Shown: piece after piece, positions 1 through 20,072 of the stretch
Layout of the letters: each line of letters begins with the position of its first letter
Position numbering within the stretch: the first letter of the stretch is position 1
Program-made: the position numbers and the translations under genes
The notes under the pieces: model-generated
Told to the model about the DNA's origin: nothing
Databases searched by the model: none
Seen by the model: only the letters and a program-made list of their open reading frames with translations
Assembly (NCBI GenBank): GCA_041288045.1
Contig: JBGGMM010000213.1
Span: forward strand, 1-20,072
Source of the DNA: Pseudobdellovibrionaceae bacterium
Lineage (GTDB): Bacteria; Bdellovibrionota; Bdellovibrionia; Bdellovibrionales; Bdellovibrionaceae
Direction: 5' to 3'
Length of the DNA: 20,072 bases

Positions 1-42
1 GATTTATGTGATATGACCAAGGCGGAGGTGGCGGCTTCTTAG
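1..42 (+). CDS. Possible 3' end of an upstream gene (partial)
   Basis: Frame 1 reads DLCDMTKAEVAAS to TAG at 40-42 and is followed by a GC-rich hairpin. Too short to identify. Confidence 0.3.
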   Translation, partial: DLCDMTKAEVAAS

Positions 43-70
43 CCGTTGATCTTCGCCGACACAAAAATCC

Positions 71-100
71 TGGGCGGCAGCAAATCCATTGCTCCGCCCA
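71..100 (+). terminator. GC-rich stem-loop (terminator-like or transcript-stabilising)
   Basis: TGGGCGG-c-AGCAA / atcca / TTGCT-CCGCCCA inverted repeat. No immediate U-tract on the + strand; an A-run precedes it. Confidence 0.4.
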
Positions 101-165
101 CCTAATCCCCTGAATTTTTATTCTTTACTTGCTCCTGGAAAGCAATCCGATTAGTTCTCAGTTCT

Positions 166-1383
166 ATGATGACAGTCATGGATTTCGTTCAATCTCTTCA
201 AGATTTAAAAAAGGCCCGTGATCAGTGGGCGCAAAAGGATATTTCCGAAAGATCAATGGCATTGATTCAAATCGCTGATGCCATGGCAAAAAATAAAAAT
301 CTGATTTTAAAGACTTCATTTGAAATTCAAAAAATGCCTCAGAATTTTCTGGCGCTTGAAGAAATCGATGCGTCAGTTCAAGTTTTTCAGAGTGTGGCTC
401 AGCAAAAGCCTCCGGAAGGGTTTTTACCACGACCCAGCGGTCTGGTCTCGATTCTCCTTCCCGAATTTTTCTCGGTTCGTATTCTTGCCGAGCGCTTGGC
501 GCCAGCACTGCTTGCCGGAAATGGGATTTTTGTTTTTTTTCCAAAATCTGTGTCCTCGCTTTTGAGTGTTTGGCAGAAAATTCTTCCAAGTGATCTCCCG
601 GTTCGTTTGTTCACTGGTGATGCCGAACTTGAGCAGGTCATGACAGCCCATCCTTCGATTCAGGCCGTCAGTTTTTATGGACTGCCCGAGCGAGCCGCGA
701 AGTTACCTCTGGCTGCTCTATCGGGGTCTTGGAAAAAATGGCAGGTCAGTGGGGGCTTTCATAATGCCGCATTGATTTTGAATGATGTGGACCTTTCACA
801 AGTAGCAACTCAATTGGCTGAAAGTTGCTTTGTCGGTATGGGGCAGCTCCCGTGGAATATCTCGACCATTTATGTGACCGAAAATTTAAGGCCGGATTTT
901 GAAAAGCTGTTTTTGTCTGCAGTCGAGGCATTGCCAGCGCAAACAGTGTCCGAAGCCACCTTTCAAAAAAACGAAAAATTGTTGGAACAATTTCAAAATG
1001 AAAAGGGAAAGATCTTGTTTGGTGGTCAGGCGGGTCAACCCACCTTGGTTGAAGACCACAGTCATTGCTCTGTTTTGCAGCAGGATTGCCTGTCGGCTCC
1101 GATCGTTTTGATTTCGCCGGTCAAGTATGCTCATGAGATGGTCAAATGGGCGAACACATCCTATTACGGAATGTATGCTCAGATTTTTGGTTCTGCAGAG
1201 AAGGTTGGAAAGTTTGCTTCGCAATTGGACGTTAGTCGGGTTGGAGCTAACAGCTGGATATCATCGATGCAAACCTTGCCTCAGGGATTGAAGCAGTCTT
1301 TTTTTGGAATTCCGGATTTACATTCATTTGCGGGGTTCTTTTCTGACATGCGAAAAATTGACGGGTCTGAATCAAAAAGCTGA
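166..1383 (+). CDS. Aldehyde dehydrogenase-fold protein, probably catalytically inactive
   Basis: ALDH landmarks: RPSGLVSIL, LAPALLAGN, HPSIQAVSFYG, GFHNAALI, GMGQ, WANTSYYGM, GLKQSFFG. Catalytic Cys, Glu and Asn positions are substituted. Confidence 0.8.
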   Translation: MMTVMDFVQSLQDLKKARDQWAQKDISERSMALIQIADAMAKNKNLILKTSFEIQKMPQNFLALEEIDASVQVFQSVAQQKPPEGFLPRPSGLVSILLPEFFSVRILAERLAPALLAGNGIFVFFPKSVSSLLSVWQKILPSDLPVRLFTGDAELEQVMTAHPSIQAVSFYGLPERAAKLPLAALSGSWKKWQVSGGFHNAALILNDVDLSQVATQLAESCFVGMGQLPWNISTIYVTENLRPDFEKLFLSAVEALPAQTVSEATFQKNEKLLEQFQNEKGKILFGGQAGQPTLVEDHSHCSVLQQDCLSAPIVLISPVKYAHEMVKWANTSYYGMYAQIFGSAEKVGKFASQLDVSRVGANSWISSMQTLPQGLKQSFFGIPDLHSFAGFFSDMRKIDGSESKS

Positions 1384-1390
1384 CACTCTC

Positions 1391-1597
1391 TCAATTTAAA
1401 GTGTAATTTTTGGCGCGAGTTCGCATATCACATTGAGGGCAGTAGGCCTCTTCTTTGATTTCAACAGAGTCTTCAGAGCGAACATGGCGAAGCTCAAGGA
1501 CGCTGGAACACAAAATACAATTATTGTGGGCTTGAATGAATTCTCGGTGATTGCTTGTTTCGACTCTTTCAAAATATTGAACTTTGCCAAACTCCAT
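1391..1597 (-). CDS. Small Zn-ribbon-like hypothetical protein (68 aa)
   Basis: Two CxxC motifs (CILC, CPQC). ATG at 1597 is preceded by SD-like GAAGGA. Confidence 0.7.
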   Translation of the reverse strand: MEFGKVQYFERVETSNHREFIQAHNNCILCSSVLELRHVRSEDSVEIKEEAYCPQCDMRTRAKNYTLN

Positions 1598-1678
1598 TTT
1601 TCTTCCTTCTGTGTGATGATAATGGAGTTTCATTGCAAATCGCGGACTCAGGACGAAGGACGGAAGGAATGGCGAAAA

Positions 1679-1927
1679 CTATCCAAGGCCTAGAATTTTT
1701 TTCAGCTGCTCTCTTCGTTCTTCGAGAAGAAGATCGATGATTTCTTCGCAGGCAATTTCATAGAGATCTATGAATAATCGAAGCGACTTAAGAGGGACTT
1801 TTGAGACGCCCCTCTCGATGTTGGAGATAAATTGCGGTGATCCGTAACCTAACTTCAAGGCCACTTGGGCCTGTGTCAAGCCTTTGGCTTCCCGCTTTTC
1901 ACGGAGGAAGTTCCCCATTTTTTTCAT
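1679..1927 (-). CDS. XRE-family helix-turn-helix transcriptional regulator (82 aa)
   Basis: LREKREAKGLTQAQVALKLGYGSPQFISNIERG is a typical HTH_3 motif. SD AGGAG precedes ATG at 1927. Confidence 0.88.
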   Translation of the reverse strand: MKKMGNFLREKREAKGLTQAQVALKLGYGSPQFISNIERGVSKVPLKSLRLFIDLYEIACEEIIDLLLEERREQLKKILGLG

Positions 1928-2018
1928 GTCGCAGCTCCTGGGACGTAATGAAATATTACGATGAGAGAAGCGCGAAATGTTTCGTGGGTTCTTCACTAAA
2001 AGGCTAGCTTCGGTCTAG

Positions 2019-3116
2019 CTAGCTCAATTTGTCGTAGTTTGTCAGAAGCTCTTCTTCGGATTTGTACTTTTGTAAACCCAGTTGGATGAGTTCAGTGATC
2101 AGCTGCGTGTACTTCAGGCCACTTGCTTCCCACATTTTAGGATACATACTGATTTTGGTAAAGCCCGGAATGGTATTGATTTCGTTAATGTAAGCTTCGC
2201 CGTTCTTTTTCAAAAAGAAATCCACTCGGCTGAGCCCATCACAGCCCATCACTTGAAAAGTCCGACAGGCAATAGCCTGAATGTTCTGAAGTTCCGTCGC
2301 AGTGATTTTCGCTGGAATCTGCAGGTCAGCTCCATTGTCGTCCACGTATTTGGCTTCGTAGGAGTAAAATTCATGAGTGGGTTTGATTTCACCTGCGACT
2401 GAAGCCTTGGGAGCATGATTCAAACCCATCACCGAAACTTCAATTTCCCGTCCTTCCATAAATTCCTCAGCCAAAACTTTGTGGTCGTAAAGAAAAGCGT
2501 CTTTGATCTTCGTTTCAAAATCAGATTGGGTTTTGATTTTGTGCACTCCCACTGAAGATCCAGCATTGGCGGGCTTGATGAAAAAAGGCAGGCCCAGGGA
2601 TTTTTTCAAATCGTCGAAAGACTGGGGCTGATATGAATAGATGACTTCATATTTAGCAGAAGGGATGTGGGCTTCTTTTAAAAGTCGCTTCATCACCTCT
2701 TTATCCATTCCCATCGAAGAGCCAAGGACTCCGCAGCCAACAAAGGGGAGATTGGCCATTTTAAAAAGCCCTTGAATGCAACCATCTTCTCCAAAGGTCC
2801 CATGCAGAACGGGAAAGGCCACATCCACGGACAAAGTTTCTTTGCTCTCGAGACTGAAAATGAGAGGTTTACCCTTGAGGCAGATCAAAGAGACAGGATC
2901 CGCTTGTGCCGGCAGTTTGGAATCGCTGAGGGCTGTCAGAGTGTCGAAAATTTTTGTATCTGGAAATCGGTACCAGGTTCCTTGTTTGCTGATTCCAACC
3001 AAAATCAAATCAAACAGATTCAGATCCAAAGCGGCGGCGACGTTTTTCGCTGAACGGACAGAGACTTCGTGTTCAGCGGATCGGCCTCCAAAGAGAATGA
3101 CAACTTTTTTCTTCAC
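2019..3116 (-). CDS. ddl: D-alanine--D-alanine ligase
   Basis: Motifs [59 protein letters not shown]. Confidence 0.96.
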
Positions 3117-3142
3117 GATGAAATCCTTTTTGTAGGTTTAGA

Positions 3143-3796
3143 TTATGCCATCTCAATGAATTCTTTGACTAGCCCAGAAATTCCCTGAAAAACTTCATGC
3201 GGCTTGGCTTTTTGCATATAGGCCGGAGAAGTCACCACTTTGTGATGGCGATCTGTGATGTAATCTGTCACTGGGCAGGCCTCGTGCTGGGCGCCCATCT
3301 TTTCAACTTCTTTGGCGATTTCGGGATTGGTCCCAAGTGTGATTGTGACTTGTTGTGGGCCAAGAACTTTGGCCAGCAAAGTGGGTGCGATGCAAATGGC
3401 AGCAATGGGTTTGCTCTGTTTATAAAAATCAAGAATGACTTTTTCGACTTGAGGATGAACTTTGCAATTGGCTCCAGCTTCAGCCCAATTGGAAAGATGC
3501 AAGGCAGCTCCAAAGCCACCGGGAAATGCCAAGCCATCAAAATGGTCCGCATTCAAATCCTGAAGGTCCTGCATTTCGCTGCGACTGATGCGGGCGGCCT
3601 CGACCATCAAATTTCTTTTTTCTGATAAAGCTTCTCCGGTCAGAAAATTTCGCGGAGTGAACTCTATATTGGGAGCAAAGTAAGTGATTTCCGCTCCCCA
3701 GGATGACAAGCCGACAATCAAGCTGACAGCTTCGGTGATCTCAGTTCCATCTTTGTTTCCACAACCGGATAAAACGACAGCTATTTTCTTTGCCAT
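3143..3796 (-). CDS. elbB: ElbB/ES1-type glyoxalase (DJ-1/PfpI superfamily)
   Basis: Motifs KKIAVVLSGCG..DGTEITEAV, RNLMVEAARISR, PGGFGAA, ICIAP, VVTSPAYM. SD GGAGG. Confidence 0.92.
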   Translation of the reverse strand: MAKKIAVVLSGCGNKDGTEITEAVSLIVGLSSWGAEITYFAPNIEFTPRNFLTGEALSEKRNLMVEAARISRSEMQDLQDLNADHFDGLAFPGGFGAALHLSNWAEAGANCKVHPQVEKVILDFYKQSKPIAAICIAPTLLAKVLGPQQVTITLGTNPEIAKEVEKMGAQHEACPVTDYITDRHHKVVTSPAYMQKAKPHEVFQGISGLVKEFIEMA

Positions 3797-3861
3797 GAGA
3801 CCTCCTTGGAGATCCCATATTAGAACTTCTCAAGATCAGAGTCGACGATTGACTGGAAAAG

Positions 3862-4740
3862 TTAGGGGCTTGTTGTGCTGCCGTGTTGAAAATCGCGGAT
3901 ATCGGCACATTGTTGAATAGGGATCACTTGAGTCATGGATCCGCTTTCGATTTCCATCCAAGTTTTAGCACAGGATTGAATTTGGTTGCTAGGGGCCATG
4001 CTGCTGGGTGAATCCCAATCTGCAATGTAGGTTGGAATATCGGCGCTGTAGGTAAAGGTAAAAGCAGTTTTTATTCCCTTGTCTGGTCGATCCCAGATCA
4101 CGCGATCGAAACTAACTCGGACATAGCGAAGCCCCTTATCGCAGTTTTGAACTCCACCGCATTTCCCATCTTGGTGATTTTTAACCAGAAGGGGAACTGG
4201 CATGTAACCGTCCTCCCGCTTGAGATTGTGGTAAGTGACTTTTGTTGGACTCTGTTCGTCTTCGGCTTGCAGGCCTTTGAGTGAATAGATATTCATTTTT
4301 TTATCGGTGACTGAAAGAGCTGTGCCAGAGATTGCTGCTATCGCTGTCGATGGATCTTTTTCCATCCCGATATCGTAGACGTCTTTTGTCTGCTTCCATG
4401 TCCCGGATGAATCTACCAACTGATTTTGAGTGACATGAAATTGCCAATCGATGCGCTCAGATGTCTCGGTTCTTTCTAAAATCTCATCCAGGCGCTGCAA
4501 CATCGTCAGCGGCGGTTGGCCGTCGATCGACTGAGTGACATCCAGAGAAATATACTGGCCCTTTTTCATTTCAAGCGGCTCCGCTGGCATGTCATCATTG
4601 ATGGCGCTGATAATCTCATTCACATTCACTTCAGGCCCGTAATTCGGAGTGTGATCCGGTTTTTTCATGCAACCCAGAAAGCCGAGCAAAAGCAGCGGCA
4701 AAATGATAATCAAAAGCGATAGGCAAATTCTTTTTTTCAT
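3862..4740 (-). CDS. Hypothetical lipoprotein
   Basis: MKKR, a hydrophobic stretch, then lipobox-like FLGC. The start overlaps the stop of the upstream GNAT gene (ATGA), which favours 4740 over 4764. Confidence 0.75.
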   Translation of the reverse strand: MKKRICLSLLIIILPLLLLGFLGCMKKPDHTPNYGPEVNVNEIISAINDDMPAEPLEMKKGQYISLDVTQSIDGQPPLTMLQRLDEILERTETSERIDWQFHVTQNQLVDSSGTWKQTKDVYDIGMEKDPSTAIAAISGTALSVTDKKMNIYSLKGLQAEDEQSPTKVTYHNLKREDGYMPVPLLVKNHQDGKCGGVQNCDKGLRYVRVSFDRVIWDRPDKGIKTAFTFTYSADIPTYIADWDSPSSMAPSNQIQSCAKTWMEIESGSMTQVIPIQQCADIRDFQHGSTTSP

Positions 4741-5825
4741 ACTGAATCCCAACCCCAGACCCACATGGGAAGCGGTAAAAATTTTGAAATTTTGATCAAG
4801 CTTTCTTTTTTCAAATGCGGAATTTCTACAGCAGGTCCAAACAGAAGCCGGATCAGATCTTTTTCATCAGAAATAACCAGCAGATCACTGGCAAAACCAA
4901 AACAAAAATCATCGCCTCTTTTTTCAAGCACAAAATCATTGAGTCCCAGGGACCGGGCGGCTCGCTTGATTTTCTGAAAGAATGATTCCATGGAAACGAT
5001 CTTGATCATTCCTAAAAATCCTTGATTGGCCACGACTCCTGGAAGCGATCTTAAATTTCGAACTAAATTGGCCGAATGTTCAGAAGTAATCACAGTGAAA
5101 GAGGATTTTCGCTCTTTGCGAATATGACTGAAAAGCGCCATGAGGTGAGGAACAGAGCCTCCCCATTCATGGATGTATCCAGTGAGGTCAGCGCCTTTGC
5201 CTTCAATCGCGTAGGCCACCAGTTGATTGTTTGGATCCCAGGCAGTGTACGCCACAGTTTGCGGAATTTGTAAAAATTTTCGGATGTCTTCGGCAGTTCG
5301 AACCGAAGTCACAGTGTGCTGTGAATAAAGTCGAAGGATCGCTTCTGGAGAGATTTGCTGCCCTTGATGGAAGCGGAGTTGATGGGCGGGGACTTCAAAT
5401 TCATTTTCAATGACGAAAGACATTTCAGTTCCCGCCAATTCAAAATTCATTTTCTGGTAAAATTCGTAGAGGTCAGTCCACAACATGGCGACATCGCAGT
5501 CTTGGTTGCGAGCTTCTTGCAAACAGTCTTCAAGAATTTTTCGACTGAGACCCTGATTGCGGTAATTGCTTTCAGTGACGACGCTTCCAATTGCTCCGAC
5601 TTTGAGCACAGCCAGCGGTGTGCGGATCATCAAAGGCTTTAGTACTGCATGTGAGAGAACTTTTTGGGCATCGACAATAATCCGAATGTTGTGGAGATTG
5701 GCAAGACTGAGTGCCGTTGGGTACTCATTGGCCAGCGACCAAGTCGAACTGGGGCGCAGCTCTTGGTGCAAAAAATCCAGGACTTGTGGGTACTCAGTTT
5801 CTCTCGGCGGGCGAGGACCTTCCAT
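4737..5825 (-). CDS. GNAT-family N-acetyltransferase (Eis-like architecture)
   Basis: Motif A IGSVVTESNYRNQGLSRKIL and downstream EFYQKMNF. SD GGAGGT precedes ATG at 5825. Confidence 0.85.
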   Translation of the reverse strand: MEGPRPPRETEYPQVLDFLHQELRPSSTWSLANEYPTALSLANLHNIRIIVDAQKVLSHAVLKPLMIRTPLAVLKVGAIGSVVTESNYRNQGLSRKILEDCLQEARNQDCDVAMLWTDLYEFYQKMNFELAGTEMSFVIENEFEVPAHQLRFHQGQQISPEAILRLYSQHTVTSVRTAEDIRKFLQIPQTVAYTAWDPNNQLVAYAIEGKGADLTGYIHEWGGSVPHLMALFSHIRKERKSSFTVITSEHSANLVRNLRSLPGVVANQGFLGMIKIVSMESFFQKIKRAARSLGLNDFVLEKRGDDFCFGFASDLLVISDEKDLIRLLFGPAVEIPHLKKESLIKISKFLPLPMWVWGWDSV

Positions 5826-5913
5826 GGCCACCTCCAACCCCTTCATTTTAGCGGGTCTTCGAGTCAGAGCTCAGGCCAGTTTATCCATTCCCAACCGAAT
5901 CAAGACCCATGTC

Positions 5914-5942
5914 TGGACAAGTCAGGGAAAACCCGATAAAGT
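5914..5942 (+). promoter_or_regulatory. Putative sigma-70 promoter of the ferredoxin-nth-thiBPQ operon
   Basis: TGGACA (5914-5919) - 17 nt - TAAAGT (5937-5942) in the divergent intergenic region. Confidence 0.45.
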
Positions 5943-5984
5943 CCCTACTTCCCAGTCGAAGCTAGGTTTTGGGAGGAGTGGCAG

Positions 5985-6218
5985 ATGGCCGATATCGCTC
6001 AGAAATGGAAAGAAAACACCCCAGGCAAAATGTTTGTCGATCAAACATGCATTGCATGTGATGCCTGTGTTTTGGCTGCTCCGAACAATTTCAAGATGCA
6101 AGAAGAAGATGGTCACGCTTATGTCGCGAAACAGCCAGAATCTCCAGACGAAGAAGCCGCTTGTAAAGAAGCAATGGAAGGCTGCCCCGTCGAAGCCATC
6201 GGCGACTTCGGTAGCTAA
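5985..6218 (+). CDS. Ferredoxin (single-cluster Fe-S type)
   Basis: VDQTCIACDAC (CxxCxxC) and a distal CPVEAI. Acidic 77-aa protein with strong SD GGAGGAG. Confidence 0.92.
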   Translation: MADIAQKWKENTPGKMFVDQTCIACDACVLAAPNNFKMQEEDGHAYVAKQPESPDEEAACKEAMEGCPVEAIGDFGS

Positions 6219-6891
6219 AAAGCGAACTCTTCGCCAGACCAAAGTCTCTGGCCCCAAGCGACCAGCTCCAGTCCAGGAAACTCTGGCTTTGCTTCAAAGA
6301 TATTATCCAGATGCTCATTGTGAACTGAACTTCGAAACTCCCTTTCAGCTTTTAATTGCGACAATTCTTTCTGCTCAGTGCACAGATGAGCGAGTGAATA
6401 AAGTCACGCCCCATCTTTTTGCTCGATTTCCTTCGGCCTTTGAAATGGCCAAAGCCCAACCTGAAGCTATGGAAGAAATCATTCGCTCGACGGGTTTTTT
6501 TAAGAATAAAGCCCGAAACATAAAAAAATGTTGCGAAGTTCTGGTTGAGAAATTCAAAGGGGAAGTTCCCCAACAGTTGGAAGATTTGACTGAGCTGTCA
6601 GGAGTTGGACGGAAAACAGCTAATGTTGTGTTAGGCAATGCCTATGGAATCACCAGCGGCATCGTGGTTGACACCCATGTTACGCGTCTCTCTAATCGCT
6701 TGGGTTGGACCCGGACTGAAAACGCTGTGATCATTGAGCAGGATTTACAGAAAATCATCCCTCATGAACATTGGGTTCAGTTCTCGCATTGGCTCATCAC
6801 TCATGGCCGGCGGGTCTGCAAAGCTCGAAAGCCTGCCTGCGACACATGCTTTTTGTTTGAACAATGTCCCAAAATTTTGAAAAATAAGTAG
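6121..6891 (+). CDS. nth: Endonuclease III (start codon uncertain)
   Basis: Motifs PFQLLIATILSAQCTDERVN, HhH LSGVGRKTANVVL, VDTHV, and C-terminal Fe-S motif CKARKPACDTCFLFEQC. The nearest in-frame ATG (6121) lies inside the ferredoxin gene; an alternative TTG is at 6289. Confidence 0.93.
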   Translation: MSRNSQNLQTKKPLVKKQWKAAPSKPSATSVAKKRTLRQTKVSGPKRPAPVQETLALLQRYYPDAHCELNFETPFQLLIATILSAQCTDERVNKVTPHLFARFPSAFEMAKAQPEAMEEIIRSTGFFKNKARNIKKCCEVLVEKFKGEVPQQLEDLTELSGVGRKTANVVLGNAYGITSGIVVDTHVTRLSNRLGWTRTENAVIIEQDLQKIIPHEHWVQFSHWLITHGRRVCKARKPACDTCFLFEQCPKILKNK

Positions 6892-6895
6892 CTGT

Positions 6896-7378
6896 ATGTT
6901 TGTGGCTTTTTTTGAGAGCGTAAAATATGTCGGGCATCTTTTGCCGATTTCGTTTCTGCGAGTTTTCCTCGGCTATTACTATTTGCAACAAGCTTTGGCT
7001 CGTTTTCAGGGGGATTTTCTGACTCGCCCTCGGTTGGCTGCTCAGATCGGGGAGGCTCTCCCTAATCTGCAAGTTCCGGATTGGTACCGTGTTTTCCTAG
7101 AAACTGTGGTTATTCCGCAGTGGCAAGTGTTTGCTTTTTTGATTTTGGGATTGGAATTCGCAATTTCCATTTCGTATATCCTTGGCTATGTGGTCCGCCC
7201 AGTGGCTTTGATCGGTATGGCGCTATCCTTTTACTCTTTGGTTCTTTCAGGTCCTCAATATGAAGACCTGTTTAAAACTTTCATTGCCATTCATTTCGTG
7301 ATGGCCTGGATCGGCGCCGGACGATGTCTGGGCATGGATTATTATTTCTTCAAGCGTCGACGCGGAATTTGGTGGTAA
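6896..7378 (+). CDS. DoxX/DoxD-family membrane protein
   Basis: About four hydrophobic segments with the pattern FLRVFLG...LEFAI...GAGRCLGMD. Confidence 0.75.
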   Translation: MFVAFFESVKYVGHLLPISFLRVFLGYYYLQQALARFQGDFLTRPRLAAQIGEALPNLQVPDWYRVFLETVVIPQWQVFAFLILGLEFAISISYILGYVVRPVALIGMALSFYSLVLSGPQYEDLFKTFIAIHFVMAWIGAGRCLGMDYYFFKRRRGIWW

Positions 7379-7381
7379 GCG

Positions 7382-8416
7382 GTGAAGAATTTTTTGATTT
7401 TCCTGCTTTTGATCTTCGGTGGTCTTTTTTCTGCCATCGTTTTGAAGAAAAATTCTGACAGCGGCAAGGACACAAGGCCTGTTTTAAAAGTGTTTGCAGC
7501 TTCTAGCTTTATTTCTCAGTGGGGACCTGGTCCCTGGTTGAAAGAAGCGTTTGAAAAAACCTGTGAATGCCGAGTTGAGTTTCAAGACGGTGCAGATTCG
7601 ACCATTCTTTTGCAAAGGCTGAAATCAGAAGGTCGAACTGGTGGTGCTGATGTGGTGCTGGGATTTGATCAGTACGATTTGGAACTGGCCCAGCAGGGAA
7701 TTGAATGGAGAAAGCTTTCGCTTGAAGATGTGGATTTTGATGAGCGAGTCCGCTCGGTTTTGGTCCGCAGTCCACTCGTTCCCTATGATTGGAGCCTGCT
7801 TTCTTTCGTTGTCAGAAAAAGTGATTTCAGTGTGCTTCCCAAAAAGCTGGATGATCTGATGAAGCCTGAACTGCGCGGTCAAATCGTCATGGAAGATCCT
7901 AGAACCAGCTCTCCAGGATTGCAGTTTTTGCTTTGGCTGATTCAATTGAAGGGTGAAGAAAAAGCTTTTCAATTTTTAGCGGCTTTCAATCAGCAGCTTC
8001 ACTCTTATGCTCCCAGCTGGTCAACGGCTTATGGCCTTTTTCAAAAAGCTCAAGTGAAAACCACATTTTCTTATGTGACTTCGCCTGTCTATCATTTGGT
8101 GGAGGATAAATCCACCGACGTGATCGCGCTTGAGATGGCAGAAGGCCATCCCGCCCAATTTGAATTTGGCGGGGTTCCGGCCACCTGTCGCAATTGTGAG
8201 CTGGCCGAGCGGTTTTTGGCTTTGGTTCTTTCGAAAGAGGGACAAAAAGTCATTATGGAAAAGAACTATATGTTTCCTGTGGTGAACGGTGTTCAAGAGG
8301 GAACTGTTTTTGCTTCCATCCCCAAATACAAAATGACCGAGCTTTCCGTCATTCCTTCCGTTTCAGACCGAGAGCGCATTTTAAAAAAATGGGCCGCTCT
8401 TCGTCGGGGAGAGTGA
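7382..8416 (+). CDS. thiB: Thiamine ABC transporter substrate-binding protein
   Basis: Motifs SFISQWGPGP, ADVVLGFD, EDPRTSSPGLQFLLW, WSTAYGLF, SYVTSPVYH, NYMFPV. Confidence 0.9.
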   Translation: MKNFLIFLLLIFGGLFSAIVLKKNSDSGKDTRPVLKVFAASSFISQWGPGPWLKEAFEKTCECRVEFQDGADSTILLQRLKSEGRTGGADVVLGFDQYDLELAQQGIEWRKLSLEDVDFDERVRSVLVRSPLVPYDWSLLSFVVRKSDFSVLPKKLDDLMKPELRGQIVMEDPRTSSPGLQFLLWLIQLKGEEKAFQFLAAFNQQLHSYAPSWSTAYGLFQKAQVKTTFSYVTSPVYHLVEDKSTDVIALEMAEGHPAQFEFGGVPATCRNCELAERFLALVLSKEGQKVIMEKNYMFPVVNGVQEGTVFASIPKYKMTELSVIPSVSDRERILKKWAALRRGE

Positions 8417-9889
8417 GTGAGCACCCGCTGGGGTCTCTTTGCTTTTTTTCTCATTTTTCTTTTTTTCCCCTATGGAATACTGCTGAGCAAATTCTCTTTA
8501 GCTCTTCAGTTGGATGTGCCCGAGCTTTGGTGGGCCTTTAAAAATTCGACCCTACAAGCATTGATGAGCTCGGTCGGCTCTTTTTTTGCGGGCTTGTTTT
8601 TGCTGCTTGGTTTTTTTCAAGTGCAAAGAGCTTCTTTTTATCGGCTCTGGATGACTCGTCCCCTTGAAGTTCTTTTATTGCTGCCAAATTTTCTGCCTCC
8701 GCTTTTTATTCTTTTGGTTCTGCTTTCTCTTGTTCAGCCTTTTCCGACTGGAATTCCAGGAGTGGTCCTTGTCCACATCATGATGAACGCCGGGCTTGTG
8801 GCGCTTTTGCTGAAGAGCTTGATTGAAAATAAATTACGTCCTCTGGTTGAGGCAGCTTACATGGAAGGAAGCGGCCAGTGGCGATTTTTCCAGGCGTCCT
8901 TCGGAATGCTTCGCAGGGATTTGTTTGCGATTTTTCTTTTTGTTTTTATCCTCTGCTTTTGCAGTTTCTCGGTTCCATTGATTGCTGGTGGTGGAAAAGC
9001 GACAACATTAGAAATTTTAATTTACGAAAAAATCCGGATTTCGGGAGCTTGGGGTGAAGCCTTATCGCTGTCGTTTATTCAAATGCTTTTGATCCTTTTG
9101 CTTTCTTCAGTGCCTTTCCAAGCTAGAAAAAATTTGTTCAGTTCGCAAAACCCTTTACCCATGCTCAAAAGCAGGGTTGGTATGGTTCTGCTTTTTCTTT
9201 ATTGCTTTGGTTTGATTTTTTATTTCCTTTCTCAAAGTTTAAAAGGTTGGCTTCAGGTTTTTGCGGTTCAGGGACTTTGGCAAGCGGCTTTGGAGCTTTT
9301 GCCCTTCAGTCTTATGTTCGGTCTCTCGGTAGGGGGCCTCGTCGCCTTCTTGCTTTTGTTGACGGCGTGGGGAGCTCCCGATGAAAAACTTCATCGCTTG
9401 ATTTCAGGAATGGTGTCCCCTAGTACGGCGCTGATGGGTTTTTCCCTTTTATTTTTTATTTCCAATGAAAGCCCGTGGGTAGAAATTAAATGGGCGCTGG
9501 GATTTGCTTATTTGATTTTTTCAACTCTTTATCGTTGGGGTTGGGATCAAAAACTTTCCGGCCTGCGAGACCAGATCCAAGTAGCAAATCTTTTGGGAGC
9601 TTCTCGGCATTTGATTTTCACCGACATTCTTTTGCCTCAGCTTTTGAACCCCTTGGCATGGATTGCCAGCGTTGCCAGTCTTTGGGCTCTTGGTGATTTT
9701 GCTCTGGGAAAGATTGTGATGGGCCGGGATGCGAGCTTGTCACTGCTGATTGAAACTTTAATGTCGAGCTATCGTTTGCCAGCTGCCCATGCTTTAATGG
9801 GCCTGCTCTTGGTGATGGGCTGTCTGTGTTTTCTATTTTTTTGGGGAATTGCTTATGTCAGTCGTCGAGCACTTGCAGAAAAAATATGA
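8417..9889 (+). CDS. thiP: ABC transporter permease (ThiP-like, two TM modules)
   Basis: Highly hydrophobic, with EAA loop EAAYMEG and FCSFSVPLIAGGGKATTLEILIY. Abuts thiB. Confidence 0.8.
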   Translation: MSTRWGLFAFFLIFLFFPYGILLSKFSLALQLDVPELWWAFKNSTLQALMSSVGSFFAGLFLLLGFFQVQRASFYRLWMTRPLEVLLLLPNFLPPLFILLVLLSLVQPFPTGIPGVVLVHIMMNAGLVALLLKSLIENKLRPLVEAAYMEGSGQWRFFQASFGMLRRDLFAIFLFVFILCFCSFSVPLIAGGGKATTLEILIYEKIRISGAWGEALSLSFIQMLLILLLSSVPFQARKNLFSSQNPLPMLKSRVGMVLLFLYCFGLIFYFLSQSLKGWLQVFAVQGLWQAALELLPFSLMFGLSVGGLVAFLLLLTAWGAPDEKLHRLISGMVSPSTALMGFSLLFFISNESPWVEIKWALGFAYLIFSTLYRWGWDQKLSGLRDQIQVANLLGASRHLIFTDILLPQLLNPLAWIASVASLWALGDFALGKIVMGRDASLSLLIETLMSSYRLPAAHALMGLLLVMGCLCFLFFWGIAYVSRRALAEKI

Positions 9890-10493
9890 TGGCTTTGAAA
9901 TCGAGATTCCTCGATTGGAAATTCTCGACGAAGGAGTTACCGCCCTGTGGGGTTCTTCGGGTTCAGGCAAAACTTCGATTTTGAGAATTCTTCTGGGTCT
10001 TGAGAATTGTCCCGGAATGAAGTGGCGGTGGGGGAGTGAGGATCTCGCTCAGGTGTCTCCGCCGAATCGACGCATTGGAGTCGTTTTTCAAACTCTGGAT
10101 CTTTTTCCGCATCTGACGGCTCGACAAAATATTTTATTTCCAGTGAAAGCGAGGAAGATCCCTGATCTGCAGGCCAATGAGCGATTTGAAAAACTTCAAA
10201 GCGTTCTTCGCTTGGAAAGCTTTTTAGATCGACGAGCTGAGCTTCTTTCTGGCGGAGAAAAACAGCGAGTGGCTTTGGCTCGGGCTTTGATGTCCTTCCC
10301 GCGAATTTTATTTCTGGATGAGCCTTTCTCGGCTTTGGATGAAGCATTGAAATCGGAGGCTCGTCAGTTTTTAAAAACTCTTTTGCAAGAGACGAAAACT
10401 CCGGCCCTTTTGATCACTCATGACGAGCGGGATCTGGAAAAGCTCGCGGCTCAAGTCGTGAGGATCCAGCAAGGGCGGGTTCTCCCGGCCTGA
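9855..10493 (+). CDS. thiQ: ABC transporter ATP-binding protein (ThiQ-like by context)
   Basis: Walker A GSSGSGKT, signature LSGGEKQR, Walker B LFLDEPFSALD, ITHD. Confidence 0.8.
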   Translation: MSVVEHLQKKYDGFEIEIPRLEILDEGVTALWGSSGSGKTSILRILLGLENCPGMKWRWGSEDLAQVSPPNRRIGVVFQTLDLFPHLTARQNILFPVKARKIPDLQANERFEKLQSVLRLESFLDRRAELLSGGEKQRVALARALMSFPRILFLDEPFSALDEALKSEARQFLKTLLQETKTPALLITHDERDLEKLAAQVVRIQQGRVLPA

Positions 10494-10555
10494 TCTCAGC
10501 CTGAGATTTTCAGCCTCAAAAGTTCGCCTCAAATTTAGAAAATGTTGAATGATCC

Positions 10556-10582
10556 TCAAGTTTTGATGCAATGCGTCGAAGA
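10556..10582 (+). promoter_or_regulatory. Sigma-28 (FliA)-type promoter of flagellin 1
   Basis: TCAAGTTT-N11-GTCGAAGA versus consensus TAAAGTTT-N11-GCCGATAA. Confidence 0.7.
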
Positions 10583-10669
10583 GTGGGGTGACTACTGAAC
10601 GAGGACTTTTGCGTATCTGTGCTAGCGACCTTCGTCTTGTCTCATGTCGGGACAGAAGGGGTGCTGAAA

Positions 10670-11497
10670 ATGGGTTTACGTATCAACACGAATCTGGCGA
10701 GCCTAGCCGCTCAACGCCAGATCAGTTTGTCGCAAAGGCAAGCTGAAGGAACAATGAAAGCTCTCGCGAGCGGAAATCGGTTCGCCAACCGGAGTGAAAG
10801 CTCGGCGGATTTCTCTATCGCTGAACATCTCCGTGGACAGATTGCGGGTATTAAATCCGGCAAGATGAATGCCGAGAACGCGCAATCATTTATTCAAGTC
10901 GCAGAGGGCGGGCTGAACGAACAAAACAATCTTTTGATTCGCATGCGTGAATTGGCTGTGCAAGCCGCAAGCGATACTTTCTCTGATCAAGAGAGAGAGT
11001 TCCTCAACTCGGAATTTGAGCAGCTCCAACAAGAGGTGGATCGCATTGCGCTCACCACTCAATTCGGAAGTCAGAAGCTTCTCGCTGGGGAATCGCGAGA
11101 GTATGATTTCCACGTCGGTGCCTATGGGGGCGCTGAGAATATTATCAAATACAAATCAGAGACAAATACCAGGGCGGGCGAACTGGGCGTTGATGGCTTA
11201 ACAGTCAGTGATAAGTCAGACGCCAGGGATTCTTTGGAATCCATCGACGAAGCACTCACTAAGATCGCTTCGGCCCGATCCGGTTTCGGTGCCATTGATG
11301 CTCGATTGAATTCAGCTGTGAACAGCTCAGGAGTCATGGTTGAAAACTTGGAAGCGGCCAGATCAAGAATCGCCGACACCGACATCGCACAAGCGGTGAG
11401 CGATTTCTACCGCAACCAAGCCATGCAACAATACCAAGTCTCGGTCCTCAATGAAGCCAACCGCTTCCCAGGCTCCGTCATCCGCCTCATCGGTTGA
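10670..11497 (+). CDS. fliC: Flagellin 1 (divergent, 275 aa)
   Basis: MGLRINTN start, IQVAEGGLNE, RMRELAVQAASDT, NLEAARSRIADTD. Confidence 0.93.
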   Translation: MGLRINTNLASLAAQRQISLSQRQAEGTMKALASGNRFANRSESSADFSIAEHLRGQIAGIKSGKMNAENAQSFIQVAEGGLNEQNNLLIRMRELAVQAASDTFSDQEREFLNSEFEQLQQEVDRIALTTQFGSQKLLAGESREYDFHVGAYGGAENIIKYKSETNTRAGELGVDGLTVSDKSDARDSLESIDEALTKIASARSGFGAIDARLNSAVNSSGVMVENLEAARSRIADTDIAQAVSDFYRNQAMQQYQVSVLNEANRFPGSVIRLIG

Positions 11498-11498
11498 G

Positions 11499-11523
11499 GG
11501 GTGCCTTTCTCTTTTTCCTTCAC
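11499..11523 (+). repeat. 25-bp REP-like repeat, copy 1
   Basis: GGGTGCCTTTCTCTTTTTCCTTCAC, identical to 12978-13002. Confidence 0.9.
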
Positions 11524-11537
11524 CCGACGTGTCATTT

Positions 11538-11569
11538 AAAGTGCCTGCTGGATCCCGGCAGGCACTTTT
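11538..11569 (+). terminator. Intrinsic terminator after flagellin 1
   Basis: AAAGTGCCTGC...GCAGGCACTTTT hairpin with a T-tail. Confidence 0.8.
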
Positions 11570-11718
11570 CGTTTGGAGAGGTCCAGTCTCGATCGGACCA
11601 TGGTCTAGGCAAAACTGAGACAAACTAGACCTTGGTCGAAAATATTTTTTTTGGAAATTTCCTTTATTAAATCCGATACAAGACGCGCTGCGCAATAACT
11701 TCTACTGGACCTAAGTCC

Positions 11719-11745
11719 TTTAGTTTCCTGGACCTTCGCCGAGAA
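11719..11745 (+). promoter_or_regulatory. Sigma-28-type promoter of flagellin 2
   Basis: TTTAGTTT-N11-GCCGAGAA. Confidence 0.7.
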
Positions 11746-11948
11746 GTTACATGAACACGTTGGAGCAACCCGACAGAAAGCCAAAGGACCTCGTTCAGTA
11801 GTCAGTTCGAGAATCCTGAAAGCCCAAAGCGGCTCAAGTTCCTGGTTAAAGAGAGTCACCTCTTTGGCCTGGGGACCCACTCCAGCAAACAACAATGTTT
11901 TTCAAAAGGAAAAAACAACACAAACAGTGCGTTTGTAGGAGGAACTAT

Positions 11949-12776
11949 ATGGGCTTAAGAATTTCGACGAACATGCCGTCGATCTCAGCACAACGGGTGC
12001 TGCAGACTCAACAACGGCGAATGGAATCTGCGACTCAAAAATTGGCTTCCGGAAGCAGAATTGTGCAAGCTGCTGACGATGCCGCAGGTCTGGCGATTTC
12101 AGAATCTTTGAAAGGTCAGATTAGAGGTATTGCGCAGGCACGTAACAACGCCTTCAACGCTGGATCGGCGATCCAGGTTTCTGAAGGTGGATTGAATGAA
12201 ATCAATAACATCCTGGTTCGATTGCGCGAATTAGGAATCCAATCAGCATCCGATAATATCGGTCAGAAAGAGCGAATGTTCCTTGAAGAGGAATCTCAGC
12301 AGCTCTTGGCAGAAGCGAATCGTATCGCCTTGACCACTCGGTTTGGTGATAAGCTTTTGCTTGATGGTTCTGGTGGAGAACAAGAATTCCACGTCGGTGC
12401 TTTCGCTGGCGAAGAGAACGTGATCCGTTACACTCTTTCGACAGATGCTCGAGCTTCCGAATTGGGAATTGATAGCATTGACATGTCAGAAAAATCTTCG
12501 GCTCGTGATGCCCTTGGCATCGTCGACGGAGCTCTTGATAAAATCGGTCAGATGCGAGCGAACTTTGGTTCGATCCAAAGCCGACTGAACTCCACAGTTT
12601 CCAACTTGGATATTCAGTATGAAAACTTGAGTGCTGCGAACTCTCGAATCAGAGACACAGACGTTGCGAAAGAAACTGCTGAGATTGCTTCAGCGTCGAT
12701 CTTGCAACAGGCAGCGGTCGGAGTTTTGGCTCAAGCCAACACTTTCCCTGGTGTCGCGCTCAAACTGATCGGGTAA
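11949..12776 (+). CDS. fliC: Flagellin 2 (275 aa)
   Basis: MGLRISTN, SGSRIVQAADDAAGLAISE, NLSAANSRIRDTDVA, VLAQAN. SD AGGAGG. Confidence 0.96.
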   Translation: MGLRISTNMPSISAQRVLQTQQRRMESATQKLASGSRIVQAADDAAGLAISESLKGQIRGIAQARNNAFNAGSAIQVSEGGLNEINNILVRLRELGIQSASDNIGQKERMFLEEESQQLLAEANRIALTTRFGDKLLLDGSGGEQEFHVGAFAGEENVIRYTLSTDARASELGIDSIDMSEKSSARDALGIVDGALDKIGQMRANFGSIQSRLNSTVSNLDIQYENLSAANSRIRDTDVAKETAEIASASILQQAAVGVLAQANTFPGVALKLIG

Positions 12777-12878
12777 TCGAAAAACCACTGATGGGCCCTG
12801 GAACTTTCCAGGGTCCACTCTTGAAGTGGAAAATCGAATCCATTTTATACTTTGATCATCGATTTCCGACTTGAAGAG

Positions 12879-12976
12879 ATCGTGAACCATTTAAGGATTT
12901 TGAGGAGTCGATCAGCACAGATACGAAATTCCTCATTAAGCCCGCCCTTGGGAGATTCCCTCCCAAGGGTTTTTTT
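12879..12976 (+). ncRNA. Candidate sRNA or 3'-UTR-derived RNA antisense to the flagellin-1 leader
   Basis: Weak sigma-28-like promoter (12846-12872), a hairpin whose loop carries most of a 12-nt perfect complement to 10612-10623, and a strong terminator. Confidence 0.45.
12944..12976 (+). terminator. Intrinsic terminator
   Basis: CCCTTGGGAG / attcc / CTCCCAAGGG followed by T7. Confidence 0.88.
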
Positions 12977-12977
12977 A

Positions 12978-13002
12978 GGGTGCCTTTCTCTTTTTCCTTC
13001 AC
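12978..13002 (+). repeat. 25-bp REP-like repeat, copy 2
   Basis: GGGTGCCTTTCTCTTTTTCCTTCAC, 8 bp from the RAYT stop codon. Confidence 0.9.
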
Positions 13003-13010
13003 TCGGCGCA

Positions 13011-13646
13011 TTAAAGCCGCCGCTTTTCCAACTCAGCTTCGCAGTTGCGATTTTTATCTTTGGCCAGTTTGAACTCTCCTTTTCTGAGAGCCTTTCCAAC
13101 AATTTCCCAATCCTGTTTTTCAGTGGCGCTATTGAGCCACTTTAGATTTCCGTCCATATCTTCCATCAGTGGATCCTCCTCAACGGGAATCACTAATTTC
13201 TTTTTTCCCACCAATCCGTGAAGAGTCGAGTAGGGATAACTTTCAGTGTGATGGACGCTGCCGACCTCGACCGGATTTCGGTACACGTATTTGTAGGCAT
13301 GCATGTAGTAGTGATAGGACGTGATCAAGCATTTGAAATTGCGCTGACCGTAGATCCGATTTTTGCGACCGGTTCGCCGGCCGATCTCTCGACTTGTTTC
13401 TGTCATGAGCCACCTCATTGCTTTTCCAAGTGTTCCAGTTGAGTCCGTTAAAATCAGATGAAAGTGATTGGTCATCAAAACGAAGCAATGGATTTTGATT
13501 CCATACGCGTGATGGATGAAGAAGAGTTGTTCTTCGAAAATTTCCCAGACTTCACCTAGGTCCAGTTCGAACCACTCTCGATTATTTGTCCGGGCTGTGA
13601 CGTGGTACGGACAGTCTGTTCTGTGGGCTGGGATTTTTCGCGACAT
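13011..13646 (-). mobile_element. REP-associated tyrosine transposase (RAYT, Y1/HUH family)
   Basis: YHVTARTNNR, HUH motif VLMTNHFHLI, catalytic YVYRNPV, YPYST. SD GAGGTG precedes ATG at 13646. Flanked by inverted 25-bp repeats. Confidence 0.88.
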
Positions 13647-13690
13647 GATCACCTCGTCTGCAGACTTCTCCAAATTTCATGCTGAGGTGT

Positions 13691-13715
13691 GTGAAGCAAA
13701 AAGAGAAAGGCACCC
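13691..13715 (-). repeat. 25-bp REP-like repeat, copy 3 (inverted, 1 mismatch)
   Basis: GTGAAGCAAAAAGAGAAAGGCACCC. Confidence 0.88.
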
Positions 13716-13867
13716 TCTATTAAAGTCGGGGTCTGGCTGGACTGGATCTTTGGAGGACCTGGGGATTTTGGTCCTGATTTCCAGACTGAGGTCTAGTTCA
13801 TGCTGAGATTTTCTGCGACGAAGGTCTAGTTCGCACTGGACCCTGGTCCAGTTTCGCTGGACTCGAC

Positions 13868-13894
13868 TAAAGACTCCCTCGACCTCGCCGAAAG
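13868..13894 (+). promoter_or_regulatory. Sigma-28-type promoter of flagellin 3
   Basis: TAAAG at 13868 and GCCGAAAG at 13887-13894, with canonical TAAA-N15-GCCGA spacing. Confidence 0.8.
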
Positions 13895-13900
13895 GTAAGG

Positions 13901-14167
13901 CAAGCAAGTAGATCGAAAGTCGAAAGACGGATCGAGAGAATGTTCGGGTGTGACTGCCTGAGCAGGATCGTTGAGTGATTGTGAGTGCGAAAGCACCCTC
14001 AGAACTCTGAAGTGATGTCGAGCGATGATTGGTTTACTCCAACGTGTTCAACCCAAGTGGCAAGGAATGCCCACTCTCGAAAATAGCCCAAAGTGGCTAA
14101 GGGGTTCGTGTAGGTTACGAACTCGACGAAAGTCTTGGATGGATTCATCAATTATTGGAGGTCCCTT
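13901..14167 (+). promoter_or_regulatory. Long structured 5' leader of flagellin 3 with CsrA-type sites
   Basis: GAAA tetraloop hairpins (13919-13928, 13985-13996, 14125-14134), GGCA-AGGAA-TGCC hairpin (14059-14071), ATGGA at 14139. Confidence 0.6.
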
Positions 14168-15001
14168 ATGGGAATGAGAATTACAACAAACGTCGCGTCG
14201 ATCAATGCACAAAGAAGCTTGTCGACCACACAAAAAGAGATCAGCAAGAGCTACGCACAGCTCTCTAGTGGATCTCGTATCACCAAAGCTGCTGATGATG
14301 CCGCCGGTTTGGCCATCAGTGAAAACTTGAAATCACAGATCCGATCCTTCACTCAAGCCAGCCGAAATGCGAATGACGGGATCTCGATGGTGCAAGTTGC
14401 AGAAGGTGGACTCGGAGAAATTTCTAACATCCTCACTCGCCTCAGAGAATTGGGTATTCAATCAGCCTCAGACACTGTCGGAGAGCGCGAACGGGGATTT
14501 ATCAACAAAGAGGTCGATCAATTGAAAGCAGAGGCTCAGCGTATTGCCAAAACGACTCGCTTTGGAAGCACCAACCTTCTTGATGGCTCTGGACAGATGT
14601 TCGATATCCAGGTCGGTATTTACAACGATGATTTCGAAGATCGTGTGAGCTTTGATCCGTCTCAGTTAGACGCAACTGCCGCCAACCTCGGAATTGAAGA
14701 TTTGGATTTCAGTCAGAAAGAGGGCGCACAGACCGCACTCTCGGTTTTGGACAATGCTCAAGGCTTGGTTTCCGGTTTCCGCGCCAATATCGGTGCGCTT
14801 CAGAACCGATTCTTCTCAACAGTTGAGAATCTCGGTGTTCAGCATGAGAACTTGTCAGCAGCGAACTCGCGAATCCGTGATGCGGACATCGCGCAGTCCA
14901 CAGCTGAGACCGCTCGAAACTCGATTCTTTTGAATGCTTCCACAAGCGTTCTCGCACAGGCCAACAACAGTCCTCAATTGGCTTTGAAACTGATCGGGTA
15001 A
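14168..15001 (+). CDS. fliC: Flagellin 3 (277 aa)
   Basis: MGMRITTN, LSSGSRITKAADDAAGLAISE, RNANDGISMVQVAEGGL, SRIRDADIA, VLAQAN. SD GGAGG. Confidence 0.97.
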   Translation: MGMRITTNVASINAQRSLSTTQKEISKSYAQLSSGSRITKAADDAAGLAISENLKSQIRSFTQASRNANDGISMVQVAEGGLGEISNILTRLRELGIQSASDTVGERERGFINKEVDQLKAEAQRIAKTTRFGSTNLLDGSGQMFDIQVGIYNDDFEDRVSFDPSQLDATAANLGIEDLDFSQKEGAQTALSVLDNAQGLVSGFRANIGALQNRFFSTVENLGVQHENLSAANSRIRDADIAQSTAETARNSILLNASTSVLAQANNSPQLALKLIG

Positions 15002-15019
15002 TTTGAATTGAATTAAAAA

Positions 15020-15144
15020 CTGGGGGAGTACTTTGTCCCTCAGGTGAGAATCAAAGGAAGGGTCTCCAATCCCTTCCGGTACTACCTACCCAGGGGGGCT
15101 TCGTCTCCCTGGAGTACTTCCGGAAATCGGCTCGAGATCCGGAT
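15020..15144 (+). other. Multi-hairpin structured 3' element after flagellin 3
   Basis: Consecutive stems at 15020-15043, 15056-15077, 15079-15117 and 15119-15143. No U-tract. Confidence 0.55.
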
Positions 15145-15154
15145 TACGCGGTGG

Positions 15155-15179
15155 GTGAAGGAAAAAGAGAAAGGCACCC
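15155..15179 (-). repeat. 25-bp REP-like repeat, copy 4 (inverted)
   Basis: GTGAAGGAAAAAGAGAAAGGCACCC, the exact reverse complement of copies 1 and 2. Confidence 0.9.
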
Positions 15180-15246
15180 TCTACCTAAGGCTAGAAATGG
15201 GTGGGGCTTGTTGAGTCGGGGAGTGGGTTTTTCCGATGAGACGAAC

Positions 15247-15630
15247 ATGGATATCAAGAATGCGCTGAATTCGATTTTACCTCTGAATTTGCGAGCTAAA
15301 ACAGCGGTGGATCGAACAATCAAATCAGGCAACGCCACCGACCGGGACGGCAACGGTCAAATGCCATTTGATCAGAATCAGCAGCAGAAAGAGCCAATGA
15401 CTGAGCAGGAGCTAGAAAAAGCCCTGCAACACTTGAAAGACCTGCCAGCCGTCAAAGATCACAATCTCACTGTTGAATTGACCGAGCAGAATGGAAAAAG
15501 ATTTGTTCTTCTCAAAGAGCCAGATGGAAAAATCATCCGTCGAATCCCAGAGTTAGAGCTTTGGTCTTTGCCAGTGATGACCGAGTCTGAGCCAAACAAA
15601 AAAGGCCAGCTCTTGCGAAAAACCGCCTAA
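15247..15630 (+). CDS. FlaG-like flagellar protein (127 aa)
   Basis: C-terminal FVLLKEPDGKIIRRIPELEL resembles the FlaG GEVIRQIP motif, and the gene follows a flagellin. The longer ORF start (15151) runs through repeat copy 4. Confidence 0.6.
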   Translation: MDIKNALNSILPLNLRAKTAVDRTIKSGNATDRDGNGQMPFDQNQQQKEPMTEQELEKALQHLKDLPAVKDHNLTVELTEQNGKRFVLLKEPDGKIIRRIPELELWSLPVMTESEPNKKGQLLRKTA

Positions 15631-15696
15631 AAGAGCCTGAAATCTGACAACCACCTTGCGATCTGAAATCGCCTCATTTTAAGATGAGGAGATAGG

Positions 15697-16251
15697 GTGG
15701 TATTTATGAAAATCATTTTTTCTTTGATCGGCCTGTTGTCGATTTCATTGTCTGCTGGAGCAGCTGTTTCCCCTGCTGCAAAAAAACCATTTAAAACGTC
15801 AGCGATTCTGCGTGGCACTGGCGCGATTCATGGTGGAATGGCTGGAACAGGATTCAGTCTTCTAGGGATCAAATCGCAAGTGGCAAAAAGTAAAAAACTG
15901 GAAAGACTCACTGTTGGAATGGGTGATGCCAAATTCAATTCTTATTCTGGAGCTCCTGGATATTTTCACATTGAAAATGCTCCTGGCTCAAAAAGAGTCG
16001 TCATCAATTTCATGCAAACGCTGAATTCGAAATTTGATGAAAAAGCTGTGCAAAAAGTTTTTGCTCAATCTCCTTTTGTGCAAAAGTCTGAGATGGTTTT
16101 TGATTCTCAAACTCAAACGACCAGCTTGATCCTCAATTTGAAAAAACCGGTTTCTGTTCGCGCCATCCCGGTCAACGGCAAGCAAAAACAAATGGCTCAA
16201 TTGAAAGTGGATCTCTTTGAAGATTCACTTCTGAAAAGAAAGAAAATGTGA
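15697..16251 (+). CDS. Exported hypothetical protein (basic, possibly AMIN-like beta domain)
   Basis: Signal peptide MKIIFSLIGLLSISLSAGA. SD GAGGAG precedes the GTG. Confidence 0.7.
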   Translation: MVFMKIIFSLIGLLSISLSAGAAVSPAAKKPFKTSAILRGTGAIHGGMAGTGFSLLGIKSQVAKSKKLERLTVGMGDAKFNSYSGAPGYFHIENAPGSKRVVINFMQTLNSKFDEKAVQKVFAQSPFVQKSEMVFDSQTQTTSLILNLKKPVSVRAIPVNGKQKQMAQLKVDLFEDSLLKRKKM

Positions 16252-17024
16252 TGCTTCGATGGTTCCGACTTTTTTCCATTGCCTTTTTGTTGATGGGAAT
16301 CAGTCGGGCCCAGGCCAAAGTTTTCAATTTCGCTAATGTGAAGTTGGCGGCTTATTTGGGCGGAGGCTTTGGGCCCGCTCAAGAAAACACGCTTTTATCG
16401 AAAGCCAATTCGGATTCTGCCAACACTGTGACGCTGAACTCTGAACATTCCTATCGCTATTCGGGGGAATTTGGCGTGATTGCTGGAGGCTCAAAGGTCA
16501 ATCTGGGATTCGGACTCGAGGTCTTAAGACCTCGAGAATTGACAGATAGCTCAGGAAAAAATTCCTCTGATACTGAGCTCTATACGGTGACCAGCGAAAT
16601 TTCTGTTTTGATTCCGAAAGTCACTTTGGAAGTAACTTTGAAAAGCTGGCCGAAATCTCGCCTCTTTCTCAATGGCCAGGCTGGCTGGGCGACTTTGACA
16701 GCGAGAAATTCATTTACTTTCACTGCCGATGGACAGACGGCCTATTCCGGGTTGGAAGATTTCTATGAAGATCTTCGCGGCATGGCTCCGATGTATGGCG
16801 GTGCTATGGGCTTTGAAAAGGTTTTCTCCGATTCAACCACTTATGTTTTTCATGCTGGCTATCGCAGTCTTGTTTTTGATGAGGTTCAGCACAATCGGGA
16901 TGTGACGACTTTCCAAGGGGCAGTGACAAAGGGCGACAAAGCCCTCAATACTGATGGTCAAAATCGAAGCATTGACCTTTCGAGTTATTTCATTGGCTTT
17001 ATGTTTCGGTTCTGGATCAAATAA
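16248..17024 (+). CDS. Putative outer-membrane beta-barrel protein
   Basis: Signal peptide ending AQA, alternating amphipathic strands, aromatic C-terminal strand YFIGFMFRFWIK. GTGA overlap with the upstream gene. Confidence 0.7.
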   Translation: MMLRWFRLFSIAFLLMGISRAQAKVFNFANVKLAAYLGGGFGPAQENTLLSKANSDSANTVTLNSEHSYRYSGEFGVIAGGSKVNLGFGLEVLRPRELTDSSGKNSSDTELYTVTSEISVLIPKVTLEVTLKSWPKSRLFLNGQAGWATLTARNSFTFTADGQTAYSGLEDFYEDLRGMAPMYGGAMGFEKVFSDSTTYVFHAGYRSLVFDEVQHNRDVTTFQGAVTKGDKALNTDGQNRSIDLSSYFIGFMFRFWIK

Positions 17025-17025
17025 A

Positions 17026-18816
17026 TTAGCTGTAAAGAGCATCCAGCTGCTTTTTGAATTTCTGATCTAAAAATTTTCTCTTCACTTTCAATGATGGAGT
17101 GAGCTCGCCATTTTCTACAGTGAATTCCTGGTTCAAGATGGAAAATCGCTTGATCGTCTCGTAACTGGCCAACTGAGTGTTGGTTTCAGCCACCGCTTTG
17201 CGAACTCTCTCGAGAACAAGTGGGTGTTGGGCCAGGCTGGACTTGTCCTGGTAAGAAAGGTTTTTCTCTTCAGCGAAATTTTTGAGGCCTGTCGGATCCA
17301 AAGTGAGCAAGGCAACGATGTATTTCTTGTTATCTCCATGAATCAGCACTTGTGAAACGATTGAATCGAGCTTCAAAAGATTTTCTAATTTTTGAGGAGC
17401 CACATATTTTCCACCGGCGGTTTTGATCAGGTCTTTTTTTCGATCCGTGATTCTTAAATCGCCCGACGGCAAAAATTCTCCAATGTCCCCAGTGTGAAAC
17501 CATCCGTCGCTCATGACGGCCTCGGTGGCAACTGGGTCCTGATAGTATTCGCGCATGACTTTTTTGCTTTTCACCAGGATTTCGCCGTCCTCGGCAATTC
17601 GAATTTGAGTTTCACCGACGGGTTTGCCGACGGATCCAAATCGGTAGTTGAACGGAGTGTTGACACAAATAGCGGCTGTGGTTTCGGAGAGCCCGTAGCC
17701 TTCCAGAATCAGAATTCCGCAAGCATGAAAGAAGAGCTCGATTTCTTTAGAGATGGGAGCTCCACCGCTGATCGCAAATCGGAGTCGCCCACCAAAGGCC
17801 TCTCTGACCTTGTTGAGAACAAGCTTTTGGGCCAACTGGTATTCAACGAAAAGTTGAACTGAAATGGGCTGACGGTTCAAGCGATGTTCTCCGACTTTCA
17901 GTCCCACTTCCAAAGCCCATTGAAAGGCCTTTTTTCGAAAGGCATTGTTTCCCAGCTGAGCGTAAATCGTTGAATAAACTTTTTCGAAAATTCGTGGAAC
18001 AGAAATCATAATTGTCGGTTTGATTTCAGGCAGATTGAGTCGAACTTTCTCAATACTTTCGGCATAGGCCATTTGAAATCCAATGAAAACATGTCCCCAG
18101 TGCTCGATTCGTCCCAGGACATGAGCGTAGGGGAGAAAGCTCAAGGAAATATCCTCTGAAGTCGCACCAACATAAGGGAAAGCTTCAGAGACTTCGCTCA
18201 AGATCTGTTCATGGGTAATGACCACACCTTTTGGTGTGCCCGTTGTCCCCGAAGTATAAATGATCGTGGCCATGTCCTGAAGCTCCGTCGATCCGCAGAG
18301 GCTCTCAAACTCTGATTGACGCTCAGGTCTTTCTTGCTTGCCGAGAGCGTAAAAATCATTCCAGGTCATCACTTCAAGGTCTGTTTCGCGAACTGGCTCA
18401 AAGCAAACAACCTTTTCGATGCTGGGACATTTGTCGCGAACGCTGAAAAACTGTTTCAGCAATTGTCTGTTCTCGACAAATAAAACTTTGCTGGCAGAGT
18501 TCGAAAGAATGTGAATGAGGTCTTCGCCAGTCACTGTTTGGTAAAGAGGCACTGTCACAGCTTTGATTCCCATGATGGCGTAATCGCAGACCGACCATTC
18601 CAGTCGAGTGCCTGACATGATGGCGACGCGATCTCCAGGTTTCACTCCGACACTCAGGAGCGCCGAGGCTGTTTCAGAAACCTGATCAAAATAATCCGTC
18701 CAAGAAAATTCTCGCCACTGTCCGCCGACTTTGCTTTTCAATGCAGTGACGGAATCTCCGCGGGAAGGCATTTCAAGGACATAATCACAGATGGTTTTCA
18801 CTTTTGAAGTTGGCAT
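17026..18816 (-). CDS. fadD: Long-chain fatty acid--CoA ligase (AMP-dependent synthetase)
   Basis: Motifs IIYTSGTTGTPKG, EGYGLSET, GWFHTGDIG, ITDRKKDLIKTAGGKYVAP, LTPSLKVKR. Confidence 0.92.
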   Translation of the reverse strand: MPTSKVKTICDYVLEMPSRGDSVTALKSKVGGQWREFSWTDYFDQVSETASALLSVGVKPGDRVAIMSGTRLEWSVCDYAIMGIKAVTVPLYQTVTGEDLIHILSNSASKVLFVENRQLLKQFFSVRDKCPSIEKVVCFEPVRETDLEVMTWNDFYALGKQERPERQSEFESLCGSTELQDMATIIYTSGTTGTPKGVVITHEQILSEVSEAFPYVGATSEDISLSFLPYAHVLGRIEHWGHVFIGFQMAYAESIEKVRLNLPEIKPTIMISVPRIFEKVYSTIYAQLGNNAFRKKAFQWALEVGLKVGEHRLNRQPISVQLFVEYQLAQKLVLNKVREAFGGRLRFAISGGAPISKEIELFFHACGILILEGYGLSETTAAICVNTPFNYRFGSVGKPVGETQIRIAEDGEILVKSKKVMREYYQDPVATEAVMSDGWFHTGDIGEFLPSGDLRITDRKKDLIKTAGGKYVAPQKLENLLKLDSIVSQVLIHGDNKKYIVALLTLDPTGLKNFAEEKNLSYQDKSSLAQHPLVLERVRKAVAETNTQLASYETIKRFSILNQEFTVENGELTPSLKVKRKFLDQKFKKQLDALYS

Positions 18817-18817
18817 A

Positions 18818-20072
18818 TTACTTTTGCTGATTGCTAGGTTTTCTCTGGCTGAGGATCAAATTGACATTAATTCTTTGATTATTACCCACTGTCACCTCTT
18901 GTTCAGCAGAAAGTCCAGAGAATGGATTGTGAACTCGAATTTTAACAGGAGTGCCGGCGAGCACAGCGTAATTCTTTAAAGGCAATTTTTCTTCAATTCG
19001 TAAACCATTGATAAAGACAACTGGATTGCTTCCGCCGTTCGTCAGCTCTAAATTGATGTACCCCATTTTTGGCATTGGCAAAAGACTGGCATTGACCACA
19101 TGGCCTGCAGCAGTGGCCTCGACTTTTCTTTCATAATACTGATATCCATCTTTGCGAAGAGCGATCGTAAATTCTTTGTTGGCTTCAACCACTCGCTGTG
19201 AAGGAGTGATCATACCCGTGTCCTGACCGTCGATAGAAATTCTGGCTCCGGAAGGCGAGCTTTGAATAATCACTGTGAACATTTCCTGTTTAGAACCCAG
19301 AGTGATTTCTCCTTTTTCCTGCGCTGGGGGCTGTTCCGCATTTGGAGGTGCTTGCACCACTGGTTGAGGTGGATTGTCGGGCGTGGGTGTCGGTGTCGAA
19401 GAAGCGACCATTGGATCTGGCATTGAATTGTCACGAACTGGTTTGTTGAAATAGGTGACGTAGAAAAAGTAACTGAAAAAGGCAATGGACAAAGTCATGA
19501 GCGTAAAGAAAATCGGACGAGCCACGGATTTCTTTTTTGGCACTTGAATTTTTTTAGTGTTGTTGCTGGGCCGGTGATTGGATCTGGGCTTCATCCTTCT
19601 CTCAGTGGCCGGATTGTTGCCATAAAAAGAGGGCTGCTTGGTCGGCGCCTTTCGTTTCAAATCGCTCAGATCAATCGGAACTGTATTGGTTTCAACTTCT
19701 AAATTTTCACCCAAATCCAGTTCTGCTTCTTCAGTTCCAGTCAAAGTCGATGTGTGAGTGACAGTCGTGTGATCACCTAGCTCAGGCCTTGATTTGGCGA
19801 ATTCAATCAGCTTTTTCCGGTTGTCCATGAACATTTGCGAAAAAGCGGACTTCATGAATAAGCTAAAATCATGAGAGGAAAATTCGGGATATTGAGTATT
19901 AAAAAAGCGATTCAAATCCCGGTGAAAGGCAGCCGCGGTCTGATAGCGCAAGCTTTTGTCCTTCGCCAGCGATTTGTTGACGATTCTTTCCAGCTCAGGC
20001 GGGATGGCTGGATTGAGTTTCCTTAAAGAAGGCACTTGGCATTCGCGGATCTTCCTCAAAGTTCCAGCTTCA
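18818..20072 (-). CDS. Membrane Ser/Thr protein kinase, C-terminal part with TM helix and PEGA-like domain (partial; 5' end outside the window)
   Basis: Kinase subdomain XI-like IPPELERIVNKSLAKDKSLRYQTA, TM segment IFFTLMTLSIAFFSYFFY, Pro-rich linker, PEGA-like IQSSPSGARISIDG...LRKDGY. The frame is open to the window edge. Confidence 0.8.
   Translation of the reverse strand, partial: EAGTLRKIRECQVPSLRKLNPAIPPELERIVNKSLAKDKSLRYQTAAAFHRDLNRFFNTQYPEFSSHDFSLFMKSAFSQMFMDNRKKLIEFAKSRPELGDHTTVTHTSTLTGTEEAELDLGENLEVETNTVPIDLSDLKRKAPTKQPSFYGNNPATERRMKPRSNHRPSNNTKKIQVPKKKSVARPIFFTLMTLSIAFFSYFFYVTYFNKPVRDNSMPDPMVASSTPTPTPDNPPQPVVQAPPNAEQPPAQEKGEITLGSKQEMFTVIIQSSPSGARISIDGQDTGMITPSQRVVEANKEFTIALRKDGYQYYERKVEATAAGHVVNASLLPMPKMGYINLELTNGGSNPVVFINGLRIEEKLPLKNYAVLAGTPVKIRVHNPFSGLSAEQEVTVGNNQRINVNLILSQRKPSNQQK

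What the first reader, a model, noticed from the sequence alone, without database searches (positions are those of the whole stretch)
10589..11804. The 5' end of the flagellin-1 mRNA is antisense to the flagellin-2 leader
Seen: TGACTACTGAACGAGG (10589-10604) is the exact reverse complement of CCTCGTTCAGTAGTCA (11789-11804). The ungapped duplex extends to 32 positions (10589-10620 with 11773-11804): 27 Watson-Crick pairs, 1 G-U and 4 mismatches. The block starts 7 nt after the sigma-28 -10 box, at the expected transcription start. Both genes are on the + strand, so the two mRNAs could pair in trans. My rough chance estimate for a 16-mer between these two leaders is 80x200/4^16, about 4e-6. Inference: direct mRNA-mRNA pairing between paralogous flagellin transcripts could couple their translation, stability or localisation. 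I know of no described system like this.
Basis: partly seen in the sequence, partly recalled or inferred. Interest (0 to 1): 0.92.

Follow-up and report, generated by a model that had tools for sequence, protein, structure and literature searches.

The report
Flagellin mRNA leaders pairing in trans
The first thirty bases of one flagellin messenger RNA are complementary to a hairpin in the leader of the neighbouring flagellin's messenger, and paired mutations have kept this match in about thirty genomes of Bdellovibrio-like predatory bacteria, which points to an undescribed RNA-to-RNA link between the building blocks of the flagellum.

Summary

It is not chance.
- Arm A starts at the predicted +1 of a sigma-28 promoter of flagellin gene fliC-a.
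- Arm B lies at +21..+52 of the next flagellin mRNA (fliC-b). It covers the apical loop and 5' stem of a conserved hairpin.
- All 30 distinct arm-A sequences from relatives with enough sequence have a matching arm B. In 3 genomes the arms lie on different contigs.
- 11 of 16 pairs show changes on both sides (0 of 500 shuffles reach this).
- Cognate duplexes average -39.8 kcal/mol against -30.0 for non-cognate pairs (0 of 20,000 permutations).
- Internal transitions are G-U on the sense RNAs 14 times and A-C never. This rules out a DNA-level repeat.
- Both arms are missing from the 44 genomes of a sister genus that lacks fliC-a.

A second, similar pairing links the 5' end of fliC-b mRNA to the fliC-c leader. 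In a relative, the homologous fliC-b leader 5' end coincides with a published 128-nt attack-phase sRNA.

What the pairing does to either mRNA is untested. The closest known system is FlaX-flaB of Vibrio cholerae.

The parts
10556..10582 (+). Sigma-28-type promoter of fliC-a: -35 TCAAGTTT (10556-10563), 11-nt spacer, -10 GTCGAAGA (10575-10582)
   Evidence: Read. The same promoter lies in front of arm A in 16 of 17 relatives. A strict promoter-plus-arm pattern hits exactly once in 29 of 182 family genomes. The consensus TTAAG-N16-CCGATA is reported for attack-phase promoters of a relative (PMC3627812, passages).
10589..10620 (+). Arm A: the 5'-terminal about 31 nt of fliC-a mRNA (predicted +1 = G10590). 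Invariant seed (U)GACURCUG, then a variable co-evolving part
   Evidence: The +1 position is inferred from the 8-nt distance measured between the -10 box and the mapped start of a paralogous promoter in a relative. Covariation.
10590..10669 (+). fliC-a 5' leader (80 nt). Its 3' half folds on the ribosome-binding region
   Evidence: Fold predictions. Arm A is mostly unpaired (P unpaired for nt 1-10 = 0.58 in the window).
10670..11497 (+). fliC-a, flagellin of 275 aa
   Evidence: Pfam Flagellin_N 6.1e-30 and Flagellin_C 1.3e-18. Start codon.
11538..11575 (+). Intrinsic terminator of fliC-a (14-bp stem, then UUUUCGUUU)
   Evidence: strand folding: -26.9 kcal/mol, z -4.65, 0 of 200 shuffles as good.
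11719..11745 (+). Sigma-28-type promoter of fliC-b: -35 TTTAGTTT (11719-11726), spacer CCTGGACCTTC, -10 GCCGAGAA (11738-11745). Predicted +1 = G11753
   Evidence: Read. The block CCTGGACCnnnGCCGAGAAGTT is conserved in 25 distinct relatives. The homologous position in relative G064 carries a mapped 5' end marked 'FliA promoter: yes'.
11753..11765 (+). Box 2: GAACACGTTGGAG at the predicted 5' end of fliC-b mRNA, complementary to 14037-14049 in the fliC-c leader
   Evidence: Inverted repeat I14, 18 of 20. Found in 12 of 12 genomes where both leaders were located, with four independent compensatory variants.
11773..11804 (+). Arm B: +21..+52 of fliC-b mRNA, 133 nt upstream of the Shine-Dalgarno sequence (AGGAGGA, 11937-11943)
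   Evidence: The best duplex of arm A against the whole leader lands here in 17 of 17 genomes and in 27 of 30, plus 3 rescued.
11785..11817 (+). Hairpin 1 of the fliC-b leader. The conserved core CAGYAGUCA is in its apical loop, and arm B is the loop plus the 5' stem strand
   Evidence: strand folding. The core lies wholly or partly in the apical loop in 22 of 23 relatives, with differing stems.
11838..11876 (+). Hairpin 2 of the fliC-b leader, loop AGUCAC (11854-11859)
   Evidence: strand folding -21.5 kcal/mol. Eight stem pairs have compensatory changes in 23 sequences.
11949..12776 (+). fliC-b, flagellin of 275 aa
   Evidence: Pfam Flagellin_N 2.3e-31 and Flagellin_C 6.8e-22. Start codon.
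13868..13894 (+). Sigma-28-type promoter of fliC-c: -35 TAAAGACT, -10 GCCGAAAG (13887-13894). Predicted +1 = A13902
   Evidence: Read. The homologous promoter in relative G064 has a mapped start 8 nt after the -10 box.
13950..13958 (+). GUGACUGCC in the loop of a conserved hairpin of the fliC-c leader, complementary to the CAGUCAC loops of the fliC-b leader
   Evidence: Alignment of 9 leaders; fold. The sequence is invariant, so there is no covariation test.
14037..14049 (+). Box C: CTCCAACGTGTTC, about +136..+148 of the fliC-c leader, partner of box 2
14168..15001 (+). fliC-c, flagellin
   Evidence: Pfam Flagellin_N 1.1e-37. Start codon.

Best explanation
The two arms are the partners of a selected, sense-strand RNA-RNA interaction between two sigma-28-dependent flagellin transcripts.

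Proposed mechanism. The fliC-a mRNA starts at about G10590 with a largely unstructured 5' end. Its invariant seed (U)GACURCUG meets the complementary CAGYAGUCA in the apical loop of hairpin 1 of the fliC-b 5' UTR (+21..+52). Pairing then spreads into the 5' strand of that stem and beyond, displacing the 3' strand. The result is a 17-36-bp intermolecular helix.

Shown by comparison: the complementarity, its co-evolution, its strand sense, its independence of linkage, and the joint presence or absence of both arms.

Inferred:
- that both RNAs start where the promoters predict;
- that the helix forms in the cell;
- what it does.

My committed reading is as follows. The 5' part of the fliC-b transcript acts as the regulatory hub, either as full-length mRNA or as a released 5' fragment like the 128-nt sRNA seen in a relative. 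Through hairpin 1 it captures the 5' end of fliC-a mRNA. Through its own 5' end (box 2) it pairs with the fliC-c leader. This would tie the stability or translation of the three flagellin mRNAs together and so set the flagellin ratio or order.

Arm B lies 133 nt upstream of the ribosome-binding site, so direct occlusion is unlikely. An effect through the buried 5' end, or through double-strand-specific cleavage of the long helix, is more likely than an effect on initiation of fliC-b.
For: (1) Exact 16-mer and 27-of-32 duplex, unique in the genome.

(2) Arm A begins at the predicted +1 of a conserved sigma-28 promoter in 16 of 17 relatives. The 8-nt rule comes from a mapped start in a relative.

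(3) Arm B lies downstream of the fliC-b sigma-28 promoter. The homologous leader 5' end in relative G064 is a mapped, FliA-dependent, abundant 128-nt attack-phase RNA (PMC3627812 Table 2 and supplement).

(4) The best duplex of arm A against the whole leader falls on arm B in 17 of 17 genomes. In the larger set it does so for 27 of 30 distinct arm-A sequences. The other 3 were found 1.6-1.7 kb downstream or on another contig.

(5) Co-evolution.
- Cognate duplexes average -39.8 against -30.0 kcal/mol for non-cognate pairs, 0 of 20,000 permutations. The result is the same with 22 cluster representatives.
- The count of structure pairs gives 91.9% of 393 cells paired, against 83.8 shuffled.
- 11 of 16 pairs change on both sides, against 5.3 shuffled; 0 of 500 shuffles reach either value.
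- Slid controls give 18-44% paired.

(6) Strand sense. There are 14 internal transitions that are G-U on the + strand RNAs, 0 that would be A-C, and 12 transversions.

(7) Unlinked pairs occur in G041, G043 and G143, and an opposite-strand gene lies between the arms in L054.

(8) Co-occurrence over 182 family genomes: both patterns 20, A only 9, B only 8, neither 145.
- Of the 9 A-only genomes, 6 have a variant arm B and 3 are cut by contig ends.
- In sister genus g10, 0 of 44 genomes have arm A, and two examined members lack hairpin 1.

(9) Arm B's core sits in an apical loop in 22 of 23 relatives, and arm A is mostly unpaired.

(10) Co-folding gains -29.9 kcal/mol against -6.1 for shuffles.
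Against: - There are no expression data for this organism or for any genome that carries fliC-a. No RNA run was listed, and both transcription starts are inferred.
- Related genomes are not independent, so the permutation and shuffle figures overstate significance.
- In silico, blocking arm B does not change Shine-Dalgarno accessibility of fliC-b in a consistent way in 17 genomes. No mechanism of action is therefore supported.
- Hairpin 1 must be opened, at a modelled cost of 8-24 kcal/mol. This is less than the duplex energy in all 17 genomes, but only just in L039 (24.1 against -29.6).
- The mapped 5' end of the homologous leader in G064 lies 12 nt after the -10 box, not 8. Start sites may therefore be a few bases off. 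This matters for box 2 but not for arm B.
Confidence: 0.8

Rival explanations
1. This refines rather than contradicts the best explanation. The active partner would not be the full-length fliC-b mRNA but a stable 5' fragment of its leader, a 5'-UTR-derived sRNA of about 130-150 nt that ends after hairpin 2. It would act in trans on fliC-a mRNA and on the fliC-c leader. The system would then be sRNA-mRNA rather than mRNA-mRNA.
For: In relative G064 the first 128 nt of the homologous leader are listed as a discrete attack-phase sRNA: APsRNA3, 14,726 RPKM, FliA promoter. The authors state that they discarded long 5' UTRs connected to the downstream gene (PMC3627812 passages; coordinates laid on G064). 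That RNA ends at a U-run about 25 nt after hairpin 2. The window has a similar GUUUUU at 11898-11903.
Against: G064 lacks fliC-a and hairpin 1, so nothing is known for the A-B pair. There is no canonical terminator in the window, because the U-run is not adjacent to the hairpin. One RNA-seq study only, read as passages and two supplement rows.
Confidence: 0.35
2. The arms pair in cis within a read-through fliC-a-fliC-b transcript, forming a 1.2-kb loop that encloses fliC-a.
For: In 27 of 30 cases the arms lie 1.0-1.5 kb apart on the same strand.
Against: A strong intrinsic terminator lies between the arms in the window. fliC-b has its own conserved sigma-28 promoter. The arms are on different contigs in 3 genomes, and an opposite-strand gene separates them in another.
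Confidence: 0.05
3. The feature is at DNA level. The inverted repeats would be the ends of an invertible segment (flagellar phase variation), or two operator sites of one DNA-binding protein, kept alike by gene conversion.
For: In the window the repeats flank fliC-a together with the fliC-b promoter. From memory, this resembles the Salmonella hin switch.
Against: - The 14:0 excess of G-U over A-C transitions is not expected for DNA.
- No invertase gene is in the window: Pfam finds only an IS200-like Y1 transposase at 13011-13673, which belongs to a repeat element.
- All 25 linked loci that were aligned have the same orientation.
- The arms are unlinked in 3 genomes.
- The variable flanks co-vary, which a shared protein site would not require.
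Confidence: 0.03
4. Both arms are recognised by a third molecule, an unknown sRNA or an RNA-binding protein, and their mutual complementarity is a by-product.
For: The invariant motif CAGUCAC or its complement recurs in three hairpin loops of the fliC-b and fliC-c leaders.
Against: A third RNA would have to co-vary with both arms in every lineage. A protein does not explain the lineage-specific matching of the variable 10-25 nt, including matched insertions such as L015.
Confidence: 0.05

Closest known systems
FlaX sRNA and flaB mRNA of Vibrio cholerae (PMC11879080; passages read)
   Same: An RNA made from one flagellin transcript base-pairs with the 5' UTR of a paralogous flagellin mRNA. It sets flagellin ratio and timing. 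The authors propose this as a general concept for flagellin mRNAs.
   Different: FlaX is cut by RNase E from the 3' UTR of flaA. It pairs at three sites that include the ribosome-binding site, and it depends on ProQ. Here the pairing segment is the extreme 5' end of the mRNA. The target is a hairpin loop 133 nt upstream of the ribosome-binding site. No chaperone or processing is known, and a second pairing of the same kind links the target's own 5' end to a third flagellin leader.
APsRNA3 of Bdellovibrio bacteriovorus (PMC3627812, Table 2; passages and supplement rows read)
   Same: Laid on relative G064, whose flagellin ORF coordinates equal those in the paper's table, APsRNA3 is the first 128 nt of the leader homologous to the fliC-b leader. 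It starts inside box 2 and contains hairpin 2.
   Different: No function or target was proposed in the passages I read. That genome has no fliC-a and no hairpin 1, so only the fliC-b to fliC-c pairing could apply there.
Sigma-28-dependent UTR-derived sRNAs of E. coli (PMC10578931) and the flagellar sRNA pair of Campylobacter jejuni (PMC11187230); search listing and start of abstract only
   Same: They are base-pairing RNAs transcribed with late flagellar genes, some from UTRs, that tune flagellar gene expression.
   Different: By their titles and abstracts they are separate sRNAs. I saw no report of a 5' mRNA end pairing with a paralogue's leader. I did not read the full texts.
Direct mRNA-mRNA pairing in other bacteria (recalled, no call: Listeria hly 5' UTR with prsA2 3' UTR; Streptococcus mutans irvA with gbpC)
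   Same: Two protein-coding transcripts pair in trans, with a regulatory outcome.
   Different: Those are not paralogues, not flagellar, and not arranged as a chain. This is recalled from memory and was not checked here.

Membership tests
Trans-acting base-pairing RNA regulation (antisense-type, loop to single strand) | Complementarity between the two RNAs is conserved through compensatory changes | tested here: met
   11 of 16 pairs change on both sides, 0 of 500 shuffles reach this. Cognate against non-cognate energies: 0 of 20,000 permutations.
Trans-acting base-pairing RNA regulation (antisense-type, loop to single strand) | The constraint acts on the transcribed strands (G-U tolerated, A-C not) | tested here: met
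   14 G-U-compatible against 0 A-C internal transitions.
Trans-acting base-pairing RNA regulation (antisense-type, loop to single strand) | Both partners are transcribed, and the seed is accessible | tested here: inconclusive
   Both arms lie downstream of sigma-28 promoters. A homologous leader is mapped in a relative. The core is in an apical loop in 22 of 23 folds, and arm A is mostly unpaired. No RNA data exist for this organism.
Trans-acting base-pairing RNA regulation (antisense-type, loop to single strand) | Pairing changes expression of a partner | not testable with these tools
   Modelled Shine-Dalgarno accessibility does not change consistently. Reporters with compensatory mutations are needed.
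FlaX-type 3'-UTR-derived flagellin sRNA | [quoted passage not shown] | tested here: not met
   Arm A is at +1..+31 of the mRNA. The 3' UTR of fliC-a holds a repeat element and a terminator and has no complementarity to the fliC-b leader.
FlaX-type 3'-UTR-derived flagellin sRNA | It pairs with the ribosome-binding or standby sites of the paralogue's 5' UTR | tested here: not met
   The 3' end of arm B is 133 nt upstream of the Shine-Dalgarno sequence.
Invertible DNA switch (hin or fim type) | A site-specific recombinase gene lies next to the repeats | tested here: not met
   Pfam scan of 22 ORFs of the window finds no serine or tyrosine invertase.
Invertible DNA switch (hin or fim type) | Both orientations exist | tested here: not met
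   25 of 25 linked loci are in one orientation. Contigs of three runs showed no joints, but contigs cannot show rare forms.
Any Rfam family | Match to a curated covariance model | tested here: not met
   For 10400-15300 at E up to 1, the only hit is ar14 at 27.3 bits (gathering score 58.8), E 0.031, on the repeat and terminator at 11485-11570.

The most novel reading that the evidence does not exclude
Three full-length flagellin mRNAs form a relay of 5'-end-to-leader duplexes, with no dedicated sRNA. The 5' end of fliC-a mRNA docks on hairpin 1 of the fliC-b leader. The 5' end of fliC-b mRNA docks on a box in the fliC-c leader, helped by complementary hairpin loops. The messages would thus sense each other's abundance directly. 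That would fix the order or stoichiometry in which the flagellins of the composite filament are made, or bring the messages together at the export apparatus.
Probability: 0.3. Interest if true: 0.9.

Novelty: new variant of a known kind. Interest (0 to 1): 0.8.

Why it matters
Many bacteria build one filament from several flagellins, and how their ratio and order are set is largely open. RNA cross-talk between flagellin paralogues has so far been shown for a 3'-UTR-derived sRNA in Vibrio.

Here the evidence points to a different design. The extreme 5' end of one flagellin mRNA recognises a hairpin loop in the next one's leader, and this is repeated once more down the gene row. The design is conserved across at least 11 genera of Bdellovibrio-like predators.

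The finding makes three things directly testable:
- whether mRNAs can regulate each other through their 5' termini;
- what the abundant, function-less attack-phase sRNA APsRNA3 of B. bacteriovorus does. Its box 2 predicts the fliC2-type leader as target;
- how predators, whose attack phase depends on fast swimming, tune filament composition.

Tried and rejected
- Expression data. The look-up of sequencing runs listed 4 runs and no RNA holder.
- Inversion. Contigs of 3 DNA runs were laid on 10300-12200. They showed no joints and one A>G difference at 11676. Contigs cannot show rare forms.
- Rfam. Nothing above the gathering score.
- Promoter misreading. Up to I took the block CCTWAAGTTTCCTGGACCnnnGCCGAGAA for part of the fliC-b leader. 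I placed the start near 11678, after a weak sigma-28-like GGAAATTT-N11-TCCGATAC. That upstream candidate is not conserved, and the block is itself the sigma-28 promoter. The 'leader B' sequences therefore include about 75 nt of promoter DNA.
- RNAalifold on those 23 sequences. It gave a weak consensus (-8.64 kcal/mol) and a 5-bp long-range pair between the upstream block and the arm-B core. I discard that pair because the block is probably not transcribed.
- RNAduplex on 330-600-nt regions gave meaningless giant duplexes.
- Modelling of Shine-Dalgarno accessibility with arm B blocked showed no consistent effect in 17 genomes.
- A third step of the relay. The reverse complement of the first 22 nt of fliC-c mRNA has no other match in the 83%-complete genome at up to 3 mismatches.
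- Earlier findings of this scan: two look-ups returned nothing.
- Two scripts failed on my own regular expressions and were corrected.
- Literature. Searches with 'Bdellovibrio, flagellin, fliC, UTR', 'mRNA-mRNA, flagellin' and 'flagellin, 5 UTR, base-pairing, sRNA, sigma28' listed no paper describing this pairing. The library lacks most subscription journals.
Full report
WHAT IS THERE

The window is one contig of a 2.89-Mb, 83%-complete metagenome-assembled genome. Record titles of related loci place it among the Pseudobdellovibrionaceae / Bdellovibrio-like bacteria.

Three flagellin genes lie in a row on the + strand:
- fliC-a, 10670-11497;
- fliC-b, 11949-12776;
- fliC-c, 14168-15001.

An IS200-like Y1 transposase on the - strand (13011-13673) sits between the second and third gene. 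The genome has seven full flagellin genes and one weaker Flagellin_N match.

They are unique in the genome and not expected by chance.

WHERE THE ARMS SIT IN THE TRANSCRIPTS

Arm A (10589-10620) follows a sigma-28-type promoter: TCAAGTTT, 11 nt, GTCGAAGA (10556-10582).

At first I took the conserved block upstream of arm B for leader sequence. It is in fact the sigma-28 promoter of fliC-b: TTTAGTTT, CCTGGACCTTC, GCCGAGAA (11719-11745).

The evidence comes from a relative. In genome G064 the flagellin ORFs have the same coordinates as Bd0604 and Bd0606 in the supplement of PMC3627812.
- The paper's mapped start of Bd0606 (564,050) lies 8 nt after the -10 box GCCGAAAG.
- Its sRNA APsRNA3 (561,854-561,981, 'FliA promoter: yes', 14,726 RPKM in attack phase) begins 12 nt after the -10 box of the promoter homologous to that of fliC-b.

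Applying the 8-nt distance gives these predicted starts and leader lengths:
- fliC-a: +1 = G10590, leader 80 nt;
- fliC-b: +1 = G11753, leader 196 nt;
- fliC-c: +1 = A13902, leader 266 nt.

Arm A is thus the extreme 5' end of fliC-a mRNA. Arm B is +21..+52 of fliC-b mRNA. These starts are inferences for this organism. A strong terminator (11538-11575, -26.9 kcal/mol) separates fliC-a from the fliC-b promoter.

CONSERVATION

The fliC-a to fliC-b arrangement recurs in 7 of 7 genomes of the same genus and in other genera.

A scan of genome contigs with the promoter-B motif gave 43 loci.
- 24 lie beside a flagellin gene. Eight of these duplicate loci I already held.
- The other 19 are in unrelated phyla without a flagellin and are mostly chance matches.

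A strict 'promoter A plus arm A' pattern hits exactly once in 29 of 182 genomes of the family, in at least 11 genera. The backwards control gave 2 hits.

In the first set of 17 genomes, the best RNAduplex site of the first 32 nt of fliC-a mRNA against the whole upstream region of fliC-b fell on arm B in 17 of 17.

The enlarged set held 30 distinct arm-A sequences. Before counting I dropped:
- 6 loci with less than 1,290 nt downstream;
- 3 duplicates;
- 7 loci identical to earlier ones.

In this set 27 of 30 best sites ended on the arm-B core. The other three were found later:
- two lie 1.6-1.7 kb downstream (-37.6 and -35.7 kcal/mol);
- one lies on another contig (-40.2).

CO-EVOLUTION

Only the seed (U)GACURCUG is nearly invariant. 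The next 10-25 nt differ between lineages but match within each genome. Examples are AACGAGG, AACGGGGC, AAAUGAAC, AAUUGAAC, CUAUUGGCGAG, GGACGAAGGUCCUAUUU, and a matched insertion in L015.

The quantitative tests agree:
- Cognate duplexes average -39.8 against -30.0 kcal/mol for non-cognate pairs. 0 of 20,000 permutations reach the observed sum. The same holds with one representative for each of 22 arm-A clusters.
- On a 25-sequence alignment that spans both arms, 91.9% of 393 cells are paired (shuffled 83.8 +/- 0.7).
- 11 of 16 pairs change on both sides (shuffled 5.3 +/- 1.2), and 36 cells do so (shuffled 11.0). 0 of 500 shuffles reach any of these values.
- Sliding the partner by 1-3 columns drops pairing to 18-44%.

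Related genomes are not independent, so these figures overstate significance. However, the distinct arm types arose in different lineages.

RNA OR DNA?

I looked at internal mismatches flanked by two matches on each side. Fourteen are transitions that give G-U on the + strand RNAs. None gives A-C, which would be G-U only on the other strand. Twelve are transversions. A DNA-level repeat (inversion site, operator, gene conversion) predicts no such asymmetry.

Further points against a DNA-level feature:
- The arms lie on different contigs in G041, G043 and G143. Non-flagellin genes on the opposite strand lie upstream of the fliC-b leader there.
- An opposite-strand gene lies between the arms in L054.
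- No invertase gene is in the window.
- All 25 aligned linked loci share one orientation.

CO-OCCURRENCE

Over the same 182 genomes, the exact arm-A and arm-B patterns are distributed as follows:
- both patterns: 20 genomes;
- A only: 9;
- B only: 8;
- neither: 145.

Of the 9 A-only genomes, 6 have a variant arm B found by duplex search and 3 are cut by contig ends. Of the 8 B-only genomes, 1 (G014) has an arm A behind a variant -10 box; the other 7 were not examined.

The sister genus g10 (44 genomes, including G016 and G064) has no arm A. In the two members I read, the fliC-b-type leader keeps box 2 and hairpin 2 but lacks hairpin 1. Those genomes have six flagellin genes and no fliC-a. Hairpin 1 therefore seems to exist for fliC-a.

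ANATOMY OF THE INTERACTION

In 22 of 23 relatives the arm-B core lies wholly or partly in the apical loop of a local hairpin whose stem differs between lineages. L063 is the exception (window fold).

Arm B is the loop, the 5' stem strand and some upstream bases. Arm A therefore resembles the 3' stem strand and would displace it.

Arm A is predicted to be mostly unpaired. Opening hairpin 1 costs 8-24 kcal/mol in the model, against duplex energies of -30 to -45. Co-folding the two complete window leaders gains -29.9 kcal/mol.

Both leaders have their ribosome-binding regions in helices of their own:
- in fliC-b, a conserved CUCC after hairpin 2 pairs with the Shine-Dalgarno sequence;
- in fliC-a, a box right after arm A (GUCUGUGGGCG in many relatives) pairs next to the start codon.

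Blocking arm B in silico does not change Shine-Dalgarno accessibility consistently. How the duplex acts is therefore open. I favour an effect through the buried 5' end and the long helix (stability or processing). This is inference.

A SECOND PAIRING

The predicted first 13 nt of fliC-b mRNA (GAACACGUUGGAG, 11753-11765) are complementary to CUCCAACGUGUUC at about +136 of the fliC-c leader (14037-14049).

I examined 30 loci:
- both promoters were located in 12;
- promoter B was found but no promoter C in the fetched DNA in 9;
- my promoter-B expression did not match in 9.

In 12 of 12 loci with both promoters, the best duplex of the fliC-b 5' region with the fliC-c leader includes this box (-21.8 to -31.2 kcal/mol).

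Four lineages carry changes on both sides:
- AGACACAUUGGAGC / GCUCCAAUGUGUCU;
- AAACACG / CGUGUUU;
- GUACACG / CGUGUAC;
- ACAUGUU / AACAUGU.

Hairpin loops in the two leaders are also complementary: CAGUCAC in the fliC-b leader and GUGACUG in the fliC-c leader. Both are invariant, so they cannot be tested by covariation.

One caveat applies. In G064 the mapped 5' end of APsRNA3 lies 4 nt inside the box, leaving 6 of 12 complementary bases in that RNA. No shuffle control was run for this pair. I found no third step.

COMPARISON WITH KNOWN SYSTEMS

The closest described system is FlaX of V. cholerae. [quoted passage not shown]

The present case shares the logic: one flagellin transcript talks to a paralogue's leader. 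It fails the defining features of that family, namely 3' UTR origin and overlap with the ribosome-binding site.

Other flagellar sRNAs in E. coli and C. jejuni were seen only as search listings. Three literature searches listed nothing on this pairing, and Rfam has no model for it.

VERDICT

The physiological effect is unknown. I rate it a new variant of a known kind (RNA cross-talk between flagellin paralogues) with high interest.

Noticed in passing
window 11753-11765 with 14037-14049: A second inter-leader complementarity. The predicted 5' end of fliC-b mRNA matches a box in the fliC-c leader. It was found in 12 of 12 genomes where both leaders were located, with four lineage-specific changes on both sides.
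   Followed up: partly
window 11854-11859 and 11796-11803 (+) versus 13950-13958 (+): Hairpin loops of the fliC-b leader carry CAGUCAC or CAGUAGUCA, and a conserved hairpin loop of the fliC-c leader carries GUGACUGCC. The loops are complementary but invariant, so covariation cannot test them.
   Followed up: partly
window 11499-11535, 12977-13009, 13691-13716 (inverted), 15143-15180 (inverted); gene 13011-13673 (-): A repeat of about 26-37 nt (GGGTGCCTTTCTCTTTTTCCTTCAC...) flanks an IS200-like Y1 transposase gene in inverted orientation. It also follows fliC-a and fliC-c. At least 12 more copies lie on 8 other contigs of the genome. It looks like a REP element with its REP-associated transposase.
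   Followed up: partly
window 11580-11734 and 13790-13851: The heptamer CTRGACC occurs 11 times in the window against 2.2 expected; 0 of 100 shuffles reach 11. Nine of the copies are clustered upstream of, and inside, the fliC-b and fliC-c promoters, partly as palindromes (CTGGACC-nn-GGTCCAG). They are candidate sites of a DNA-binding regulator.
   Followed up: partly
window 11678-11718: The block ACAAGACGCGCTGCG and what follows, upstream of the fliC-b sigma-28 promoter, is conserved in 25 relatives. It starts sharply at the same base. It could be a regulator site or part of a longer transcript from an unrecognised upstream promoter. It is unexplained.
   Followed up: no
L094 (G064) 561,854-561,981 and 562,984-563,081: Two published attack-phase sRNAs of a relative fall on the flagellin locus. 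APsRNA3 is the first 128 nt of the leader homologous to the fliC-b leader. APsRNA4 lies 30 nt after the stop codon of that flagellin gene, in front of its terminator.
   Followed up: partly
window 10621-10669 and relatives: In many relatives a box GUCUGUGGGCG right after arm A pairs with the bases around the fliC-a start codon. The same box recurs late in the fliC-b leaders of a distant group. It may be a translational lock next to the pairing site.
   Followed up: partly
L007 (own genome, contig C64), upstream of the flagellin start at locus 1489: Another flagellin of the same genome has, right after a sigma-28-like promoter, GTAGTCACC. This is complementary to GGTGACTAC at 10587-10595. Two of the nine bases lie upstream of the predicted fliC-a start.
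   Followed up: no
window 11485-11570: A weak Rfam match to the alphaproteobacterial sRNA ar14 (27.3 bits, gathering score 58.8, E 0.031) lies on the repeat element plus the terminator. It is probably chance.
   Followed up: no

Follow-up and report, generated by a model that had tools for sequence, protein, structure and literature searches.

Flagellin leaders that may pair in trans: conserved and covarying complementarity across the Bdellovibrionales

Bacteria with several flagellins build filaments from an ordered and fixed mix of the paralogues, and the basis of that order is largely open. Small RNAs can activate translation by an anti-antisense route, of which the action of DsrA and RprA on rpoS is the type. 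In Vibrio cholerae, the sRNA FlaX arises by processing of the flaA 3' UTR and represses flaB (PMC11879080). Escherichia coli makes sigma-28-dependent sRNAs of UTR origin (UhpU, MotR, FliX and FlgO), which base-pair to affect flagellar synthesis (PMC10578931); the keyword list of that paper points to their dependence on Hfq. In Bdellovibrio bacteriovorus HD100, APsRNA3, a 128-nt RNA transcribed from a FliA promoter and encoded directly upstream of the flagellin Bd0604, reaches 14,726 RPKM in attack phase (Karunker 2013, PMC3627812). No published description of pairing between one flagellin leader and another was found in the literature searched.

The window analyzed here, a stretch of 20,072 nucleotides from a Pseudobdellovibrionaceae bacterium, carries three tandem flagellin genes (Table 1), each of which would be transcribed from a sigma-28 (FliA) promoter. 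A promoter and terminator scan limited to sigma-70 was uninformative. The layout of the flagellin-1 promoter, whose consensus is that given for B. bacteriovorus (Karunker 2013, PMC3627812), recurs upstream of flagellin-1 orthologues, and the flagellin-3-type promoters of the loci fetched from the genus nearest HD100 are nearly identical to that of the window. Folding places M1' mostly within a hairpin loop, and the (C)AGTCAC(C) loop of the next hairpin in the flagellin-2 leader (11848..11865) is conserved in the alignment of these leaders. Inspection by eye places a hairpin with a GGA loop after M2' in most orthologues, and the AAGGA-type loops after M2' and the GGAGG Shine-Dalgarno (SD) sequence of flagellin-3 leaders are candidate CsrA motifs. 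None of the three leaders has an Rfam match at E values up to 1; the sole Rfam hits, to ar14 at 11485-11570 (27.3 bits, gathering threshold 58.8) and to mir-2209, fall short of the gathering score. A search for Hfq (PF17209) gave no match in the assembly, which is 83% complete.

Table 1. Features of the flagellin locus, in positions of the window
Feature	Position	Strand	Details
Sigma-28-type promoter, flagellin 1	10556..10582	+	-35 TCAAGTTT 10556-10563, spacer 11 nt, -10 GTCGAAGA 10575-10582; read from sequence
M1, putative seed at flagellin-1 mRNA 5' end	10589..10620	+	core TGACTACTGAACGAGG 10589-10604; starts 6 nt past -10
Flagellin 1 gene	10670..11497	+	275 aa; Pfam Flagellin_N, Flagellin_C
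Sigma-28-type promoter, flagellin 2	11719..11745	+	-35 TTTAGTTT 11719-11726, -10 GCCGAGAA 11738-11745
M2, putative seed at flagellin-2 leader 5' end	11752..11773	+	core TGAACACGTTGGAG 11752-11765; predicted +1 ~11753
M1', candidate flagellin-2 leader target of flagellin-1 5' end	11773..11804	+	core CCTCGTTCAGTAGTCA 11789-11804
Hairpin AAAGAG/CTCTTT, AGTCAC in loop	11848..11865	+	fold and leader alignment, columns ~120-128
Cis element CTCCAGC(AAAC)	11880..11890	+	predicted to pair with M2 3' half GTTGGAG 11759-11765 or with flagellin-2 ribosome-binding region
A/T-rich stretch with T run TGTTTTTC	11897..11904	+	most leaders have an A/T-rich block 3' of CTCCAAC
Flagellin 2 RBS and gene	11937..12776	+	AGGAGG 11937-11942, ATG 11949, 275 aa
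Transposase-like ORF between M2 and M2'	13011-13673		Pfam Y1_Tnp
Sigma-28-type promoter, flagellin 3	13868..13902	+	-35 TAAAGACT, -10 GCCGAAAG 13887-13894; +1 inferred at A 13902
M2', candidate flagellin-3 leader target	14029..14050	+	core CTCCAACGTGTTCA 14037-14050; leader ~+136 to +149; 118 nt 5' of ATG
Hairpin immediately 3' of M2', AAGGAAU loop (CsrA-site-like GGA loop)	14056..14075	+	seen by eye
Flagellin 3 RBS and gene	14155..15001	+	TTGGAGG 14155-14161, ATG 14168, 277 aa

The starting point was a pair of complementary blocks described in an initial annotation, and both are reproduced. Direct reading and a repeat search agree that TGAACACGTTGGAG at 11752-11765 and the site at 14037-14050 in the flagellin-3 leader are exact reverse complements of each other, and the extension to 22 positions (11752-11773 with 14029-14050; hereafter arm 2) contains 19 Watson-Crick pairs, one G-U pair at position 21 and mismatches at positions 15 and 18, as had been counted. 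The abutting block, said to be complementary to flagellin 1 (arm 1), joins 10589-10620 to 11773-11804 over 32 nt with 84% complementarity, around an exact 16-nt core (10589-10604 with 11789-11804). M2 had been placed 7 nt after the -10 box; it does begin at the seventh base, but the spacer itself is 6 nt. The proposed alignment with the predicted transcription start is borne out, the pairing beginning where the sigma-28 spacing rule places +1. Across relatives, arm 2 pairing starts at position 2, the eighth nucleotide past the -10 box, where the mapped FliA starts of B. bacteriovorus lie; the start of Bd0606, the flagellin-3 orthologue, was mapped at the eighth nucleotide after GCCGAAAG (PMC3627812).

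The window contains 51 exact 14-nt inverted word pairs (a count that includes REP copies, terminators and overlapping words), as opposed to a mean of 3.9 and a maximum of 10 in 30 dinucleotide shuffles, and with so many in 20 kb a single 14-nt inverted repeat is therefore unremarkable on its own. The weight of the match between M2 and M2' comes instead from its conservation and covariation among relatives. The M2 14-mer occurs three times in the whole 2.89-Mb assembly. When the opening 30 nt of the flagellin-2 transcript are compared with the plus strand genome-wide, the longest complement is the M2' site (14 nt); for the opening 30 nt of the flagellin-1 transcript it is 11789-11804 (16 nt).

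Among 301 genomes from the order Bdellovibrionales, 108 match the promoter together with the M2 motif, and the spacing between -10 box and M2 is 6 nt in 63 of 72 loci. Where flagellin-2-type and flagellin-3-type genes occur together, M2 and M2' are both present in 61 of 63 loci, spanning 34 genera; one genome (L058) has lost both M2 and M2' and kept arm 1. The distance from M2' to the ATG is 50-165 nt, and the ribosome site lies outside M2'. At positions 2-11 of arm 2 in the 61 genomes, 591 of 610 cells are Watson-Crick, 19 are G-U and none is unpairable; the genomes are related and such cell counts overstate independence, for which reason we also give counts by genus. At position 1, 17 of the 61 lack a pair. 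Changes on both sides that keep the pair occur in several genera each at positions 1, 2, 3, 4, 5, 7, 8, 12, 13 and 14 (e.g. TAAAC/TAAAC, GTAAC/GTAAC, TGTAC/CGTAC, TGAAT/TGAAT, ACATGT/ACATGT and CAGACACATT/TAGACACATT); one such case (L067) relies on locating M2' by the genome's own motif. Differences on one side only, at positions 2-11, are all G-U or U-G, with 16 genus-level cases (positions 2, 4, 8, 9, 10 and 11) and none of the A-C type, a pattern that speaks for pairing between RNAs rather than for a site in DNA or for a protein. Pairing within genomes exceeded that with permuted partners in 10,000 of 10,000 permutations, and the result holds when targets are located by the consensus only, which leaves 60 of 61 sites unchanged. 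Comparison of 34-nt seeds with shuffled leaders by RNAduplex gave noisy z-scores, as large loops are allowed, and register-fixed pair counts were used instead.

Covariation is even stronger in arm 1, for which the scores come from 52 distinct genome pairs. Positions 1-11 are nearly always paired. Positions 12-19 vary among all four bases yet remain paired, with 41-46 of 52 Watson-Crick at positions 12-15. Pairing amounts to 17.35 of 20 positions within a genome and 14.54 across genomes, a difference that none of 10,000 permutations reproduced, the within-genome value never being reached. The initial annotation had made conserved complementarity among related genomes a check on its reading; compensatory changes and permutations bear it out in arm 1 and arm 2 alike. 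The chain does not seem to continue past flagellin 3, the best complement of whose 5' end is a 14-mer in a large ORF on another contig (C245) that we judged to be a chance match. Separately, the flagellin-3 leader shares a 13-nt match with the region upstream of a flagellin on contig C108.

Comparison thus shows that the potential for trans pairing between flagellin leaders is conserved across the Bdellovibrionales, and such RNA-RNA pairing is very probably under selection. The best explanation overall, and a likely one, is that the 5' end of one flagellin leader serves as a seed for the leader of the next gene. A quite improbable variant, compatible with this reading rather than exclusive of it, is that the pairing is real and the flagellin-3 site has its functional partner in a separate sRNA with a copy of M2, the flagellin-2 5' end having only a cis role with its own CUCCAAC element. 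A copy of M2 does lie in a 410-nt intergenic region of the assembly (G000:C167:44597) and is complementary to the flagellin-3 site over 15 nt, related loci carry the variant of their own genome (TGTAC in G016, ACATGT in G017, GGAT in G033), and folding of the leaders gives the cis helix as their consensus. This helix, however, requires positions 8-14 only, and flagellin-2 positions 2-7 nevertheless covary with the flagellin-3 site; the intergenic locus is also poorly conserved, a homology search having given matches in 7 of the 61 genomes, for the most part as short fragments.

Could M2 and M2' instead be copies of one protein recognition site, with complementarity as a by-product? A DNA-binding protein that regulates late flagellar genes, or else CsrA or another RNA-binding protein, might be imagined: M2 contains GGA and is more conserved than the spacer of the flagellin-2 promoter itself, several further forward copies of M2 occur at non-flagellin loci, and the genome has csrA and fliW genes (G000:C64:23983-24138, 90.7 bits, and C64:24412-24771, 130.8 bits). 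We consider this highly unlikely. A double-stranded site read without regard to orientation leaves the strand asymmetry unexplained (16 G-U-type against 0 A-C-type changes at the genus level), an RNA-binding protein cannot recognize both a sequence and its complement, the repeated identical changes at seven positions would demand repeated shifts in protein specificity, and the pairing of arm 1 runs through positions at which all four bases occur.

The idea that M2 and M2' are hix-like DNA inversion sites, flipping a 2.3-kb segment on which flagellin 2, a Y1-transposase-like gene and the flagellin-3 promoter lie, is scarcely credible, and the preference of the initial annotation for RNA pairing is upheld by the complementarity conserved in both arms: the repeats do flank a transposase-like ORF, and the arms of inversion systems likewise covary, but none of 96 flagellin-2 loci is inverted (the order promoter, M2, leader, gene is constant in all, 89 by pipeline and 7 inspected), the Y1_Tnp ORF, the only invertase candidate, lies between the sites in just 12 of 61 genomes and Y1/HUH enzymes are, to our knowledge, not invertases, the distance from M2 to M2' varies from 1.2 to 7.2 kb, a flip would cut each gene off from its promoter, a third copy of the 14-mer is on a different contig, a DNA site would not need its one-sided changes to be G-U compatible, and arm 1 follows the same logic with a long covarying pairing.

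If the leaders do pair as RNAs, folding gives some idea of the consequences. When the RNAs of the window were cofolded, both trans helices were part of the minimum free energy (MFE) structure of the dimer, the gains being -15.7 and -29.4 kcal/mol. In 36 flagellin-2 leaders the sole RNAalifold consensus helix is that between the 3' half of M2 and CUCCAAC; it is barely variable, with changes on both sides at 2 of 7 pairs. In MFE folds the CUCCAAC element is paired with the SD sequence in 20 of the 36 leaders and with M2 in 7, and in the window the element (11880..11890) is paired with the SD region. Blocking M2 moves the first count to 23 of 36, a modest shift. Masking of flagellin 3's own SD sequence by M2' was considered and is unsupported, RNAalifold on 42 flagellin-3 leaders having given no consensus helix.

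A mechanism can be proposed on this basis. The flagellin-1 5' end (M1) would pair with the flagellin-2 leader at 11773-11804, and the flagellin-2 5' end (M2, 11752-11765/73) with the flagellin-3 leader at 14029-14050, the acting RNA in the latter case being perhaps the full-length flagellin-2 mRNA, a short leader RNA of the APsRNA3 type (~130-150 nt), or both. The 5' half of M2, UGAACAC, would be free and its 3' half, GUUGGAG, held in cis by the downstream CUCCA(A/G)C, which could alternatively mask the SD region of flagellin 2. Binding of the flagellin-3 leader over 14 or more base pairs, nucleating on the free half, would push the cis helix aside and couple flagellin-2 translation to the level of flagellin-3 mRNA; it may also protect the leader of flagellin 3, or change its structure, beside its GGA-loop hairpin. 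The net outcome would presumably be a post-transcriptional coordination, in order or in ratio, of the flagellin paralogues. We regard the displacement and anti-SD toggle, which comes from the folding models, as tentative and less likely than not. More speculative, and rather unlikely, is a protein-free relay of mRNAs from flagellin 1 to 2 to 3, in which the seed of each leader invades the next and each invasion flips the cis switch of the partner (5' seed, CUCCAAC and SD), so that the mRNAs themselves time or ratio the successive flagellins of the filament.

The flagellin-2 leader seems to have been encountered before. APsRNA3 is, on sequence grounds, the orthologous RNA, the 5' module of a flagellin-2-type leader. 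The two are alike in their FliA promoter, their place upstream of a flagellin and the order of their modules, which in APsRNA3 are ACGTTGGGC..., a hairpin with a CAATCAC loop, GCTCCAACC and a T run (PMC3627812). In the available portion of that paper it is described as an attack-phase sRNA with no assigned function, target or tie to flagellin leaders. The final T run of APsRNA3 follows CTCCAACC, and by this likeness a short leader RNA in the window may end at the stretch TGTTTTTC at 11897..11904. As listed, APsRNA3 begins at motif position 6 (ACGTTGGGC), some 5 nt further downstream than the sigma-28 spacing would predict; if this listed 5' end is the sole one, positions 1-5 would go untranscribed in HD100. 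The two systems also differ in extent: the genus of the window has a third, upstream flagellin, and with it arm 1, whereas the fetched loci of the genus nearest HD100 have none adjacent.

The comparative signal suggests that, throughout an order of predatory bacteria, flagellin mRNAs may read one another directly through their first transcribed bases. If this is true, an orphan Bdellovibrio sRNA, APsRNA3, gains a function, and RNA cross-talk between flagellins, so far that of FlaX and flaB in V. cholerae, widens to a seed at the 5' end and a chain of three genes. Flagellin leaders would also offer a compact case of regulation between mRNAs, with natural compensatory mutants at hand. The predicted switch recalls DsrA and RprA on rpoS in its three-way competition of a 5' element, an internal anti-SD and the SD sequence, which a trans partner could tip; unlike there, the competing 5' element and the anti-SD would both lie within the regulator RNA, and the folds predict a modest effect when M2 is blocked. 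With UhpU, MotR, FliX and FlgO the leaders would share their FliA dependence and their nature as UTR-derived base-pairing RNAs; the available text on these sRNAs reveals no sequence or structural likeness to the leader module (PMC10578931). FlaX is similar in principle, in that RNA from one flagellin transcript pairs with a paralogous flagellin mRNA and alters filament composition, and it comes from a 3' UTR, associates with ProQ and has several sites, among them a ribosome standby site, according to the portion of that report at hand (PMC11879080). The leaders described here differ from FlaX in that the seed would be the 5' end of a sigma-28 leader, with a single target site 50-165 nt upstream of the ATG and three genes linked in a chain.

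The three flagellin genes fla1, fla2 and fla3 stand in tandem on contig C213 of a 2.89-Mb assembly that is 83% complete, each of them preceded, by direct reading of the sequence, by a sigma-28-type promoter. A 25-nt REP-like repeat (GGGTGCCTTTCTCTTTTTCCTTCAC) occurs in 34 copies in the assembly; inverted copies on both sides of the Y1_Tnp ORF form a RAYT-like layout, and an outer, second inverted pair encloses fla2 to fla3. Short repeats (CTGGACC, CTAGACC, GGTCCAG and GGTCTAG, in both orientations) crowd the stretches that precede the fla2 and fla3 promoters (11580-11737 and 13735-13865), with one CTGGACC-type copy inside a promoter spacer (CCTGGACC). These repeats are conserved in relatives and are possibly transcription-factor binding sites. 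A weak Rfam match to the alphaproteobacterial ar14 RNA at 11485-11570 (27.3 bits, gathering threshold 58.8, E 0.13) spans a REP copy and the fla1 terminator hairpin and is taken as chance.

Features of the flagellin locus, and copies of the fla2 5'-end motif (M2) at other loci
Feature	Position or locus	Strand	Sequence or basis
fla1 gene	10670-11497	+	Pfam Flagellin_N, Flagellin_C
fla2 gene	11949-12776	+	Pfam Flagellin_N, Flagellin_C
fla3 gene	14168-15001	+	Pfam Flagellin_N, Flagellin_C
fla1 sigma-28-type promoter		+	TCAAGTTT-N11-GTCGAAGA, sequence reading
fla2 sigma-28-type promoter		+	TTTAGTTT-N11-GCCGAGAA, sequence reading
fla3 sigma-28-type promoter		+	TAAAGACT-N11-GCCGAAAG, sequence reading
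Y1_Tnp (IS200-like) ORF between fla2 and fla3	13011-13673	-	Pfam
REP-like repeat copies in the window	11499-11523, 12978-13002, 13691-13715, 15155-15179		
Intergenic M2 copy	G000:C167:44597-44611 (locus L023:1501)		
Relatives of the C167-type M2 copy	L021, L030, L047, L085, L086, L087, L034		

The initial annotation had described the 5' end of the fla2 transcript as antisense to the fla3 leader, and this is correct to the base: M2 (TGAACACGTTGGAG, 11752-11765), which begins 6 nt past the fla2 -10 octamer, is the exact reverse complement of M2' (14037-14050), and over 22 positions the two form 19 Watson-Crick pairs, one G-U pair and two mismatches, as claimed. M2 likewise adjoins M1' (11773-11804), the block complementary to the fla1 5' end, M1 (10589-10620), with 84% complementarity over 32 nt and 16 nt exact; M1 begins 6 nt past the fla1 -10 box. 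M1:M1' is called arm 1 and M2:M2' arm 2, each numbered from the first base of M1 or M2. Taken alone, the M2:M2' inverted repeat is weak evidence: the window contains 51 inverted pairs of exact 14-nt words where shuffles give about 4, and REPs and terminators account for most of the 51. Genome-wide, the forward-strand stretches that best complement the initial 30 nt of the fla2 and the fla1 mRNA are exactly the proposed partners. When the window RNAs were cofolded, both trans helices were present in the dimer MFE, with a net gain of -15.7 kcal/mol for the fla2 5' part with the fla3 leader and -29.4 kcal/mol for the fla1 leader with the fla2 5' part.

The best-conserved part of the leader is the fla2 promoter with M2. 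A 261-nt fla2 promoter-leader query matched 35 of 61 relatives, most strongly in the first ~70 nt, and a 68-nt promoter and M2 query matched 108 of the 301 genomes of the order Bdellovibrionales (60 of 103 genera). All 35 stretches that a pattern of 22 specified bases (-10 box and motif) retrieved from one-genome-per-species GTDB are titled Bdellovibrio, Bdellovibrionaceae, Pseudobdellovibrionaceae, Bdellovibrionales or Bdellovibrionota. We fetched 100 regions, 95 of them centred on fla2 orthologues, which with the window gave 96 loci. The pipeline placed a same-strand promoter upstream of the flagellin gene in 89 of these; inspection of the other seven showed this layout again, the promoter being more divergent, or a region cut off at a contig edge. 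In 72 of the 89, M2 (at most two mismatches) followed the -10 element, and 63 of these 72 had the 6-nt spacing. A fla3-type gene was also present in 63 loci; in 61 of these, from 34 genera, M2' lies in the leader of that gene, at a distance of 22-165 nt (mostly 79-124) from the ATG. The remaining two are L058, in which M2 too has been lost and arm 1 kept, and L065, whose M2 is degenerate.

With both sites of the 61 loci set in register, the 610 cells at arm 2 positions 2-11 comprised 591 Watson-Crick pairs, 19 G-U pairs and no unpairable combination. Position 1 was unpaired in 17/61, positions 13-14 were mixed, and past 15 pairing was at background level. Two-sided changes that keep the pair occurred at position 1 (genus g15), 2 (to A in g1, g16 and g65; to T in g10 and g15), 3 (to T in g10 and g21; to G in g65), 4 (g16), 5 (g16, g36), 7 (g29, g103) and 8 (g65, g80), and in several genera at positions 12-14. 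The 16 genus-level one-sided differences within positions 2-11 (at 2, 4, 8, 9, 10 and 11) were all G-U/U-G, with none of the A-C kind. Within-genome pairing was 12.97/14 versus 12.07 (sd 0.09) for permuted partners. The first location of M2' had used each genome's own M2 together with the consensus; a repeat with the consensus only returned identical sites in 60/61, and again no permutation in 10,000 reached the observed value. In this repeat, 15 of the 16 distinct pairs whose M2 is a variant were paired at 10/10 positions; the exception, L067, is uncertain as a compensatory case. Arm 1, scored in 52 distinct genome pairs, joins the fla1-type 5' end (TGACTGCTGAA...) to the fla2 leader (...TTCAGCAGTCA), almost without exception at positions 1-11; at 12-19 all four bases occur and pairing goes on (Watson-Crick in 41-46/52 at 12-15), the within-genome value being 17.35/20 versus 14.54 across genomes. 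Conserved complementarity in relatives, which the initial annotation had set as a test of RNA pairing, is thus found in both arms (0/10,000 permutations each), and this covariation indicates that both are under selection for complementarity. A 10-nt stretch of the fla1 5' end (GGTGACTACT) is also complementary to AGTAGTCACC at C64:30669-30678, ~30 nt before the ATG of the flagellin gene C64:30707 on another contig; this may be a second flagellin target of the fla1 seed, and a 10-nt match alone could be chance.

Five results point to M2:M2' acting at the RNA level rather than as a DNA site. One copy alone shows G-to-A and T-to-C, never A-to-G or C-to-T, and A and C positions do vary when both sides vary; a double-stranded site for a protein or recombinase gives no reason for such G-U asymmetry. 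Pairing starts at position 2, which is nucleotide 8 past the -10 octamer, about where the start-site table of Bdellovibrio bacteriovorus HD100 puts +1 for the FliA promoters examined; among these, the promoter of the fla3 orthologue Bd0606 ends GCCGAAAGGTATGTCA, with the last A as +1 (PMC3627812). A homologous Y1_Tnp ORF lies between the sites in only 12/61 genomes, in either orientation, and their separation varies from 1.2 to 7.2 kb. DNA inversion would cut both genes off from their promoters, and none of the 96 assembled loci is inverted. The comparative evidence is strong in each arm and supports the earlier preference for RNA pairing over inversion.

An RNA from the orthologous leader has already been published. 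Karunker et al. 2013 list eight attack-phase sRNAs, among them APsRNA3 (561,854-561,981, forward strand, 128 nt, FliA promoter, 14,726 RPKM), directly upstream of flagellin Bd0604 (562,130-562,954; Table S1), after which come Bd0605, with a putative-transposase annotation, and a further flagellin gene, Bd0606 (PMC3627812). The HD100 order Bd0604-Bd0605-Bd0606 is that of fla2, the Y1_Tnp ORF and fla3 in the window. Bd0604 and Bd0606 are presumably the genes named fliC1 and fliC2. APsRNA3 starts ACGTTGGGC, continues with a hairpin presenting CAATCAC and then GCTCCAACC, and ends in a T run (Fig. S1, PMC3627812), the module order of all aligned fla2 leaders. That paper assigns APsRNA3 neither a target nor a function, and a full-text literature search found no other paper mentioning APsRNA. 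Its listed 5' end is motif position 6 (Fig. S1, PMC3627812). In g10, the genus nearest to HD100 among the compared genomes, position 1 is the start expected from the sigma-28 rule, and positions 2 and 3 covary between M2 and M2', which leads us to think that the leader RNA usually includes them despite that listing.

On the target side, M2' sits in a conserved segment (CTCCAACGTGTTCAACC) of the fla3 leader, followed in most orthologues, by eye, by a hairpin with an AAGGA-type loop, a GUAGGU-loop hairpin, another GGA and the Shine-Dalgarno (SD) sequence. The leaders (14056-14161 and orthologues) share AAGGA(U) and (A/U)GUAGGU hairpin loops, GGAUU before the SD and a small hairpin, UCCC-UUAU-GGGA, around the start codon; RNAalifold on 42 of them gave no consensus fold. 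CsrA and FliW genes are adjacent on contig C64 (G000:C64:23983-24771), which makes control of these leaders by CsrA plausible, and such control may interact with M2:M2' pairing. A search for Hfq in the 83%-complete assembly found none. Further forward M2 copies are intergenic, at loci other than those of the flagellin genes; they often have an AGTCAC motif nearby and carry the genome's own variant (TGTAC in G016, GGAT in G033, ACATGT five times in G017). About 100-130 nt downstream lie a sigma-28-like promoter (CTTTAG..N11..CCGAATA), a conserved hairpin (CGTAAA...TTTACG) and a terminator-like CCUCC hairpin. These copies are possibly a putative sRNA family tied into the same network.

The fla2 leader also holds a competitor in cis. 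RNAalifold on 36 diverse fla2 leaders returned a single consensus helix, joining the 3' half of M2 (GTTGGAG, 11759-11765) to CTCCA(A/G)C ~125 nt downstream (11880-11886), just before an A/T-rich stretch; its seven pairs are mostly invariant or G-U, two showing two-sided change. The fla2 ribosome-binding region also complements this element (GTTGGAGG in many families, GUUUGUAGGAG in the window), which would put M2, the CUCCAAC element and the SD in three-way competition. Among the MFE folds of the 36 complete leaders, 20 pair the element with the SD, 7 with M2 and 9 with neither of the two; when M2 is blocked, the SD is its partner in 23/36. The MFE fold of the window's leader joins the element to the SD region. 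M2' of fla3 (CUCCAACGUGUUCA) is a longer form of the element; it could capture fla2 M2, beginning from the free 5' half, and would then tip the competition. Such an anti-SD toggle is inferred, and its predicted energetic effect is modest. Pairing may set the order or ratio of the flagellins, and the leaders may form a true ternary complex. In g10 (L063, L104, L124, L140, L147) a second M2-like copy stands at ~+195 of the long fla2 leader, downstream of the A/T-rich stretch (e.g. CATCGTACGTTGGTGG, or CATAGTACGTTGTTGG in L104).

A full-text search, covering neither bioRxiv supplements nor subscription journals, found no account, in Bdellovibrio or in any other organism, of flagellin genes whose leaders pair with one another; such pairing is directly testable in a culturable relative. 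Among known systems, Vibrio cholerae FlaX, an sRNA from the flaA 3' UTR, represses flaB and alters filament composition (PMC11879080), E. coli has sigma-28-dependent UTR-derived sRNAs (PMC10578931), and Campylobacter jejuni has sigma-28/sigma-54-linked sRNAs (PMC11187230). As far as these accounts go, the flagellin leaders share with them a UTR-borne RNA and base pairing within the flagellar regulon, but differ in that the seed is the first bases of the transcript, the ribosome site is a long way downstream of the target, three paralogues form a chain, and the regulator contains its own cis competitor.

What the first reader, a model, noticed from the sequence alone, without database searches (positions are those of the whole stretch)
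12846..12976. Candidate sRNA downstream of flagellin 2 that targets the flagellin-1 leader
Seen: AGCACAGATACG (12914-12925) is the exact reverse complement of CGTATCTGTGCT (10612-10623), and gapped complementarity continues through AAATTCCTCATTAAG toward 10595. Most of the seed lies in the loop of a hairpin (TGAGGAGT-CG / ATCAGCACAGATA / CG-aa-ATTCCTCA, 12901-12935), just before a strong terminator. A weak sigma-28-like promoter, TATACTTT-N11-TCCGACTT (12846-12872), would give a ~98-nt RNA. The true terminator lies ~170 nt past the flagellin-2 stop, and the first hairpin (12792-12817) lacks a U-tract. The seed is perfect where the flagellin-2 leader duplex is mismatched. Inference: this RNA could displace or compete with that duplex, or both ends of the flagellin-2 mRNA clamp the flagellin-1 leader.
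Basis: partly seen in the sequence, partly recalled or inferred. Interest (0 to 1): 0.8.

Follow-up and report, generated by a model that had tools for sequence, protein, structure and literature searches.

The report
Flagellin 3'UTR RNA pairs neighbour's leader
The end of one flagellin mRNA carries a small, widely conserved two-hairpin RNA whose loop is antisense to the leader of the neighbouring flagellin gene, so the two filament genes look coupled by direct RNA-RNA pairing.

Summary
AGCACAGATACG (12914-12925) is the exact reverse complement of 10612-10623. It sits in a hairpin (12901-12935) just before a strong terminator (12944-12976).

The element is not a chance hairpin. A covariance model finds it in 80 of 151 family genomes and 82 of 151 order genomes. 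It is nearly always single-copy and always lies after one flagellin paralog ("fla2").

Structure covaries: 12 of 15 pairs show compensatory changes. Loop complementarity to the upstream flagellin ("fla1") leader is kept with lineage-specific sequences. A contiguous run of 10 nt or more occurs in 19 of 22 genomes. No permutation out of 20,000 matched the observed own-leader fit.

By position and model match it corresponds to APsRNA4, an attack-phase sRNA of unknown function reported in B. bacteriovorus HD100 in 2013.

Two further pairings emerged:
- The near-invariant linker UCUUAAGCCC is antisense to fla2's own start (AUGGGCUUAAGA).
- The fla2 5'UTR is antisense to the first 16 nt of fla1 mRNA.

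The proposed sigma-28 promoter is not supported (0 of 46 3'UTRs). No Hfq gene was found. No RNA data exist for this organism, so expression and the direction of regulation remain inferred.

The parts
10556..10582 (+). fla1 promoter, sigma-28-like: TCAAGTTT-N11-GTCGAAGA. The transcript probably starts near 10590.
   Evidence: Read. The same motif is conserved upstream of fla1 in genus relatives. The promoter assignment and the start site are inferred.
10589..10604 (+). 5' end of the fla1 leader. It is perfectly complementary (16 nt) to the fla2 5'UTR at 11789-11804.
   Evidence: I1; WC runs of 8-17 nt in 20 genomes, with covariation.
10601..10629 (+). Target of the 3' element in the fla1 leader (GAGGACUUUUGCGUAUCUGUGCUAGCGAC). 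It contains the exact 12-mer at 10612-10623.
   Evidence: net co-fold gain -13.6 kcal/mol; 0 of 100 shuffled targets reached it.
10670..11497 (+). Flagellin 1 (fla1) coding sequence.
   Evidence: Pfam Flagellin_N and Flagellin_C. The MGLRINTN start is at 10670.
11719..11745 (+). fla2 sigma-28 promoter TTTAGTTT-N11-GCCGAGAA. The transcript start is about 11757 (the A of ACGTTGG), by homology with the start mapped for APsRNA3/Bd0604.
   Evidence: 39 of 46 genomes have it; for the mapped start in the related genome.
11789..11804 (+). Block in the fla2 5'UTR that is antisense to the fla1 mRNA 5' end (CCTCGTTCAGTAGTCA).
11949..12776 (+). Flagellin 2 (fla2) coding sequence. Its start region 11950-11958 (UGGGCUUAA) is complementary to the linker at 12936-12944.
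12792..12817 (+). Stop-proximal hairpin without a U-tract, part of the structured 3'UTR.
   Evidence: I18; whole 3'UTR z -5.78.
12846..12872 (+). Not supported.
   Evidence: 0 of 46; the region is not conserved.
12901..12935 (+). Hairpin 1 of the conserved element. Loop and 3' arm carry the seed AGCACAGAUACG (12914-12925).
   Evidence: stem covaries.
12936..12944 (+). Single-stranded linker UUAAGCCCG. Across the family it is the near-invariant UCUUAAGCCC.
12944..12976 (+). Intrinsic terminator: 11-pair stem, 5-nt loop, U7. It is the 3' end of the fla2 transcript and of the element.
   Evidence: (9 of 11 pairs with compensatory changes).

Best explanation
Positions 12901-12976 are the conserved 3'-terminal RNA module of the fla2 flagellin transcript. 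They correspond to APsRNA4, reported in B. bacteriovorus HD100. The module has three parts: a hairpin presenting a C-rich loop, a short single-stranded linker (UUAAGCCC), and the gene's intrinsic terminator.

It acts by extended antisense pairing, in a lineage where I found no Hfq gene.
- Shown by comparison: loop and 3' arm of hairpin 1 are complementary to about nt +12 to +40 of the mRNA of the upstream flagellin gene fla1, and this complementarity co-evolves.
- Shown by comparison: the fla2 5'UTR is complementary to the first 16 nt of the same fla1 leader. The fla1 leader can therefore be held by both ends of the fla2 mRNA, or by RNAs derived from them.
- Shown as complementarity, weaker as covariation: the linker can pair with fla2's own start-codon region (+2 to +12).

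Inferred: this pairing couples fla1 translation or stability to the amount of fla2 RNA. Folding predictions lean towards opening a sequestered fla1 ribosome-binding site, which would mean activation, but the direction is not established. Whether the module acts inside the full-length mRNA or as a separate ~100-200-nt RNA is open.
For: Element is real and ancient:
- The model R1 finds it in 80 of 151 family genomes (33 of 41 genera), one copy in each.
- It finds it in 82 of 151 order genomes, in 12 of 13 families.
- On 51 aligned copies, 96.0% of cells are paired and 12 of 15 pairs show compensatory changes. The covariation score is 0.590, against 0.235 in shuffles (0 of 500 reached it) and at most 0.155 when partners are slid.
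- It always follows the fla2-type flagellin gene.

Pairing with the fla1 leader:
- Within the genus, the leader reads CGTATCTGTG where the element reads CACAGATACG (G000, G007), and CGTGTCTGTG where it reads CACAGACACG (others). G006, G002 and G001 keep pairing through G:U.
- 19 of 22 genomes with an upstream flagellin have a contiguous run of 10 nt or more, 40-110 nt before its ATG. The mean is 11.6, against 8.9 for other genomes' leaders.
- Divergent loops have matching leaders: GCCCACGCCAGAGGTG / TACCTCTGGTGTGGGC; CACACACGCT / AGCGTGTGTG; GGAGGTTGTCCCGC / GCGGGACAACCTCC in another family.
- In a permutation of leaders among genomes, 0 of 20,000 reached the observed summed energy.
- In the window, the co-fold gain is -13.6 kcal/mol (0 of 100 shuffles). 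Control RNAs gave 0.0 and -2.0.

Linker and fla2 start:
- 43 of 46 genomes have a run of 10 nt or more.
- fla2 codons 2-4 are GGC TTA AGA in 41 of 46 genomes, while codon 5 varies. fla1 genes encoding the same MGLRI use many codon combinations.
- Only 1 of 7 flagellin genes in this genome has this start.
- One compensated change: UUGAGA paired with UCUCAA in G035.

Expression in a relative: APsRNA4 (98 nt, 116-fold attack-phase enriched, start taken from 5'-end data) lies 30-127 nt after the Bd0604 stop (PMC3627812, Table 2 and Table S1). It overlaps the model hit in G104.
Against: - No RNA data for this organism; only DNA runs were listed.
- The genus containing G104 keeps the loop (20 of 32 genomes hit) but has no fla1 upstream. 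None of its other five flagellin leaders is complementary. The loop must therefore have a further role or partner.
- 3 of 22 genomes show only 5-8-nt runs. The genome's own leader ranks first in only 5 of 22 (median rank 4).
- In a genome-wide duplex scan, the fla1 leader is the best non-self site of 12,118 candidates, but only narrowly (-46.0 against -45.1).
- A test for G:U over A:C mismatches, which would fix the transcribed strand, was inconclusive (8 against 5, with 9 ties).
- Linker-start complementarity is interrupted in 3 of 10 other families, although the start codons stay the same.
- The fla1 leader's own fold is not better than shuffles (z -0.29). The rise in ribosome-site accessibility (13 of 15) had no matched control.
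Confidence: 0.6

Rival explanations
1. The module's main job is self-control of fla2. The linker pairs with fla2's own start codon region, in cis or as a 3' fragment, and blocks initiation. The fla1 leader has far more complementarity and acts as a competitor that releases this block.
For: - The linker is predicted unpaired between two hairpins and pairs with the fla2 start with a net gain of -8.5 kcal/mol (0 of 100 shuffles).
- 43 of 46 genomes have a run of 10 nt or more.
- There is synonymous-site constraint on fla2 codons 2-4.
- The element is kept in the genus that lacks fla1.
- Several fla1 leaders carry GGGGCUUAA, a copy of the fla2 start.
Against: - Both partners are nearly invariant, so covariation is thin: one compensated case.
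- 3 of 10 other families have an interrupted linker but unchanged start codons.
- In the window itself the run is only 9 bp.
- CUUAAG is a palindrome, so 6 of the 11 pairs come for free once both sites contain it.
Confidence: 0.3
2. It is a free-standing sRNA gene with its own sigma-28 promoter at 12846-12872, giving a ~98-nt RNA.
For: - In HD100, the APsRNA4 start was assigned from 5'-end data inside the 3'UTR, 30 nt after the stop (PMC3627812, Methods passages and Table 2).
- The letters of a weak match are present.
Against: - 0 of 46 homologous 3'UTRs have a sigma-28-like site, against 39 of 46 upstream of fla2.
- APsRNA4 is not flagged as FliA-dependent in Table 2.
- The spacer is unconserved.
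- The gap from stop to hairpin is as short as 19 nt, and 60 nt or less in 7 of 46.
- The APsRNA4 read density (3,500) is below that of the gene (11,984).
Confidence: 0.1
3. It is only a structured 3'UTR and terminator that stabilises fla2 mRNA. The complementarity is a relic of an old inverted duplication of a flagellin leader and has no pairing function.
For: - The reverse complement of the element resembles the fla1 leader over about 45 nt.
- Stop-proximal hairpins and strong terminators are ordinary.
Against: A relic would decay independently in each lineage. Instead, matched pairs fit better than mismatched ones (0 of 20,000 permutations), and fully diverged loops have matching leaders in different families.
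Confidence: 0.12
4. The inverted repeats act at the DNA level, as recombination or inversion sites or as paired protein-binding sites flanking fla1-fla2.
For: - They are inverted repeats about 2.3 kb apart.
- A Y1 transposase-like gene lies next door.
- The G:U against A:C test did not exclude a DNA-level reading.
Against: - The order fla1, fla2, element is the same in all 22 of 22 genomes examined, so no inverted arrangement was seen.
- The element is a covarying RNA fold with a one-directional terminator.
- The neighbouring transposase goes with a different, dispersed repeat.
Confidence: 0.03

Closest known systems
APsRNA4 of Bdellovibrio bacteriovorus HD100 (Karunker et al. 2013, PMC3627812; read: passages, all of section 16, rows of supplementary files 2 and 3)
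   Same: - Same place: directly after the fla2-type flagellin gene (Bd0604) and before a transposase-like gene (Bd0605), on the same strand.
- The published interval 562,984-563,081 overlaps the model hit 563,033-563,117 in G104, whose flagellin gene has the coordinates the paper lists.
   Different: - The paper gives no target or function and states that no homology was found outside B. bacteriovorus. Here the element is found across an order.
- That genus lacks the fla1 partner.
hly 3'UTR - prsA2 5'UTR mRNA-mRNA pairing in Listeria monocytogenes (PMC8722363; abstract read)
   Same: The 3'UTR of one full-length mRNA pairs with the 5' end of another mRNA that encodes a functionally linked protein.
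   Different: - There the effect, protection from RNase J1, is shown. Here the effect is unknown.
- Here the partners are paralogous neighbouring flagellin genes, and a second contact from the 5'UTR exists.
icaR 5'-3'UTR pairing in Staphylococcus aureus (PMC3868564; abstract read)
   Same: A short C-rich 3'UTR motif is complementary to the translation initiation region of the same mRNA.
   Different: - icaR pairs with the Shine-Dalgarno sequence. Here the pairing covers the start codon and codons 2-4.
- RNase III cleavage and the translational block are shown for icaR and untested here.
FliX, an sRNA cut from the fliC 3'UTR of E. coli (PMC10578931; abstract and passages read)
   Same: A regulatory RNA from the 3'UTR of a flagellin gene, tied to late flagellar expression and acting on flagellin mRNA.
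   Different: - FliX was defined in Hfq-based RIL-seq and pairs inside coding sequences.
- Here no Hfq gene was found, complementarity is long, and the target is a 5' leader.
- No sequence or Rfam relation.

Membership tests
APsRNA4 (B. bacteriovorus HD100) | Lies between the Bd0604-type flagellin gene and the Bd0605 transposase-like gene, on the gene's strand | tested here: met
   Window order: fla2 11949-12776, element 12901-12976, Y1_Tnp gene 13011-13673 on the minus strand. The paper's Table S1 and Table 2 coordinates show the same order in G104.
APsRNA4 (B. bacteriovorus HD100) | Sequence and structure relation to the published interval | tested here: met
   Model R1, built from this genus, hits G104 at 563,033-563,117 (E 3.0e-5). 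That lies inside or overlapping 562,984-563,081 and extends to the terminator.
APsRNA4 (B. bacteriovorus HD100) | Attack-phase-specific expression with its own 5' end | not testable with these tools
   No RNA run is listed for this sequence.
3'UTR-derived, Hfq-dependent sRNA (FliX type) | Shares the terminator of a protein-coding gene | tested here: met
   The only U-tract terminator after fla2 is 12944-12976. The hairpin lies 19-486 nt after the stop in 46 genomes.
3'UTR-derived, Hfq-dependent sRNA (FliX type) | Depends on Hfq | tested here: not met
   PF17209 was not found in G000 (83% complete), G006 or G104 (both 99% complete). The control search rings in E. coli and four other genomes.
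3'UTR-derived, Hfq-dependent sRNA (FliX type) | Accumulates as a separate processed RNA | not testable with these tools
   Needs a Northern blot or end-mapping.
Sigma-28-dependent sRNA gene | Sigma-28 promoter directly upstream | tested here: not met
   0 of 46 3'UTRs pass a threshold that 39 of 46 fla2 promoters pass. The window's candidate has 2 and 4 mismatches.
mRNA-mRNA 3'UTR/5'UTR pairing (hly-prsA2 type) | 3'UTR of mRNA A complementary to the 5' leader of mRNA B, kept in evolution | tested here: met
mRNA-mRNA 3'UTR/5'UTR pairing (hly-prsA2 type) | Pairing changes the stability or translation of mRNA B | not testable with these tools
   Only a folding prediction is available.
Same-mRNA 5'-3' pairing (icaR type) | 3'UTR motif complementary to the mRNA's own initiation region | tested here: met
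   43 of 46 genomes have a run of 10 nt or more; the window has 9.
Same-mRNA 5'-3' pairing (icaR type) | Covariation of the two sites | tested here: inconclusive
   One compensated change (G035). 3 of 10 other families have an interrupted linker with unchanged start codons.
Any Rfam family | Match at or near the gathering score | tested here: not met
   No match in 12777-12990 at E up to 10.

The most novel reading that the evidence does not exclude
A three-way RNA clamp. The 5' leader of one flagellin mRNA (fla1) is captured at the same time by the 5'UTR and by the 3'UTR module of the neighbouring flagellin mRNA (fla2). The same 3' module can alternatively close on fla2's own start codon. The two paralogous mRNAs would then switch each other's translation on or off by direct, chaperone-independent mRNA-mRNA pairing. 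This would be an order-wide device for setting the order or ratio of flagellins in a multi-flagellin filament.
Probability: 0.3. Interest if true: 0.85.

Novelty: new variant of a known kind. Interest (0 to 1): 0.7.

Why it matters
Bacteria with several flagellins must make them in set amounts and order, and how they do this after transcription is largely unknown.

The comparative evidence here is of the kind normally used to accept an RNA structure. It points to direct pairing between the mRNAs of two neighbouring flagellin genes, conserved across an order of bacteria in which I found no Hfq.

It also gives a concrete, testable target and mechanism to APsRNA4. That sRNA was detected in 2013, and no later mention of it came up in my literature searches.

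It adds a well-supported case to the short list of bacterial 3'UTR-to-5'UTR and mRNA-mRNA regulators.

Tried and rejected
Expression data
- The look-up of sequencing runs listed no RNA holder, only soil and groundwater DNA runs.

Database and literature searches
- Rfam: nothing at the element. Three weak hits elsewhere, all far below gathering scores.
- Earlier-findings look-ups returned nothing.
- Literature: 'APsRNA' appears only in the 2013 paper plus an unrelated plant paper. 'Bdellovibrio, flagellin, sRNA' gave 8 papers and 'Bdellovibrio, flagellin, mRNA, untranslated region' gave 5. None concerns this RNA, judging by title and abstract start.

Analyses that were uninformative or failed
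- RNAduplex on long stretches was uninformative (z from -4.6 to +0.1). An earlier version of the script timed out.
- The G:U against A:C mismatch test, meant to fix the RNA strand, was inconclusive.
- A 10-mer search for a loop partner in three complete genomes gave chance-level counts.
- The other five flagellin leaders of G104 show no notable complementarity (best 11 of 200 shuffles) and no fla1-type motifs.

Candidate features rejected
- Second site I4, where the element's UUAAGCCCGCCCU would pair with the fla1 codons for EGGLNE. The synonymous sites there vary among relatives while the element does not.
- The sigma-28 promoter at 12846-12872.
- Small ORFs across the element (12690-12890 minus strand, 12845-13102 minus strand, 12852-13145 plus strand). 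They have no Pfam match and run across the terminator and a dispersed repeat.
- The direct repeat 11499 / 12978 as part of the element. It is a dispersed repeat.

Input slips, corrected and re-sent.

Full report
**What is there.** The window holds three flagellin genes: fla1 (10670-11497), fla2 (11949-12776) and a third at 14135-15001. A Y1/IS200-like transposase gene lies at 13011-13673 on the minus strand (Pfam). The assembly has seven flagellin genes in all.

The finding's letters are as stated. AGCACAGATACG at 12914-12925 is the exact reverse complement of 10612-10623. The pair is unique in the 2.89-Mb assembly. In the window, allowing 1 mismatch, 0.05 matches are expected and 2 are found.

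The seed lies in hairpin 12901-12935 (z -4.58). The 9-nt stretch 12936-12944 follows; its last base already belongs to the terminator stem. Then comes an 11-pair terminator with U7. The whole 201-nt 3'UTR is strongly structured (z -5.78).

**It is a conserved RNA.** The block around 12898-12996 is 75-87% identical in all 7 same-genus genomes. The spacer between it and the stop codon gives no match.

- A covariance model built from the 8 genus copies finds exactly one copy in 80 of 151 family genomes, in 33 of 41 genera.
- It finds the element in 82 of 151 order genomes, in 12 of 13 families. Two of those genomes have two copies. These searches use strict filters, so the counts are lower bounds.
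- On 51 aligned copies, 96.0% of cells pair and 12 of 15 pairs show changes on both sides. The covariation score is 0.590. Shuffles give 0.235 (0 of 500 reach the observed value) and slid partners give at most 0.155. The alignment was fitted to the model, which favours the structure somewhat.
- The family consensus is GAGUnGUCGCCCACA...ACUC-UUAAGCCC-terminator.
- In the 46 loci where a start codon could be located, the gene directly upstream is a flagellin starting MGLRI. The stop-to-hairpin gap is 19-486 nt, median 126.
- Rfam has nothing here.

**Link to a published RNA.** Karunker et al. 2013 list eight attack-phase sRNAs of B. bacteriovorus HD100 (PMC3627812; I read passages, all of section 16, and rows of supplementary files 2 and 3).

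- APsRNA4 is at 562,984-563,081 on the plus strand. It is 98 nt and 116-fold attack-phase enriched.
- Table S1 puts the flagellin gene Bd0604 at 562,130-562,954 and a 'putative transposase', Bd0605, at 563,136-563,792.
- In handle G104, a 274-aa flagellin gene occupies exactly 562,130-562,954. The published interval reads as an upstream hairpin, hairpin 1, the linker and the start of the terminator. The model hit is 563,033-563,117.
- The gene order flagellin, element, transposase-like gene is the one seen in the window.
- The paper assigns no target and reports no homology outside B. bacteriovorus.
- APsRNA3 (561,854-561,981, FliA promoter) is the first 128 nt of the Bd0604 leader. By homology the fla2 transcript in the window starts near 11757, behind TTTAGTTT-N11-GCCGAGAA.

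**Pairing with the fla1 leader.** Within the genus the seed co-varies.

- G000 and G007 have leader CGTATCTGTG with element CACAGATACG.
- The others have CGTGTCTGTG with CACAGACACG.
- G006, G002 and G001 keep the pairing through G:U.

Across 22 genomes that have a flagellin gene upstream of fla2, the longest contiguous complement (Watson-Crick plus G:U) between hairpin 1 and that gene's leader is 10 nt or more in 19. The exceptions have 8, 8 and 5 nt. The mean is 11.6, against 8.9 when other genomes' leaders are used.

Loops that have diverged are matched by their own leaders:

- GCCCACGCCAGAGGTG with TACCTCTGGTGTGGGC;
- CACACACGCT with AGCGTGTGTG;
- a 15-nt perfect match in L088.

In other families there are 13 nt (G030), 14 nt with an unrelated sequence (G026), and 13 nt each in G031 and G028.

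Permuting leaders among genomes never reached the observed summed duplex energy (0 of 20,000). A genome's own leader ranks first in only 5 of 22, median rank 4, because relatives share sequence.

In the window, co-folding opens hairpin 1 and gains -13.6 kcal/mol net (0 of 100 shuffled targets). The fla2 5'UTR and the third flagellin's leader gain 0.0 and -2.0.

**Two further contacts.**

(a) The fla2 5'UTR carries a perfect complement of 8-17 nt to the very 5' end of the fla1 leader in the 20 genomes examined. In the window it is 16 nt, 10589-10604 with 11789-11804. It again shows lineage-specific pairs, such as TGACTATTGGCGAG / CTCGCCAATAGTCA.

(b) The near-invariant linker UCUUAAGCCC is antisense to fla2's own start, AUGGGCUUAAGA.

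- 43 of 46 genomes have a run of 10 nt or more. The window has 9.
- fla2 codons 2-4 are GGC TTA AGA in 41 of 46 genomes, while the next Ile codon varies freely. fla1 genes encoding the same MGLRI use many codon combinations.
- Only fla2 of the seven flagellin genes here has this start.
- One lineage shows a compensated change, UUGAGA with UCUCAA.
- Against this, three of ten other families have an interrupted linker but unchanged start codons.
- CUUAAG is a palindrome, so part of the match is automatic.

**What is not supported.**

- The sigma-28-like site at 12846-12872 has 2 and 4 mismatches to the consensus. No homologous 3'UTR has such a site (0 of 46), whereas 39 of 46 fla2 promoters do.
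- An internal start of another kind remains possible, given the 5'-end call for APsRNA4. Even so, in HD100 the read density of APsRNA4 (3,500) is below that of the gene (11,984).
- No Hfq gene was found in G000, G006 or G104. That fits the long antisense-type complementarity.

**Mechanism.** The following are shown by comparison: a conserved fold, its position at the fla2 3' end, and co-evolving complementarity to the fla1 leader.

The outcome is inferred. In 12 of 15 fla1 leaders whose start I could estimate, the ribosome-binding site is predicted to be mostly paired. Blocking the nucleotides bound by the element raises its unpaired probability in 13 of 15. This suggests activation by unfolding. 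The calculation had no matched control, and the leader's fold is not better than shuffles. Stabilisation of the 5' end, or RNase III cleavage of the 30-45-bp duplex, are equally open.

**Unexplained.** The genus containing G104 keeps the loop although it has no fla1 upstream and no complementary flagellin leader.

**Comparison and verdict.** The closest relatives in kind are these:

- the hly 3'UTR-prsA2 5'UTR mRNA pair of Listeria (PMC8722363, abstract);
- icaR 5'-3'UTR pairing (PMC3868564, abstract);
- the fliC-3'UTR sRNA FliX of E. coli (PMC10578931, abstract and passages).

The element is a counterpart of APsRNA4 and a new variant of 3'UTR-borne antisense regulation. The promoter does not.

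Noticed in passing
window 11499-11523, 12978-13003 (+), 13691-13716 and 15155-15180 (-): AGGGTGCCTTTCTCTTTTTCCTTCAC is a dispersed repeat. A blastn listing shows about 50 matches across the assembly, often as inverted pairs 60-110 nt apart. Inverted copies flank the Y1/IS200-like gene at 13011-13673, an arrangement like REP elements with their associated transposase. The gene sits where Bd0605 'putative transposase' sits in HD100.
   Followed up: partly
window 11757-11948: The fla2 5'UTR (about 192 nt) is long and conserved to order level (BLAST matches to 11678-11769 in many families). Its first part corresponds to APsRNA3 of HD100, which the 2013 paper lists as a separate FliA-dependent sRNA. 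It may be a processed or attenuated leader.
   Followed up: partly
window 10905-10920 vs 12933-12948: The linker and terminator foot are 88% complementary to the fla1 codons for EGGLNE (repeat I4). The synonymous sites there vary among relatives, so this is probably chance.
   Followed up: yes
L079 (G063) 206-278 and 886-953: One family genome carries two copies of the element about 680 nt apart on the same strand. Two order genomes, G176 and G230, also have two hits.
   Followed up: no
whole genomes G000, G006, G104: No Hfq domain (PF17209) was found in three genomes of this family, two of them 99% complete.
   Followed up: partly
window 11590-11650 and 11700-11740: Repeated CTAGACC/GGACC-TTGGTC-like words occur upstream of and within the fla2 promoter region (for example ACTAGACCTTGGTCGAAAAT). 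They are conserved in relatives and may be regulator sites.
   Followed up: no
window 11485-11570: There is a weak Rfam match to ar14 (27.3 bits against a gathering score of 58.8, E 0.032) over the fla1 stop and terminator. It is most likely chance.
   Followed up: no
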